Source of the DNA: Methanobacteriota archaeon
Lineage (GTDB): Archaea > Halobacteriota > Bog-38 > Methanoflorentales > Methanoflorentaceae
DNA length: 64,000 nt
NCBI GenBank assembly: GCA_963719035.1
Contig: CAVRAO010000008.1
Location: forward strand, 384,001 to 448,000
Direction: 5' to 3'
In this document: positions 1 through 64,000 of the stretch, piece by piece
Numbering within the stretch: the first letter of the stretch is position 1
Layout: the number at the start of each line of letters is the position of its first letter
Position numbers and translations under genes: made by a program
The notes under the pieces: model-generated
Told to the model about the DNA's origin: nothing
Seen by the model: the letters and a program-made list of their open reading frames with translations, nothing else
Databases searched by the model: none

Positions 1-92
1 GCGCATTGGCCTTTCTTGTTGTTGTTTCATCTGCGTGCACTACGGCCACAGAAAAAAGTGCTGAGAGAAATCAGAAAACGCCACCCTAAGCG

Positions 93-118
93 CGAATCCT
101 CGTCTTCACACGTCGAAA
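93..118 (+). repeat. Direct-repeat copy 1 containing a tRNA-Val(CAC)-like anticodon arm (att-like remnant)
   Basis: cgaatcct-cgtcttcacacgtcgaaa matches cgaatccttcgtcttcacacggcgaaa at 14494-14520 with one gap and one mismatch. Confidence 0.6.
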
Positions 119-340
119 TTAGTCTTATTTGACCACGAATCACCTTGTCTGATCAAGTGTTCGTCTATATCAGGCGGAGACTCGATCCGCAAAAAGCTAG
201 AGAGAGTTAGCTCAAAAACCAGTTGTTAATGAAAAACTGATGGAAAAACAACATCCTCGTCAAATAACAGGGTCAGAAACCCCGAACAACAATGCGGCCG
301 ATCCATCCTTCAAGAAAAAACTCGATTAAAACAAGTGAGG

Positions 341-628
341 CTATTCGACTTGCCCTAAGGTTGTTACTTCCTTAGGAACTACAACGACCTCGGCGACCGC
401 ACAGTTGCGCTTTATCTCCTTGATTTCAATCTTAACTGAGTCGTTGATCTTTGTGTTTGGAACAAAGACCACAAGCCCGCTAATGCGCGCAATGCCGTCT
501 CCTTGTCTAGCAGTATCTTCAATTTTTACGTCGTGTTTTTCGCCAACGTTCACTGGAGAGTCATTTGACGCTCCTGTGTCGTAACTTCCAAAACTACTGC
601 CGAAACTACTGTTATTCGATTTATACAC
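341..628 (-). CDS. Stand-alone TRAM-domain RNA-binding protein
   Basis: PVNVGEKHDVKIEDTARQGDGIARISGLVVFVP motif; GGAGGTGA SD upstream of GTG. Confidence 0.88.
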   Translation of the reverse strand: MYKSNNSSFGSSFGSYDTGASNDSPVNVGEKHDVKIEDTARQGDGIARISGLVVFVPNTKINDSVKIEIKEIKRNCAVAEVVVVPKEVTTLGQVE

Positions 629-729
629 GTTTCACCTCCTTTTCTTACTGTACAACCATACGTGTGGACCACATATAGTCTTATGCTACGTTGCTAAACA
701 GCCCAATTTGGCGAAATTAGGCATTTTTT

Positions 730-750
730 GCCGTTTTTTAAAAAAACGGC
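730..750. repeat. 21-bp palindrome gccg-T6-a-A6-cggc
   Basis: Read directly; perfect 10-bp arms around one base. Confidence 0.7.
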
Positions 751-845
751 CTTTTTCGAAGTGTTGAAATAGTATTAGTGAGACAGTACGTTGTTCGATC
801 AGGGCCTTAAGGCAGTTATGCCGCTTCACTACTATAGCATGGAAA

Positions 846-892
846 CCGGGTTGTTTATTTCTGATCCGGTATAACGTCTTGGGGCTCTGACC
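846..892 (+). repeat. Dispersed ~48-bp repeat, copy A (inverted copy at 17003-17051)
   Basis: ccgggttgtttatttctgatccggtataacgtcttggggctctgacc versus the reverse complement of 17003-17051, ccgggtttatttctttgcgatcctgtatcaagtcttggggcatttgacc. Confidence 0.6.
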
Positions 893-1126
893 AATGTATC
901 AACTGGGCATTGAGTGGTGTTTTTCATTTGTAAGTCTATCTGTGTCGCGTGCGGCTAATCACCACTATTAAGGGAGCGGCACCGACTGCGTCCACTATTA
1001 TGGTAGCAAGTTCTTAAGTTAAGAGATCGCAATCCCGAACTGGCTAAGGTAGTCTTGATAACTTCCTTCTTTTTCGACGTATCAAACGTGCGCAGCTATA
1101 AGCGATCACCCGCCGTTGTACCTTTG

Positions 1127-1429
1127 ATGAAAGAGAGAACAAAAACAGAACAAGACGAGACAAGCGGCGTCGCTGTCAGTACGAAGAATGTAACTAGTAA
1201 GAAAACTGAAATCGGCAACACAGAACAGACGGCCAACATGCTCAAAGATGAGATTAAAGCGCTTGACGGTGAGCAACGCGCAGCAGTCATACTAGAGGCT
1301 AGCTTGAAACATGGGGAGACAAAGCGCATCTTAGAGCTAGCAGACACGACGCTTCAGCAGCTAGATGCCACTATCGCGGATAGTTATGCTCAGTTTCGAC
1401 GCACAACGGGTTTGACTGCGTTAGATTAG
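1127..1429 (+). CDS. Hypothetical helical protein
   Basis: ORF from ATG 1127 (track start 1055); T-rich tract downstream. Confidence 0.55.
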   Translation: MKERTKTEQDETSGVAVSTKNVTSKKTEIGNTEQTANMLKDEIKALDGEQRAAVILEASLKHGETKRILELADTTLQQLDATIADSYAQFRRTTGLTALD

Positions 1430-1524
1430 AAAAGACGCCGCAGCCGGTTCGAAAAATTTAGGTCGGCTCTTTTTTTCTTTTTCCTACAGGTCGCTAATAA
1501 GCGTTTGTGGAGAGACGTGCGCAG
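1409..1524 (+). repeat. Bipartite direct repeat, copy 1 (gene 3' end plus terminator region)
   Basis: 22-bp ggtttgactgcgttagattaga (1409-1430) and 21-bp taagcgtttgtggagagacgt (1498-1518) are identical at 12098-12119 and 12174-12194. Confidence 0.8.
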
Positions 1525-1635
1525 AGGATAAGGCATAAAAGAGCCCCTTTAGCTATTTCTCGGAAGAAGATGTAGCAGCTTAATAATAGTAGCGCACCCA
1601 TCATCGCATTATCAACGTGCGGAGGTCGGTAAAAT

Positions 1636-1842
1636 ATGGGCGGAATAGACAGAGATGACTTAAAAAAGGTATTGGAAGCGTTGAGCAAGAAGAACGCGCT
1701 GCACGATGGCGATATCATCGAGGTCATTAAAGAAGGCGAACAAGACCCAACCAGGGTTGCGATTTCTGTAATTGATGATGAAGCGAAGTGTAACCAATGC
1801 GGGCCGCCGACGCCGCGCAAAAATAAGCAGCAAACCCATTGA
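1636..1842 (+). CDS. Small hypothetical protein with C-terminal CxxC
   Basis: GGAGGT SD upstream; 68 aa. Confidence 0.55.
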   Translation: MGGIDRDDLKKVLEALSKKNALHDGDIIEVIKEGEQDPTRVAISVIDDEAKCNQCGPPTPRKNKQQTH

Positions 1843-1956
1843 GCCGCCGCACGATAAGCGCACGTGTTAGTCCTGTACGGCGCCAAATGTATAAAGTGCA
1901 GCGCATACAATAACGGTTTTGCTATTCGCTTAGCCATCGGTTAGGAGGCGCTGATT

Positions 1957-2100
1957 ATGGCGACGATGATACCGCAATGTTATTTCTGTAAGCTCCACGA
2001 GAAAGGTATAAAATGTGCTAAATATGACCAAATCGCCCCCGAAATATTGGTTAACCTAATGAAGTGCACATTTAAGGAAGATACCGACCCGGAGGAGTAA
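1957..2100 (+). CDS. 47-aa Cys-rich microprotein (not in ORF track)
   Basis: MATMIPQCYFCKLHEKGIKCAKYDQIAPEILVNLMKCTFKEDTDPEE; AGGAGG SD; Cys pattern shared with 12508-12792. Confidence 0.6.
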   Translation: MATMIPQCYFCKLHEKGIKCAKYDQIAPEILVNLMKCTFKEDTDPEE

Positions 2101-2186
2101 ACGATGACGATAATAGAGAGCGTAGTAAAATATGGCTTTTATACCCCCCTCAGATACATGTGCGTTCTTAAATAAGAGATGGGCAA

Positions 2187-2360
2187 TTGTGCAAAAATTG
2201 CGGCGCACCTATCGGTCTCGATTCAGTGCATTGCAAAGAATGTAGTCAAATGATCTCGCAAAGCGCGCCCTGTGGTGAAGGTGTGCAAAGCGATAAAGAA
2301 GCTGACGATCGCGTTTTTTTCCCATTTGTAATAAATGCGTTCACTATCATTGTAAGCTGA
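2187..2360 (+). CDS. Zinc-ribbon microprotein or remnant (not in ORF track)
   Basis: TTG start then CKNCGAPIGLDSVHCKEC (CxxC-x10-CxxC); 57 aa. Confidence 0.4.
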   Translation: MCKNCGAPIGLDSVHCKECSQMISQSAPCGEGVQSDKEADDRVFFPFVINAFTIIVS

Positions 2361-2590
2361 GTGGGAATGTAACCTGCGATACATACTTGCACCGCATATC
2401 ACCGGAGATACTAAACGGCGACAAAATGCGACCAATGGAGAGGTGAAGAAGGCTGAGAAACCCGCCCCATTTTGACAACGGAGGCTTTTAGCGCCTACCA
2501 ACGCTAACGTTAATTAATTAAGCGCATATAACTTTGTGGCTTTGCATCCGAAAAACGGTGCTGTGCACCTTTATAATGAGGTACCTGGAC

Positions 2591-2890
2591 ATGACCACCA
2601 CCACGATCACCGCCTCGAACCAGTATCCGGCCGTCGACTCCGCAGCGACCTTCACTGTCACCCTGAGGGAGGGCGCCGCCGGGCTGTCAAAGCCGGTCAG
2701 GATCTGGCATATCCTGCCTAACGGAGAACTACACGAGAACGGAACACACGACACCGGCGTAGGCGGGATCTACACGTTCACTCATAAGTATGCTTCCGCA
2801 GGCCAACGCGTCTATTACGCCGAGTTTGCCGGCGACGGTATGTATGCTCCCTCGCGCGGTTCCGTGACTGTGAACGTTGGCTCAAGGTAG
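2591..2890 (+). CDS. Single Ig-like beta-sandwich domain protein
   Basis: TTTITAS...FTVTL...YTFT...YYAEFAGD..Y..S...VTVNV pattern; SD-like GAGGT before ATG 2591. Confidence 0.6.
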   Translation: MTTTTITASNQYPAVDSAATFTVTLREGAAGLSKPVRIWHILPNGELHENGTHDTGVGGIYTFTHKYASAGQRVYYAEFAGDGMYAPSRGSVTVNVGSR

Positions 2891-3026
2891 TGATAAACGC
2901 GTGGCCGTTGTTATTGCTGTTTTACTGACCGTACCCCTCCTTTTTTATGATTGAGCTCATCGATGTAGACACCCGGAAACTACCTTGACCTCCCTATTCA
3001 AGGACCAAACCAGGATTTGAAGAGCG

Positions 3027-4109
3027 ATGAACACGTCAGAGATCCTCAGGCTCCGTCTTTATAATTCTGGTCTGAGTCATTCCCCGTTCGAAAATGCCGT
3101 CGATGCAGTCTCCTACCTGGGGGCGGTCCAAGCTCAGGATTTTCCTGCCGCACAATGGGGGCTCGGGCTTCGTGTCAGGAATTCGACCGGCAAAGAGATC
3201 GAGAGTGCGTTTAATGATGGCAAAATCCTGCGTGTTCACGTCATGCGTCCCACTTGGCATTTTGTCCTGCCAGAGGATATCCGCTGGATGCTTGAGTTGA
3301 CCGCACCGCGCGTGAAATCACTTCTCAAAAATTACAATCGGAAACTCGGCCTCGATGAGGCGTTGTTTACCAGGAGCAACGCCGCGATCATCAATGCACT
3401 GGACGGGCACAGTTATCTCACGAGGCAGGAACTCAAGGCCATATTGGCAGACGCAGGTATCGAAACTGACGTTCAGCGCCTGGCCCATATTATCACCCAG
3501 GCGGAGCTCGATGGATTGATCTGCAGCGGACCACGGCGCGGGAAACAATTTACCTATGCCCTGCTGGATGAACGCGTGGAGGAATCGGACAGGCCAGATC
3601 GGGAACAATCACTTGCAAAACTGGCATTCAAATATTTTACTAGCCACGGCCCAGCCCAGCTGAAGGACTTCTCTTGGTGGTCAGGGCTTGCCGCAAAAGA
3701 TGCACGAACGGCCCTTGATATGGTCAAATCAGGGCTGAATCAGGCGATATTTGATAAGAAGACCTATTGGTTCCCCCCTTTTGCAGAGGCTGTGATTCCC
3801 GATCGACCCTCTGCATTATTGCTGTCGGTTTATGACGAATACTCAGTCGCCTATCACGACAGGAGCGATATCAGTGAAGCGCGATATATTGAGCGGATGA
3901 TAGCCATGGGAAATGCCCTGACTGCCGTCATTGTCCTGAACGGGAGGGTGGCAGGGACGTGGAAGAAAGCCTTGAAAAAAGATTCAGTGGAAATCAGGCT
4001 GAAACCTTTCCGGAAACTGGACAAGGATGCGCAGGAAGCAGTTGAGGCAGAGGTTAAACGATACGGAAAGTTCTTTGGGTTACCGGCGGTGATCGTTGAG
4101 GGACTTTGA
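3027..4109 (+). CDS. AlkZ-like (HTH_42) winged-helix DNA glycosylase
   Basis: VQAQD (QxQ) motif, MRPTWH, YFTSHGPA..KDFSWWSGL, LLSVYDEY, GRVAGTW. Confidence 0.85.
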   Translation: MNTSEILRLRLYNSGLSHSPFENAVDAVSYLGAVQAQDFPAAQWGLGLRVRNSTGKEIESAFNDGKILRVHVMRPTWHFVLPEDIRWMLELTAPRVKSLLKNYNRKLGLDEALFTRSNAAIINALDGHSYLTRQELKAILADAGIETDVQRLAHIITQAELDGLICSGPRRGKQFTYALLDERVEESDRPDREQSLAKLAFKYFTSHGPAQLKDFSWWSGLAAKDARTALDMVKSGLNQAIFDKKTYWFPPFAEAVIPDRPSALLLSVYDEYSVAYHDRSDISEARYIERMIAMGNALTAVIVLNGRVAGTWKKALKKDSVEIRLKPFRKLDKDAQEAVEAEVKRYGKFFGLPAVIVEGL

Positions 4110-4170
4110 ATCGTGCATCGAAAGCAGGGTTACCGTCTCCTATTGCCGTGCTGAGGTTATGGCGGGGGGA

Positions 4171-5733
4171 TCAGTCTTTCTGAGGTGGTGATGGCTCAGG
4201 ACAGAATGTCTTCTCGATGACCATGGTCCGGTTGTACGGGAGCTTGGCGAGGATCATGCCCTCGATGGTGATGGGGTTCAACTTGCGGGACAGCTCCACA
4301 GCCTGGTCCAGCTTGGCCTGGATGTCGGCGTAGATGGTCAGCACCGGCTCCCCCTCGTCGACGCGGTCCCCTCGCTTCTTATGGAGCAGAACGCCCGCCC
4401 CCTTGTCCCGGGGAGACCCGGCGGCGCGAGCCAACGCGACCAGCTCCTTGTTGTGGATGGCATTGACGTAGCCACACATCTTGGCCGTGATATCGAAGCT
4501 GTACTGCCCAATCTTGATGTCCGTGGACCTGATGTTGGGGTCTCCACCCTGCGCGGCCACGATCTCCCTGAACTTGTCCAGGGCCTTGCCTGACATAAGC
4601 AGCTCCCGGGCCTTGGCCTCTCCACGCTTCATCCCGCCCATCTCTAGCAACATGCCGGCCACTCCGCAGGCCTTCTCGATGACGCTGTTGGGATGCTTCT
4701 CGCCCTCTAGTATGGCGATGGCCTCCCTTGCCTCCAAGGCCGGGCCGATAGCCCGCCCCACCGGCTGCCCACCGTAGGTGATGGCACACTCCACGCGGAT
4801 GCCCAGCCTTTCACCCAGGTCGACGAAGTCCTTGGCGTACACCGTCGCCTTCTCCATGGTGGGCACCTTGGTCTCCGCGCCCATCGGGATATCAATGACC
4901 AGGTATTCCGCCCCCACCGCCTTCTTCTTGCTCATGACTGAGGCCAGGAGCTGGGCGTGGGGATCGATGCCGAGCGGATACTCCACTCTAATGATGAGGT
5001 CATCGGCCGGGGCGAGGTTCACCGATCCGCCCCAGACCAATGCCCCTCCCGTGGTCTCCGCGATGCTGCGAAGCTTGTTACCGTCGAAGTCCACTCTGGC
5101 GAACACCTCCACGATGTCGGAGGTACCCGCCGCCGAGCTGATGGCCCGGGAGGAGGTCTTGGGGATCAGCAGTCCGGCTGCCGCGACTATCGGGACCACG
5201 ATCAGGGTGATCTTGTTGCCCGGACATCCTCCGACGGAATGGAAGTCGAACACCGGGGAACGGTCGAACTCGACCGTCTCTCCGGTTTCTACCATCGCCT
5301 TGGTCAGGTCGGCGGTTTCCCGCAAGTTCATCCCGTTGGTGTAGAGCGAGGCGACATACGCGGTCAGTTCGATATTGCTGAGGTTGTGGGAGGAGATATC
5401 GCCGATGATCGCCCGGATCTCCTCGGTGGTCAGCTCCTCACCGTCGAGCTTCTTTTTGATAAACTCGATCGATTCGGGTTTGGACGTCGCCACCACCTCG
5501 ATGAGCTCGTCGGGCTCTGGTCCGAGCGCGGACCACGCCTTGCCCAGGATCCCCACCTCCCCCTCATTCACCACCGTGTCAGTGGTTTGCACCACGGTCA
5601 CCGCGGAGCTGCGCTCGTGCTTGATGCGCACCCTGTCCTGTTCCCTTACTCCGATCTCCAGGGCATTCTCAATATGGAGGACAACGGTGAATTCCGAGGA
5701 TTCCATATCGATGTACTTCGCCTTGAGCTGCAT
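4171..5733 (-). CDS. deoA: AMP phosphorylase (thymidine phosphorylase family)
   Basis: DFHSVGGCPGNK, PKTSSRAISSAAGTSD, GGQPVGRAIGPALEA; clustered with RuBisCO and R15P isomerase. Confidence 0.93.
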   Translation of the reverse strand: MQLKAKYIDMESSEFTVVLHIENALEIGVREQDRVRIKHERSSAVTVVQTTDTVVNEGEVGILGKAWSALGPEPDELIEVVATSKPESIEFIKKKLDGEELTTEEIRAIIGDISSHNLSNIELTAYVASLYTNGMNLRETADLTKAMVETGETVEFDRSPVFDFHSVGGCPGNKITLIVVPIVAAAGLLIPKTSSRAISSAAGTSDIVEVFARVDFDGNKLRSIAETTGGALVWGGSVNLAPADDLIIRVEYPLGIDPHAQLLASVMSKKKAVGAEYLVIDIPMGAETKVPTMEKATVYAKDFVDLGERLGIRVECAITYGGQPVGRAIGPALEAREAIAILEGEKHPNSVIEKACGVAGMLLEMGGMKRGEAKARELLMSGKALDKFREIVAAQGGDPNIRSTDIKIGQYSFDITAKMCGYVNAIHNKELVALARAAGSPRDKGAGVLLHKKRGDRVDEGEPVLTIYADIQAKLDQAVELSRKLNPITIEGMILAKLPYNRTMVIEKTFCPEPSPPQKD

Positions 5734-5735
5734 GT

Positions 5736-6974
5736 TTATCCCCACTTTTTAATCGCTTCTCGGAGATCCGGATGACTCTTGGAATATTCCAAGAGCGGTA
5801 TCCCCTGGTATACCGCGTCGACCGCCTGTACCATGGCCCGAGCCCCGGCCCGGACCCCTCCAGGGTGTCCGGCAACGCCCCCTCCCGCTTGAATCTGAAC
5901 ATCGGTGCCGGTGATCTTCGCCAACGGCTCGATGAGCGCGGGGTGCATCCCGCCGGAGCAGACTGGCATCACTTTCTCGTACGGAAGCTCCGGCCCGACG
6001 CATGCGCGCTGGTTGGCGAGGTCTTCAGCAGCGCTGCTCTTCATCTTCCCCACCCCGAATGTCCCTACGTGCAGGGCATCCCCACCGCACATGCGGACCA
6101 GTTTGGAGAAAACTGCCATCGATACCCCCAGGTCCTTATTGCGGGTAATGGCGCCGTGCATGGTGCGGTGGACATGGATAGGGAGCTGGATGGAGGGGTC
6201 CTCGGCGAGCGCCTGGACCGCGGCGAAACCGCACGTGAACACATCGACCATAAGCTCCGAAGCCCCCAGTTCCTGGGCGCGTTCAGCGACTTCTAGGACC
6301 CGGTCTCCCCTGGTGGAGACGTTGATGGCGTGCATCATAACGTGCCCCGTCTCCGCCTTGACCCGGTCGATGGCCTCGGCGATGGCGACCACCCTGTCCT
6401 CCAGCGGGCAGAACCTCTGGTTGGATAACGTCTCGTCATCCTTGCCGTTGGTCAGCCCCCCCATTCCAGCCTCGTACACGAAGTCGGCCGTGTCATGGGG
6501 AGGCAGCCCGATCTTCGGCTTGACGATCGTACCTACCAGAGGCTTGTCCGGTCTCTTGAGGGCCTTCCTCAACCCAGGGATGCCGAACTTGGGACCCTTG
6601 AACGCGTGCAGCATGCCGCGGGGGAACTCCACGTCCTCCAGACGCACACCCTTCAGCCCCTCTAGGCCAAACAGGTTCCCCGCAATGACGCTCAGGATCT
6701 GGGGCACCCCCCCGATGTCTAGGCTGAAATCGTCCTCCGGGTAGGCGATGGTCGCGACGTTGCCCTTGATGTCGATGACCCGTCCATGGTATCGCTTGAA
6801 GATCTCATCGTTGAGGGTGGAGATGCCCGTCCAGGTCCCCGTGGACTGCTCGGTGGCGACGGCCGCCGCGGCGAGCCTGATGTCCATGTCGGTCGTGATC
6901 TTGTATGTGCAGATGACATGGGCATCGGGGTCGACGTGCTCTCCCAGGTGCAGATATTTCTCCGAATATTCCAT
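5736..6974 (-). CDS. rbcL: Form III-type RuBisCO large subunit
   Basis: EQSTGT, GNLFG, GTIVKPKIG, KDDE, HVHRTMH, LHVGT..GKM, SGG and QAGGG all retained. Confidence 0.9.
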   Translation of the reverse strand: MEYSEKYLHLGEHVDPDAHVICTYKITTDMDIRLAAAAVATEQSTGTWTGISTLNDEIFKRYHGRVIDIKGNVATIAYPEDDFSLDIGGVPQILSVIAGNLFGLEGLKGVRLEDVEFPRGMLHAFKGPKFGIPGLRKALKRPDKPLVGTIVKPKIGLPPHDTADFVYEAGMGGLTNGKDDETLSNQRFCPLEDRVVAIAEAIDRVKAETGHVMMHAINVSTRGDRVLEVAERAQELGASELMVDVFTCGFAAVQALAEDPSIQLPIHVHRTMHGAITRNKDLGVSMAVFSKLVRMCGGDALHVGTFGVGKMKSSAAEDLANQRACVGPELPYEKVMPVCSGGMHPALIEPLAKITGTDVQIQAGGGVAGHPGGVRAGARAMVQAVDAVYQGIPLLEYSKSHPDLREAIKKWG

Positions 6975-6976
6975 GT

Positions 6977-7930
6977 TCAACCCTCGTTGGCCTCGAAGAT
7001 GGACTCCTGTCCGAGTTCCCTGACTATTACCTCGTAAGCGGCATAGGGGGAGATCAGCCCGATCTCGGTGACGATGGAATCGATGTGCTCGGCGGGAGTG
7101 GAGTCGAAGACCGGGTTTCGGACTTTTACCCCAGCCGGCAACTGGTGGGGGTCCACGATCTCGCTGGCGTCCCGTTCCTCGATCTCTACGAGCTCCCCCA
7201 TGACGGTCTTAGGGGAGAACTTGTAGGTCTCCGCGCAGACGATGAACGGTACCCTTACCTCCTCAGCGGCCATGGCTATCTGGGAGGTGCCGATCTTGTT
7301 AATGAGCGCTCCGTTGGAGCAGATGGTGTCCGCCCCCACCAGCACGATGTCGACCTCCTTCATGATCCAGCGCACCGCGCTGTCGACGATAAGTGTAGAG
7401 GGGATCTGGGCGGCGGAGAGGTCCCTCACCGTCAGCAGCCCCTGCCTCCACGGGCGGGACTCGGTGGCATAGACGCTGATGTCCTTGCCATCGGCGTGGG
7501 CGGCCTTGATGACGCTCAGCGCGGCCTTGCTGTTGCAATGGGTGAGGACGGTCATCCCGCTCTTCAACCGCTTAGAGCCTATCCGCCCAATGGTCTCGAC
7601 GGCCTTACTCGACCGTTCTATGAAACGGTCGGCGTTGGATATCACCAAGGCGCGAAGCTCTTCCGTCTCCCTCGCCTTGGACGTCCCCCTCAAGGTGGCC
7701 TGGACCGCGTTCCAGAGCGATATGGCGGTGGGCCGGGAGCAGATGAGCGCCCTCCTGCCCTCCTCCAGACGCCGATGCAGTTCCGCGAGGTCATCGCCCT
7801 GATATTCCTGGGCCTGCTCCCGGAGCGCTTCAGCTGCGCTCCTGGCGATCAGCCCAGCTCCCCTGAGCTCCATGCTTTTGATAGATTCAGTGATCTCGAT
7901 CAATCCCAAGGCAACACCGTCCTTGTCCAC
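6977..7930 (-). CDS. Ribose-1,5-bisphosphate isomerase (eIF2B family)
   Basis: LRGAG, SRPTAISL, THCNS, ESRPWRQG, VGAD, NKIGT, NPVFD. Confidence 0.92.
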   Translation of the reverse strand: MDKDGVALGLIEITESIKSMELRGAGLIARSAAEALREQAQEYQGDDLAELHRRLEEGRRALICSRPTAISLWNAVQATLRGTSKARETEELRALVISNADRFIERSSKAVETIGRIGSKRLKSGMTVLTHCNSKAALSVIKAAHADGKDISVYATESRPWRQGLLTVRDLSAAQIPSTLIVDSAVRWIMKEVDIVLVGADTICSNGALINKIGTSQIAMAAEEVRVPFIVCAETYKFSPKTVMGELVEIEERDASEIVDPHQLPAGVKVRNPVFDSTPAEHIDSIVTEIGLISPYAAYEVIVRELGQESIFEANEG

Positions 7931-7982
7931 ATGAACTCAGTGGCACGACATATAGTTTAGCGGTCCGACGGTCAAACACTTT

Positions 7983-8158
7983 CCGTATCTGGTGGCGGTT
8001 GAGGAGAGCAGGAACGCCGCTTCGGTCCTTGGACTGGATGGAGGGATCGTAGGATCGCTAGCCAAGCCACACAGGGACTCTCGGTTAACTTCCCAGTGAG
8101 GACGAACGACGGTACCATCAAGGTGTTCGCCGGTTACTAAATCCAGCACAACAATGCC
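7983..8158 (+). pseudogene. gdhA: Glutamate dehydrogenase N-terminal remnant
   Basis: PYLVAVEESRNAASVLGLDGGIVGSLAKPHR, frameshift, LSVNFPVRTNDGTIKVFAGY*IQHNNA; matches the GDH P.REL.V.FPVR.DDG...F.GYR.QHNNA motif; stop at 8138-8140; truncated. Confidence 0.8.
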
Positions 8159-8216
8159 GTTCTAGTACATTCATGGCGCCTTCGCAACGCGAAGGTACAC
8201 AAATGATCGATTTCTA

Positions 8217-8239
8217 GAGCCCGCTTTCGAAGCGGCCTC
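8217..8239. terminator. GC-rich hairpin just downstream of the 1235-aa gene
   Basis: Near-perfect inverted repeat gagcccgctttcgaagcggcctc; no clear U-tail. Confidence 0.4.
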
Positions 8240-8240
8240 G

Positions 8241-11200
8241 CTACAGTGGAGGAGACAAGGGGACTCCATCCTCGATCTTAGACAGGGCTGAGTTCGGGAG
8301 CAATCTCTGACGGAACCGCTCTGGTATCAGGTCCCCAATGCGAGCAGTGGCCGCACAGATCACCGAATCCGCAGCGCCATAGTAGACGATCAGTTCATCA
8401 TCCGCATCGAGGATGCCCTTCTCCCCGTCTCTTGGGACGGCTCCACATGTGTACACGACGCGGGGAACCCACGACCGCTCATCCTCGCCCAGCTCCCATT
8501 CGTCTTCCGGCTCTAGAATGAAGTTGGGGGAACGATAGAGCAGTTTAGCGGGATTGTCCAGGTCCAAAAGCATAACCCCCAGCCGATAGATATGCGCATA
8601 GTCGACTCCGTGGGTGATGAGCAACCAGCCGAACCTGGTTTTGATCGGCTGTGAGCCGCCGCCGATCTTGGTCGCATCCCACATCATCCCGCAGGTGGCT
8701 CCCGCCAGTATTTTATGCATCTTTCTGGGCCAGGGGCAGCTCAGGTGGGGAGAGAAGGTCACCCATATATGCGGATCCACGCGATGCAGCATCGCGTACT
8801 TCCCGTTGAACTGCTCCGGAAACAAGGTGGCATCTTTGTTGAAGATTCCGGGGAACACCATACCGTGTCTCTCCCAGGCTTTCCAGCGTCTATGCAGAAA
8901 CGCATCCACTGGAATTGACGCTAAGGCGATTTGGGCCGTCATGCCATCGTAGGCAGTGTAGGTCATGTAAATATGATCCCCCATCCGTGTCAGACGAGGA
9001 TCCTCGCACCCTTGAGCGTCCGCCTTTCCCTCCGGCTCGAAGATGGGATGATCGAGCCGGCGTGTGAATCTGAATCCGTCGTCGCTGATGGCGAGGCCTA
9101 GCCGCGAGACGTTGTCTTCGCCGAATGCACGATAAACCAGATAGATCTTGCCATCCAATTTGATCGCGCCCGCATTGAGCACATATCTGGATTCCCAGGG
9201 ATGGTCTTTGACGGGCTTGAGCGCCGGATTATGCGCATACCGCTTTAGCATTCCGGCCGGAGACTGCCCTTCGATGGGACATGCTGTTGCTTCGGGCATG
9301 ATTTCGCTGGCTTCCTTTTCCGTTCCCAGCACCAGTCGGGCCAAATCTTCCCGTGCCCTTCCCTGTCCCATCAACTCGGTCACCTTCCCTCTCAAGTCTT
9401 CTTCGTTCCCTCCGGCAGCTTTGAAATATTCGAGGAGGAACTCCCTGGACGCCCAATCCGTCTCTACGTGCGCTGAGAGGGGTGGGGGAGAAGTCCTGCC
9501 CCCTCTGAAGCTGTAGCTCGCCCACGACCATGCGGAGCACGTCACAAAGCCGCCATCAGGGAGCGACAATGCCAGATGATAGGAATCGGCTACCGATCTG
9601 AGATCATCGGCTAGCGCCAGTCGATCCTTATTGCCCGGATTCTTCATGGCGATGGCCTCAGCCATCTGGCGCAGGCGCGTGGCCACTGATTGATGGATGG
9701 CGGCTTCGAATATACAGTGCGCCGAGAGAGGGTTTCTTCCCCAGTGGCCCTCAATCGACTCAATGATCTTCCGGCCAAAGTTCTTTCGCTCCAACGCAAA
9801 TCCCTGCCACACCTGACCGAACATTTCAGCCTCGACGATATTCTTGACAATGGTCGTCAGGTATCGTAGCCGGGGTAATTCACCGCCCATCCCCTTATGA
9901 AGGCTGGTCACCAAAATGCTGGAGCCCAATTTATCGAGGGCAGAAGAATCCTGCATCTCCGCCAGCGACGGGAAATCATCGCCATTGACCACGAGCGACT
10001 TAATATCGCAGGGGCCAGCATGTTCGGAACGAATGGCCTCCCGAATGAAGCCCCAGAGCCCCTCGACGTAGTCCCGATCCTCTACCCAGCTCACCAATGC
10101 CAGAACGTCCCGGGGATCGTATTTTTGCAGGAGTTCATCCAGCGTGTCAAAACCGAGTATGATCGGCAGAACCGTCGGCGGCATTTGCGCCAATATCGCA
10201 GAGATCAATTCGGGAACCAGGGAGAAGGCCTCCTGATGGGGGCAGTCGGCAAAAACAGCGTCGACCACCTGTTGGGTGCCTTCGATGGTCGAGAGATCGA
10301 TATCGGGGAAAAGACGGTTCTCCACAGAGAGGAGGAATTTGTGGACAGCACGAGACGTTTCCTGAGAGCTGGCTTCGCGCCGGACTCCCAGCCGCTCATA
10401 GACGAAATGCTCGAATTCTTGGCGGCGTCTGGCAAACACCGAATCATAAACATCGTTTGCCGTGACGATACCGCCGTCGGGGGCTCGTAACTGCGACGGA
10501 ACCACCAGAGGCACGCCGGGAATGAACTCCCGATAGGTCACATGGGGCACCGGGGGTTTGAGCGCTTCGGCCTGCTCCTGCCATGCTGCCATGAATGTCG
10601 GCCTCTGAACGAGGAACTCATTCACCAGCGCTTCGGTCCGCGACTCGGCTTCGATGGAGATGAGATGGTCGGCATTCACAGGGGCGGTCGACTCCAGTTC
10701 AGTCTTCAGCGCTTCGATTTCGATCAAGTTGCAACCGGTGAACCCTTCATACAGTGGAATGACGGAATCGCCTAAGTCATCCTGGGAAAAGTCTCGATTG
10801 AAGGCATAAGCCAAAAGCAGAGTATACAGGATGGTCGTCCACAGGCCGGCTGAGAATGTGAACTCCCTCGCTTGGACGTCAGCCATATTCTCCAGTTGCC
10901 GGTAGATCTCAGCCGGGAATATCTTGTCGTACAGCCAATGGAATTGGTTGAAACCCTCCTGATATTTGGCCATCAGCACATCCGTAGTCGTCTCTGAATC
11001 CACAGGCCGGTGCGATTTCCGAACGCCGACTGTCGGTAATCGTTTCAGAATAGGCGGCTCTTCAGTGATTTGAGTCGATTGCCACCAACCCTGGTCTTTA
11101 AGAATTTGATCGAATAGCGATCGGGTCATCTGCCGGAACACCAGTTCCCGCTTCGCTCCTGATTCTTTATGGATTTTCACCCCGAGGTTGGCTTCGCCGA

Positions 11201-11948
11201 TCCGGGCGTTGGTGACGATAGCGTTGGTGACAAGCCAAGCATCTACCCCATGTCCACTGGTTGTTGTGTTCCAGTTGCGGCGCGCATCATCCCGATACAC
11301 CCGAAGCAGTTGGTGGGCAATGCCCCAGAGGCCGCTCCTGAGGGAATAGACCGGAGAGTTGTACACTGAACTGAGCAATGGATACGTCAGACTGGCGTGC
11401 GTGAGGACGTCCGGATAAGGCAAATTGAACCGAGAGACCACCAGATCCATCTGACCACGCTTGACGGGGTCGAGCAAAGACCGAATCCACTCCGGGGCAA
11501 GCCCCAGCACTTCTTCTTTGCTGCTTCTGCTGGCCAGATCGGCCTCCAGCAGGACCAGATCGCTACCCAGTCGATCCGCGATCTCTATGATCGCGCGGAT
11601 ACTCCAACCCTTCCCATCCAGTAGGTCATCGTCGAATGTGAAGGCGATCCGCTCCACAAGGGATTCCTTCCTTAGACGCGTGGAGTTGATGGCCTCGAGC
11701 GCTTTTCCGCCCGCCGGAGACCCGGCGGCCACGATCACCGATTTCGCATCGGGATAGTATTGATCCAGTCCCTGGACGGCCGTCCTTAACACGTGACCAA
11801 TCGAGTCCGCTTCATTGAAGAAGGGAATCCCCACAACGATATCCGCTGCGCCTATGTGCTGCGCCTGACCGAGAGGGCCCTTTATCGCCTTCCGAAAACG
11901 GTCCCGCAGCTGGTTGCGGCTCGCGATTCCATTCAGAGGGATTGGCAC
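8241..11948 (-). CDS. Fusion of a glucosyl/mannosylglycerate-synthase-like glycosyltransferase, an unknown middle region and a GH130-family glycosidase/phosphorylase
   Basis: N-term DIVVGIPFFNEADSI..GKG..EADL..PEWI..L; C-term NP.L.P..WES..VLNAGA, YRA.GED, GCEDPR, YTAYDG, NKDA.LFPE, KIGGG, HGV, VP.VV. Confidence 0.82.
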   Translation of the reverse strand: MPIPLNGIASRNQLRDRFRKAIKGPLGQAQHIGAADIVVGIPFFNEADSIGHVLRTAVQGLDQYYPDAKSVIVAAGSPAGGKALEAINSTRLRKESLVERIAFTFDDDLLDGKGWSIRAIIEIADRLGSDLVLLEADLASRSSKEEVLGLAPEWIRSLLDPVKRGQMDLVVSRFNLPYPDVLTHASLTYPLLSSVYNSPVYSLRSGLWGIAHQLLRVYRDDARRNWNTTTSGHGVDAWLVTNAIVTNARIGEANLGVKIHKESGAKRELVFRQMTRSLFDQILKDQGWWQSTQITEEPPILKRLPTVGVRKSHRPVDSETTTDVLMAKYQEGFNQFHWLYDKIFPAEIYRQLENMADVQAREFTFSAGLWTTILYTLLLAYAFNRDFSQDDLGDSVIPLYEGFTGCNLIEIEALKTELESTAPVNADHLISIEAESRTEALVNEFLVQRPTFMAAWQEQAEALKPPVPHVTYREFIPGVPLVVPSQLRAPDGGIVTANDVYDSVFARRRQEFEHFVYERLGVRREASSQETSRAVHKFLLSVENRLFPDIDLSTIEGTQQVVDAVFADCPHQEAFSLVPELISAILAQMPPTVLPIILGFDTLDELLQKYDPRDVLALVSWVEDRDYVEGLWGFIREAIRSEHAGPCDIKSLVVNGDDFPSLAEMQDSSALDKLGSSILVTSLHKGMGGELPRLRYLTTIVKNIVEAEMFGQVWQGFALERKNFGRKIIESIEGHWGRNPLSAHCIFEAAIHQSVATRLRQMAEAIAMKNPGNKDRLALADDLRSVADSYHLALSLPDGGFVTCSAWSWASYSFRGGRTSPPPLSAHVETDWASREFLLEYFKAAGGNEEDLRGKVTELMGQGRAREDLARLVLGTEKEASEIMPEATACPIEGQSPAGMLKRYAHNPALKPVKDHPWESRYVLNAGAIKLDGKIYLVYRAFGEDNVSRLGLAISDDGFRFTRRLDHPIFEPEGKADAQGCEDPRLTRMGDHIYMTYTAYDGMTAQIALASIPVDAFLHRRWKAWERHGMVFPGIFNKDATLFPEQFNGKYAMLHRVDPHIWVTFSPHLSCPWPRKMHKILAGATCGMMWDATKIGGGSQPIKTRFGWLLITHGVDYAHIYRLGVMLLDLDNPAKLLYRSPNFILEPEDEWELGEDERSWVPRVVYTCGAVPRDGEKGILDADDELIVYYGAADSVICAATARIGDLIPERFRQRLLPNSALSKIEDGVPLSPPL

Positions 11949-12097
11949 TTTATGCTCCTTTGGGAATCCTGGTCAAGACCTGGAAACCCCCCGACCCGGT
12001 ATGTGGAATTTCAAGGGGTCTTACCACCTTCTCTGTCCATGCAATATGTCTCTTTCTGCTGCGACTGCTGTGTGGCAGCCTATCACGTCCACACAAA

Positions 12098-12200
12098 GGT
12101 TTGACTGCGTTAGATTAGATCGGGCGCCACTAAGGTCTGATAAATTTAGTTTTGTTTTTTCAACCTGCCGCCGTAAGCGTTTGTGGAGAGACGTTCGCAG
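12098..12200 (+). repeat. Bipartite direct repeat, copy 2
   Basis: See 1409-1524; encodes the same GLTALD* ending without an upstream gene body. Confidence 0.8.
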
Positions 12201-12256
12201 TAAAACGACAACACCCGCCTTTGTTGGATGTTGCTCTGCAACATCGACACATTTAT

Positions 12257-12433
12257 TTAATCATCCTCAATGCCCTCAAGAACTTCTTCTAAGATCTCTC
12301 TCACCCGCCTATTGGTCATCGCAGCAGAACGGGCCAGCTTCGTTTCAGGGAACGAAACGTCTTTAGACAGTTGGTCTAGGTCTTCTTTCTCATGGTTGAG
12401 CAAGTCAAGAACCTCTAATAGCCTCTCTTTCAT
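12257..12433 (-). CDS. 58-aa acidic helical microprotein (not in ORF track)
   Basis: MKERLLEVLDLLNHEKEDLDQLSKDVSFPETKLARSAAMTNRRVREILEEVLEGIEDD; GAGGTGA SD. Confidence 0.7.
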   Translation of the reverse strand: MKERLLEVLDLLNHEKEDLDQLSKDVSFPETKLARSAAMTNRRVREILEEVLEGIEDD

Positions 12434-12507
12434 TTATTCACCTCTTATAATCAGAAGGTTTCATAACAGTCCTTCTGCCATCTTTTTCACCTTTTTAAAA
12501 ATACTTG

Positions 12508-12792
12508 CTAACTAAACTTTGCAGCAGAGCGTAACGTAACGTTTTGAATCTCCAGGCCTCTCCCTCTGTTGCTGTCAACGTTCAGTTTCTTAACGTAGTG
12601 CGAACATTCATTTTTGCATTTTAGTATCTCGATAGGAACGCCGGTCATATACCACGCGCACATAGGGCCGTTAGACTCCGTACGGTATGCTTCGCGTTCA
12701 CGTTTACAGCGGCGATATACGAAGACGCACTTGCTACACGGAGCTGGAACTATGCCAGAACCGTCCCCCACAAATCTACTATAGTCAGTCAT
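12508..12792 (-). CDS. Small Cys-rich protein
   Basis: PCSKC...MCAWY...PIEIL...EC; 94 aa. Confidence 0.55.
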   Translation of the reverse strand: MTDYSRFVGDGSGIVPAPCSKCVFVYRRCKREREAYRTESNGPMCAWYMTGVPIEILKCKNECSHYVKKLNVDSNRGRGLEIQNVTLRSAAKFS

Positions 12793-12867
12793 CTGCTTCC
12801 GTGGAAAAAAAGCAGCCTTCGATTATGCTCGATTATATATTGTTGACTGCTGCTAACAACGGACTGC

Positions 12868-13431
12868 CTAAGAAGAACCGTAAGACTCTTGAGAGAACGC
12901 CCAGCTGTGGAAGATCAAATTTTGACCGTAATTGCACATGAACCAGTTAGCACTGTGGTTGCCCACCCATACCTCTTCGTAAGCTTTCGTAGCTTTGTAC
13001 GCAGCCGTATGTGTTCGGTTGACTTTGTATCCTTCCTTCAGTTTAGCAGCTATCGTTGCATTATACACATTTTTCGCTGCGGCTTTCGACTTGGTCTTCT
13101 CAATGACGATCGTCACGCGTGGACTGCCCGGAGTCGCGTTTCTCCCAACTCCCTTGTAAACGTCGTTCCCTCGCGCATTGGTTGACTTTGCGAACGGCCG
13201 TTCCATAGTGAGATTGTAGGATTCATACTGTTCAGTCAGGGCGCTGCTGTAATCGGCAGGCGTTTTTATTGGCGTGGACGTTGTCGTGGACGTTGTCGTG
13301 GACGTGGGCGTCGGTGACGACGTACTAGGGAGGCCGACCGTACAACCGGCTGCTGACAGCGATGCGACCAGAATAAGCGCTACAATCGCCGGTGTTTTTT
13401 TTATCATAAGTTTCGCCTTCGGTATAAACAC
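12868..13431 (-). CDS. Predicted lipoprotein with Thr/Ser-rich linker
   Basis: KK, hydrophobic stretch, lipobox-like AAGC; short 12-bp tandem repeat encoding STTT. Confidence 0.75.
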   Translation of the reverse strand: MFIPKAKLMIKKTPAIVALILVASLSAAGCTVGLPSTSSPTPTSTTTSTTTSTPIKTPADYSSALTEQYESYNLTMERPFAKSTNARGNDVYKGVGRNATPGSPRVTIVIEKTKSKAAAKNVYNATIAAKLKEGYKVNRTHTAAYKATKAYEEVWVGNHSANWFMCNYGQNLIFHSWAFSQESYGSS

Positions 13432-13485
13432 ATAAAACTCGACTTTTACAGCATATATCTTAGCATGCTTGCGCAGTTGAGAGGC

Positions 13486-14046
13486 CTAATTCCTTTTTAA
13501 GATGGCGTAAACGGCTCCAATAGCGATGAGCGCAAAGACGCCAAGGACGCCAGCAACTAAAGGCACGTTTATGTCTGTAGGCGCTGATGCGGGCGCGTTA
13601 CCTTGGACGGTATACGTCACGTTAGTCGCTAGTGCTCGGAGGACCGTCGAACCGCCTCCCACGTTTTGAGTCGTTGACGAATTAACGACCATGCGTGAGC
13701 TGAAAGTGCCCTCATTGGCATCGCTCGGCACGTCAAGCCTCACAGCTATGGTGATGTTTGATTTTGGAGCGATTGAACCGGATGAGGGCGACGCTGTGAG
13801 CTGACCGCTCGTGTTTGCTACATTGGTGAAGGTGACAGAATACGCAAGCGTCGAATTGTTGGCGGTGTTGGTGAGGACCACGTCCCGCTCTGCACTCCCC
13901 CCTCGTCCGACCGTGCCGAAATCAATGAGATTTGAAACGCTTGGGCTAGTTTGTGCGTTTACTGCTGTACTTATGGCAACAAGAACCGTAAGGAAAATAA
14001 CAAAAAGAGGCGTTGCGCCTCGCTTAACATTAAAGCTCATTTGCAC
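13486..14046 (-). CDS. Secreted Ig-like protein with C-terminal TM anchor
   Basis: Signal peptide, IDFGTV..G, PSSGSIAP, C-terminal hydrophobic helix plus KRN. Confidence 0.75.
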   Translation of the reverse strand: MQMSFNVKRGATPLFVIFLTVLVAISTAVNAQTSPSVSNLIDFGTVGRGGSAERDVVLTNTANNSTLAYSVTFTNVANTSGQLTASPSSGSIAPKSNITIAVRLDVPSDANEGTFSSRMVVNSSTTQNVGGGSTVLRALATNVTYTVQGNAPASAPTDINVPLVAGVLGVFALIAIGAVYAILKRN

Positions 14047-14186
14047 CCCCGCTCGCTTACTTTCATTCGACCATCAAAGAACATTTCGGCTATTTCCGGT
14101 CAATCGACCTGTTGATGGCACAATCGGTACCACGTCCTTTTCGGTTTGTGCCAACGAATCCAGGCAATTCACAGCCTTATCTAGCT

Positions 14187-14366
14187 TCAAAGCTCTAACA
14201 CGCGCACGGAGCAAACGTTGCGGAAGGGTATGAACGTCGAGCCCGTAGCAGCAGAACTTATGGTCAAACCGATGGCGTCAACGTCGACGAGGTTTCCTTC
14301 CCACTCAGTATCCTTTTGTATGCTCTTTATAGTAACGCGTTTCCCAATTTTCGTTTTTAACCACAT
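14187..14366 (-). CDS. Small Sm/Hfq-like fold protein (59 aa)
   Basis: IGKRVTI...EGNLVDVD..GLTI...FIPFRNV.SV; AGGTG SD. Confidence 0.55.
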   Translation of the reverse strand: MWLKTKIGKRVTIKSIQKDTEWEGNLVDVDAIGLTISSAATGSTFIPFRNVCSVRVLEL

Positions 14367-14493
14367 AATGGCACCTTTCTTACGTTTGCATTGTAACTGA
14401 ATAAAAAGATAGCGACTGTGCAAAAAGAGACTTTTTCTTCTTCTTACATTGTGATCATTGACCCATCTGATGCGTGATGCTCAAAAAAACTCC

Positions 14494-14544
14494 CGAATCC
14501 TTCGTCTTCACACGGCGAAAGAGCCAGGTCCGAATCCGGCCGGG
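14494..14544 (+). other. Degenerate 3' half of tRNA-Val(CAC), attR-like; direct-repeat copy 2
   Basis: Stem tcgtc/ggcga with loop tt-CAC-ac, then T-arm-like ggtccgaatccggccggg; no D-arm or 5' acceptor strand. Confidence 0.65.
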
Positions 14545-14810
14545 GGATATGCTATTTTGTGATTGCCACAACCTAAGCGACACGAAAGCTTTCGTGTGCT
14601 GATGAATCGTAGAAAGGGTTGAAGTGTACGCGGGCCAAGGGGTGTGGTACCAGCAAAGTCACTAATGTTTAAGTATCTCGTTATTGAGAGTACTCGTCCG
14701 GTCACAGCAATTTGGCTCGTTCTCGAATGGGAAGTAGTTTAGTTGTATGCGAAAGTGCGGTCGGCACAAAATGGGAGCGATTTGAACGTCATTGCATTAA
14801 GGAGTGGTTG

Positions 14811-15680
14811 ATGAAATATTCGTGTTCTTCAAAGGCTTTGCAGCGCCAGAAACGAACGCAACTAGCGATGATTCGCTTGCTAAAAAGACGTCGAGGCGGA
14901 TTTAAGCCGAGCGGTTTTGAGATCGGCCACGTTGACGTAGCCATTCCCGACCTCGATCCTTCATTTCACGGGTATATGATCGCAAGTATCGCGGACATTC
15001 ATCTGGATGAATGGTCCAACGCGCGACGTTTTGAAGAGGTGATTAATCTCATCAACCGGCAGCACCCTGATTTAGTGGCAATTATCGGCGATCTCTTCTC
15101 CTACGAGGTTGACGGACTCTCGCAGCAGATGGCCACCTCTTTGAACAAACTGCAGCCAAAAGATGCCAGCGTTGCCGTTCTCGGAAATCATGATCACTGG
15201 GCCGGCGCGGCAGCTGTTCGCAAGGTTTTGGAACAAAGCAATGTTATCGATCTGAGTAACGACGTATTCACGATCAACAAGGGACGAGCGACGCTGCACG
15301 TCGCTGGGGTTGACAGCGTTATGTCAGGGAACCATCAGTTGGATGCGGTCCTGGATAAGCTTCCGCCGCTGGGCCCAGCAATCCTGCTGGCACACGAGCC
15401 TGATTTCGCAGATATAAGCTCTGCTACTGGTAGATTCAGCTTGCAGATTTCGGGACACTCGCACGGAGGACAGTGGATCGTGCCCGGAATCGGACCCCCG
15501 ATTCGCGGCATCTATGCTCGAAAGTACCCCCTTGGACGATATCGCGTGGGAAACATGACGCATTACACGAACCGTGGCATCGGGGCGAGTATAATCCGTC
15601 TAAGGATCAATTGCCTGCCGGAGATTACACTCTTTACGTTGATGCCCTCAGGGAATGCGTTTAACTATAGGACTAATTGA
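14811..15680 (+). CDS. Calcineurin-like metallophosphoesterase (YkuE/YaeI-like)
   Basis: ADIH, GD, LGNHD, AHEPD, SGHSHGGQ, NRGIG; start uncertain. Confidence 0.9.
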   Translation: MKYSCSSKALQRQKRTQLAMIRLLKRRRGGFKPSGFEIGHVDVAIPDLDPSFHGYMIASIADIHLDEWSNARRFEEVINLINRQHPDLVAIIGDLFSYEVDGLSQQMATSLNKLQPKDASVAVLGNHDHWAGAAAVRKVLEQSNVIDLSNDVFTINKGRATLHVAGVDSVMSGNHQLDAVLDKLPPLGPAILLAHEPDFADISSATGRFSLQISGHSHGGQWIVPGIGPPIRGIYARKYPLGRYRVGNMTHYTNRGIGASIIRLRINCLPEITLFTLMPSGNAFNYRTN

Positions 15681-15738
15681 GACAGTAGCTTACGTTAAAG
15701 ATGTCAACCGTTAATAGAAGTAATTGTAACAAACGAAA

Positions 15739-16929
15739 ATGGTAGGAAAAGACTTTCTCATCGAGCTTTTTCAAGCGGCTGAAATGCGCCGCTGGAACGA
15801 CAAGCTGTGTCCACTCCCCCTTACCGAGCTGGATAAACAGGGACACAAGATGACCATTGCCTACGTGCTCGGCAAGTTCGCCGAACATGAGGGCGGCTTC
15901 AGCTGGACCGAGATCATCGAGGGCGGACTTTTTGAGTACTTCGAGCGCCTCACCCTCACTGACATCAAGCCACAGGTCTTCGAGCGGATCAAAGCCAACG
16001 AAGAGACCTTTACGGAGCTCAAAAAAGAGGTCTATGCCCGCTTCACGCCCCTCATCGCCGACCTAGACGGCTTGGATGAACGATTCGAGACGTATCTTTT
16101 CCATCCGCAGGACTCCATCAACCGAAAGATCCTCGACGCCGCCCACTTTTACGCAACCAAGTGGGAGTTTGACATTATCAAACACGAGAACTGGAACGAC
16201 TACGAGATCGACGAGATCCAGCGCGGCCTGCAGCGGCGGCAGGAGGCGCTCTCTGACGTGGATGGGCTACAGAAGCTTGCCCTGTTTCCGACCTACCGCA
16301 GCTTCGTCGACTTGTGCGGGCGGCTTCGGTTCCAGGTGCGGTGGGGGCAACTGTACCGGGTTCCGCGCACCTCGGTGCTTGGCCATATGCTTATCGTTGC
16401 CATCCTGTCGTACCTGTTTTCCCTTACGATTGACGCATGCCCCAAACGGCGCGTTAATAACTACTTCGCCGGCCTCTTTCACGACTTGCCTGAGGTTCTC
16501 ACTAAAGACGTCATCAGCCCCGTCAAGAGGGCCGCCACTGGCGTCGACCGCTTCGTTAAGGAGTTTGAAAGAGACGAGATGCAACGGCGGATTTACCGAC
16601 CGAAGCTTATCCCAGAGGCGTGGCAGCCCGAGATGCGCATGTTTACCGAGGACGAGTTTGTCTCGAAGGTGACGGTCGAGGGGAAACTGCAGAATACGAC
16701 CTCTGACGCGATAAGCGCGTCGTACAACGATGACCGGTATAATCCGGTCGACGGCGAGCTGGTCAAAGCAGCCGATGATCTCGCAGCGTTTATGGAAGCG
16801 TATTTGGCGTTGCAGAACGGTATCTCGAACGCACAATTGCGAACCGCTGTTCGAGAGAAGAGCTTGTTCTATCGCCATAAGACGATTGCTGGCATAGACT
16901 TCGGCAAAGCGTACAAAGGTTTTCAATAG
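15739..16929 (+). CDS. Tandem HD-domain protein (YfbR-like metal-dependent phosphohydrolase)
   Basis: RWND..ELDKQGHK and RWGQ..SVLGH..FHDLPE..KAADD. Confidence 0.85.
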   Translation: MVGKDFLIELFQAAEMRRWNDKLCPLPLTELDKQGHKMTIAYVLGKFAEHEGGFSWTEIIEGGLFEYFERLTLTDIKPQVFERIKANEETFTELKKEVYARFTPLIADLDGLDERFETYLFHPQDSINRKILDAAHFYATKWEFDIIKHENWNDYEIDEIQRGLQRRQEALSDVDGLQKLALFPTYRSFVDLCGRLRFQVRWGQLYRVPRTSVLGHMLIVAILSYLFSLTIDACPKRRVNNYFAGLFHDLPEVLTKDVISPVKRAATGVDRFVKEFERDEMQRRIYRPKLIPEAWQPEMRMFTEDEFVSKVTVEGKLQNTTSDAISASYNDDRYNPVDGELVKAADDLAAFMEAYLALQNGISNAQLRTAVREKSLFYRHKTIAGIDFGKAYKGFQ

Positions 16930-17002
16930 ATCGCAGGGATCGGCGGCGCAAATGCTCGGCACTCAGCGATTCTTAAAACAACAAGCATAGCTTACTACTC
17001 AC

Positions 17003-17105
17003 GGTCAAATGCCCCAAGACTTGATACAGGATCGCAAAGAAATAAACCCGGGACGCGACCGGCTGAATCAACAAAAGCACTGTGATTTGCCTTGGGGCTT
17101 TGACC
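17003..17105. repeat. ~100-bp element with 15-16-bp terminal inverted repeats (MITE/REP-like)
   Basis: ggtcaaatgccccaag (17003-17018) and cttggggctttgacc (17091-17105). Confidence 0.5.
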
Positions 17106-17224
17106 AAACACCATATTCTTTCGTTGATACTATTTTAACGCTTTGAAAACGATCGGTTTTTGATAAAGAAAATACGCTAACTTATCAAAAATCGATAAGA
17201 GCGCACGCATTGCGCGCTTTATTC

Positions 17225-17647
17225 CTACAGTCGCTTGGCTAGACTGGATGCACCAAGCTGTCGGAGGATCCCAAACAAGTTGAGCTCGCCCCACTGCTCC
17301 GCAACTCTACCCTTCTCGACGCGGAAGATGGTAATTCCTTCCAGGGTCACCCGCTTGCCAGTGGGAGGGACGTCTAAGAAGGGCCCCTTGTGCGTCGCGT
17401 ATCCAGACCACCGAATCACTACCTTATCAGCCTCTGCGATCGTGTCCTCGACGGCGATTTCGGCATCAGGAAATGCAGTACGATAGACCTCACTCGCTTG
17501 CATTGTGCCCTTTACGCCCGGCAATTGACTTTCCAGAGGGTTATGATCAACAAAGCCGGACGCAGTCGTTTCTTCGAGCGTCCTTAAATCGCCTGAATCG
17601 AATGCTCGAAAGTTGCGCAGCGCAATTAGCTCGATTTCTCTCTTCAA
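17225..17647 (-). CDS. SnoaL-like ester cyclase (NTF2 fold)
   Basis: AFPD..ED.IAE.DKV..RW..TH.GPF..VPPTGK. Confidence 0.9.
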   Translation of the reverse strand: MKREIELIALRNFRAFDSGDLRTLEETTASGFVDHNPLESQLPGVKGTMQASEVYRTAFPDAEIAVEDTIAEADKVVIRWSGYATHKGPFLDVPPTGKRVTLEGITIFRVEKGRVAEQWGELNLFGILRQLGASSLAKRL

Positions 17648-17726
17648 TAGACATGTCTTTTCAGAGGCTCTTACGGTTTGATCTCTGCGCTACATACAGC
17701 GACATTTGGCGCTAAAAAAAGCTTCT

Positions 17727-17951
17727 TTACTCTTTAGCTGCCCCTTTTATACAGTAGAAGGCTTCGCCGAGCTCAAACGTTGCCGATACGGGGCACACGT
17801 TGCACGGACATTTAACGCGTCGTGGAATTTTCGGACTTGCGCCGATAGCGCAAAAAAGCGTATCACTTAGCACGTTCTGATTGTACGTCGGACAATCCCC
17901 TTTATCACAAATGCAGCTCTTCCTGTTGGCTTCGGTGTCTGGTACCTGCAT
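17727..17951 (-). CDS. DUF2769-type Cys-rich small protein
   Basis: CIC..CPTY..LFC..G.S..CPC..CPV..FYC..G. Confidence 0.8.
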   Translation of the reverse strand: MQVPDTEANRKSCICDKGDCPTYNQNVLSDTLFCAIGASPKIPRRVKCPCNVCPVSATFELGEAFYCIKGAAKE

Positions 17952-18222
17952 TCACATCTCCCATTTTACAATCTGCTGACTTTGGTAGCGGCGGATAAGC
18001 GCAGCCAACGCACTAGGGCTTTCATTACCCATTCCGTGCGTTTAGAAACCGTTTAGTTCTGAATAAGGAATGAGCGCGCCACTGGTATAAGATTTTCGAG
18101 CTCCCATGCTGGTTGCGCCCGATTGCGCGTGACCTGCGGTTCGTCTTGTCACTAAATGGTGACTCCTTAAGAGCAAATGTAAAGAGTCTTTATCGCGCAA
18201 CTAGTAGTACAGGCGAAGCTCG

Positions 18223-18783
18223 ATGATGGTGATCTACTCCGTGGGACATTCGAATCGATCGCTGCAGGAATTCATTTCACTTTTATCGCATTATGCCGTT
18301 TTAACGGTGATCGACGTGCGCAGCCATCCGCACTCACTCGCCAATCCTCACTTCAACAAAGAAGTGCTTGAATATGAGCTGCCGCGGTCAAGTATGCAAT
18401 ATTGCTGGATGGGAGAGGGATTTGGGGGGTTCAGACCTCAGGGGGCCGAAGAGTCGCCAAACGCTGCGTGGCGGGTGAAAAGTTTCAAGAACTACGCGGA
18501 TTACGCGCTCACCGACGCTTTTTCTGACGCCTTGACTGAACTTACCTCTCTTGCCACAAAACAAACCGCCGCCTTAATGTGTGCTGAAATCCTTTGGACG
18601 CGTTGCCATCGTCGGATTATCGCTGATTATCTTCTGGCGCTTGGGTGGGAGGTCGTGCATATAGTGGACGCGTCTCGTTCTACGACCCACGAGCTCACCC
18701 CCTTTGCAAAAGTTGAGGGCGCCCACATAACGTACCCCTCCCCTTTGCTCCAGCATTCGCTGGATGATTTCCAGTCAGAATGA
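18223..18783 (+). CDS. DUF488 family protein
   Basis: YSVGHSNR, DVRS.P.S..PHFN, MCAE..W.RCHRR. Confidence 0.9.
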   Translation: MMVIYSVGHSNRSLQEFISLLSHYAVLTVIDVRSHPHSLANPHFNKEVLEYELPRSSMQYCWMGEGFGGFRPQGAEESPNAAWRVKSFKNYADYALTDAFSDALTELTSLATKQTAALMCAEILWTRCHRRIIADYLLALGWEVVHIVDASRSTTHELTPFAKVEGAHITYPSPLLQHSLDDFQSE

Positions 18784-18861
18784 GACGGAATCGCGCGTAT
18801 GCTTTCTTGCTACCTCGAATCCGTTTGAGTCGTCAGAGCGATCGCAAAAGATGATCTGTCA

Positions 18862-19227
18862 CTACCGTTGTCGCGCGCGCATCGTTTCGCGCAACCGATC
18901 GCCGCAACCAAAATAAGACGCCACTTCGCGCTCAGTAACCGGCTTCACTACTTGGGATAAATGCGCGCAAATCATATCGGCGGCCTCGGTCGGTATGTCG
19001 AATTGTGAGAGGTATAAATCGGTTATTTTCCAAAACTCGTCCCGATCGTTCACGCTGTCGAGCATATCTAAGTCGATCGAACCTAACCGCGTTTTATCGA
19101 CTATGCGCCCGTTTAACCACTTTTCTAGTACTACATGCAACGTAACATCGCCATGTCGGACCTGCCTTCGTGGGCCGTTAAACTTTTGTACGAACCGAGC
19201 GCGGTATTCTTCTGGCATTACTACCAA
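18862..19227 (-). CDS. Hypothetical protein
   Basis: 121-aa ORF with SD-like GAGGGG. Confidence 0.5.
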   Translation of the reverse strand: MVVMPEEYRARFVQKFNGPRRQVRHGDVTLHVVLEKWLNGRIVDKTRLGSIDLDMLDSVNDRDEFWKITDLYLSQFDIPTEAADMICAHLSQVVKPVTEREVASYFGCGDRLRETMRARQR

Positions 19228-19326
19228 TACCCCTCTACTCTTTATTAAGCTAAGTGCCTAACCGATGCGAAGCACGAAAGTAATTATTACCCTTAGAACC
19301 GGCACACGTGTAATTGCTTACAGCAG

Positions 19327-19422
19327 CTAAAACGGCCGTATTGATAGGTAGAAAACCAGGAGGCCCAATACTAGCATGAGGGCTATAACAACCGCTATCA
19401 TCTTCGTCTGAAGTGAGTTCAT
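19327..19422 (-). CDS. 31-aa single-TM microprotein
   Basis: MNSLQTKMIAVVIALMLVLGLLVFYLSIRPF; ATG 1 nt after the upstream stop. Confidence 0.5.
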   Translation of the reverse strand: MNSLQTKMIAVVIALMLVLGLLVFYLSIRPF

Positions 19423-19423
19423 T

Positions 19424-19591
19424 TTACGCGTCCTTCCTTTCCTTCGTTTTATTAGCATACGTGACGAGAAGATAACCAGCCCATACCACAAGAGAGCCGA
19501 TGGCAATGCTAGCAGCGAGGAGGGGGTTGAACATCGCAGCAAAGAGTATGAAAAATGCGGCTGCAAGGGTGAGTAGTGCTTTATAATCCAC
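19424..19591 (-). CDS. 55-aa two-TM microprotein (not in ORF track)
   Basis: GTG start, DYKALLTLAAAFFILFAAMFNPLLAASIAIGSLVVWAGYLLVTYANKTKERKDA. Confidence 0.5.
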   Translation of the reverse strand: MDYKALLTLAAAFFILFAAMFNPLLAASIAIGSLVVWAGYLLVTYANKTKERKDA

Positions 19592-19708
19592 GTCTAAGTG
19601 TTACTACGTAAGTCCTTAAATCCGTTTCCCGCCTCGTCATTGACTTTCTCGGGTGTAGATCAACCAAACCTCTTTTTCGAGTGAATGCCAGCCGAATTGA
19701 TCACATCC

Positions 19709-20446
19709 TTAGGATGTGTGAAGCGATATCTGCCTCTTTGAGCTTCCAATCGGAAATACCTCTGCGCCGAGGACATTATTGAGGTCAAAGCCGTAAAGCG
19801 TCGCGTCTTTTTCTAAGACGACAAGTCGCCCCTTTACGCCAATGACGCGGCCGATGAGCATATCCTTCACCTGCAAGGGCCGCATCCACAGTGGCACATC
19901 AAAATAGCGGAGCTTAGTTTCATCGCGAGTGTCCATCTTAGCTTTCATCGCGTCCCAAGCTGTCCAATCGAGTTCAGTGTCAACGAGCATTTTTTGAGAA
20001 TGGCGGACTGTCCCTTTGATTCCGTAACGCTTCTGCAGTTCGCGCTCGCGTCTTCGAGCTCGTTCGCCATCTAAGACATAGTCGACCACTGCAGCCACAT
20101 CGGCACCTTGCTCTCGCAGCCGGTCATCAAGTCGGCTGGCTTTCGTCACACCGATCTTGAAAATGTCGGGCCTGAACATTGCGATATATACCGCGTGCTC
20201 TTCTAGACACGTTTTTTCGTCCTTCAAGCACGTCCCGGTGCAGATTGCGCAGGCGTTAAACTCCTGGCAACTCCCGCACACCGGGGCTTCTTCACTGTCG
20301 CACGAATAATACATACCAGCCTGCCACTTTCCGACGCAGGTTCGCCTCCCTATCCCAAGCGACAGATTGCCTGAGAGCGGCAGCAGCTTCATAGAAGGAT
20401 ACGCTAGTAACGTCTTTTTTAGAGACGAAAAGCCAATAATCTTCAC
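19709..20446 (-). CDS. DUF2797-type Zn-binding protein
   Basis: R.C.G, CxxC pairs, H.VYIA.F..KIGVT..RL.EQGA. Confidence 0.8.
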   Translation of the reverse strand: MKIIGFSSLKKTLLAYPSMKLLPLSGNLSLGIGRRTCVGKWQAGMYYSCDSEEAPVCGSCQEFNACAICTGTCLKDEKTCLEEHAVYIAMFRPDIFKIGVTKASRLDDRLREQGADVAAVVDYVLDGERARRRERELQKRYGIKGTVRHSQKMLVDTELDWTAWDAMKAKMDTRDETKLRYFDVPLWMRPLQVKDMLIGRVIGVKGRLVVLEKDATLYGFDLNNVLGAEVFPIGSSKRQISLHTS

Positions 20447-20528
20447 TACAAATAGATTTGTTTTTAAGTCTTTATATGTGTTAACCTCGCGACCGTTACT
20501 ATTTAAGCTCAGAAAAAGACTATGAGGT

Positions 20529-21098
20529 ATGCTCGTTGAGGTCTTAGAAGAGCCCGTGTTCTACGATGGATCACAAATAGAACCATTGTGGGGTTACAAA
20601 CGCTGCGGCATACTCGGCGATTGTGTTATCGTTTTTCGGGGTGGCATGGACGTCTCGGAAGAACGCATGAAAGACTGCGAGGATATTCGCGGCAAAAGCA
20701 AGATAACCGGCGACGATGTCCTCCATCTCATCGTTGAACGCTTTGACAGCCCTGGAAACATGTTCATATCTTACTTGTTACAGCGATTACTCGTTGTTTC
20801 CGCGCAAGCCGTGCTAAACATGTACGGTATTGAGACGACGAGATCTGGTGATGATCTTTACGTTGCAGACGAGAAGCTCACCGTGAGCATTGCAACAGCA
20901 AGCATAGCCAGCGAGAAGATGCATCTAGGAATCAACGTCACCACGAGCGGGACGCCCAAAGGCGTTGCCATCACAAGCCTGACTTCCTCGGGTATCGAAC
21001 CAGACGAAAGCCTTTCGATCGGAAGAGATATTGCCGATATGTTCTCGAGGGAGACCCTCGGAATCCTTAAAGACGTAGTGAAGACCCGCGGGTCCTAA
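20529..21098 (+). CDS. DUF366 family protein (biotin/lipoate-ligase-like fold)
   Basis: YDGSQI..LW, D.ED, LH.IVE.FD, QRLL, GDDLY..KLTVSIA, H.GIN. Confidence 0.85.
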   Translation: MLVEVLEEPVFYDGSQIEPLWGYKRCGILGDCVIVFRGGMDVSEERMKDCEDIRGKSKITGDDVLHLIVERFDSPGNMFISYLLQRLLVVSAQAVLNMYGIETTRSGDDLYVADEKLTVSIATASIASEKMHLGINVTTSGTPKGVAITSLTSSGIEPDESLSIGRDIADMFSRETLGILKDVVKTRGS

Positions 21099-21138
21099 CG
21101 CTGAGCTTCTCTTTTTGGACTAAAGAGAGGGATGCTCA

Positions 21139-21717
21139 ATGCGAAAAGAACAAATCATTTATTTAGAGAAGCCCGGCCCTCAAAACACTGAAGACGTGAT
21201 AAACGCCGTGCAGACTTATGTTGCAAGGAGCGGTCTGAAGCGAGTCGTTGTGGCGAGCACAACAGGCGCCACCGCGGTTAAATTTGCAGCTGCGCTCAAA
21301 AACACAGCAGAACTGGTTGTTGTGACTCACCATACCGGATTCAGTCAAGAAGGCACGCAGCGTTTTGACGCGGAAATACGGAAAATGCTCGAAAAACAAG
21401 GAGTCACGGTATTGACCCAATCGCATGTGCTTTCAGGAATTGAAAGGAGTATTTCTCGGAAGTTCGGCGGCATTTCACGCGTTGAGGCCATCGCAGAAGC
21501 GCTTCGCTCCCTGCTCGGACACGGACTCAAAGTGTGCGTGGAGATCGCGATCATGGCAGCTGATGCAGGCGCAATACCTATTGAAGACATTATCGCTGTC
21601 GGTGGCACGGGTAGTGGTTCTGACACCGCCGTAGTGATACGCCCAGCACACATGAACAACTTTTTCGATGCCCGCATCAGGGAGATCATCGTAATGCCAC
21701 GAGGTGGCGATGCCTGA
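21139..21717 (+). CDS. Pyruvate-kinase C-terminal-like protein (MTH1675/DUF1867 type)
   Basis: PGPQNT, VVASTTG.TA, THH.GF, G.KVCVEI..MAADAG, GG.G.G.DTA. Confidence 0.85.
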
Positions 21718-23146
21718 TCGATTTGAAATCACGCACAAAGACGTATTCGGGCGTATTGGCAAGCTTGATACGCCGCACGGACCGATCGAAACGCCTGCTC
21801 TGCTGCCGGTCGTCAACCCGAACGCGGCACTCGTTGCGCCTGAGGAGATGCGACAGTTCGGGGCCACAGCGCTCATAACGAACGCCTATATCATCTACCG
21901 GAATCCCCGTTTAAAGGAAGCTGCGCTCTCTGGAGGTATCCACAAGCTGCTCGGATTTGACGGGCCGATTATGACTGATTCAGGATCATTTCAACTTGCC
22001 ACATATGGGAAAATAGAAATTCGGTCAGAAGAGATAGTGGCTTTCCAGCGCGATATCGGATCAGACATCGGAACTCCAATTGATATACCGACGCCTCCTG
22101 ACGTTCCGTTTGAGCGGGCGCTCAGAGAACTCAATTTGACGCTGGAGCGGATTCGTGAGGCAACGACATGTTGTGGAGCCGAAATGCTGTTAGCGGCACC
22201 TATCCAAGGGTCGACGCACCTCGACTTGAGAGAGCAGCACGCGCGGCTGCTCAGCAAGCTCAACGCCGACGTTTACCCGATCGGAGCAGTCGTTCCACTT
22301 ATGGAATCTTATAGATATACTGCCCTGAGCAACGTCATTATGGCTTGCAAGGCAGGATTGACGTTGAACAAGCCCGTTCATCTGTTTGGAGCCGGGCATC
22401 CCATGATGTTCGCCCTCGCTGTGGCGTTAGGATGTGATCTGTTCGACTCAGCCGCCTACGCGCTCTATGCGAGAGCCGGGCGCTATCTAACGGCAAGCGG
22501 CACTCACCAACTCGACAACTTAGCTTATTTGCCGTGTTCGTGTCCAGTTTGCGCAGCTGGAGATCCGAAGCTCACCGAACGGGAACTTGCCGAGCATAAC
22601 CTTTGGGTGTCATTTGCTGAGCTCAAGACTATCAAGCAAGCGATAGTTGACGGGCAACTCTGGGAGCTGGTTGAAAGACGATGCGCGTATCCCGCGCTTT
22701 TGCAAGCCCTCCGAACGATCCAAAAAAACTGCGCGTCCTTTGAACCCATAGAACCGTTGAAGAGTTCTTTTATGTACACGTGCACGGAATCCGCCGAGCG
22801 GCCGGACGTTGCACGCTTCTCGAAAAAGCTTAACAATCTCGAATTGACCGGCCGCGTGCTCATAACGACCAACCGGAACAAGACCCGGGACGTGGAACAC
22901 GAGTTTGACACCACATTGCTTATGAAGGCCCCTTTTGGTCCCTATCCGCAAGAGCTCGCAGAAACGTATCCTATCGGTCAGTCTGAAGTCCCCGATCCCG
23001 ACTACGCCTCAATCAAATCCGCTGTGAGAAATCTGATAGCGCTTATCAGATCTAAAAACGTTGAAGCGACCTTTGCCTATGATAGCACGTGGAATCACGA
23101 CGATCTTGCCGAACTAAGCTCTTATGCAACGCTCTTACCATTGTGA
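21710..23146 (+). CDS. tgtA: Archaeosine tRNA-guanine(15) transglycosylase, short form without C-terminal PUA
   Basis: [58 protein letters not shown]. Confidence 0.95.
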
Positions 23147-23152
23147 AAGAAC

Positions 23153-24839
23153 ATGACGCGCCTGTTTGAAGTAACAAAGCGAGACGGTGCTGCCCGGTTA
23201 GGAAAGCTCATGTGGCGAGGCGAAGAGGTCGTCACGCCTTGTAGCTTCGAGTCTAAAGAGGACCTTGAGTTCCTAAAGGAATCGACGATTCACCGAGCTG
23301 AAATCGACGTGACGATCGTCGCTGCTCAAGAAGAGACGAGCGCAGAACAAATCGACGCTGATGTAGTCATCCTCGCCGGCGCAGCGAGATTCCGCGATGA
23401 TCCGCGTGGCCTGACCAAAGCGCTCTTGAGGGCGAGAGAATTAGCAAATCCTGATTCAGCGCTTTACGCGCCGGCGTTGGCGACGCCAGAGAACGTGAGC
23501 TTGCTGGTCTACGCGGGCGTTGATCTTGTTGACTCCGTTGTGGCAGGGGTCAAGGCCCGCGAAGGGTACTTTCTCGATGCCGACGGCGGACGGCGATTTG
23601 ACGCGGTTTCGCGCAGGCCCTGTTTGTGCAGCGCCTGCAATGGCGCAAACGTAACAGAACTCTCGTTCGAGCACAAGGTGGCGTTAGCATCAGACCACAA
23701 CAAAAGAGCCCTCAAGGCAGAGCTCAACAAGATAGCCGAGAATGTAGAACGCGGGACCCTAAGGGAGCTTGTGGAGGGACGATGTAGATCTGCTCCCGTG
23801 CTAACAGCACTTTTACGATTGCTCGACGATGAGTTACAATTACTTTGAGCGGCGATCGCCGATTGTGCGGACGGCTACGCTGCTTGCGTGTTCTCAAGAA
23901 TCTCTTAACAGGCCGGAAATACGCCGGTTTAGCGAACGCGTCATAGAGCGCCTTCGGATAAGGGACGGCGTCCTGCTTCTGCTTCCGTGTTCTGCGCGAA
24001 AACCGTACTCTCGCTCGCGGTCCCACAGGATTATCCTTGCACATCTCAATAAACTGCGCCAGTATCTTAACGAGGCCATAATAACGTCGCCTATCGGCGT
24101 TGTTCCACGCAGTCTCGAGATTATGTACCCTGCAAGCAACTACGACATACCGGTCACCGGGAAATGGACGTGTGACGAGAGGGAGTGGGTAATCGGGCGC
24201 CTCAGTCAGTACCTTTCGGTCAATGCTTTTGAAAGTGTTATTGCACACGTAAGTGGTCCCTATCGACAGATCTGTGACGAAGTTGCTGCCTTACTCGGAA
24301 TCGAAATAGTTCACACCGTTTCTGATGAGAACGTTCTTAGTTTCGCGTCCCTCCAGCGCTTACGCACCGTCGCCCAAGAGCTCATTGATAGTTGTTCACC
24401 GGCGCGGCGCGATTTGCGGTTTGATTACTTGCGGGATCTCGCTGATTTTCAATTCGGCTCACACGCGTCAACAGCTATCTTTCCCGAAGTTCCAAAAGTC
24501 CACGGGCTTTTTCCGGCCTACTACGCCTCGGACGGTGGAGAGCGCATAGCAACTATCACGGGCACGTACGGTACCCTTGCTCTGACAATTGAAGGCGCTC
24601 GACGGTACCTGAGCGCAAGCGACGGTACGTACTCCGTAAGAATCGATGACTTCGAACCAAAAGGGACAGTTTTTGCGATAGGCGTGCTCAGTGCTGATCC
24701 CGGTATACGGCCTTTCGACGAGGTGATCGTATACAACGATAGCGTCATTGCAGTCGGAAGAGCCCTCATGAGCGGTTGGGAGATGCAAACGTCGAAAAAC
24801 GGTGGCGCTGTTGCTGTACGGCACATGGAGTCGCGATGA
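23153..24839 (+). CDS. arcS: Archaeosine synthase ArcS, interrupted by one extra T at ~23834 (ORFs 23153-23848 and 23829-24839)
   Basis: FEV.KRDGAARLG, Y.GVDL.D, CxCxxC, then LLPCSARKPYS.S.SH, TSP.G.VPR.LE..YPA..YDIPVTG.W and a C-terminal PUA; total length is 3n+1. Confidence 0.88.
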
Positions 24840-25855
24840 AAAAACAGCAAATACCTCGTGAATACGCGGCCCGGAAGCCGGAGCGAAAAGCAATCGGCAG
24901 CCGCGCACGTGGCAATGCGCAATTTGCCTGGACTGGCATGGATCTGCTAAACGGAGAGGTCGTGCCGTCTCTGACTGTGGTTCTTACGACTAAAGGCTGC
25001 TCCTGGGCCCATCGAGACGGCTGCACGATGTGCGGTTACAGCATCGACTCGAACCCTAATACGCAAGCCTCAGACATTCAAAAGCAATTCAACCAGGTCA
25101 TTGCGCGCTATGGCAAAGCGTTCAAGATCGTGAAACTGTTCACCTCAGGCAGCTTTCTTGATCAAGATGAGGTGCCGATCGACGTGCGAGACGCAATCCT
25201 GTCTGAGTTGAGGGACATGCCGAAGGTTATCGTCGAGAGTCGACCGGAATTTATCACGCCTGCGATCTGCGAGGATATCGCTAGAACAAACGAGCACGTT
25301 GAAGTAGCAATTGGCCTTGAAACGTCAAGTGACCGCATCAGAAACAACTACATCAACAAAGGGTTTTCATTTCGTGATTTTGTCAGGGCATCTGAAGCAG
25401 CACGCGCTCACGGCTTCACAGTCAAGGCTTACCTGCTCCTCAAGCCACCTTTTCTGACAGAACGGGAAGCCTTGGAAGATGCCCTCCAATCCGTTCGCGA
25501 CGCTGCCCCGTACGCAGATACGATTTCGTTGAACTTGTGCAACGTGCAAAAAGGCACCCTCGTTGAGGCACTTTGGAAAAAAGGCCTGTATAGGCCCCCG
25601 TGGTTGTGGTCTGCCGTGGAAGTCCTGAAGCGGACGCACGAGACTGCTACTGTCATCTGCGATCCCGTTGGAGGGGGCTCTCGGCGGGGGCCGCATAACT
25701 GTGGCAAATGCGACCGCGAGGTGGTAGCAGAAATCAAAGAGTTCTCCCTTTCCCAAAACAGCGCGTCATTCACCGCTTCGTGCACCGATCAGATGCTGTG
25801 GGAGTTTGTCCTCGAGTTTGAAGAGTTCAGTTACGGCGCACCGCTTGTGCCGTAA
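24836..25855 (+). CDS. Radical SAM enzyme RaSEA (archaeosine synthesis)
   Basis: GCSWA..GCTMCGY, KLFTSGSFLD, ESRPE, YLLLKPPFL, YRPPWLWS, RGPHNCGKCD; ATGA overlap with arcS. Confidence 0.92.
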   Translation: MKKQQIPREYAARKPERKAIGSRARGNAQFAWTGMDLLNGEVVPSLTVVLTTKGCSWAHRDGCTMCGYSIDSNPNTQASDIQKQFNQVIARYGKAFKIVKLFTSGSFLDQDEVPIDVRDAILSELRDMPKVIVESRPEFITPAICEDIARTNEHVEVAIGLETSSDRIRNNYINKGFSFRDFVRASEAARAHGFTVKAYLLLKPPFLTEREALEDALQSVRDAAPYADTISLNLCNVQKGTLVEALWKKGLYRPPWLWSAVEVLKRTHETATVICDPVGGGSRRGPHNCGKCDREVVAEIKEFSLSQNSASFTASCTDQMLWEFVLEFEEFSYGAPLVP

Positions 25856-25962
25856 AATGCGGGCGAATCTTCTATTCTTCACTTTTGCGACTTCGTTTGA
25901 TAAAAGAGCGATAAGACAATGCTTATATACAGTTTAGCCAGTGTAGCAGCTGAGGTGGAACC

Positions 25963-26146
25963 ATGGCCTTGCGTGGCACTTTGATCTTGTGGGCAATTAT
26001 CTTTCTCCTCATTGCAATTGTTGCGGGCCTGCTCGGACTGACTTGGCTATCTGGAATAGCACAGAGCGCAGCTCTACTTGTGGTAGGCAATATTCGTCAT
26101 ACTATTCGTGATATCCTTCGTCGCTGGGTGGCTGCGACGCCATTAG
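25963..26146 (+). CDS. DUF1328-like small membrane protein with +1 frameshift at ~26086
   Basis: LWAIIFLLIAIVAGLLG..GIA; removing one G restores VVAIFVILFVISFVAGWLRRH*; GAGGTG SD. Confidence 0.65.
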
Positions 26147-26290
26147 CGTGCGCGTCGGTGAACCGTTCAGGTTGACCCATTTCCTCACGGTAGGATACGG
26201 ACAAACCCCGTATCTGAGTCTATATTCAGCAAACGGCATTGTTTTAGCAAAAGTGCTGAGCAATGCGTTGCGACAGAGTCCACAAAAGAG

Positions 26291-27940
26291 CTATCCGAAG
26301 ACACGCTTGAATTCACGTATCTGTTCTCGCGTGCCTATGACGGTCAGTGTGGAATCTTCACTGATAACGTGCTGCGGTGCGGGGTTCGGTATGGTTGCTC
26401 CACCGGCAGTGACGGCGATGACGGTACACCCGGTGCGTGATCGTATCTTTAGGTCCTCGAGGCTTCTGCCGACTAGTGACGGACCGGGAGGATATTCAAC
26501 AATCTTCATGTCCTCTGAGAGCAGGACCTCCCGTAGTCGCGTGCCACGGGGCCGGGGGTCAACAAATTTCAGCAAAACTTGGCCAGCTACAACGGACTGG
26601 GACAACACAAAGTCTGCCCCCGCCTGGTACAACTTTTCAACTGCTTGTGGGCGCACTGCGCGACAAATAATATCAATCTGAGGGTTAAGTTTTCTCGCGA
26701 CTAGAGTTGTATAGATTGCATCCAAGTCATTATTGATCGTGACGAGAAGGGTAGATGCTTCGGTAATCCCTGCTTGCTTAAGGATTGTCCTATCAGCAGA
26801 GCTCCCAACCACGTCACCTTGGTGCGTATCGATGATGATGTGTTCAATACCGTTTGACCGCAACACCTTGGATGCCCTTTTTCCAACGTCGCCGTACCCT
26901 GCGACGATATAGTGCCCCCTGATCGCGCAGTACGTACCATCAAGCCGACACATTGAGAGTTCCTTTGCCGCGTCGAGTTGTTTTTTTGTGCCGATAAGCA
27001 AGAGTACGGAGGTGTCCGTGATGATTTCAGAGGCCGGTGGATTGAAGGTGAGCTTTGAGCGCTTCCACATGCCTATGATCGTTGCACCTGTTCGCTCACG
27101 TATCTTGGCTTCTTCGATTGATAACCCGTTGATGCCGCTTTCTCCAAGAATCGGCAGCTCAAAAATCCGCAAAGAGCCAATCAAGGGAGTGGTGCCAACA
27201 AGCCGGTGCGTTATAGGCATGGCGGCCTTGGTGCCAATGTCAATGCCAAGCAGTTGTTTAGGCGATACGACTTTGTCCGCACCAGCATAGAGCAGGTATG
27301 CGGCGTTTGACATGTCGTCAACGAGACTAATGATGTCCGCTTGCGTAAGCTTCTTTGCAGCAAGCGCGACAATGGCATTCTTCTCATCGCTCTGATTTAG
27401 AACGACCTTATTTGCGCGCTCTATCTGAGCGTTCCGTAGAGTCACTTCGTCGCCGGGATCCCCAAACATACACGGTATCTTTCGTTCGACCAGAGCTTCA
27501 ATCACTTCCCTGTCGTCGTGAACAACGAGGTACGGCAAACCCCGCTCTTCAAAATCCTCGATAATCGCGTCTACCAGAGAGTTGTAGCCCACGATCAAAA
27601 CGTGATTGTTAGCCTTTGACTTCGTAGGCACCGATCGCCGAACGCTCTCCAGCACGGGCTCGAGGACGACAGGGATTAAGATTACGAAAAAGATGATAAT
27701 GCCAGTCAGCATTACAAGCACGGCAAATATTCTGCCCACGCTGCTTGCAAAGACGATGTCTCCTAGACCTTGCGTGGTCATCGTTGCGATGACCCAGTAG
27801 ACGGCGTCGATTATCGAATAAGACCTGCCTTCAGCACTGGCCATCAAGAGGAGGAAGACATAGCTATAAACGATGATGAACAGCACGGTGGCTACAAGGA
27901 AGATTAGTAGAGATTTGCGAAGAGGCCTCATCGCGAACAC
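26291..27940 (-). CDS. Two-TM K+-channel-family protein with two RCK (TrkA-N/C) domains
   Basis: DAVYW...TMTTQGLGD pore, G.GDVG RCK motifs, TrkA-C repeats. Confidence 0.9.
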   Translation of the reverse strand: MFAMRPLRKSLLIFLVATVLFIIVYSYVFLLLMASAEGRSYSIIDAVYWVIATMTTQGLGDIVFASSVGRIFAVLVMLTGIIIFFVILIPVVLEPVLESVRRSVPTKSKANNHVLIVGYNSLVDAIIEDFEERGLPYLVVHDDREVIEALVERKIPCMFGDPGDEVTLRNAQIERANKVVLNQSDEKNAIVALAAKKLTQADIISLVDDMSNAAYLLYAGADKVVSPKQLLGIDIGTKAAMPITHRLVGTTPLIGSLRIFELPILGESGINGLSIEEAKIRERTGATIIGMWKRSKLTFNPPASEIITDTSVLLLIGTKKQLDAAKELSMCRLDGTYCAIRGHYIVAGYGDVGKRASKVLRSNGIEHIIIDTHQGDVVGSSADRTILKQAGITEASTLLVTINNDLDAIYTTLVARKLNPQIDIICRAVRPQAVEKLYQAGADFVLSQSVVAGQVLLKFVDPRPRGTRLREVLLSEDMKIVEYPPGPSLVGRSLEDLKIRSRTGCTVIAVTAGGATIPNPAPQHVISEDSTLTVIGTREQIREFKRVFG

Positions 27941-28091
27941 CTCGGAGTTTTCGAAACCAACTTTTGCACTTACATGTCAATGCGGGATATAAATAGTAAC
28001 GTCTTTTGACGTCTTTAAAATCGAATTCGATCTTGCTATGGGTTGCCTAGTGAGAAAGGTTTATCATAGGCTCGCATAATCTCTAGATGCC

Positions 28092-29345
28092 ATGGACGTC
28101 GAGGACGTAACGCGATCGGTGAGGGCTCATCACAAGTGGTTCAGCGAATCCCTCCCGATGATCGCGAGTGAGAATGTCACTAGTCCTGCCGTGCGTCAGC
28201 TTTTAGCATCCGATTTCGGCCATCGATACGCCGAGGGTAAGGTTGGCCACCGGTACTACCAAGGGGTTAAGTACATCGACGAGGTCGAACAATGCGCCAT
28301 CGACTTAGCCCTCAAACTGTTCAGAGCTGAGCACGTTAACGTACAACCCATCTCGGGCGTAAACGCGAATATTGCTGCTTTTTTTGCCCTTTCAAGCCAA
28401 AATGATGTGCTAATGGCACTTGACACCTCTCACGGTGGTCACATAAGCCACGGGACGAAGTCCGGTCCGGGTATTCGTCACCTGAGGATCGTCAAACATC
28501 CCTTCGACTACGAAGAGATGAATATCGACACAGATGCGATGGTGTCGACGATTTATGAAAAGAAGCCCAAAATCATACTCTTTGGGGCGAGCTTGTTTCT
28601 CTTCCCACACCCGGTCAAAGAAGCGTGCGATGCCGCACGTGACGTCGGCGCCACAATCGTGTACGATTCCGCACACGTGCTCGGCCTCATCGCGGGCGAG
28701 CAGTTCCAGGACCCACTCAACGAAGGAGTTGATGTGATGACCGGTTCGACGCATAAGACGTTTCCTGGACCCCAACACGGAATAATCTTTACTACGCGCG
28801 CACTCGCCGACGCGATCGATGACGCTGTGTTTCCGGGAACCGTCAGCAACCACCACTTGCATCACGTCGCGGGTCTCGCGGTCACGCTCGTGGAAATGCT
28901 TGAATTCGGGAAGGCCTATGCACAGCAGACAATCAGGAATGCAAAGACGCTCGGTGAGGCGCTCCACAACCATGAGTTCAACGTGCTGTGTCCTGAAAAA
29001 GAATTCACGGAGTCTCATCAGATCGTATTGGACGTAGGGCGCGCAAGTGTTTTAGCGGCTGCTCTCGAAAAGGCGAACATAATAGCCAACAAGAATCTGT
29101 TACCGTGGGATAATCATAATGATCCAGAAAATCCTTCAGGGATTCGATTTGGAACGCAAGAGCTGACAAGATTAGGAATGAAAGAGTCTGAGATGAAAGT
29201 AGTGGCAGGACTTGTCGCTCGCGTACTTAACGGCGAAGCACCCGAAAAGGTTAAAAAAGATGTGGTAGAGTTTAAAAATAACTATCAGGAGGTCGAATAC
29301 TGCTTCAGCCATGAGCTTGGAGCTTACCAATTCCCCCCTTGGTAG
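28092..29345 (+). CDS. glyA: Serine hydroxymethyltransferase
   Basis: IASEN, YAEG, NVQP.SG..AN, HGGHISH, STHKTFPGP. Confidence 0.97.
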   Translation: MDVEDVTRSVRAHHKWFSESLPMIASENVTSPAVRQLLASDFGHRYAEGKVGHRYYQGVKYIDEVEQCAIDLALKLFRAEHVNVQPISGVNANIAAFFALSSQNDVLMALDTSHGGHISHGTKSGPGIRHLRIVKHPFDYEEMNIDTDAMVSTIYEKKPKIILFGASLFLFPHPVKEACDAARDVGATIVYDSAHVLGLIAGEQFQDPLNEGVDVMTGSTHKTFPGPQHGIIFTTRALADAIDDAVFPGTVSNHHLHHVAGLAVTLVEMLEFGKAYAQQTIRNAKTLGEALHNHEFNVLCPEKEFTESHQIVLDVGRASVLAAALEKANIIANKNLLPWDNHNDPENPSGIRFGTQELTRLGMKESEMKVVAGLVARVLNGEAPEKVKKDVVEFKNNYQEVEYCFSHELGAYQFPPW

Positions 29346-30057
29346 ATTATTTTGCAATGGAAGTGCAATACTGATCGTTTTCGATATGGATGGCACACTC
29401 ATCGATGGCGAGACAATCGATGAGTTGGCAAAAGCTGCCAATGTCGGAGACCTTGTGGCGGGACTCACAAAGCGCGCCATGAGGGGCGAGATGGATTATG
29501 AAGAGGCCTTAAGAGAACGCGTAAAGCTCTTAAAAGGTCTTAAAGTAGCGGAGGTCAATAAAGTAGCCTCAGAGCTCCCTCTTATGAAAGGGGCTCAAGA
29601 GCTCATCCGGGAGCTTAAGAAAGAGTATAAGATCGCAATGGTTTCTGGAGGGTTTACCATCGTTGCCCGCACGGTAGCTCAAGAACTCGGAATTGACTGT
29701 CTGATTGCCAATGAACTCGTTATAAGGGACGGGGTTTTGACAGGAGACGTTGTTGGACCGTTAGTGCACCAAAACTCCAAAAAGGAGGCACTAGAGGCCA
29801 TTGCCAGGAGGGAGGGGATACGCCCCGAGGACTGTATTGTGATTGGAGACGGGGCAAACGACATCTCAATGTTTGAAGCTGCCGGGTTTTCCATAGCATT
29901 TAACGCAAGTCCAATTCTGTATGATATTGCGGACATCGTCATTATGCAGAAGGACCTCACCATGATACTGCCGATATTCAAGAGAGGAGTGCATGCTGAA
30001 AGAATTGCAGGAAAAAAAAGCCTTGTTAAAAAAGGAAGCCGACGTCTCAAAGCTTGA
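29311..30057 (+). CDS. serB: Phosphoserine phosphatase (start uncertain)
   Basis: FDMDGTLID.E.ID, T.RAM.GE, VSGGF, GDGAND. Confidence 0.93.
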   Translation: MSLELTNSPLGRLFCNGSAILIVFDMDGTLIDGETIDELAKAANVGDLVAGLTKRAMRGEMDYEEALRERVKLLKGLKVAEVNKVASELPLMKGAQELIRELKKEYKIAMVSGGFTIVARTVAQELGIDCLIANELVIRDGVLTGDVVGPLVHQNSKKEALEAIARREGIRPEDCIVIGDGANDISMFEAAGFSIAFNASPILYDIADIVIMQKDLTMILPIFKRGVHAERIAGKKSLVKKGSRRLKA

Positions 30058-30853
30058 GCGTAACCGGCTTAACGCAGAAGCAAGTCAGTTCGCTACGAGA
30101 CGTGACGAGTTGAACACGAAGACCCGAGCTTTGATAGACAGCGCACAGCAGTCCAAAGACAAGCGAGATGAGTTCAACAAACTTGTTTCAGAGAACAAGG
30201 AAAAGCGGGACAGCATTAATGAGCAAGCGAACAACCTTCTCGCCAAAGCAGACCAGATTAAGAGAAAGTTTAGAGTCTCAGGCGGACTTTCGCTTAGCGA
30301 GCTCAAGCGGGAAATTGACCACCTTGAATTTAGGCAGCAGACGGAAGTTGTGAGTACAGAAAAAGAGCGTGAGCTTGTAGATCACATCGCCCACCTCTGG
30401 GAGGAGTACAGAAAGAAGCGGGTAGAGCTTGAAAACAACACTGAACTCAAAGAGGCGTTGGAAAAGGCGCACCAGCTCCGGGAAGAGGCAAGCGAATTTC
30501 ACAAGCAGCTTACGGATAACGCAGATCGTGCGCAGGAATGCCACGAAAAGATGCTCAAATGCTTCAAGGAAGCAGACACGGTTCGCGCCGAAGCTGATGT
30601 CGCGCATAAAGAGTTTGTGCGCGCACAAGAGAGTGCGGATGAGCAGCATCAAAAGTACATAAAAATGGAAAAGGAATTAAGAGACTACGACAAGATTATA
30701 TCGAGTCTCAAAAAGCGAACCAAAGAAGCCCGTGAAACTCGCGAGAGGGGCGACGTGCTTAAACGAGCTGAGGAGGTTTACGCTATGTTTAAAGACGGGC
30801 AAAAACTCGAGACAGATGATCTCCTCCTTCTACAGCGCTCCGGCCTCCTATAA
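29993..30853 (+). CDS. Archaeal coiled-coil protein (COG1340 type)
   Basis: Long heptad pattern, LEF.QQT..S.EKE.ELV, C-terminal G.KL.T.DLLLLQ; AGGAGTG SD. Confidence 0.85.
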   Translation: MLKELQEKKALLKKEADVSKLERNRLNAEASQFATRRDELNTKTRALIDSAQQSKDKRDEFNKLVSENKEKRDSINEQANNLLAKADQIKRKFRVSGGLSLSELKREIDHLEFRQQTEVVSTEKERELVDHIAHLWEEYRKKRVELENNTELKEALEKAHQLREEASEFHKQLTDNADRAQECHEKMLKCFKEADTVRAEADVAHKEFVRAQESADEQHQKYIKMEKELRDYDKIISSLKKRTKEARETRERGDVLKRAEEVYAMFKDGQKLETDDLLLLQRSGLL

Positions 30854-30877
30854 GCTTCAGGCTCATTGCAAGGAAGA

Positions 30878-32044
30878 ATGAAACTGGTCTTGTGCATCGA
30901 TCGCGACAACGATCTGGGATCAAAAGCCCACCTTCAGTGTCCGATCATCGGGCGGGAAGGCAACGTCAACGCAGCGTTACAGCTCGGACTGATCGATCCT
31001 GAAGACTCTGACGTAAACGCTATTTTTGAAGGCATTCGTGTTTATGATGATTTAAAGTCAGAAGGAATCGAAGCCGAGATCGCGTCTATAGCAGGCAACG
31101 AAGATGTTGGCTTAAAATCAGACCAGATCCTCGCAAAGCAGCTTGACCATGTCCTTAGCAGGGTTAACGCAACGAGTGTAATCATCGTTACCGACGGCGC
31201 AGAAGATGAATTTATACTGCCCATCGTTCAGTCCCGCATTCAAATTGATGGCATAAAACGCGTCGTTATACGTCAGTCTGAAAGCCTTGAAAGTACCTAT
31301 TACACGATTAAGAAGCTCTTCGAGGATCCAAAGATTGCGAACTATTTTTTCATCCCTGTCGGACTTACGCTCATTTTATTTGCGATATTCTCTTTTGCGC
31401 AGCACCCTGAAGGTGCCCTCATTGTGATAAGCGCATTCATTGGCATATACCTTCTTTTTCGAGGGTTTGGGCTTGATGATGCTCTTGAAGGCATTGCCCA
31501 AAGTGTGAAGTCTTCGTTTTATGGAGGCAATATCTCGTTTGTTACGTATATGGTGGCCCTTGCACTGGGAATTATCGGAACAGCACAAGGCATTATCACG
31601 ACCTTGAGTTTGGACTTCAGCGTTTATGGCGGCGTGCTCACTGTCGCTGTCTTTATCAATACTGCCGTGTGGTGGTTCGTTGCAGCAGGGGTGATCCTGA
31701 CTATCGGCCGAATCATCGACGCTTATCTAAACGACACAAAACACGCATGGCGATACGTGGAAATTCCTTTTTTCATATTTTCGACCGGTCTAATGCTATG
31801 GAGCGCAAGTATCCTCATATTAGCACTTGGAGGGAAGCCAATTCCCGTGCTCAACCCAGCGGACGTTTTATTAATTCAGACTTCAAGGAGTATCGAAATC
31901 ATCACAGGCTTCCAACTGCTTTTGTTTTCAGTTGCCGGCGCTATCATTATCGCCTTGACTGGCATCGCCATAGCTTCGCTGATAAAAAGAGGGCAAGAGC
32001 CGCCTATCGCGCAACAAGGCTCACCCAGTTCAAGTGATAAGTAA
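30878..32044 (+). CDS. DUF373 family membrane protein
   Basis: LVLCIDRDNDLG.K, DPEDSD.N, VTDGAEDE, multiple TMs. Confidence 0.88.
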   Translation: MKLVLCIDRDNDLGSKAHLQCPIIGREGNVNAALQLGLIDPEDSDVNAIFEGIRVYDDLKSEGIEAEIASIAGNEDVGLKSDQILAKQLDHVLSRVNATSVIIVTDGAEDEFILPIVQSRIQIDGIKRVVIRQSESLESTYYTIKKLFEDPKIANYFFIPVGLTLILFAIFSFAQHPEGALIVISAFIGIYLLFRGFGLDDALEGIAQSVKSSFYGGNISFVTYMVALALGIIGTAQGIITTLSLDFSVYGGVLTVAVFINTAVWWFVAAGVILTIGRIIDAYLNDTKHAWRYVEIPFFIFSTGLMLWSASILILALGGKPIPVLNPADVLLIQTSRSIEIITGFQLLLFSVAGAIIIALTGIAIASLIKRGQEPPIAQQGSPSSSDK

Positions 32045-32079
32045 TCGTCAACATACAATCCCGACGCTATATCCGACGA

Positions 32080-33054
32080 TTAATCGCAGCCTCGCATCAG
32101 ACTCAGAACATCACTTAATATTGCGCTTGCTGTCTCAATCGAGCCCGCTCCTTTACCGGCGACGGTGATCTCGCCTGCCGTATCAGTTAGAATAGACGCG
32201 GCGTTGAGCGTGCCGCTCACATTGAGTGGATGTCCCAACGGTATCAACTTTGGAGAAACCGTGAGCTCCTGAACGTCGCCAATGAGTTTTACTACAAATC
32301 CTCGCTGTCGCGCAAGTTGCAGTGCGTCTTGCGTGATCCGATCTATGCCTGTTACACTAACGTCTGCAAATGTGACGTGACGATTAAAAAACGCATTTGC
32401 AAGTATGACAACCTTGCAGGCGGTGTCAATGCCAGCCACGTCATACGTCGGATCTGCTTCAGCGATGCCCATATCTTGCGCTTCGCTCAAGACTTGATCG
32501 TATTCAAGGGCCTCCTCAGCCATTCGAGTGAGGATGTAATTACACGTGCCATTGAGCACTCCTCGTATTCCGAGTACTTGCGTGCCTGCAAGGGTGTCGC
32601 GTATAAGGTTGATTATAGGCATCGCCCCGCCGACAGTCGCCTCGTACCGCAACGCTACCCCTTGTGTACGAGCCAGTTGCGTTAACTCCCCAAATGCAGC
32701 GACTAGAGGGCCTTTGTTTGAGGTAACTACATTTCGCTTGTTTTTAAGCGCTTCACGAAAGTGCGTCAAACCTGGCTCCCCATTTTCAATATTCGTCGGT
32801 GTTACCTCTACGACAACGTCGGTGTCTATAGTTCGTATGACGTCGAGCGCGGTTAGATTAGAATTTGCGATGGACTTACCCGCTCGTTTGCGCGCAAGCA
32901 CGTCCTCTAAGTCAGGCGTGAGCGCAACCCCTTTTGAATCGGCAATGGCTACAACTTCCAATTGAGGCACGTTTTGCACAACTCGTGCAACTCCTTGCCC
33001 TACGGCCCCAAATCCAACGATAGCTACTTTAAAGGGAGACGAGCTATTCTGCAT
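32080..33054 (-). CDS. hom: Homoserine dehydrogenase
   Basis: GFGAVG, TSNKGP, YEATVGGAMP, NGTCNYIL, AEADP..DV.G.D. Confidence 0.95.
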   Translation of the reverse strand: MQNSSSPFKVAIVGFGAVGQGVARVVQNVPQLEVVAIADSKGVALTPDLEDVLARKRAGKSIANSNLTALDVIRTIDTDVVVEVTPTNIENGEPGLTHFREALKNKRNVVTSNKGPLVAAFGELTQLARTQGVALRYEATVGGAMPIINLIRDTLAGTQVLGIRGVLNGTCNYILTRMAEEALEYDQVLSEAQDMGIAEADPTYDVAGIDTACKVVILANAFFNRHVTFADVSVTGIDRITQDALQLARQRGFVVKLIGDVQELTVSPKLIPLGHPLNVSGTLNAASILTDTAGEITVAGKGAGSIETASAILSDVLSLMRGCD

Positions 33055-33574
33055 TGTTCTGACCTCCAGCAAATCCGCTCCCATCGATTGGCACGATAAC
33101 TAGCAAATCCTTGCGATCAGCGATATCTTTGAGAAGTGCGATTGCCTTTTTTAGTTCCTCATCTCCAGTAGCCATTACTGTAACAATCGCTGACGAAGGA
33201 CCGTCGATAGCGGGCATTGAAAGACTGAGGTCTTGAACTTCAGCAAACCCCGTGCCATCAATTTTATCAATCGTTTGCCTCAAGTCAGTATGAATGATGT
33301 GTCCAATGAGCAAGATGTGTGCCCTCGCGCGTAGCCTCATCTTGCCTATCCGCACGATCGTCACGCCGTTCTTTTCAAGTCCTTCCTGAAGCTCTTCGAT
33401 CTTGCGTTCTTCGATATCAAAAATCACGTACACCGGCACCGTATTGCGAAACGTTTTCTTATCGTGATGGTGAACGATGCTTAGAACGTTGCCGCCGAGG
33501 TCGGACACGGGAGTTAACACGTGTATGAGCTGACCAGGTCTGTCTTGCAGCTCCAAATCCATCGAAATTCTCAT
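33044..33574 (-). CDS. ACT-domain protein (homoserine dehydrogenase-associated regulator)
   Basis: LEL.D.PGQL..L.P....GGN..SI.H, LIGH..HTD; overlaps hom. Confidence 0.85.
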   Translation of the reverse strand: MRISMDLELQDRPGQLIHVLTPVSDLGGNVLSIVHHHDKKTFRNTVPVYVIFDIEERKIEELQEGLEKNGVTIVRIGKMRLRARAHILLIGHIIHTDLRQTIDKIDGTGFAEVQDLSLSMPAIDGPSSAIVTVMATGDEELKKAIALLKDIADRKDLLVIVPIDGSGFAGGQNNAE

Positions 33575-33629
33575 ATTCTCACTCCAAACTTGAGTATATT
33601 AATATGCATTGATCTAATAACCCTTTTCC

Positions 33630-34181
33630 ATGGTAGCGTTAGAGTACGACATGTTGTCGGGCGTCATGCACAGGCGCCGTTCTGTACGACGGTATTCGCG
33701 AGAGACGATAAGCGAAGCGCTGCTCGATAAGCTTCTCAAAGCCGCACAGCTCGCGCCTTCCGCTGGTAACCTGCAAGCGCGTGACTTTGTTGTCGTACGA
33801 GACCCCAATATGAAGCACGAACTCGCTGAAGCGGCTTACGGGCAGTTCTTTATCGCAATGGCCCCGCTAGTGCTCGTCGGTTGCGCGAACATAGCGCGGT
33901 CGCACATTGCGTACGGACAACGTGCTGAGCTTTACGCAGTCCAAGACGCCACCATCGCTGCCAGCTATATACAACTCACAGCAGAAGCACTGGGCGTTGC
34001 GACGTGCTGGATAGGTGCGTTCGACGAAAAACGGGTTTCAAGCGCGTTAAAAATACCGCTCGATATTCGACCTGTTCTCATGCTTCCTATTGGATATGCT
34101 GAAGAGGCGCCAGAGCCTACCGCACGAATGGGGCTCAGTCAGTTCACTCATCAAGAGCTCTGGAGCTCATACGGCACATAA
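33630..34181 (+). CDS. Nitroreductase family protein
   Basis: RRSVR.Y, APSAGNLQ, QD..IA, G..TCWIGAF. Confidence 0.9.
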   Translation: MVALEYDMLSGVMHRRRSVRRYSRETISEALLDKLLKAAQLAPSAGNLQARDFVVVRDPNMKHELAEAAYGQFFIAMAPLVLVGCANIARSHIAYGQRAELYAVQDATIAASYIQLTAEALGVATCWIGAFDEKRVSSALKIPLDIRPVLMLPIGYAEEAPEPTARMGLSQFTHQELWSSYGT

Positions 34182-34280
34182 TTGTCGCTCATCGCTTCTT
34201 TCTAACATAGCGTTTTGAGTGACGCCCTGAGATGACCGAGCATTTATTAGCCAAGCCGTATTATTCGTCAATAGTCTTAT

Positions 34281-35873
34281 ATGGAGCAGCAAAACGCTGA
34301 CGCTTGTGCCGAAATCATTCACGGCATCCTCAACGGCCAGATAACGCGCCAAAATTTGCAGCAGTCGAAAATAGAGGTAGCACGGCGCTATCGTTCTGCC
34401 TCGTTGCTGACGAACACGCAAATCTATGGGGCAGCGACGGCCCAAATCAGATACAAACTGACTGACGTGCTGCAACGGAAGCCAACGAGAACCGCGTCAG
34501 GCGTCGCAGTCATCGCAGTAATGACTTCTCCTTATCCATGTCCTCACGGCAAATGCGTACCGTGTCCTGGGGGACCTGAATTTTGCGTGCCTCAAAGTTA
34601 TACCGGTCTCGAGCCCGCAGCAAAACGAGCAATTCAACACGGATTTGATCCTTACAGGCAAGTTAAAGCTCGTCTAAGCCAGTTGCGCCAGATTGGACAC
34701 CCCACTGACAAGGCGGAACTGATTGTCATGGGCGGCACGTTTACCGCGCGTCCGCACGATTATCAAGAGTGGTTCGTCGGGCGGTGCATACAAGCAATGA
34801 ACGATTTCCCTCAAGCGGACGCCGCTAGCTCTCCTCGCTTAAACGATGTCTTTTCGAGTAACGCATGCGCATCAACGAGAAACGTAGGAGTGACCTTCGA
34901 AACACGGCCTGATTATGCAAAACAACGTCACGTCGATGAAATGTTGTCCCTGGGGGGGACCAAGGTTGAGCTCGGCCTTCAGAGTACCTCAGATCAAATC
35001 CTCGCCTCTATCCAACGAGGGCATACGGTTGCTGATGCTGTAGAAGCAAATCGGGCGTGCCGCAATAGCGGCTTAAAGGTTGGATTCCACGTCATGCCGG
35101 GGCTGCCAGGCTCAGACTGCAAATCTGATCTTACAATGTTTCGAGAATTGTTCACGGACGAACGGTTTTGTCCCGATTACCTTAAGATATACCCGACGCT
35201 TGTGACAGAGGGAACTGTCTTGCACGAGCTGTGGAAGCGCGGCGATTACGACTCTTTTGATCTGACCGATGCTGTTGAGTTAATTGCTCGAGTGAAAGCG
35301 CTGCTCCCTAAATGGGTGAGACTACAGCGCGTGCAGAGAGATATCCCGGCTTATCGAATTGTCAGCGGCGTCAAAAAAAGCAACTTACGGCAGCTGGCCA
35401 AGCAGCGCTTGCTCGAACTCGGTGGCGACTGCAGCTGTATACGTTGCCGAGAGATTGGACTTCGCGGCGTTACTCAAGTGGAGAGCGTCGAAAGACGCGT
35501 TGAGAAATATCGGGCCTGCAAGGGCATTGAGTACTTTATTTCAAGCGTCGGTCTACTTGGCGATATGGAGTGCCTTATCGGTTTCGCACGGTTACGTCTT
35601 CCGTACCAGTCTGAGAGGCCCGAAATAACGGCTGAAACGGGGCTAATCAGAGAGCTACATGTATACGGGAATTTAGCAATGCTAGGCGAGCGGCATGAAA
35701 AAAAGTGGCAACATCGCGGATTTGGAGCTCAACTGCTGCAAACTGCTGAAAGTATTGCAGCAGACGCCGGTATGCAAAGGCTTGCGATAAATAGCGCAAT
35801 CGGAGTTCGTGATTACTATAGAATCAAGGGTTATGTTCTTGATGGCCCGTATATAACGAAAACACTCTCATAG
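34281..35873 (+). CDS. elp3: tRNA uridine(34) acetyltransferase Elp3
   Basis: CPHGKC..CPGG, ETRPD, LKIYPT, IRELHVYG, QHRG.G. Confidence 0.96.
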   Translation: MEQQNADACAEIIHGILNGQITRQNLQQSKIEVARRYRSASLLTNTQIYGAATAQIRYKLTDVLQRKPTRTASGVAVIAVMTSPYPCPHGKCVPCPGGPEFCVPQSYTGLEPAAKRAIQHGFDPYRQVKARLSQLRQIGHPTDKAELIVMGGTFTARPHDYQEWFVGRCIQAMNDFPQADAASSPRLNDVFSSNACASTRNVGVTFETRPDYAKQRHVDEMLSLGGTKVELGLQSTSDQILASIQRGHTVADAVEANRACRNSGLKVGFHVMPGLPGSDCKSDLTMFRELFTDERFCPDYLKIYPTLVTEGTVLHELWKRGDYDSFDLTDAVELIARVKALLPKWVRLQRVQRDIPAYRIVSGVKKSNLRQLAKQRLLELGGDCSCIRCREIGLRGVTQVESVERRVEKYRACKGIEYFISSVGLLGDMECLIGFARLRLPYQSERPEITAETGLIRELHVYGNLAMLGERHEKKWQHRGFGAQLLQTAESIAADAGMQRLAINSAIGVRDYYRIKGYVLDGPYITKTLS

Positions 35874-36160
35874 CCGTCACAAACGTTAGCTAGAGACGAT
35901 ATTCAAACCCACGCGGTGAAGTAGATCCAATCGGATTACGTTTCCAATATCCCTTTAAGGGATTGAGGCGCGGCCTCGAATGGTCTTCTGTCTCTGCAAA
36001 TTAAAACTATCGAAAACGCGAAAAGCTATTTAGCCTCGCCTTAACACGATTTTTGCCGACTTAGCGCCACTCACCGAAAAATGTAGGTGTTACCGGGCAA
36101 GGTTTAAGATTTCTCAGGCTGTCTAGTGCATAAGCGCTGAGTGACTGTGGAGAGAGTAAC

Positions 36161-36496
36161 ATGGCGATCAAATTCACTGACGGCGAAGGAATGGATACAG
36201 TGACAACTGAGAATGGATTTGTATTTGACCGTTATTTTTCTATAGTAAATGAAGATGCGTTCAACGCGTACTCGAGCTTCATCTATCTGGTCGTCAAACG
36301 ACTTAATGGACCGCAATCCATTCTTATAAGAAGAAACGCGTATCTCGTTCCATTCGCTCTCCTCGACGAGTTTTTAAAATCGGCAAATCTGGAAGGAGAG
36401 AAGATCGTGCACATCGAACCGCTTGCTATGGAAATGGTGAGTTTCATAAGAGAAGAATTAAGAAAGGATCACGTGTCAACACAGGACCAACCTTAA
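36161..36496 (+). CDS. Hypothetical protein
   Basis: 111-aa ORF, no motif recognised. Confidence 0.55.
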   Translation: MAIKFTDGEGMDTVTTENGFVFDRYFSIVNEDAFNAYSSFIYLVVKRLNGPQSILIRRNAYLVPFALLDEFLKSANLEGEKIVHIEPLAMEMVSFIREELRKDHVSTQDQP

Positions 36497-36638
36497 GTAA
36501 AAGCCGCGCACTTCGTTGCACAGTGCCTGTGTAGCAGTTCTTACATGCGCTGGTGCAAGAACTTATTTATGTTGAAGTTAGAGATCATAGTGATCTTTAG
36601 CAACAGGAGGGCCTAGAATTCGTATCTCACGCGTTATT

Positions 36639-37004
36639 GTGTTGTTTTTGCTAATTTCTATTACAATACTCACGTCAACAGTAGTTTATTCGCAGGGACA
36701 GCAAATCCTCTTGGCTGAACCTGGAGCCGCGAATCAAACGTCAACGCCGACTCCAACGCCGACTCCAACGCCGACTGCTACGCCAACGCCGACTGCAACG
36801 CCGACTCCTACGCCAACGCCGACTGCAACGCCGACTCCTACGCCAACGTCGACTGCAACGTCAACGCCGACAGGAAATCAAAATGAGCCATCGAACCAAA
36901 CGGGGGGCGGAGGCGCTGATCCTACGCTTGTAGGCGCAGCAATAGTCGGGATTATTGCGGTTGGGCTTATGGTTGGCATCTACCTTACTACGAGGAGGAT
37001 GTAA
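36639..37004 (+). CDS. Small membrane-anchored protein that is mostly a Pro-Thr linker
   Basis: Signal peptide, (TP)n tract, C-terminal TM plus RR. Confidence 0.7.
36738..36871 (+). repeat. Tandem repeat encoding (TP/TA)n
   Basis: Iterated acgccgact(cca/gca/cct) units. Confidence 0.9.
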
Positions 37005-37051
37005 ACACGCAGCGGGCACGCGATCGATATATCGACGTCAATAAGAGCGAT

Positions 37052-37393
37052 GTGTACGGTCGAATTCTTGAGCTCGATCTTAGAAAAATGGAAAAGCGCC
37101 ACGAACGCCACATTTGGCACGTAAAATCGATGTGGGGTGGCGTTGCGGGTATACTGCTTGCCGTTTATATCTTGATGACCGCACAATACCTAAACGGTAA
37201 CCCCCTGTTAGTGCGAAGTAACAACTATGTATTAGCCGGTGGAGCGCTTCTTATTTCGATTGCCCTGTGCTACGGGCTTATGTGGATTGGTGTGATCCGC
37301 GAATATAAGAAATTTGAGCGCGTGATCAATGACAAAATCAGGTACTATGAAAAGCTTATAAACGTGCCATCAAACGCCGACATAAGTGACTAG
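37052..37393 (+). CDS. Two-TM hypothetical protein
   Basis: Two hydrophobic helices. Confidence 0.55.
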   Translation: MYGRILELDLRKMEKRHERHIWHVKSMWGGVAGILLAVYILMTAQYLNGNPLLVRSNNYVLAGGALLISIALCYGLMWIGVIREYKKFERVINDKIRYYEKLINVPSNADISD

Positions 37394-37653
37394 TACCGCT
37401 TGCCAAAATCCCACGAATCGTGATCGTCGTGGGTAAGATCCTTATAGTCTAACTCACCCCGGTCTTTTCGTTGGTCTTTGGGGATGATTAGTGAGGCCCC
37501 CCTAATCAAAACGATTCCAATGACGATAAGAACGAGAGCAAAAAGGACAATTACGGAAATATTGAAAGTGCTCAGGAGGATTCCAAGGATCCCAAGCTCT
37601 GAGAGAATTACGAACACTCCTAAGATTACCAGAAGTGCGCCGAGGAAATACAC
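37390..37653 (-). CDS. Two-TM hypothetical protein
   Basis: Hydrophobic N-term, acidic tail; AGGTG SD. Confidence 0.6.
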   Translation of the reverse strand: MYFLGALLVILGVFVILSELGILGILLSTFNISVIVLFALVLIVIGIVLIRGASLIIPKDQRKDRGELDYKDLTHDDHDSWDFGKRY

Positions 37654-37685
37654 TAAAAAAGCACCTAGTCTCGTGACACGGCCTC

Positions 37686-37928
37686 CTATGTTCCAGCCGC
37701 CAAATCTCCGATTAGTCCGACGACTTCTTTGAAACTTCTTATCTGTATTGGACCGTAGACCTTATCTAACAAGAGCGAGTTTGCGTTGCGGCCAATGACA
37801 ACTGCCGTATGGCCCTTATTACGTATTTCGATGGTCAACCCCTCATCGTCAAGCGCGCGCGCAGCAGCGCCGAACGTCTTGAGCGCAGAAAGTGCGTTAT
37901 TTATCATATCTAGCCCGTATTCTTGCAC
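37686..37928 (-). CDS. Small hypothetical protein
   Basis: 80 aa, directly abuts the upstream ORF. Confidence 0.6.
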   Translation of the reverse strand: MQEYGLDMINNALSALKTFGAAARALDDEGLTIEIRNKGHTAVVIGRNANSLLLDKVYGPIQIRSFKEVVGLIGDLAAGT

Positions 37929-38168
37929 TTACCCAGTCAGGTCACGAAACTGTTTTACCAACTGGCCAAGATGTTCAGGTTCTACGATATCCAAAGAAAC
38001 AGTTGTTCCTTCGTCCTCAACTCTGACCTCAATAGCAGGATCGTTGCGTACCTTCAATACGAGTTTCGTCTCATTTTGATAAATTATCTGCAAATAATCC
38101 TTGCTTGCTCGTACAATCTCGCGTATTCGCTCCGAATCCATAAATCCCTCTGGCATAAAAGTCACCAC
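37929..38168 (-). CDS. Small hypothetical protein
   Basis: 79 aa; TATA-like element upstream. Confidence 0.55.
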   Translation of the reverse strand: MVTFMPEGFMDSERIREIVRASKDYLQIIYQNETKLVLKVRNDPAIEVRVEDEGTTVSLDIVEPEHLGQLVKQFRDLTG

Positions 38169-38246
38169 TTTATATCAATCCAATTAGATATAAGCTATAC
38201 CCGTGCGCCGTAACCTTACGCACTACCCTTCACAAAAAACGACGCG

Positions 38247-39257
38247 ATGTCTCCTAAGTCATTCCAGTTTTACCGTACATTTGTCCCAAAGCTGCGTGGA
38301 CTGTGCGATCCCGTCGTTTTGTCCTTTGATAACACAACCTTTGTAAAATCGTACACGCTTGATCCCGCGGTTACCCCCCACCACTTTATTCATAGTGGCA
38401 ACTTTTTCTCGCAACCGTACGTGAAAAAGCCCGAACTGCGAACGAAGGAAAGGGTTCTTGATTTACAAGAGAAGCTTATCAACAAAAGAACTGATGGATT
38501 CATGACTCTCAATGTACCAGTAAACGGCAATTTGACAACGCCTTACTGGAAGCATGGTGAAACGGATCGTTTGAAAGCGATCGAAACGAGCTTAGAAGCT
38601 GCTCTTTGGACAAAAGAGAACACAAAACGACCTGATCTATTATACGCTGGCTTTGAGGTCGGCACATATCGTGATGCGAGTTATATATTCAAAAAAGCAG
38701 TGAATGCCGATCTGACTAACCTCTCAGCAGGATTTGGCCTTTTTTCTCGTCTGGCAAGATACCGTCAAGAAGATCGCCTAAAGCAGTTTGAGGTTCTCGC
38801 TGCATACAGTCAACTCTCACGCGAGTTTGAGGGCACACGCTTTCACGCCTCAGGAGGAAGCGCGTTGAACGTCCTTGAGCTTCTTGCTTACGCAAACGTG
38901 ACGTCAGCAGACGGCTCTAGCGCCGTCATAGCCGGGCTCGTATATGGCTCAGTCTTAACCGCAACGGGAAGGCTCGTCCGAGCGAATAAACTCACTCAAT
39001 GGGAGTGCAACTGCGAGTTTTGTTCGGGCCACCGTCCGTCTGACGTGGTTGAAGAACTCAAGCGCTCAGCTGAAGCGCGTGTACGGCACAACGTTCATGT
39101 GGTCCGCTTTTCATTAGCGCGAATAAATGATGCCCTCGCTAACAATACGATTGCAGAGCTCACCGAGCAGCGGCTTACTTTGTATGACAACAAAACACTT
39201 TGGAAATGCTTAGCCATAGTGAACAAAACCCCCCACGAGAGTGACCTATATGCTTAA
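38247..39257 (+). CDS. Divergent TGT-superfamily (transglycosylase-fold) protein
   Basis: Collinear with this window's TgtA: HSGNF/DSGSF, LNVP/IDIP, FHASG/VHLFG, ADGSS/FDSAA, LTATG/LTASG, CNCEFC..HN/CSCPVC..HN, ELTEQR/ELVERR. Confidence 0.8.
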   Translation: MSPKSFQFYRTFVPKLRGLCDPVVLSFDNTTFVKSYTLDPAVTPHHFIHSGNFFSQPYVKKPELRTKERVLDLQEKLINKRTDGFMTLNVPVNGNLTTPYWKHGETDRLKAIETSLEAALWTKENTKRPDLLYAGFEVGTYRDASYIFKKAVNADLTNLSAGFGLFSRLARYRQEDRLKQFEVLAAYSQLSREFEGTRFHASGGSALNVLELLAYANVTSADGSSAVIAGLVYGSVLTATGRLVRANKLTQWECNCEFCSGHRPSDVVEELKRSAEARVRHNVHVVRFSLARINDALANNTIAELTEQRLTLYDNKTLWKCLAIVNKTPHESDLYA

Positions 39258-39900
39258 AGCAGTGATGTTTGACTGGGATGGGACGCTTTTTAATTCAGTC
39301 ATCCCTACCTACGAGAGCTACTTGGTCGTCATGGACGCATTCGGCCTGCCAAATGTGACACTCGAGGAGTTTAGAGAACAGAGTCGGCCGAACTATCACG
39401 ATTATTACCGGTGGCTGGGGATCAGCGAGGATGACTGGATCGCCGCAGACGAGACCTGGATGAATGGCTACGCGCATTACAAAAAGGACTGCATCCTTTT
39501 TAACGGCACTAAAAACGCTTTGCGTGAACTGAAGGAAATGAATTTGAAGCTCGGGCTCGTTTCGAGTGGGTCTCGAGAACGCGTGACAAGCGAGGTGAAC
39601 GAGCAAAGAATTGAGTCCTACTTCGATTCGATGGTGTTCGGTGACGACGTTGGATTTGAGCACGGGAAGCCAGCGCCAGAAACCTTGCTTATGGCAGTAA
39701 AACGAGCGCGTGTCGTCGCATCGGAGGTGCTTTACGTCGGTGACATGGTTGAGGATATCCTCATGGGGAAAAAGGCAGGTACAAAAACTGCTGCAGTTCT
39801 CTGCGGTTTCGCGACTCCAGAGCTTCTGATGCGGGCACAGCCCGATTTAGTATTGCGCGACGTTAGCGCCCTCCCTAAAGCGATCAAAAAAGAGATGTGA
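39250..39900 (+). CDS. HAD-family phosphatase (PGP/PpaX-like)
   Basis: FDWDGTL.NS, GLVSS, KP.PE, YVGD...D; overlaps the TGT-like gene. Confidence 0.9.
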   Translation: MLKAVMFDWDGTLFNSVIPTYESYLVVMDAFGLPNVTLEEFREQSRPNYHDYYRWLGISEDDWIAADETWMNGYAHYKKDCILFNGTKNALRELKEMNLKLGLVSSGSRERVTSEVNEQRIESYFDSMVFGDDVGFEHGKPAPETLLMAVKRARVVASEVLYVGDMVEDILMGKKAGTKTAAVLCGFATPELLMRAQPDLVLRDVSALPKAIKKEM

Positions 39901-39913
39901 AGGGCTAGCCCCT

Positions 39914-40402
39914 TCATTCGACGCTAATGTGCGACTTTTCCTCTTCTGGTTGAACGCGCTTCAGTCTGACTTCAAGAACACCGTTTCGATAGGTTGCTTT
40001 TGCACTGTTGCGATCAACCTTGACGGGAAGCTCGACACTTTCAGAATATTTTCGAAACTCGTTCTGGGCTCTGATATCGAGTCTGCTTTCTGTAGCCTCG
40101 AGCTGCACGTCCGTTCGGTCAACGCCTGGCATCTCGGCGATGATGTGAACTTCGTCTTTCGTCTCCATAACGTCAATTAACGGCGTCCTCTCCTCATCCA
40201 TCTTGACGCTCTCGCCAAAGGGCTGAATATTCCCAAATTCTCGAACTTCGGGCGCTTCACCTGGATGCTGCGTCATTGAAAACCCATAAATGAATGGTTT
40301 AGGTTGCTTTCCTTCCTGCAGGTCGCGCAGCATCTGATCCATCAGCTCTTCGAACCCTCCCCCTAAAAAGTCATCAAAAAAACTTCTTCGTCTTTTCGCC
40401 AT
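39914..40402 (-). CDS. hsp20: Archaeal small heat-shock protein
   Basis: PFIYGFS, REFGN, PLIDV, AEMPGV, ATYRNGVLEV. Confidence 0.93.
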   Translation of the reverse strand: MAKRRRSFFDDFLGGGFEELMDQMLRDLQEGKQPKPFIYGFSMTQHPGEAPEVREFGNIQPFGESVKMDEERTPLIDVMETKDEVHIIAEMPGVDRTDVQLEATESRLDIRAQNEFRKYSESVELPVKVDRNSAKATYRNGVLEVRLKRVQPEEEKSHISVE

Positions 40403-40447
40403 TTTCTTTATCCTTCTCCTTATCTTTTACCTGATTGAGTGTTGACT

Positions 40448-42685
40448 TTATGCATAGCCTGTTGCTGGCGTAGCCGCTTTTTCCTTCACTTCTTCTTCTA
40501 TAACGGAAAACTTCGCAAACTCCTTAGCTATATTCTCGTACTGGTGCAGCATGTCGCGTGACGCTGTTGGCTTAACCCGATTGATAGCAGCGTAAAGATG
40601 GCCCTTATTAATCTTTATCGTTGCTGCGCCCTCGTTAACCTGCTCAGGCGTCATTTCGGGCTTAATAAAGTCTCTGAGAGCGAGCATCGCTGCTTCTCTG
40701 CAAATTGCTTCAATATCAGCACCAACGTACCCCTCAGTCTCTTTGGCAAGCTGCTCGATGTCAACGTCATCCGCGAGCGGTTTTCCGAGAAGGTGGATCG
40801 CGAATATTTGCGCGCGGCTCGACGCGTTTGGCGGCGGTATATAAACGAGACGATCGAGTCTTCCAGGCCTTAGGAGCGCGACATCGACCATGTCAGGGCG
40901 ATTCGTGGCGCCAATTACGACGACGTCCTTCAGTTCTTCGAGACCGTCAAGCTCGGTCAGCAGCTGGCTCACGACCCGTTCTGTCACGTGTGAGTCAGAA
41001 CTCGCCCCACGGGTTGGCGCTACAGCATCGAGTTCGTCAAACAAGATGATTGTCGGCGAAACTTGCTTGGCGCGCCGAAACGTCTCGCGCACACCTTTTT
41101 CAGATTCGCCTACCCACTTACTGAGCAGCTCAGGCCCTTTTATGCTAATAAAGTTGGCTTCGCTTTCCGTCGCGACCGCCTGAGCGAGGAGCGTCTTCCC
41201 CGTCCCGGGAGGCCCAAAGAGCAACACCCCCTTAGGCGGCCTCGTGTTGATGCTGCTAAACGCGTCCGCGAATTTTATTGGCCATTCGACGGCTTCTATA
41301 AGCTCTTGTTTGGCCGCTTCAAGGCCACCGACGTCTTGCCACTTGACATTAGGTGCTTCAACGAACACCTCGCGCATCGCGGAGGGTTCAATATTTTTCT
41401 GGACATCTTTGAAGTCCTCTGCATTTACCTGAAGCTTATCAAGCACCTCTTGCGGGATCTCTTGTTCAAGATCGATCTCAGGCAGAAGTCTTCGCAGCGC
41501 ATGCATGGCTGCTTCCTTTGATACGGCGGCGAGGTCAGCACCGACAAAGCCATGCGTCGTACGAGCAATGTCTTCGAGCTTTACGTCGTCCGCGATCGGC
41601 ATGCCCCGGGTGTGCACTTGCAGAATTTGGAGCCGCCCGGCCGCATCAGGCACGCCAATTTCAATTTCCCGGTCGAATCGACCAGGCCTCCGCAGCGCGG
41701 GGTCGATCCCTTCCGGGCGATTCGTCGCAGCAATCACCACGACTTGTCCTCGTGCTTCGAGGCCGTCCATTAACGCGAGTAGCTGCGCAACGACACGGCG
41801 TTCGACCTCCCCCGTCACTTCGCTCCGTTTTGGCGCGATAGCGTCGATCTCGTCGATAAAGATGATAGCAGGAGCGTTGTCTGACCCTTCCTTAAAGAGC
41901 TCTCGCAGGTGCTGTTCGCTCTCACCGTAAAACTTGCTCATGATCTCAGGGCCGCTGATGTTGATGAAATAGGCGTCCGTTTCATTTGCAACAGCTTTCG
42001 CGATGAGTGTTTTCCCGGTTCCAGGAGGACCGTAGAGTAGGACCCCTTTTGGTGGGTCGATGCCGAGCTTTTGGAAGAGCTCAGGGTGCCGCAGCGGCAG
42101 CTCGATCATTTCTCGTACCAGCCCGAGCTCTCGTTTCAGACCACCGATATCCTCGTAGGTCACGTGAGAGATAGAACGTTCCGCGACCACAGTAGGGGTC
42201 TCTTTCAGCGTTACTTGCGTGCTTTTTCCGGCTATAACGATACCTGCGGGTTGCGTGGCGGTAATAACAAAGGTTATCGGATTGCCTAGCATTTCAACTC
42301 TAAGCGTCTCCCCTTTCTGTACCGGGCGCCCTTCAAGGAATCTCATGAGGTAGTCCTCCCCGCCGACGATACGCACCGGCTGCGTTGGTGCGAGCGTGAT
42401 TTTCACCGCAGCATTCGATTTCGCTTTTCGAATGACGACCTTGTCGTCGATGCCCACATGGGCGTTTCCACGAATGTTGCCGTCAATTCTGATGATGCCA
42501 AGGCCGCGGTCTTCCGGATATGCGGGCCACACGATCGCGGCTGCTCGGTTGCGACCCGTTATCTCGATGATGTCGCCGCTTACGAGCCCGAGTTGTCGCA
42601 TGGTATCCATGTCGATTCGGGCAATTCCCCTCCCAGCATCGCGATGATATGCCTCAACGACCTTCAGAGTTACTTCTTCTGTCAT
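40448..42685 (-). CDS. cdc48: CDC48/VAT AAA+ ATPase
   Basis: N-domain plus two GPPGTGKT Walker A motifs, [19 protein letters not shown]. Confidence 0.97.
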
Positions 42686-42740
42686 TTTTCGATTCTCTCC
42701 TATTTTGTTTGCGTGATACGCTTATGAGCTTCTGCAGTCC

Positions 42741-43394
42741 TTACCTCGCCAGCCAATACGTTCTGGCGTCTATTCTTCTGATTTTCCCTCTTTTTTCAAG
42801 GTTATGCAGCCGCTCGACGAGTATTTGGTCAGGTATCGCGAGTCCCGCAGACAGCTGGTCGGCCGTCTTGGGCCCTGTCAGCAGCAACGAAAGGATGTCA
42901 TATTCAACAAAGTCGCGCGATATTGCGTCGATCTTCCTTGCGCCGCGTGCCATGACCTCATTGATCAGCTCTTGGACCCTTCTCTGCGCCCCCATCAGCT
43001 CCCGGTGAGCCCCCCTTAGGCTATTGAGTGTCTCGGCAACGTCGGTCAAACTGTTCGTTTTGAGTTGTATTTCGCCAATAGGGGTTGGAAACTCGGCAAC
43101 GGTTGATTCGCTGTGTGCTGCGTTAGCGGATTCAACACCATAGCTAAACGGAGAGATTTGAATCTCGAGCAGCAGGTTATCAGCGATGTGAAAGTACTTC
43201 CGGCGTCGCTCGTCAACAAAGAACTGGATAATCCCTGCCCGCTCGAGCATGCCGAGATGACTGATCACCGCTTTCGGGGCCACGTGCAGTCTTTCTGAAA
43301 TCTCTGTGACGTAAAATGGCCGCAGCGACAGCAGCTTCAAAATGTTGCGGCGATTTTCATTGCCGAGAATGTCAAGGAGTCCTGCTTCGTCCAT
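42741..43394 (-). CDS. ArsR-family heat-shock regulator (HSR1/Phr type)
   Basis: LLDILGNENRR.IL.LL..RP.YV.EIS..PKAV..HL; heads the cdc48-hsp20 operon. Confidence 0.85.
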   Translation of the reverse strand: MDEAGLLDILGNENRRNILKLLSLRPFYVTEISERLHVAPKAVISHLGMLERAGIIQFFVDERRRKYFHIADNLLLEIQISPFSYGVESANAAHSESTVAEFPTPIGEIQLKTNSLTDVAETLNSLRGAHRELMGAQRRVQELINEVMARGARKIDAISRDFVEYDILSLLLTGPKTADQLSAGLAIPDQILVERLHNLEKRGKIRRIDARTYWLAR

Positions 43395-43434
43395 TGCTGT
43401 TTCGTAGCGTGTGACGGTCTGATAGATCGTAACA

Positions 43435-43449
43435 CTAACTTATAGTTAG
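43435..43449. promoter_or_regulatory. HSR1-type operator CTAAC-N5-GTTAG
   Basis: ctaac-ttata-gttag, between the minus-strand TATA box (~43459-43467) and the start codon. Confidence 0.85.
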
Positions 43450-43832
43450 TTTTGATGATATATAAAAGTTAGTCAAATTAGAACCGCCACGGAAAGGTAA
43501 GCAACAAGGAAAAATGCAGAACGTGCGCTCCTAATTGGTCGCTGCCGCAGAAGGGCTTCAGGACACCGACTCAAACGGCGCTGCGGCGAGACAGAATCTT
43601 GAGGCTTTGCGAAATCCGAGTCTCGCGTGCGACTGTCATGAGAAGGTGCAACCTTAATTCACTGAGCCCTTACATAGGGGCAAGACATTTGAGATACTAA
43701 CACGTAGAGACGCTCTCGCAGCGCGCGTCTTCAAATCGCGAAATGGCGTTCGTAGAACATCACAACGCATTTATATGCAAATTGACGTTGACTATTGGGT
43801 GCACTATTTCGATTCCGAACCTCGAACCGGGC

Positions 43833-44747
43833 ATGTCCAAGCAGAATGACGAACTGAAGCGCCGTGTATATGCGATCTTTCAGCCCATCCCTGTAGGCGA
43901 CGCCCGCATCGTTGCAGCGCGTCATGGGGATGCTTCCAGAGCTACGCGCGTACGCTTCTTTTTGATGGGGTTGATCTGGGTACTCGTGTTAGCCGTCATA
44001 CTAGCCAGCTACCCCGACGTATACCAAAGATATCACACCCTCTTTAACGCAGTGTTTGCCTTTGCAATCGTGGTTTTTACCATCGAACTGCTGCTCCGTG
44101 TGTGGTCGTGCACGGTAGATCCACGGTTTAGAGGCCCGATCAAAGGCAGACTAAAATGCCTCTTTACAACATCCCTGCTCGTAAATCTGCTTGTCATCGT
44201 GCCTTTTTATGTCAAGCCGTTCTTTCCAGGAGCGGACGTTTTCGTAAACGCGGCGATAATACTCATCGTCCTCAAGTTGCTCACGTACTCCAGTGTGTTC
44301 AACTTCGTCATCGATGTTCTGAAAGCGAAAAAAAACGAGCTTGTCACTGCACTGGCAATCGACGTAATCTTGTTGATAACGTTCTCAAGTTTTATGTTCA
44401 TCATTATGCATGCCTCGGACCCAAGCGGTTTTTCGAGCATTCCAGCTGCCGGGTGGTGGGCGGCGCAGACTCTGACCTCCGTAGGCTACGGCGATCTGGT
44501 GCCTGCGACCGCGCCCGGGCAATTCCTGGCAGTTTTTGCAATGTTCTTGGGCATTGCCACTTTTGCTATACCGATTGCGATTATTGGTGCCGGATTCACC
44601 GAGGCGTTTGAAACACGACGGAGCGGACCAAAACAAGCCACCGACCCGTGCAAATTGTTGAGCGATTTGGCTGAGCTCAAAGAACAGAAAATAATCAGCG
44701 AGGAGGAGTTTACAACCAAGAAAAATGAGCTCCTGGCGCGCCTCTGA
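43833..44747 (+). CDS. 6-TM Kv-like potassium channel with C-terminal SHOCT domain
   Basis: FSSIP..WW...TLTSVGYGD.VP.T; L.ELKEQ.IISEEEF..KK.ELL. Confidence 0.88.
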   Translation: MSKQNDELKRRVYAIFQPIPVGDARIVAARHGDASRATRVRFFLMGLIWVLVLAVILASYPDVYQRYHTLFNAVFAFAIVVFTIELLLRVWSCTVDPRFRGPIKGRLKCLFTTSLLVNLLVIVPFYVKPFFPGADVFVNAAIILIVLKLLTYSSVFNFVIDVLKAKKNELVTALAIDVILLITFSSFMFIIMHASDPSGFSSIPAAGWWAAQTLTSVGYGDLVPATAPGQFLAVFAMFLGIATFAIPIAIIGAGFTEAFETRRSGPKQATDPCKLLSDLAELKEQKIISEEEFTTKKNELLARL

Positions 44748-44882
44748 CCCGCCTCACTGGCCGAAACGTTGCCTCCAAGGGCCTCAGCATTTTGTTTGTT
44801 TTGAATGTGCATTCGAGAGCTGCGAAACCAAACCAGACCAATACGTTTTTCCCGTAAGGCGTTTCTCAGTGAAGGGGGTACA

Positions 44883-45569
44883 ATGGAAATTATCTTCGCG
44901 ATGGACATTCGAGGCGGGGTCGTCGTAAAAGGCTATAAGGGCGAGCGAGAGCGATACGAACCTATTGAACGCCATAGTAAGATCTGCACGACGTCAGATC
45001 CGTTGAACGTGATTGATACTATCAAGCCGAGAAGGACGTACATAGCGGATCTGGATAGGATCCTTGGCTCGGGCAGCAATTCACTTATCATCAAACGCCT
45101 CGGCACACGCACAAAAACGCTCATTGACCTCGGGATTCGTCGGCTTGATGACGTTCGAGAGGCTGAGCAAATTGGCGAAACCGCTATTATCGGCACCGAA
45201 ACGGGAAGCCTCGATGTTATTCGAGCAGCACAGTCGATGAGAGTCGCCGTAAGCATAGACGTGAAGGACGGAAGCGCGATGTCCCTCGATCCCGCACTGT
45301 CCGGAGACCCCCTTCAGGTTGTCGAAAGGATGAATCTCTACAAGATCAGTGCACTAATCGTGCTAAATATGAATTTAGTAGGAACGAAGCAGGGCGTTGA
45401 CTTTGATTTTATCGAGAGAGTCATCGATGTCTCAGGGCATCCGATTGTTGTCGCCGGCGGAATAAAGAACAGTGAAGAGTTGGACAAGCTTGAAGACCTC
45501 GGGGCTGCAGGCGTCGTTCTATCGACGGCAATTCACGAAGAGATCATCCCAGTTGATCTCGTACGATAG
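44883..45569 (+). CDS. HisA/HisF-related TIM-barrel protein
   Basis: D..GGVVV.G..GER..Y.P, YIADLD.I, GTET, VAGGI. Confidence 0.85.
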   Translation: MEIIFAMDIRGGVVVKGYKGERERYEPIERHSKICTTSDPLNVIDTIKPRRTYIADLDRILGSGSNSLIIKRLGTRTKTLIDLGIRRLDDVREAEQIGETAIIGTETGSLDVIRAAQSMRVAVSIDVKDGSAMSLDPALSGDPLQVVERMNLYKISALIVLNMNLVGTKQGVDFDFIERVIDVSGHPIVVAGGIKNSEELDKLEDLGAAGVVLSTAIHEEIIPVDLVR

Positions 45570-45633
45570 AGGGTGGGAACAACGTTAAAAAGGGCGGGTG
45601 AGCTGATCTCAAAGCCTATTTTCCGCCCAATGG

Positions 45634-45855
45634 TTACATTAAGAATCGGAAGGTACCGGTCGATCTCGTATTGCGACAAATGTGTGCGATAATCATCCCA
45701 CCCTTCTTTTTGAGTTCAATTAAGTGGTCAAAGACGTGATCCCCCAAGGGCTGTCGTACAATTGTAGATCGTTCAGTTTCGGCAATTGCTTCACCTATGC
45801 TTTCTGGCAACGACTCGATGCTGTTTTCCTTGAGCTCTTCAGTTGTCATTTTGTA
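45634..45855 (-). pseudogene. glnA: 3' remnant of a second glutamine synthetase
   Basis: YKMTTEELKENSIESLPESIGEAI..LGDHVFDHLIELKKK, frameshift, WDDYRTHLSQYEIDRYLPIL; similar to the C-terminus of 49406-50737. Confidence 0.85.
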
Positions 45856-46142
45856 TACTTAGGCACAAAGTGTAGCGAAGCGCCGTTAGCGTTTCGTACC
45901 TCGGCGATTACCTCACTAAAGAGGGCTCGGAGATCTTAAGCAGTCTCAACTTCGCTACTTCGGTTAGACAATGGTCCAACCTTTTTCATCTAGCCTCTGA
46001 ACGTCGCTCAACTCAACTGGCGATGTCTGCTATGTCAAGAAGACTTGACCTTTAGTTTGGAGTTAGGAAGTTTACTGTATATTACTGAAGTATTGTCAGC
46101 TGATGACAAAGCTTTATATATCATATTTTTGTATAACAAGTC

Positions 46143-46156
46143 GGAAGTAGGCATCC
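46143..46156. promoter_or_regulatory. Near-consensus NrpR operator upstream of amtB
   Basis: GGAA-gtaggc-ATCC (one mismatch), downstream of TTTATATA at 46113-46120. Confidence 0.6.
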
Positions 46157-46202
46157 TACTTCTTACTAAATACACGATGTCTATGAAAAACAGGTGTGAA
46201 AC

Positions 46203-47423
46203 ATGGTAACTGCTCTTCTTGATACGGGAGATACCGCTTGGATGCTGGTATCAACTGCTATGGTAATGTTAATGACCGTCCCGGGGTTGGCACTGTTCTA
46301 CGGCGGTCTCGTGAAGAAAGAAACCGTCCTTAATACGCTTTTCTTATCTTTTTCGGCGTATGCGATAGTGAGTATCATTTGGTTTATCTACGGGTACCCC
46401 GTGGTTTTTGGTGCAGATATCCACGGATTGATCGGCGCTCCGGGAGACTTCTTCTTCCACAACATGGTAGAGTCAAACACGCTCGTAGGAACGATACCAA
46501 CGAGCGTTTATGCAGCGTACCAAATGACGTTCGCCGCGATCACCGTTGCGCTGATTTCGGGTGCACTAATCGGACGGATAAAGTTTGGTGCGTGGATGCT
46601 ATTTGTTCCTCTGTGGGCCACCTTCGTCTATCTTCCCATTGCACATTGGGTCTGGGGTGGCGGCTGGCTTGCACAAATTGGTGCCCTTGATTTTGCAGGT
46701 GGCACTGTGGTGCATATCAACAGTGGTGTCGCCGCTCTCGCGCTTATATTGCTGTTGAAGGGTCGAAAGGATCAACGTTTACTACCTCACCAACTGGGGT
46801 ATACCATCATCGGTGCCGGCCTGCTTTGGTTTGGGTGGTTTGGCTTTAATGCAGGATCAGCGCTCGCTGCAGGACAGCTTGCGGGGTCGGCGTTTATCGT
46901 CACTAACACGTCCGCTGCTGCGGCCATGCTTTCGTGGATGCTAATTGAGTACCTTCGATTCCGCAAAGTGACCATGTTAGGCGCTGCCACAGGTCTCGTT
47001 GCAGGGCTCGTCGCAATTACACCTGCAGCAGGGTTCGTAAATATTCCAGCGGCTATGGTTATAGGTTTTGTAACTTCGATCGTATCATACACTGCCATTG
47101 CCATAATAAAGCCGCGACTCGGCTACGATGATGCATTAGACGTATTTGGCGTTCACGGGTTCTCGGGTATTTGGGGGGCCCTAGCTACAGGAATTTTCGC
47201 AAGTCCTTTCATAAACGCTCTCGGCACAGGTTTAGTTTATGGCAATCCAATGCAGTTAGTAATACAAGCTGTCGCAGTTGCCGCTACGTTCGCTTACTCG
47301 TTCGTAGTGACTTTGATTATCGGAAAGGTCATCGACCTAACCATTGGATTACGCGTGAGTGAAGGGGAGGAGGCCATTGGTCTGGATCAGGCGCTTCATG
47401 AAGAGTCTGCATACCACATTTGA
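46203..47423 (+). CDS. amtB: Ammonium transporter
   Basis: [51 protein letters not shown]. Confidence 0.97.
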
Positions 47424-47461
47424 CCTTTCTTATCTGTGCTCACGAAGGTGTTCAGAGGTAA

Positions 47462-47803
<342 letters not shown>

Positions 47804-48059
47804 GCGTAGCAGTCAACGAAAGCGCATTGCCTACATTTGTGACAAAAGATATAGTGGTGCGTAAGCTTGCTTTAGGTTTGCGGACGTGAAGAGATGTTCT
47901 TCTGTGCCCCGGTCGCTAGAGGGGGTTCCGCGTTGGGGCCCTCTTTCTGTTGATTCCCCCACCGAATCTGTCTGACGGTATGCGATTGGAGATTTAACGC
48001 GTAAGCGATCGAAATGACCTGTTCGTATGTGTACGCATAATTGAGCGCCGGCATAAACC

Positions 48060-48212
48060 AGCCGCTCTGCAAGTACGAACATCGGCAACCAAGCACCAGC
48101 CACTCGGAGTGAGCACCCGCTTAATTTCGCCACGTATAGCTTGAGGATGTTCAACGGTGTGAAGCACGTTCAAGCTAATGACCGCATTGAATAATGTATC
48201 GTCTAAAGGCAA
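48060..48212 (-). pseudogene. Class I SAM-methyltransferase fragment
   Basis: LP..D..F.AV.S..VLH.VE.P....EI.RVL.P.G; no motif I upstream. Confidence 0.55.
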
Positions 48213-48624
48213 AGCCGTTTTGTGAAACGGTTATCGGAGCTCGGCTCCCCTCTCTTTCCGACTCCTTCTACGTTAGTTATATGAGGATAATTTGCCCATC
48301 TCTTGGAGTATCGTTACTTTCAGGCATATAGTTCTCTCAAAATTTCGGCGCGTTCCATCCTCTGCTCCTGCACTCTAGGCGGTGTTTTTATCTCCACTCA
48401 GCTAAATTGCCCTTCGGCGTTGCTTAGTGTCCGCCCTCCGCCATCTTTTCCGCTATCACGGCTTTTCCGAATTTAAACTTGAACTTTTTCCGGAACTGCG
48501 AAAATGAAGAAAGAAAAAGGGGGACTGAAACTCCCTCACGAACCCTTTAACGCCTTTATCTCTTGGACGAGCTGCTGCACCTGCGGATCGCGCTGATTAA
48601 GCTCAATGGCTTTATCGAGACACC

Positions 48625-49062
48625 GCAGCGCCGCGCCAATTGCCAAGTGTTCCCAATTGTCCTTTGCAATTTTAGCCGAGCCTAAAGCATCAGTGAATAT
48701 AGGCACCCGCATTTTAATTTTCTTGCGCCACCCATACTCCGTTTCAGTATTCACGTTTTCAAAAAGTGCGGTATCAGGGCCCGCCTCGACACCCTCTGGC
48801 AGTCCTTCAGCTCCAACGGCATATCCTTGAATGTTAAGGTGTGAATAATCCACAGGGTAGTTTTTGTCGGTTCCGGCGGTTATCTCTCCGAATCGCGCAG
48901 GATAAAGAACTTCTCTGCCTTAAAAGAGGCTAACCAAGTCTCACAGCCCCCTTTACAGCCGTCTAAGCATCCAGTGTGCAAATCCCAGACATAGGGACTA
49001 CATTGTGCGAGAGCGGTTGAATGTGTCGTAACCTCATTGGCGTTAGGTCTTCTCAGATTCAT
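48625..49062 (-). pseudogene. 5' remnant of an FMN-binding glutamate-synthase-related gene, running into a TPR-like tail (to 48536)
   Basis: MNLRRPNANE..CLDGCKGGCE, frameshifts, REVLYP..FGEITAG.DKNYPVDYSHLNIQGYAVGA..PIFT.ALGS..NWEH.AIGAA. Confidence 0.75.
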
Positions 49063-49362
49063 GTACAATCGCCTCCATTTTTTGTTTATCCGTGTTTCTT
49101 GCACCACAGTAGAGTTAGCCTTTTTGAGTTTCTCAACAAGTTATCGTTTACAACAAACGTTATACCGCAGTCCAGTTAATTCTGAACGCGGCACCATCTA
49201 ACCGAGAATTTCTGAGAAGTGAGTTTCGGTTACAGTGGTCAGCAACGTAAATCTCTTGCATCAACTACTAACGTGAAATTAATTACCTTGTGTAATAATA
49301 TTGAAATCCTTTGATGGGATTTAATCGCTTGGAAATGTTTATAAATGAAGACGAACTAAAGC

Positions 49363-49376
49363 GGAATGAAAGTTCC
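49363..49376. promoter_or_regulatory. NrpR operator upstream of glnA
   Basis: GGAA-tgaaag-TTCC, downstream of TTTATAAA at 49338-49345. Confidence 0.85.
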
Positions 49377-49405
49377 TACTGAAGCGATGTCGACGGAGAT
49401 TTTAC

Positions 49406-50737
49406 ATGGCAGAAACAAAGGATAAAGAGTACGTATTGCGTCAGGTCGAAGAACAAGGCATCAAATTTATTCGACTTTGGTTTACAGACATCCTCGGCGC
49501 TTTAAAAAGCTTTGCAATCGTCAAAGACGAGCTCGAAGACGCTCTAGATGAAGGAATGGGCTTTGATGGCTCCTCAATCACAGGCTATCAGACGATTGAG
49601 GAATCCGATATGATCGCAAAACCTGATCCGAGCACTTATGAGATACTACCTTGGCGGCCCAAGGAAAAAGGCGTGGCACGAATTATCTGCGACGTGCTTG
49701 ATCCTTCAGGAAAGCCTTACGAAGGAGACCCCCGTTACGTTCTCAAGAGAAATCTGCAGCGTGCAGAAAAGAAAGGCCTTATATTCAACATAGGGCCGGA
49801 GCTTGAGTACTTCTATTTTATGAACAGCCAAGGTGCTGATGTCATCGACAACGGGGGGTACTTCGATCTCACTCCGCTTGATCAGGCAACCGATCTTAGA
49901 AGAGATACCATATTTGCGCTTGAAGATATGGGCATTCGCGTCGAATATAGCCATCATGAAGTTGGGCCCAGCCAACACGAGATCGATCTGCGATTTACCG
50001 ACGCTCTAACAATGTCTGACCGCGTCATGACATACCGTCTCGTAGTCAAAGAAATTGCTCTACGCGCGGGTTACTACGCTACGTTCATGCCAAAGCCCCT
50101 CCCTGGTGAGAATGGTAGCGGGATGCATACACATCAATCGCTATTTGACGGAAAGAAGAACGCATTTTTCAATCCCAGTGACGAGTACCACTTGTCGGAT
50201 ATAGCCAAAGGATATATTGCCGGACAGCTAAAGCACGTCAGCGAATTTTGTCTCGTAACTAGTCAATGGGTCAACTCTTACAAGCGATTGGTTCCTGGAT
50301 TTGAAGCCCCCGTTTACGTTTCTTGGGCGCGGCGTAACAGGTCAGCTCTGATACGAGTTCCGATGTACAAGCCCGGAAACGAAATGGCAACGAGGGTAGA
50401 ATTACGTTGTCCCGATCCCGCGTGTAACCCCTACCTCGCTTTTGCGGTAATGTTAGCAAGCGGTTTAGACGGAATCGAAAAGGGCTACGAGCTTCCCGAC
50501 CCGGTTGAGAAGGATATTTTCAAAATGACGCCGCAACAGCTTGAGGCCCACGGAATTGGCTCACTTCCAGAGAACTTAGGGCTTGCTATCGAGGCGGCTA
50601 AGAATTCCGAGCTCGTGCGCAGCGCACTCGGTGATTTCGTATTTGATCGTTTAATCGCACTTAAGAAGAAAGAATGGGAAGATTATCAGGTACAGGTGAC
50701 GCCATATGAGCTTGAAAGGTACCTCCCAGTTCTTTAA
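49406..50737 (+). CDS. glnA: Glutamine synthetase type I
   Basis: FDGSSI, GPELEY, HHEV..QHEI, ATFMPKP..GENGSGMH.H, NRSALIR, ELRCPDP. Confidence 0.97.
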   Translation: MAETKDKEYVLRQVEEQGIKFIRLWFTDILGALKSFAIVKDELEDALDEGMGFDGSSITGYQTIEESDMIAKPDPSTYEILPWRPKEKGVARIICDVLDPSGKPYEGDPRYVLKRNLQRAEKKGLIFNIGPELEYFYFMNSQGADVIDNGGYFDLTPLDQATDLRRDTIFALEDMGIRVEYSHHEVGPSQHEIDLRFTDALTMSDRVMTYRLVVKEIALRAGYYATFMPKPLPGENGSGMHTHQSLFDGKKNAFFNPSDEYHLSDIAKGYIAGQLKHVSEFCLVTSQWVNSYKRLVPGFEAPVYVSWARRNRSALIRVPMYKPGNEMATRVELRCPDPACNPYLAFAVMLASGLDGIEKGYELPDPVEKDIFKMTPQQLEAHGIGSLPENLGLAIEAAKNSELVRSALGDFVFDRLIALKKKEWEDYQVQVTPYELERYLPVL

Positions 50738-50948
50738 CTGTGTCTTTATGAGATAATGCAAAATTAGAAGGATTAGGCTTAGGCAATTGTCAGACAGAGC
50801 TCGATCCCATAGCAAGCTGATGTAGAGACACTTCACGCTTAGGATGCGATGGACTTATAATAGGTGAACGGACGATTGAAGGACAGAAGAGCGGCAAAAA
50901 GTACTTGAGATCAACCGCTAAATCTTTCGCTAGACACAGATTCGACGT

Positions 50949-51983
50949 TCAGATGTGTTCTGCCAGGGTTTTTTTTGCTGTTTCGAGAGGGATGCCTTTC
51001 TTTTTCCCCCCAATCTTAGCTATAGCAGCTAAATCGACGCCTGATTTAAGCTCAATGTATCCTGTGCTTTGTGCGAGCTGTAAAAACCCCGCTCCTACAT
51101 CGGTTCGCACTATGACCACAGTGTAACCCACAGATGCGCCAACGCTTCCAAACGACAAATCTGCATCTTCGCTCGTAAAGTCAACGCAATGCGCGCAACC
51201 CCCTCTTTTTGAGACGCTTGCTTCCTTTAAAGGCACCTCGAGCGTAGTCTGATCCCTAAGTTTAACAATAAGTTTTCCCTTTACGTCTAGCCCGCTTATC
51301 TCCCACGGCTTTACCCCGTATTTTGTTTGCAAAGTGTAAAGGAGATTGTTAGTGAAGACCTCGGTACAAAACAGGCCAAGGGAAAGTCGAATTGCGTTTT
51401 TATAGATCGATAAGACGTCGACGTTCGATTCGCGAATTCTTCGAACCGCTGTGGCTACACAAGGCGTTCCTACAACCGCGATCTTACGTAGCTTTCTGTC
51501 TTCTATTGCATCTCTAAGCGCTGTCAGCATGGGAGCCCACAAATACTTTGATCCAGCCGACTTAAGAACGGCATCCGACGTTTGCACGAATGCGGGCTTG
51601 GATAACTGGCTCCACTTATCCATGTCCATTACTATCGCGCCGTCTATGAGATTTGACTCAAATGCGGCGGCAAGTATAGCACTCACCACTCCACCTGACT
51701 GGGCGTCCGAGACATTAACCTTAGATTTTGATTCAAATATCGAAATGATGTCCCCGAATCCATCAGAGCTGGTTTCTTCAACTCTCGGACAAGCAGAGTA
51801 GCAGGCCGCGCACGGCACTGAATCGCGCGTCACCTTACAATAGTCATTCGAGGTGGGGTGGTCAGCCCCTTCTTCAAAATATAGGGCTTCCGTAGGACAA
51901 ACGCCTACACACGCCCCGCATCCGCAGCATCTTTCAGTATCCCACACTTTCAGCTTTAAGTCTTCATATGAAAGCAAGTTCAC
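50949..51983 (-). CDS. FrhB/FdhB-family F420-binding subunit (glutamate-synthase-associated)
   Basis: CCGCGACVGVCP, QSGG.V, SAGSKY, VGTPC, GLFC, C.HC.DFT.E.AD.S.GSVG. Confidence 0.88.
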   Translation of the reverse strand: MNLLSYEDLKLKVWDTERCCGCGACVGVCPTEALYFEEGADHPTSNDYCKVTRDSVPCAACYSACPRVEETSSDGFGDIISIFESKSKVNVSDAQSGGVVSAILAAAFESNLIDGAIVMDMDKWSQLSKPAFVQTSDAVLKSAGSKYLWAPMLTALRDAIEDRKLRKIAVVGTPCVATAVRRIRESNVDVLSIYKNAIRLSLGLFCTEVFTNNLLYTLQTKYGVKPWEISGLDVKGKLIVKLRDQTTLEVPLKEASVSKRGGCAHCVDFTSEDADLSFGSVGASVGYTVVIVRTDVGAGFLQLAQSTGYIELKSGVDLAAIAKIGGKKKGIPLETAKKTLAEHI

Positions 51984-51997
51984 GTCGCCTCCGCAAG

Positions 51998-52738
51998 CTA
52001 TTCACAGGTATACAACGCAGCATAAGGTCTGAGCGAGCTTGGCGCTATCTTTGTGAATTCCGTTTCTAAGACGCTTTCAAGGCTCAGGCTAAATTCGCGA
52101 CAGTACTCCGTAAGCACTTTCTTAACGATCATTTCGTCATCAGCAGTCATTGGAAATTGCGCTGCACCTTCTCCGAGCTTGTTATCATCGACCTCGCCTC
52201 TGACATAAATGGCGCCTCCGTGTTGTCCGGTAGCAACCCAGTCCCCTAATAAGTCGATTTTCTTGGCCGCGTTATGAAGTCCTAAGATAATGATGATGCC
52301 GCCAGCCATGTACTCACCAAGAAAGTCTCCGGCGCATCCGCCGGCAACTATTATTGGAACGCTCGACTTGTACGTCTTCATATGTATACCTACTCTATAC
52401 CCTACGTCACCGCGAACGAAAATCTTGCCACCACGCATGCTATGGCCTAAAATGTCTCGTCCGTCACCGTGGATCACAATTTTACCTGAACTCATGGTAT
52501 TTCCGACGCCATCTTGGGCGTTGCCAAAAACGGTCACTTTTGGACCATCCATGAACATTGCTAAGTCATTTCCAGGGGTGCCGTAGATGTCGATCTTGAG
52601 TTTTCCTCTTAAACTGTTGGCAATGAAACTCTGACCGTTTACGTCCTCAAGCGTCAGCTGCGCTGCTCCATTCTTAATTGCCTGTTGGACCTCCTCGTTG
52701 AGTTCCTTGAAGTGCTTGTAGTTCGCTACTATGCGCAT
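51998..52738 (-). CDS. Glutamate synthase GXGXG-domain subunit (GltB3)
   Basis: GTPGND, GNAQDGVGNTM, MRGG, GDFLGEYMAGG. Confidence 0.92.
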   Translation of the reverse strand: MRIVANYKHFKELNEEVQQAIKNGAAQLTLEDVNGQSFIANSLRGKLKIDIYGTPGNDLAMFMDGPKVTVFGNAQDGVGNTMSSGKIVIHGDGRDILGHSMRGGKIFVRGDVGYRVGIHMKTYKSSVPIIVAGGCAGDFLGEYMAGGIIIILGLHNAAKKIDLLGDWVATGQHGGAIYVRGEVDDNKLGEGAAQFPMTADDEMIVKKVLTEYCREFSLSLESVLETEFTKIAPSSLRPYAALYTCE

Positions 52739-52919
52739 GTATTACCTTTGAGAGCGTCGCGCTTTGCAGCTTGTCGATCGCTCTCGTGTATTGGATCACT
52801 AAGGCGGCTTTAGAGAGTCTGACCTGTCCCACTTGTCTTATGTTGTCCCGCTTAACAAGCAGCAACATCATGAGTGCCGCAGGATTGACCGTCATCGCTT
52901 TGTATTCGCTTTGTTACGT

Positions 52920-53405
52920 CTATTGCCTATATATCAATGCACCGCACTTACACGCAAGCACGCACGATAGCTCCGCTGCGCCTTCACACAGATCGCATTT
53001 TACCGCTTCGTGGCCGTGTATCTGTATTGCTCCAAATGGGCACGCCTCAACACATTCACCGCATCCAATGCAGCGTTCGTTTTTAATCGTTACCGTACTA
53101 TTGTCATTCTTTCCAATCGCGTTAGCTTGACAAACCTCAACACTCTTCGGGCGCTTACAGTGGTGGCACGTGATAAGATGTAACTTGCCATCGCCCTGTT
53201 CGATCGTAAGCCTCGAGAGCGGGCGCGGATACTCGCAGATCGCTGCGTTAATATCGCCTGACGTGCTATGCCGCAGCGCGCATGCTAGCTCGCACGACTT
53301 GCACGCCTTACAATTCTTCGGAACAAAGTTAACGAGTGGATCTATGTAAGCGTCACAGCCTTCGCCGTAATGAAATTGTAATTCGTCACAATCAAAGCAG
53401 CCCAT
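52920..53405 (-). CDS. 4x[4Fe-4S] ferredoxin-like subunit
   Basis: CKACKSCELAC, CHHC, CIGCGECVEACP, KCDLC. Confidence 0.85.
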   Translation of the reverse strand: MGCFDCDELQFHYGEGCDAYIDPLVNFVPKNCKACKSCELACALRHSTSGDINAAICEYPRPLSRLTIEQGDGKLHLITCHHCKRPKSVEVCQANAIGKNDNSTVTIKNERCIGCGECVEACPFGAIQIHGHEAVKCDLCEGAAELSCVLACKCGALIYRQ

Positions 53406-53451
53406 TTCGTGTTCACCTCATTTAAGAAAGAAGGAGGGTTTAAACGCTCAC

Positions 53452-54960
53452 CTACCTGCCAGCGTGTTGTACGCCGAGGATTTCCAGCGTCGTGTGATCC
53501 AATCCGTAACCTCGAAGCCGATCACGATTTCCTCTCAAACTTTCGATTGAGTTTATTCCCGCCGCACCAAGGATCTCTTTCAGCTCGATCGACCAAGCTA
53601 ACAGTAAGTTTGAGACTCGCCGCGCCCCCTCTGCCGGGTCGAGTCGCGACCTTAGTTTCGGATCCTGAGTGGTTATCCCCCAAGCGCATCTACCGGTGTA
53701 GCATCGTTTACAAACGGTGCAACCGAGAGCAATGAGGGCAGCAGTGCCTATCTTGACGGCGTCAGCCCCAAGCGCTATCGCCTTTGCAACGTCGCCACTG
53801 TTTCGGATAGTACCGCTGGCAATTAAGCTTGTTTCATTTCGTATGCCTTCTTCTCGTAACCGCTGGTCTACAACGGCAAGTGCAAGTTCAATGGGTATAC
53901 CTACGTTATCCCGAATTACCTTGGGAGTTGCGCCCGTGCCCGCTCGAAAGCCATCGATTACGATCGCGTCTGCACCCGCCCGACAAACGCCGCTAGAGAT
54001 TGCAGCAACGTTATGAACCGCAGCTATCTTCACGAAAATCGGCTTTTTGTATCTGGTTGCCTCTTTCAATGAGTTCACAAGCAGTGCTAGGTCTTCGATC
54101 GAGTAGATATCATGGTGAGGGGCCGGGCTTATGGCATCCGTCCCTACAGGAATCATTCGCGTTTCTGATATTTCATCAGTTATCTTAATTCCCGGTAGAT
54201 GCCCCCCAATCCCCGGTTTAGCCCCTTGACCGATTTTGATCTCAACCGCAGCTCCGGCTTCGAGATAAGCTGGATGGACGCCAAATCTCCCGCTAGCAAC
54301 TTGCACTATGATGTGATCTGCATATGGGTAGAGCTTCTTGTGAAGCCCTCCTTCTCCCGAACCCATGGTAGTGCCAGACATCACTGCAGCTCGAGCTAAC
54401 GCCTCGTGTGCCTCTAGACTGAGAGCTCCGTAAGACATCTGAGCTATCATTATTGGAATTTCGAGTTTGAGCGATGGCGAGAGCTCGGTCTTCAGCTTGA
54501 TGTCGTTACCGACTGATTCAAATTCCACAGATCGCGGCTTTTTCCCAATGTATGTTCGGAGTTCGATCGGTTCTCGCAAAGGATCGATCGCTGGGTTTGT
54601 TACCTGACACGCGTCTAGGAGTAGATTGTCAAAGATGATGCGCTCGTGCAGTTCATTTCCAGTACTTGCCAATAGAATGGCGCCTGTTCTCGACTGAGTA
54701 AACACATCTCTTCGCGCGTTTTCGGTCCACACGGGATGGGTGCTCATAACAGAAGGCGTTCGAGAGAGTGTTATTGCATCTTCAGGGCACATGCTAACGC
54801 ATCTCTGACAAGCGACACACCGATCGTCGAATGTTTTGACCTTATCTCCTCGCCATTCTAACGCTCCAAAAGAGCAATTCTCAACGCATCTTTTGCACAG
54901 CCTACACCGTTGCCTGTCGATGGCCACTCTAAATTCAGGCACGGAACTAAACATCGGCAT
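53452..54960 (-). CDS. gltB: Archaeal glutamate synthase FMN-binding subunit with N-terminal ferredoxins (GltB2)
   Basis: MSYGALS, GEGG, QVASGRFGV, EIKIGQGAKPG.GGHLPG, SPAPHHDIYSIEDL, C..C..C..G.C. Confidence 0.94.
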   Translation of the reverse strand: MPMFSSVPEFRVAIDRQRCRLCKRCVENCSFGALEWRGDKVKTFDDRCVACQRCVSMCPEDAITLSRTPSVMSTHPVWTENARRDVFTQSRTGAILLASTGNELHERIIFDNLLLDACQVTNPAIDPLREPIELRTYIGKKPRSVEFESVGNDIKLKTELSPSLKLEIPIMIAQMSYGALSLEAHEALARAAVMSGTTMGSGEGGLHKKLYPYADHIIVQVASGRFGVHPAYLEAGAAVEIKIGQGAKPGIGGHLPGIKITDEISETRMIPVGTDAISPAPHHDIYSIEDLALLVNSLKEATRYKKPIFVKIAAVHNVAAISSGVCRAGADAIVIDGFRAGTGATPKVIRDNVGIPIELALAVVDQRLREEGIRNETSLIASGTIRNSGDVAKAIALGADAVKIGTAALIALGCTVCKRCYTGRCAWGITTQDPKLRSRLDPAEGARRVSNLLLAWSIELKEILGAAGINSIESLRGNRDRLRGYGLDHTTLEILGVQHAGR

Positions 54961-56014
54961 TCACCAATGCTACTGTCGGCTCACCCGCGCGTGGGGCCCA
55001 CACGAAGTCTGGATTCTTGCAGACTGCCTTAATGGCGCTCTCTTCGCTCGCCATAAACGTATAATCATCCTTTTGAGCGCACACCAGCGGTCTTAGCTTG
55101 ATTCGATCAGTGAGCCCGACCATCGTATTTTTTCCTGCTACTCCAGTGAGCCCTGAACCGTTTGCTACGATGATGCTAGCAGGACCATTCACCATTGCAG
55201 AGCCATAGGTAATTCGCAACGCCTCTACAATCCTCCTCTTTTCAGCTGGCATTCGGTCTATCTTTTCCCAGAATGGAGGCGCTAATACCTCAGCTACAAG
55301 TTCAAGGGGTAGTTTATGTCTTCTAACTAAGAGATCCCACAAATAAGCCAACACTTCAGAATCGGTAGAATTACTGCATTTGTACCCATACGACTCAAGA
55401 AACCGTCTGTTTGTCCCGTAACTGGTAATTTCTCCATTATGTACGACGCTACAATCTAAGATGCTGAACGGATGTGCTCCGCCCCACCAACCTTGTGTAT
55501 TTGTGGGATACCGTCCGTGAGCTAACCACAGGTACGCTTCATATTTTTCTAGCTTGTAAAGCTCCGCTACTTGGTCAGGATAGCCAATAGCTTTGAAAAC
55601 GCCCATATTCTTGCCGCTTGAGACGACCAAAGCATCGCTCGTATTGTTAATTCTCATTGCAAGATCAATGATGTAATTATCTGCGTCAATTGCGCACTTA
55701 TCGGGCACTTCTACGAAGAAGCGCCACGGGATGTAATCTTGTGAGATGCCTGGGACATTTCGCGTAGCAATTTCTTCATCTTCATAAATGTTAACATGCT
55801 CGTGCAGCATTTCCGCTACTTGGTCTTTCTGATTATGATCCTTAAAAAGGATATGCAGAGCGTAATAATCCTTGTATTCGGGGTAAAGCCCGTAAGCTGC
55901 AAAGCCACCACCAAGTCCGTTGCATCGTTCATTCATCAAACGAATTCCCTTAATAATGCCACTCGCAGAAAACGGTAGACCGTTTTCATTAACGATGCCT
56001 AAAGTACTACACAA
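54947..56014 (-). CDS. Class II glutamine amidotransferase subunit (GltB1)
   Basis: N-terminal Cys, ER.NGLG.G, HGRYPTNT..WWGGAHPF, HNGEI, TDSEV, DRIKLRP. Confidence 0.92.
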   Translation of the reverse strand: MCSTLGIVNENGLPFSASGIIKGIRLMNERCNGLGGGFAAYGLYPEYKDYYALHILFKDHNQKDQVAEMLHEHVNIYEDEEIATRNVPGISQDYIPWRFFVEVPDKCAIDADNYIIDLAMRINNTSDALVVSSGKNMGVFKAIGYPDQVAELYKLEKYEAYLWLAHGRYPTNTQGWWGGAHPFSILDCSVVHNGEITSYGTNRRFLESYGYKCSNSTDSEVLAYLWDLLVRRHKLPLELVAEVLAPPFWEKIDRMPAEKRRIVEALRITYGSAMVNGPASIIVANGSGLTGVAGKNTMVGLTDRIKLRPLVCAQKDDYTFMASEESAIKAVCKNPDFVWAPRAGEPTVALVNADV

Positions 56015-56060
56015 GTCTGCGTCACCCCTCTCATTTTCTCCTTTTGATGATGCCTAAATA

Positions 56061-56074
56061 GGAAAACTCATTCC
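56061..56074. promoter_or_regulatory. NrpR operator 1 of the glutamate synthase operon
   Basis: GGAA-aactca-TTCC. Confidence 0.85.
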
Positions 56075-56087
56075 ACCTACTAGAGTA

Positions 56088-56101
56088 GGAACTCTGGTTC
56101 C
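56088..56101. promoter_or_regulatory. NrpR operator 2 of the glutamate synthase operon
   Basis: GGAA-ctctgg-TTCC, 27 bp from operator 1. Confidence 0.85.
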
Positions 56102-56197
56102 GCTCTACCATAAATATTTCTAAAGGCTTGGGTTATTCACTAGAAAAGTAAATCGCAACAATAAATACCGCAATATGTGCAGTGATACGACTAGGCC

Positions 56198-57175
56198 TTA
56201 AAGTCGTTGATTCAGGAGCTTTGCGTCCATGAGGGACGAGATAGAATAGGCCTTAACTTTCATATCCAGTTCATGTAACGACGCAATAGGGTTTGTGCCA
56301 GCAAAAATGTTGATTTCCATAACGTCGTCCCCGCTATTGACTCCTAAAAAATTAGCTTCTAGAGGGCTCTCGATCCATCCAACAATACCGGCGCGTTTTG
56401 CGTCCTGCAGAAGTTTTAACGTCCTTTCAGCTGCAATCTTAGGCACCGTTTGTACGTTAGCTAATACAGTGCCATCTCCGCGCTGTACAGCTGCCAGAAC
56501 AGATGTCATTTGTCTAGCAGCAAAAACTTGAATCGGATCGAGCGACGTTCCTTGATATGAGATCAGTTCGGTATATGCAGAGGGCATTCTATCCTTGATT
56601 TTAAGCAATCCGCCGTATTTAATACTTGAAGGAATGCCGTGCTTGAGTAGTACGCCATTTATTGTCATACTACACATCGTGACAAGACCGAAGGAACCAT
56701 AAGGAACAAATACAGCACCAACCTTTTCGCCTTCTTCAACGATGCGCACATAAGGGCTCACCGTATAGCCGTTATTGATCGTCTCTGCAGCTATTTCGAG
56801 CGCTCGGTCAAAATCATCCTTGTCAATGGTCGCGACATTTATGATGATGTCCCCGTTTCTTTGCTTTAAATCAAAACTAGTTCTGTAAACAAGATCCTCT
56901 ATCTTGGTTATTAAAAATCCAACGCGGTCTCCAACAATTGCCTCGTTTAACTCATTGATACCTTTCTCTGTTATTATACGGCCGGCATTGCCTATCTTAA
57001 TCGTAAATCCTTTGTAGTCAAGGAGTACCAAATAGTGTCTTACCGCCCGTTCCCCTATAGGGTACCCACGCTGACTCAAGCTGGCTGCTATCGTTCGTGC
57101 CCCGATTGCATCGTCACTCGCATCTAAGATCCGCAATATTTCTATAAGTTTCCTTTGCGTTTCAATGCTGGTCAT
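56198..57175 (-). CDS. nrpR: Nitrogen repressor NrpR (wHTH plus single NrpR domain, NrpRI type)
   Basis: EILRIL..GAR.IA..L..RGY.IGERAVR, T.CS.T..G.LL..GIP, Y.GTSLDP, GTNP. Confidence 0.9.
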   Translation of the reverse strand: MTSIETQRKLIEILRILDASDDAIGARTIAASLSQRGYPIGERAVRHYLVLLDYKGFTIKIGNAGRIITEKGINELNEAIVGDRVGFLITKIEDLVYRTSFDLKQRNGDIIINVATIDKDDFDRALEIAAETINNGYTVSPYVRIVEEGEKVGAVFVPYGSFGLVTMCSMTINGVLLKHGIPSSIKYGGLLKIKDRMPSAYTELISYQGTSLDPIQVFAARQMTSVLAAVQRGDGTVLANVQTVPKIAAERTLKLLQDAKRAGIVGWIESPLEANFLGVNSGDDVMEINIFAGTNPIASLHELDMKVKAYSISSLMDAKLLNQRL

Positions 57176-57301
57176 GTGCAATAGGCCACGCGCGAGCTGT
57201 TTCGACTTTTAAACACTATACGTGCGCTAATCTAATGAGTACCCGCATATTTGTATTTTTCCGGGTTAAGTTCAATACTCATAAATCCCTTGTGCTATGC
57301 A

Positions 57302-57389
57302 GGGCTCGTAGGGTAGTGGACTATCCTCTTGGACTTCGGAGCTATTGTGGAGAAATCCAAGAACCTGGGTTCAAATCCCAGCGGGCCCG
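57302..57389 (+). tRNA. tRNA-Arg(UCG) with a 15-nt intron at 37/38 (57340-57354)
   Basis: Acceptor GGGCTCG/CGGGCCC, anticodon stem TTGGA/TCCAA, GGTTCAAATCC T-arm; BHB formed by CTTC/GGAG helix with GGA and AAA bulges. Confidence 0.93.
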
Positions 57390-57466
57390 TTTACCAGTTT
57401 TTTCGAAAGCACTGACATAGCTTCAAGATTACGGGCTAACAGTAAGAACAAACTAATCTTTTTTTT

Positions 57467-58807
57467 TCAGTTGGTTAGGCTCGTGAGAGGCGCTGGAATC
57501 GAACCCCCCCTTCGAATGAATTTTTTCGAGCTGAAAGCGTTGAGCCGCACTACGGGTGCTGCCCCTAGCAGTCCACCGAACTCAATCCAGTCACCTTCTT
57601 TTCCAACGGGAATAAGACGCACACCTGTCGTTTTGTTGTTGATGACCCCTATAGCGCACTCATCTGCAATAATTCCCGCAATCGACTCGGCAGATGTGGC
57701 AGCAGGAATGCACACCATGTCGAGACCAACCGAACATACGGCAGTCATTGCCTCGAGTTTTTCCAGCCCAATTGCGCCGATCTTAAGTGCTTCGGCCATG
57801 CCTGCGTCCTCGCTAACCGGTATGAATGCCCCGCTAAGTCCCCCTACTCGGGATGAGCCCATCGCACCTCCTTTTTTTACCGCATCAGTGAGCATCGCAA
57901 GTGCGGCAGTCGTTCCGGGAGCTCCACAACGCTCAACACCCATTGCTTCGATGATCTGTGCGACAGAGTCACCCTTCTGGGGGGTGGGCGCTAACGAGAG
58001 GTCAACTATTCCAAAATCTACACCCAATCGCGCTGCTATCTCCTTACCTACTAGTTCGCCAACGCGTGTGATCTTAAACGCAGCTCGTTTGACGACCTCA
58101 GCAAGCTCACTAAGGTCACAATCTCCCATGTTCTCAACTACCGCTCTTATGACGCCAGGACCTGATATTCCCACGTTCAGGACCGATTCGGGTTCGCCCG
58201 GGCCGTGAAATGCACCTGCCATAAAAGGATTGTCCGGCGGCGCGTTAGCAAAAGTAACCAGACGGGTACAGAGCCGCGGATCGATAAGAGCCAGTTCTTT
58301 GATGATCCGGCCCATTCTAAGCGCAGCCTCGATGTTGATACCCGCGTTGGTGGTTGCAATGTTTACAGAGGCGCATACCTTTTCAGTCGTGCTGAGCGCC
58401 TGAGGGATCGAATTAACAAGTGCCTCAGCCCCAACTGTAAAGCCTTTTTGGACGAGAGCGGAATAACCACCGATGAAGTCAACGTTTAATTCACACGCAG
58501 CTTGATCCATCGCAGATGCGATCAGTGGACCCGCTTGCGGATGGACGTCGATTAAAGAGCCAATGGGAGTTACCGAGATACGTTTGTTCACAATGGGCAA
58601 GGAATACCGTGCTTCGGCGCGATCGGCTTCTGAGCACAGATTGGCCGCCGTGGCTACAATCTGATCATGCACGGCATTGGCCATTCGTTCAGGATCGTCT
58701 CGCACGCACCCCATCAAGTTCACACCTACGGTGACCGTCCGTATGTCGAGATGCTCGTAAAGGATCATGTCGAGGGTTTCGAGTATTTCGTCAGCAGTGA
58801 AGATCAT
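57467..58807 (-). CDS. UPF0210/DUF711 (PFL-like) protein
   Basis: LDIRTVT.G, IVNKRISVTP, F.NA..DNPFMAGAFHG, GGLSGAFIPVSED, LEAMT.VCSVGLDM. Confidence 0.93.
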   Translation of the reverse strand: MIFTADEILETLDMILYEHLDIRTVTVGVNLMGCVRDDPERMANAVHDQIVATAANLCSEADRAEARYSLPIVNKRISVTPIGSLIDVHPQAGPLIASAMDQAACELNVDFIGGYSALVQKGFTVGAEALVNSIPQALSTTEKVCASVNIATTNAGINIEAALRMGRIIKELALIDPRLCTRLVTFANAPPDNPFMAGAFHGPGEPESVLNVGISGPGVIRAVVENMGDCDLSELAEVVKRAAFKITRVGELVGKEIAARLGVDFGIVDLSLAPTPQKGDSVAQIIEAMGVERCGAPGTTAALAMLTDAVKKGGAMGSSRVGGLSGAFIPVSEDAGMAEALKIGAIGLEKLEAMTAVCSVGLDMVCIPAATSAESIAGIIADECAIGVINNKTTGVRLIPVGKEGDWIEFGGLLGAAPVVRLNAFSSKKFIRRGGSIPAPLTSLTN

Positions 58808-59063
58808 AACTACCCCTTTAGCGCGACGCTATCTGCGTACGCACCAGAGTTATAGCGGCCGTTTATCGACTTAAAGCTTAATCTTTGCGGTTTTTCGCCC
58901 TAAAATAGGCCACGTTTTTTTGCTAACAAGCGAAGACGATGTGAAACAGAAAACGCTCGAACGACAAGTTATTTCCCTGCTGTATTGGCTCACAAACACA
59001 TATTTCGATTTCGGCTCGAGCAATATTTTGTCACGTGTTATATCGTTACGAGGGGGAAAAAGG

Positions 59064-59138
59064 CGGACCCGGGGGGATTTGAACCCTCGACCACCGGCTT
59101 AGAAGGCCGGTGCTATATCCTGACTAAGCCACGGGCCC
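59064..59138 (-). tRNA. tRNA-Arg(UCU)
   Basis: Reverse complement GGGCCCGTGGCTTAGTCAGGATATAGCA-CCGGC-CTTCTAA-GCCGG-TGGTC-GAGGGTTCAAATCCCCC-CGGGTCC-G. Confidence 0.95.
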
Positions 59139-59358
59139 CTTATTTCACATGCTCGTAACTCATACTTATATTGTCTTAAAAAGCGATTAAGCGACGCTGG
59201 TGCATTTTAGCAGCTCCCGCCGTTTAAACGTTATTTTAAGCGGATCGAGCAAATGCTAGTGAGAGACTCTCGGCGCTGACGACCAAACCTCTCGTATCGC
59301 AAAGAGCCACCGTATACCTTAGCTTATGTAAAACTGGCCTTTTTAGGCTGGAATGACT

Positions 59359-59751
59359 TCAGCGACCTTCATAGTGGCATACTTCAGAGGTCTCCACTGT
59401 TAAGATCTTTCCTGGTCCTTGATCCTCGATCGCGCGCAGTCGGCACGTCTGCTCGCGCAGTTCAAGCTGAACACGGGCTGACATGAGTTCGCGTTCCTCA
59501 TAGAAGTCGCCAACGCGGTGTCTAACTTTTTGCATTGTAATGGTTTTATCGCGTAAGCGCGCCAGAACACCGGTCGTACCGATCGCAACATCGTGACGGC
59601 TCGCGTCTGTCACGAACAATGTATCACCAACGTGAGCTTCAAAAACAATGGGAATATTGTGAGCGCTGCGCAACTCAAATGTCCTCACGCGCTTTTTGAC
59701 GAGATCGTCGATTCTGTCTTTTGATATGCCGGTCAAAGCTAAATGTCTCAT
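59359..59751 (-). CDS. DUF473 family protein
   Basis: ALTGIS..I.DL...RT.ELRSAHN, F.T..S..D...GT.G. Confidence 0.85.
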   Translation of the reverse strand: MRHLALTGISKDRIDDLVKKRVRTFELRSAHNIPIVFEAHVGDTLFVTDASRHDVAIGTTGVLARLRDKTITMQKVRHRVGDFYEERELMSARVQLELREQTCRLRAIEDQGPGKILTVETSEVCHYEGR

Positions 59752-59755
59752 TTGC

Positions 59756-60529
59756 TCACCCATACATAACCTGAGTTGGCCCTTTTGTTTCCACTTGTTC
59801 CGCACCTTGGACCTGTTCCGCAAGCTTCTGTAGCTCTGTTTCGATCTGATCAGCCTCTTCAACGAGCTTCTGAGTATTGATATTTAACTTCATTAAGTCG
59901 TTAATAACGTCAATTACTCGAGCTGCTGCGCGAGGATCGGGGGTCGGTCCCTGGGTTTCGCCCAAGAGACAAAGTGCCGGAAGCTTGCTTATATAACTCT
60001 CATTCATTAAACTCCCCGCAATTCCTGAAATACTTCCAGAGACTAACGTCTCGGTTTTATCTTTTACGAGATTGAGTTGTTCGGCGCCGGTTGCTGCAGC
60101 AAAAACCGTGCGCTGCTCGCGCATAGTAGCAATGCCAGCAATCGGTATGTTAAGTCTCGCATTCAGGCTCTGCGCCCAGTTAGTAATCTCTTTCCCGATA
60201 TCGTACGCTATCATCGGATGAATGAGGATATCCGAAAGCACTACGATAAAGTCATTTTGAGGGTCTTCATATACTCTGACAGGGGCGTGCGCGAGTCCTT
60301 CATAGAGCACCGTAATGGGCGGAAACAGGCGAGACTCGATGGTTCCGATCTGCTTCATTTTGAGCTCTGCTACTATCTGCGTAGCCACGATGTTACCAAC
60401 GAGTCCGATACCAGGGAATCCCTCGAGGATTACCGGATTTTTTGAGCTCACCCCCTCTTCAATGATCATGTGTACGTATTCGTTGTCAGTCGTTCCGGCT
60501 TTCATATTATCAGCATCCGCAATTGCCAC
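59756..60529 (-). CDS. Proteasome assembly chaperone (PAC2 family)
   Basis: EGFPGIGLVG.I, P.RVY, G..GSL, LL.ET....PDPRAA, L.EEA..IE. Confidence 0.92.
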   Translation of the reverse strand: MAIADADNMKAGTTDNEYVHMIIEEGVSSKNPVILEGFPGIGLVGNIVATQIVAELKMKQIGTIESRLFPPITVLYEGLAHAPVRVYEDPQNDFIVVLSDILIHPMIAYDIGKEITNWAQSLNARLNIPIAGIATMREQRTVFAAATGAEQLNLVKDKTETLVSGSISGIAGSLMNESYISKLPALCLLGETQGPTPDPRAAARVIDVINDLMKLNINTQKLVEEADQIETELQKLAEQVQGAEQVETKGPTQVMYG

Positions 60530-60685
60530 TTCTTAAACAATAACCCGTTTCATAGTAAATACTTTATCGACTCATCCCACCGGCATCCCTTGATCGCCTG
60601 ATGCTGATATCCAGTTTCCTGCAACGATCCAAAGGACTTATAAACAATATGCTTTAAGAGCACGTACACGATCATAACCTAGGGT

Positions 60686-61009
60686 GTGATTGCAGTCCAA
60701 GAATATGTGTTCAAACGTGGGTTCAAGAAAGAGGCCCACAAGCGCATTGTAGAAGCACTCAAAGATTGCTTTAGCGTCGACGTTAAAGAAAGCGACGACG
60801 AATACGTTTTAAGCTATGGGGCACTCCGAAAGATCACAATACGGGTGAGAGATACGTTACTCGTTGAAACTGAAGCTGCGGAAGGCGTCCCAGACGAATT
60901 GATAGTCGATACAAATGCGCGGTTCCGCTGTTTTCTAGAAAAAGCAACCGGGTACACAGCAAAACAGCGGGCAAAAAAGGCTCAAGAAGCGGTAAAAAGC
61001 GCTCGATAA
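60686..61009 (+). CDS. Conserved archaeal small protein (DUF5611-like)
   Basis: EY..KRG, SYGAL, DTN.R.R.FLE.ATGYTAKQR.K. Confidence 0.75.
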   Translation: MIAVQEYVFKRGFKKEAHKRIVEALKDCFSVDVKESDDEYVLSYGALRKITIRVRDTLLVETEAAEGVPDELIVDTNARFRCFLEKATGYTAKQRAKKAQEAVKSAR

Positions 61010-61037
61010 AGCTAATTTTCTCTTCTCTTTATCTACA

Positions 61038-63944
61038 CTACTCAACGTAAATTGCAGGTTTCGCCGGAAGTGCTCGCCTCGCCCGATTCGCAGGATCATA
61101 TATCTCGGAGTTTTCCACGAAGACGCATACCCGTTTCCCAAATCTTCGAGATAAGTACTCCTTAGCCGCAAGCAGAGTCTCGGATTCAGCCTCAAAGCCA
61201 AGCAAGGTGTCAGCGGCAGGGGCCTGAGCAAGCGATTTCACAAGATCGGGCGTGATCCGAGCTACATCCTTCAAACGCGTACGCAGATCTGGGTCTTCTT
61301 TGGCTCGCGCCATAATTTCTTTCAGCGAACGATCCTCTAACCCATGCACTACGTGGTAGAGTTGGTACTTCCACGCTGCTGCAAGATAGATGAAAACTGA
61401 TGCAGTTTCCCGTCTTATCGCAGCTTGGATGTTCGAAATGTCGCCAATTACCCCGTCAAGGAAGCGCTTTTGCACAAGTGTTTCAGCATAATGGTTATCA
61501 TGCTCCGGGAAGGCAGCCAATGAGATGTAGCCAACGTTGTGCATTCTCTCCCACAATTCTTCAGCAATATGTGGAACCACCGGAGCGAGCACGCGAAGCC
61601 ATATGTTAAGAATGTCCGAAAGCACATGACGCCTCTCATCAGAGTCTGAAATCATAGATTTGTACTCATCGACCCGGTTTAACTGCTCAAAAAACGCTTC
61701 CGTAACGTACTTTCTGTATGAGAATTGATGAGCCGCTTCTGAAGCTTTTGACACCATAGCGTTCGTCGCTGCCAGGATCCATCTGCTCGCAAATGAGAGT
61801 TCCTTATCATACTGCGACCGTCCCGCCCCGATATCACTATTTGCTGCGTGCCAAAACCGTAGAAGCCTTTTTTTGACCATCTCGACTTCATTTTCTCTCC
61901 AATCAACCGTTGAATTGAGATCAGCGATGGAAACTAGACAGAGTCTCACGAGGTCCGCACTGTAGACCTCTGGGACGGTAGCGATGGGAATTACGTTGCC
62001 CCGACTCTTCGACATCTTAACCCCTTCGCGAATCAGAAGCTCGTTTAGGGTTACGACCCGCGGCCAGCACACCTTAGGGAAGATTATTGCATGATGGAAC
62101 AGGAAGAAGCTCAAGTGATTGGATATGTGGGCGACGGCGGTGTGCCGGTGATCGTTGGGGTACCAATAGGTAAACTCGCTTCGCGCTGCCCTCAACATCT
62201 CCTGAGATAAACCAGTTTGCTGGCTTACGCGCGTTAAATCGCCTTTACCGAGAAAGATAAAATCAAAGAAAGCGGGCGTGAGCTGCTCTGGTTCGCACTC
62301 CCGCAGGTGCTTGATGACAGTATAAAGCGCCATGTAAATTACGGAATCAGAAAGTGGCTCAATGATCCAATGCTCTTTGGAGAATGGAAACTCTGTGCCG
62401 AGACCTCTGCGTCTGACGCACGGCCGTTGATCGAGCCACTGAAACGTTTGAGCGAATTGTGCCCTATACGCATCCGGCACGATTTTTAGCTGGTCTAACA
62501 GTTCAAATGCCTTTGCTTTCCACTTAGGGTCACCATAGTTGAGAAAGTATTGGTCTGGCTCAATAGCGACAACAACATTGCCGCCGCACCGACAGAGTCC
62601 TTTTGCTGAAGTCTCGTAAATCGTTGATGCGGCATTTCGCGCCTTGAGAAACTCTACGATGTCTTGTTTTACGTCGCGCACAAGTCTGCCTTCAAATTGT
62701 TGTGCAACGTGCCTAAGAGTGCCAGTATAGAACTCTTCCCTGTAGAGTAGGTTTGTTATTCGGCTAAGCGTTTCATTGTCACGTTGCGATTGGACGTTAT
62801 AACGTTCGCATAGTTCTACGGCTGGGAAATCGCCATATCCGTCAATCTCTACTAGAGAGAGCGGTTTTATAGCTTCAATATCGTTGTTTAACCGAGAGAG
62901 ATCGATATCTGCGTTGATATCCCGCTGTTGCTTCAGGTCGTTCAGAGCTGCCCAATCGTAAGGCGCGTGAGCGGGAACGCTCATGACGATTCCGGTGCCG
63001 TAATCGACATCAACGAAGTACGCCGGGAGAATCGGTATTTTGCTTCCGACAGGGCTAATGCAGTGGATACCTAACAAGTCCGTGCCGCGCAACTCCTCAA
63101 TGACATTTACATCGTGCTGCTGATAGCGCAACTTGGATGCGCTTTGCTGAGAGATGATCCACATCTCGCCGTCGACATAAGCCTTGACGTAGGTCGCGCT
63201 CGGAGCTACCCAGAGATTTGTCACCGCAAAAACCGTTTCAGGGCGCAGCGTTGCTGTAACAACGTACGCGTCTTCAAAGGAGAACTTTATCCCAACGTAC
63301 TCGTCGATAGAAATCTTCTCAACGTCACCGCCAGCAATGTCATCTTCCCCAACGGCATTTTGATCGACCGTGCAGTAGAGGATTGGGTGCTGCCCGCTGA
63401 CTATCAGTCCGAGCTCCATTAGCTTGTCGTATTGCCAGCGAATAAACTGGTTGTAGATCGGATCTCCGGTGGTAAACTGCCTAGACCAGTCTATGGAGAA
63501 CCCCATTTTCTGGAAATCTGGAATGATCCTTGCTGCAAAGTAGTTCGCGATATTCCAAGGATTGACAAATGAGTTGACGATCTCCTCGATGCGCGACTCG
63601 TCTGCTTCGTAGAGTCGGACGTAGTTTTTGTAAAGTGCTATCGTCGCGCTCTCGCAACGCTCTATGCACGAGCTGATTGCGAGAATCGGGGTCCCCGTGA
63701 TGTGCCACGCCATCGGCCACAAGACGTTGTGGCCGTTCATTCTCATAAATCGAGCGTGAATGTCGGCTATATTGTACGTCCGCGTGTGGCCTATGTGCTG
63801 CGGTCCGCTTGTATAAGGATATGGTGTCGTTAAGAAGTACTTCTTCGAGCCCGTACTTTTTGGCTCAAATATCTTATCACAAAACCACCGATCCTGCCAC
63901 TTGCGCTCAATTGCTCGAATTTCGTCAAGTTCAGAAGCTGTCAA
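61038..63944 (-). CDS. leuS: Leucine--tRNA ligase (archaeal type)
   Basis: YPYTSG..HIGH, DWSR.FTT, TLRPET, GTG.VMSVPAHAPYD, KMSKS. Confidence 0.96.
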   Translation of the reverse strand: MTASELDEIRAIERKWQDRWFCDKIFEPKSTGSKKYFLTTPYPYTSGPQHIGHTRTYNIADIHARFMRMNGHNVLWPMAWHITGTPILAISSCIERCESATIALYKNYVRLYEADESRIEEIVNSFVNPWNIANYFAARIIPDFQKMGFSIDWSRQFTTGDPIYNQFIRWQYDKLMELGLIVSGQHPILYCTVDQNAVGEDDIAGGDVEKISIDEYVGIKFSFEDAYVVTATLRPETVFAVTNLWVAPSATYVKAYVDGEMWIISQQSASKLRYQQHDVNVIEELRGTDLLGIHCISPVGSKIPILPAYFVDVDYGTGIVMSVPAHAPYDWAALNDLKQQRDINADIDLSRLNNDIEAIKPLSLVEIDGYGDFPAVELCERYNVQSQRDNETLSRITNLLYREEFYTGTLRHVAQQFEGRLVRDVKQDIVEFLKARNAASTIYETSAKGLCRCGGNVVVAIEPDQYFLNYGDPKWKAKAFELLDQLKIVPDAYRAQFAQTFQWLDQRPCVRRRGLGTEFPFSKEHWIIEPLSDSVIYMALYTVIKHLRECEPEQLTPAFFDFIFLGKGDLTRVSQQTGLSQEMLRAARSEFTYWYPNDHRHTAVAHISNHLSFFLFHHAIIFPKVCWPRVVTLNELLIREGVKMSKSRGNVIPIATVPEVYSADLVRLCLVSIADLNSTVDWRENEVEMVKKRLLRFWHAANSDIGAGRSQYDKELSFASRWILAATNAMVSKASEAAHQFSYRKYVTEAFFEQLNRVDEYKSMISDSDERRHVLSDILNIWLRVLAPVVPHIAEELWERMHNVGYISLAAFPEHDNHYAETLVQKRFLDGVIGDISNIQAAIRRETASVFIYLAAAWKYQLYHVVHGLEDRSLKEIMARAKEDPDLRTRLKDVARITPDLVKSLAQAPAADTLLGFEAESETLLAAKEYLSRRFGKRVCVFVENSEIYDPANRARRALPAKPAIYVE

Positions 63945-64000
63945 TCGTACCCCTGCAAATCTGAACGATCAAAAAATAGTAATTCGAACAAGCGACCTAA

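Follow-up and report, generated by a model that had tools for sequence, protein, structure and literature searches.

A rare archaeal TGT-fold family with replaced pocket aspartates and a conserved nucleophile and zinc site

Described TGT-Fold Systems

Unexpected functions have come from diverged members of the TGT superfamily, such as DNA modification by DpdA, lysine transfer by ArcS, and nucleobase–protein conjugation by Cap10. Cap10 and QTRT2 are precedents for a TGT fold rebuilt for a non-canonical role, and QTRT2-type pseudoenzymes have lost the catalytic nucleophile while keeping the fold and the zinc site. An Asp-to-Asn mutant of the E. coli TGT reportedly shifted its preference to xanthine.

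In both TGT and DpdA, an Asp nucleophile works together with an Asp general acid/base, and three aspartates are called invariant across both in portions of PMC10164549 and PMC6165067; a portion of the former also describes the DpdA mutant D95A as catalytically inactive, according to its authors. The nucleophile corresponds to Asp280 in Zymomonas mobilis (Zm) TGT, Asp249 in ArcTGT, Asp256 in DpdA, and Asp222 in the protein described here. The family of this protein has neither the Asp reader of the Watson-Crick edge of guanine (Zm Asp156, Asp130) nor the general acid/base Asp (Zm Asp102, Asp95). For Cap10 of type IV CBASS (9ntn), passages of a preprint (bioRxiv 10.1101/2025.04.06.647259) report that tRNA binding is gone and that the zinc site and the tRNA surface are lost, with the guanine readers D73/S74/D122 kept. 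QTRT2 figures as a noncatalytic TGT paralogue in parts of the same preprint and of PMC6165067.

The family presented here shows the reverse of the Cap10 pattern. Its members keep the nucleophile of covalent catalysis and the zinc subdomain, while two aspartates regarded as invariant in the literature are replaced, uniformly across diverged members. Literature searches returned no description of this family. We tentatively regard the gene under study as functional and as belonging to a rare clade of the TGT superfamily that is specific to archaea and so far unmodelled.

The Locus

The window (the whole stretch of 64,000 nt analysed, from a Methanobacteriota archaeon) contains two confirmed open reading frames at this locus, a 336-aa frame spanning 38247..39257(+) and a 219-aa frame spanning 39241..39900(+). 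The features referred to below are the following:

38247..39257, plus strand: TGT-fold gene, 336 aa (open reading frame; AF2 model, pLDDT 81.7; Foldseek; profile; hhalign)
38391..38405, plus strand: HSGNF motif (H49-F53), replacing DSG[GS]F (HMMER profile, motif comparison, hhalign pairings)
38505..38519, plus strand: T87-L-N89-V-P loop, replacing the L-D-I-P loop (hhalign, HMMER)
38655..38657, plus strand: E137, replacing ArcTGT Gln169, in the IQG motif of the window TgtA (three agreeing comparisons)
38910..38918, plus strand: D222-G-S with the putative nucleophile Asp, equivalent to ArcTGT Asp249 and Z. mobilis Asp280 (kept in 68/68 members)
39006..39089, plus strand: zinc site C254-x-C256-x-x-C259 ... 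H281 (pairwise and profile alignments)
39241..39900, plus strand: HAD-IA phosphatase gene, overlapping the TGT-like stop codon (Pfam HAD_2)
Other genes of the window: tgtA, 21704-23146; arcS, in two frames, 23153-24839; RaSEA, 24776-25855

The TGT-like gene stops with TAA (39255-39257), and the HAD gene may start either with GTG at 39241 (219 aa, 17-nt overlap) or with ATG at 39250 (216 aa, 8-nt overlap). The TGT-like gene is not adjacent to tgtA and arcS, from which it lies about 15 kb away; its neighbours are Elp3, small unknown ORFs, the HAD gene, Hsp20, and CDC48.

While TgtA proteins comprise approximately 480–580 aa with C-terminal/PUA domains, the TGT-like protein ends after the zinc subdomain, at residue 336, and holds none of the C-terminal C1/C2/PUA domains. 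The lack of a PUA domain had already been noted in the original prediction, and no further Pfam match is found. The protein also has no nucleic-acid-binding accessory domain, a feature that counts against the best explanation given below.

Homology and Fold

The original prediction saw in this protein a third TGT-fold paralogue, beside TgtA and ArcS, that aligns block by block with the TgtA of the same window. All eight motifs on which it relied are present, at positions 92 (DSGSF), 126 (IDIP), 167 (IQG), and 247 (FDSAA) of TgtA, and 49 (HSGNF), 88 (LNVP), 136 (FEV), and 221 (ADGSS) of the TGT-like protein. Pairwise BLAST between both proteins aligns nothing beyond the zinc segment (76 aa at 29% identity, E 5e-5), and phmmer against the PDB likewise stops at this segment. 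Since such matches are too weak for testing the block alignment, profiles were used instead, and these extend it to full length. The family profile matches ArcTGT (PDB 1iq8, chain 82-346) at E 9.4e-20, and hhalign pairs the family with canonical TGTs over 260 columns (probability 99.4%, E 1.2e-21); the window's own TgtA and the TGT-like protein reach a profile–profile probability of 99.4%.

The AF2 model (pLDDT 81.7) leads to the same picture: the 22 Foldseek matches at E<=0.001 are, without exception, TGT, QTRT, or DpdA. The best TM-score is that of ArcTGT 1iq8 (0.69), followed by bacterial TGT/QTRT1 (0.65-0.68) and DpdA (0.45). Matches in BFVD are ordinary phage TGT/DpdA-like proteins with TM-scores of at most 0.62, below those of cellular TGTs, and the ESM Atlas search returned generic TGT-domain clusters only (score 0.94). 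The model thus predicts a full TGT fold, consisting of a (beta/alpha)8 barrel with an inserted zinc subdomain, and fold and profile homology together uphold the assignment as a third paralogue.

Nevertheless, the family is captured by no current Pfam, NCBIfam, or PADLOC model. PF01702 (TGT) scores 17.5 bits against a gathering cut-off of 26.3, over the C-terminal 62 residues only, and among 10 distant family members scanned, P0057 alone (29.4 bits) passes it. The TGT-like protein remains far below the equivalog cut-offs of the NCBIfam models for TgtA (TIGR00432, 26.2 vs 350 bits) and ArcS (NF040592, 25.2 vs 440 bits), and neither this protein nor P0056 matches the DpdA models of PADLOC.

Among described proteins, TgtA/ArcTGT is the best structural and profile match. 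Both have the barrel with its zinc subdomain and Cys3-His site, and in both the nucleophile Asp and the stacking Phe are present; His200 of the TGT-like protein corresponds to the His in the VHLFG motif. Unlike TgtA, the TGT-like protein has His in place of the acid/base Asp, has lost the edge-reading Asp, holds Ser202 instead of Phe229, and belongs to a separate clade. Bacterial TGT/QTRT1 resembles it in its single-domain size and its TIM barrel with zinc subdomain, and provides the covalent Asp mechanism as a template; however, profile E-values are only 1e-4 to 0.1, and the equivalents of Asp102 and Asp156 are replaced here. DpdA (7ui4), a DNA preQ0 transglycosylase, also lacks a PUA domain and has been retargeted to another nucleic acid, and the family profile matches its C-terminal half at E 1.9e-9. 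In contrast to the TGT-like family, DpdA keeps all three aspartates, and its zinc site lies on a large insertion. The match to Cap10 9ntn is insignificant (E 0.26).

The closest sequence bridge is formed by short (~343 aa) canonical TGT-domain proteins from other Halobacteriota, including P0075, with 92-109 bits to the family profile. These proteins have a similar length and no PUA domain, but they score 92-142 bits against Pfam TGT, group separately in the tree, and keep DSGGF and an aromatic residue at the Ser202 position; their edge Asp could be read directly only in P0075. Some of their genes adjoin a DpdA-DpdC fusion.

Pocket and Zinc-Site Residues

Conservation was counted over 68 family members, 66 of which cover positions 49 and 53. 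Although the most distant of them are only ~25-30% identical to the window protein, the signature is uniform. The retention of the nucleophile Asp and of the CxCxxC...H zinc site, as originally proposed, holds across the whole family: D222 and the neighbouring G-S are invariant (68/68), as are C256, C259, and H281, with C254 in 67/68, and the four ligands align with those of ArcTGT and the window TgtA. An aromatic residue (F/W) occupies position 53 in 66/66 members, and S202, equivalent to Phe229 of ArcTGT, is found in all 68. Alignment A2 has 22 columns with little or no variation, and 15 of these belong to motifs homologous to the active site or zinc site of TGT.

Three further positions had been read as substituted (H/N/E). 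H49 is opposite the Asp of DSGSF, E137 opposite the Gln of IQG, and D222 opposite the Asp of FDSAA in the HMMER, motif, and hhalign comparisons alike. For the pairing of LNVP with IDIP, hhalign places N89 opposite the Asp, whereas HMMER places T87 there, two residues earlier; DSSP assigns only residues E122-123 of the window TgtA model to a strand at this loop, which is compatible with both registers. The edge-reading Asp has certainly been lost, but the two registers leave its replacement by Asn, as first read, only probable. In either register (Asn89 or Thr/Ser87), no Asp or Glu is present, and the Asp is missing from all 68 members.

Regarding their co-occurrence, H49 (66/66 members with the position covered) and N89 (67/68) are family traits, but Glu is not: position 137 holds E in 53 members, Q in 13, and P in 2, and of the three subclades only two contain members with E. 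Consequently, an inverted polarity at this site cannot define the specificity of the family. The assignment of Asp102 as a reader of the guanine edge has to be given up as well, because parts of PMC6165067 and PMC10164549 identify Asp102/Asp95 as the general acid/base. The change to His49 therefore alters the catalytic machinery too.

Random variation at the changed sites, as expected from a degenerate pseudoenzyme, is not seen; they are strongly conserved, and dN/dS of the gene is 0.13-0.19 against eight genomes of the same genus, indicating purifying selection.

Distribution and Phylogeny

The TGT-like family is rare, with 24 matches among 1.84 billion cluster representatives, and its hosts are methanogens, Promethearchaeota, and other uncultured archaea. 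In the methanogen family of the host (f1), the gene is near-core, being found in 20 of 23 relatives; the other three genomes have completeness values of 61, 67, and 86%. The tree places the protein family in a clade of its own (SH-aLRT 99, branch length 1.65), outside TgtA, the short canonical TGTs, a bacterial-type TGT, and DpdA, and hence, for the clades included, not inside a characterised guanine-exchanging one. Its median pI is 8.96 vs 5.96 for TgtA catalytic domains, a weak indicator.

Neighbourhoods differ between the lineages that carry the family, and no recurrent RNA- or DNA-metabolism partner was found across them. In group B loci, a ~240-aa gene, c1, overlaps the 3' end of the TGT-like gene; it was rejected as a partner, since it is restricted to one lineage group and shows no Pfam family and no HAD motif. 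No fused forms (768-2190 aa) were found at E<=1e-10, which is weak evidence.

Proposed Function and Mechanism

The replacements in the pocket probably change base or substrate specificity. No member retains the Asp responsible for reading the N1-H/2-amino edge of guanine, so the base is probably not a canonically read guanine or 7-deazaguanine. The reading that we favour, with some reserve, is an active chromosomal nucleic-acid transglycosylase or glycosylase of non-guanine specificity, for which we infer catalysis, substrate, and specificity. The barrel face and the zinc subdomain, which is retained, would bind a nucleic acid, in all likelihood a stable RNA, and a nucleotide would be flipped into the pocket, where its base would stack on Phe53. 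Like its counterparts in TGT and DpdA, Asp222 is expected to attack C1', which would link the ribosyl moiety covalently to the enzyme, with the general acid/base role of the lost Asp passing to His49. Either a new base could then resolve this intermediate, giving exchange, or water could do so, giving a glycosylase.

In its boldest form, this proposal would make the protein the first TGT-superfamily enzyme with a pocket for a base other than guanine or 7-deazaguanine, installing or removing that base in stable RNA or DNA, a claim that we consider somewhat unlikely. Candidate bases would be purines with a 6-amino group, 2-oxo purines (xanthine, for example), or heterocycles other than purines; the 6-amino purine originally put forward is thus possible as one of several. 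If such a pocket were confirmed, it would point to a pathway of base-exchange modification or of repair in archaea that is new to science.

Unlikely, but the best of the alternatives, is a non-catalytic TGT paralogue, conserved because it binds a base, RNA, or protein, as a subunit or scaffold comparable to eukaryotic QTRT2 or the remodelled Cap10, and possibly a partner of TgtA or ArcS, both encoded in the same genome. Of the three aspartates that count as invariant in TGT and DpdA, this family has replaced two, and the inactivity described for DpdA D95A (PMC10164549, in part) means that the Asp-to-His change may abolish the canonical chemistry. Cap10 and QTRT2 are, in the portions of the literature given above, documented TGT folds without nucleic-acid base exchange. 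However, an invariant nucleophile Asp with its G-S (68/68) would be needless for a pure binder, and His is a competent acid/base residue. Furthermore, the gene lies 15 kb from tgtA and arcS, and family neighbourhoods differ by lineage. QTRT2-type proteins have lost the very nucleophile that this family retains, which argues against that type.

A canonical specificity in disguise, in which preQ0 or a different 7-deazaguanine would still replace guanine, either in DNA or at a novel site in RNA, with His, Asn, or Ser standing in for the aspartates, appears quite improbable. The genome does encode QueC, a preQ0 pathway gene; the stacking aromatic residue, the zinc site, and the nucleophile are retained; one subclade (13/68) keeps the canonical Gln; and the superfamily has repeatedly switched its nucleic-acid target while keeping 7-deazaguanine, as in DpdA. 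Nevertheless, the edge-reading Asp, kept in TGT, DpdA, and even Cap10, is absent here in 68/68 members, the curated models for TgtA, ArcS, TGT, and DpdA all fail, and no dpdB/dpdC-type genes occur among the annotated neighbours.

If the protein is active, environmentally important methanogens would possess an enzyme that exchanges or excises nucleic-acid bases with a new specificity; an inactive protein would represent a new conserved class of pseudoenzymes. A few simple assays could assign the family.

The HAD Phosphatase Neighbour

The downstream gene encodes a HAD protein (Pfam HAD_2, 122.1 bits vs a cut-off of 23.8) with the N-terminal DxDxT motif in the form FDWDGT. Among the NCBIfam models, PpaX (104 vs 218 bits) and phosphoglycolate phosphatase match best without any of them reaching its cut-off, and the sequence assigns the protein as a generic PpaX/phosphoglycolate-phosphatase-like member of subfamily IA. 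The functional coupling to this phosphatase that had been suggested from the overlap extends to linkage within family f1, where both genes are adjacent in both genera, but not elsewhere. Even there, the whole neighbourhood is syntenic, and the adjacency is therefore not independent evidence. No HAD gene is found at the 19 loci of distant members, 14 of which have at least 1 kb of sequence downstream, while HAD orthologues (46-48% identity) occur in other contexts and without a TGT-like gene in 4/4 genomes of family f5. A conserved partnership outside f1 is rejected on these loci and orthologues, and the HAD gene is an operon neighbour in one methanogen family only, not a general part of the system.

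This leaves highly improbable a small-molecule enzyme acting with the phosphatase, an extension of the earlier idea of base supply in which a nucleotide would lose its phosphate to HAD and the TGT-fold protein would work on free nucleosides or nucleotides, cleaving off or exchanging their base in salvage or modified-base synthesis: the stop and start codons overlap, the genes are adjacent in both f1 genera, and both are present or both missing in the same genomes, but that region is syntenic as a whole, the HAD protein is generic and below every equivalog cut-off, none of the 19 distant loci has a HAD gene, the four f5 genomes have HAD orthologues without a TGT-like gene, and we know of no TGT-fold enzyme that acts on free nucleosides.

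Genomic Context and Expression

The context of the TGT-like gene is chromosomal and non-mobile. Searches of phage and plasmid collections and of viral contigs gave no match to the family, PADLOC found no defence system for the TGT-like protein or P0056, and no CBASS genes lie near the gene; an origin from a defence system, virus, or plasmid is therefore without support in these sources.

Sequencing runs X1-X3 contain small shares of the words of this DNA, which are uninformative on habitat. Contigs from RNA libraries leave part of the stretch uncovered, and none bridges the TGT-like and HAD genes. Those on the TGT-like gene match it with 1-2 mismatches per 151 nt and, although they may derive from DNA, give a weak hint of expression.

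A third TGT-fold gene in the host genome

The host genome, which encodes mcrA and thus belongs to a methanogen, holds three matches to the TGT fold: tgtA, arcS, and a TGT-like gene. The latter is a real and constrained member of a rare archaeal TGT clade, represented by no curated family model, whose active site is uniformly rewired. The genes concerned in the window are as follows:

38247–39257, forward strand: TGT-like gene, intact ORF of 336 aa, stop codon TAA at 39255–39257
39241–39900, forward strand: HAD gene, ORF of 219 aa, start overlapping the stop codon of the TGT-like gene
21704–23146: tgtA
23153–24839: arcS, two overlapping frames (231 aa and 336 aa)
24776–25855: RaSEA (radical-SAM), after arcS

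The TGT-like and HAD genes overlap by 17 nt if the latter starts at GTG 39241, or by 8 nt if it starts at ATG 39250. The product of the HAD gene clearly belongs to the HAD-IA hydrolases (Pfam HAD_2, 122 bits; FDWDGT motif in the translation) and falls below every NCBIfam equivalog cut-off, the top model being PpaX (104 vs. 218 bits). Contigs from wetland metatranscriptome RNA libraries, which can contain DNA, map to both genes; two of them (151 nt, one to two mismatches) lie at the start of and inside the TGT-like gene, and the junction is bridged by no RNA contig of these libraries.

The genes tgtA, arcS, and RaSEA form a compact archaeosine cluster (21704–25855) in one direction, and the genome also holds a QueC gene. 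While arcS is a single 563-aa frame in 11 of 15 same-genus relatives, it is split in the window, with stops also present in one other relative (G010); the split could represent a frameshift, an assembly error, or a pseudogene.

Homology to TGT and phylogeny

Against Pfam TGT, the protein scores 17.5 bits (cut-off 26.3) over its C-terminal 62 residues only, and it reaches 26 of 350 bits with the NCBIfam model for TgtA and 25 of 440 with that for ArcS; no PADLOC model matches it. In pairwise BLAST with the TgtA of the window, similarity is limited to the zinc segment (76 residues at 29% identity, E 5e-5). The family profile matches Pyrococcus horikoshii ArcTGT (PDB 1iq8) with E 9.4e-20 over chain residues 82–346, and DpdA with E 1.9e-9. 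Comparison by hhalign of 37 family sequences with 21 canonical ones (12 TgtA trimmed to 360 aa, 8 short archaeal TGTs, and 1 bacterial-type TGT) gives a probability of 99.4% (E 1.2e-21) over 260 aligned columns. With 28 family members as input, AlphaFold2 gave a model of mean pLDDT 81.7 and pTM 0.83, and all 22 Foldseek matches in the PDB at E ≤ 0.001 are TGT-family chains, headed by 1iq8 (TM 0.69) and followed by bacterial TGT and QTRT1 (0.65–0.68), with DpdA (7ui4) in last place (0.45). These profile and structure matches show that the protein is a complete TGT barrel with its zinc subdomain and no further domain. A search for longer, fused forms of the family found none, which is weak evidence.

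In an IQ-TREE phylogeny of 61 sequences, built without ArcS, QTRT1/2, Cap10, and phage DpdA, a branch of length 1.65 (SH-aLRT 99) separates the 37 sequences of the family from 12 TgtA, 8 short canonical TGTs, 1 bacterial-type TGT, and 3 DpdA-fusion domains. The full-length profile match, the model, and this separation from TgtA bear out the original prediction of a third TGT-fold paralogue.

Conservation and selection

The protein has 55 cluster-level homologues at 57–93% identity. A search of 1.84 billion representatives clustered at 50% identity gave only 24 matches at E ≤ 0.001, some of them in a second tier of 24–34% identity. A profile search added one member, labelled 'Promethearchaeota archaeon' at NCBI; close homologues carry the public labels 'Halobacteriota archaeon', 'Euryarchaeota archaeon', or 'Bathyarchaeia archaeon'.

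Table. Conservation among 68 family members (43 close, 12 distant, and 13 from metagenome contigs), which are partly non-independent because some metagenome ORFs nearly copy distant proteins.
Position: Members
H49: 66/66 covered
N52: 66/66 covered
F or W at 53: 66/66 covered
N89: 67/68
Position 137: Glu 53, Gln 13, Pro 2
S202 (aromatic in canonical TGTs): 68/68
D222-G-S: 68/68
C254: 67/68
C256, C259, H281: 68/68

In an alignment of 17 family sequences, 22 columns are invariant or nearly so, and 15 of these fall in motifs homologous to the TGT active or zinc site. The gene is clearly under purifying selection, with dN/dS values of 0.13–0.19 against eight same-genus genomes, which rules out a decaying copy. 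This constraint is looser than that on HAD (0.07–0.10; 0.27 in the closest pair), Hsp20 (0.04–0.06), and CDC48 (0.03).

A rewired active site

The eight motifs quoted in the original prediction were all located at the expected places. In every alignment covering the sites (HMMER to 1iq8, HMMER to the TgtA of the window, and hhalign), the DSG[GS]F Asp (ArcTGT Asp95) falls opposite H49, the IQG Gln (Gln169) opposite E137, and the FDSA Asp (Asp249) opposite D222; the match extends to the zinc ligands C254, C256, C259, and H281. The proposed pairing of N89 (LNVP) with the Asp of IDIP is recovered by hhalign, whereas HMMER places T87 there, a two-residue ambiguity for which an AlphaFold model of the TgtA of the window left both registers possible. 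N89 is the more conserved candidate, and no acidic residue occupies this site in the family, whichever the register.

PMC10164549 and PMC6165067 assign the nucleophile to Asp280/256/249, the general acid/base to Asp102/95, and the reading of the Watson–Crick edge to Asp130/156. Asp102, which had been taken as a reader of the base edge, is thus the general acid/base instead. Unlike TGT and DpdA, where the three aspartates are invariant according to PMC10164549, the family replaces two of them.

With its nucleophile, zinc subdomain, and stacking aromatic residue all intact, the family is the mirror image of Cap10, described in bioRxiv 10.1101/2025.04.06.647259 as keeping the guanine-reading Asp/Ser/Asp and losing the zinc site and the tRNA surface. 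Together with a basic median pI (8.96 vs. 5.96 for TgtA catalytic domains), these features favour, tentatively, an active nucleic-acid enzyme, in which Asp222 would perform covalent ribosyl chemistry, His49 would act as acid/base, and the pocket would no longer be adapted to the 2-amino-6-oxo edge. A conserved non-catalytic binder is rather unlikely. A canonical guanine/7-deazaguanine exchanger with unusual residues is more improbable still, the whole family lacking the IDIP aspartate.

As for the base handled by such an active enzyme, pairing of an Asn amide is possible with the N1/N6 edge of adenine, as originally proposed, and just as well with the N1-H/O2 edge of xanthine-type bases. The Asp-to-Asn switch towards xanthine is classical in GTPases, and an Asp-to-Asn mutant of Escherichia coli TGT reportedly shifted its preference to xanthine. 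On the tree, Glu137 is confined to two of the three subclades, the third having Gln or Pro. Since it alternates with the canonical Gln while all else is fixed, Glu137 cannot be the key determinant. A 6-amino base is possible, but the comparative data do not support it.

Genomic neighbourhood and the HAD gene

Members of the host family invariably have HAD next to the TGT-like gene, with a 4-nt gap or an overlap. Synteny there nevertheless spans the entire region from Elp3 to Hsp20-CDC48, so this adjacency is not independent evidence. Independent contexts come from 19 loci of distant members (one named archaeal MAG and 18 metagenome contigs), none of which holds a HAD relative (phmmer, E ≤ 1e-3; 14 loci with at least 1 kb downstream). 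Conversely, HAD orthologues with 46–48% identity occur in unrelated contexts in all four genomes of a second family of the phylum, one that yielded no TGT-like gene; three of them (L084:5019-5669, L085:5369-6019, and L086:5158-5808) adjoin a 427-aa gene in divergent orientation and have no TGT-like gene in their vicinity. The least probable alternative is a small-molecule enzyme that works with HAD. The original observation was confirmed and its interpretation partly supported; comparative data do not support the HAD coupling.

Three lineage groups, each with its own set of neighbours, can be told apart among the 19 loci:

Group A: SCP2-like, GH4, and URO-D-like genes, and an uncharacterised giant ORF
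Group B: divergent Tsr3-type rRNA-modification gene, EndoIII-type gene nearby, and an uncharacterised gene of ~240 aa overlapping the 3' end
Group C: uncharacterised 370-aa ORF and uncharacterised giant ORF

The divergent Tsr3-type gene (Ribo_biogen_C and Fer4_RLI) flanks the TGT-like gene in one lineage of distant members (loci L061, L064, L066, L067, and L068, at about 5000–7700 in each of L061, L064, L067, and L068). In this lineage, the ~240-aa gene is well conserved and overlaps or closely follows the TGT-like 3' end, with an HhH-GPD glycosylase gene nearby. The giant ORFs of two lineage groups (1400–1900 aa; L057:7004-11284, L058:3271-7908, L059:7206-12944, L060:2420-7159, and L062:8226-12527) are convergent to the TGT-like gene, and the two scanned, those of L057 and L062, have no Pfam match.

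Distribution

With the close-family profile, the TGT-like gene was found in 20 of 23 other genomes of the host family, in both genera, the remaining three being 61, 67, and 86% complete. In 37 genomes from 17 other families of the phylum, the same profile gave four weak matches only, all to zinc segments of TgtA-length frames. A broader profile run on 401 genomes of the phylum detected TgtA nearly everywhere, plus a third class of ~343-aa proteins, which are canonical (Pfam TGT 92–142 bits, DSGGF kept) and were excluded as members of the family. In three of eight fetched loci, the ~343-aa TGT gene adjoins a 966-aa DpdA-DpdC fusion (PADLOC DpdA 249 bits; DUF6884; L052:6017-10025, L053:6021-10098, and L055:2839-6874), and such pairs of TGT-fold genes may mark archaeal DNA-modification loci of a Dpd-like type.

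The family has no matches in viral contigs, phage or plasmid collections, or PADLOC, and no link to mobile elements or defence. No description of it was found in the literature searched. The archaeal MAG holding the distant member P0056 also encodes a bacterial-type TGT (Pfam TGT 385 bits; G061:C17:3281-4343, loci L022 and L024) that is divided between adjacent frames of 309 aa and 86 aa, which may reflect a frameshift or a foreign contig.

Other features near the TGT-like gene

A 121-aa protein without Pfam family, encoded at 36639–37004, consists mostly of Thr-Pro repeats and ends in a hydrophobic segment and a basic tail; it looks like a surface-anchored protein. Two abutting, non-overlapping ORFs of 80 and 79 aa (37686–38168, reverse strand), neither with a Pfam family, are divergent from the TGT-like gene. 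The 78-nt intergenic region contains, by eye, the AT-rich TATA-like words TTTATATC and ATATAAGC.
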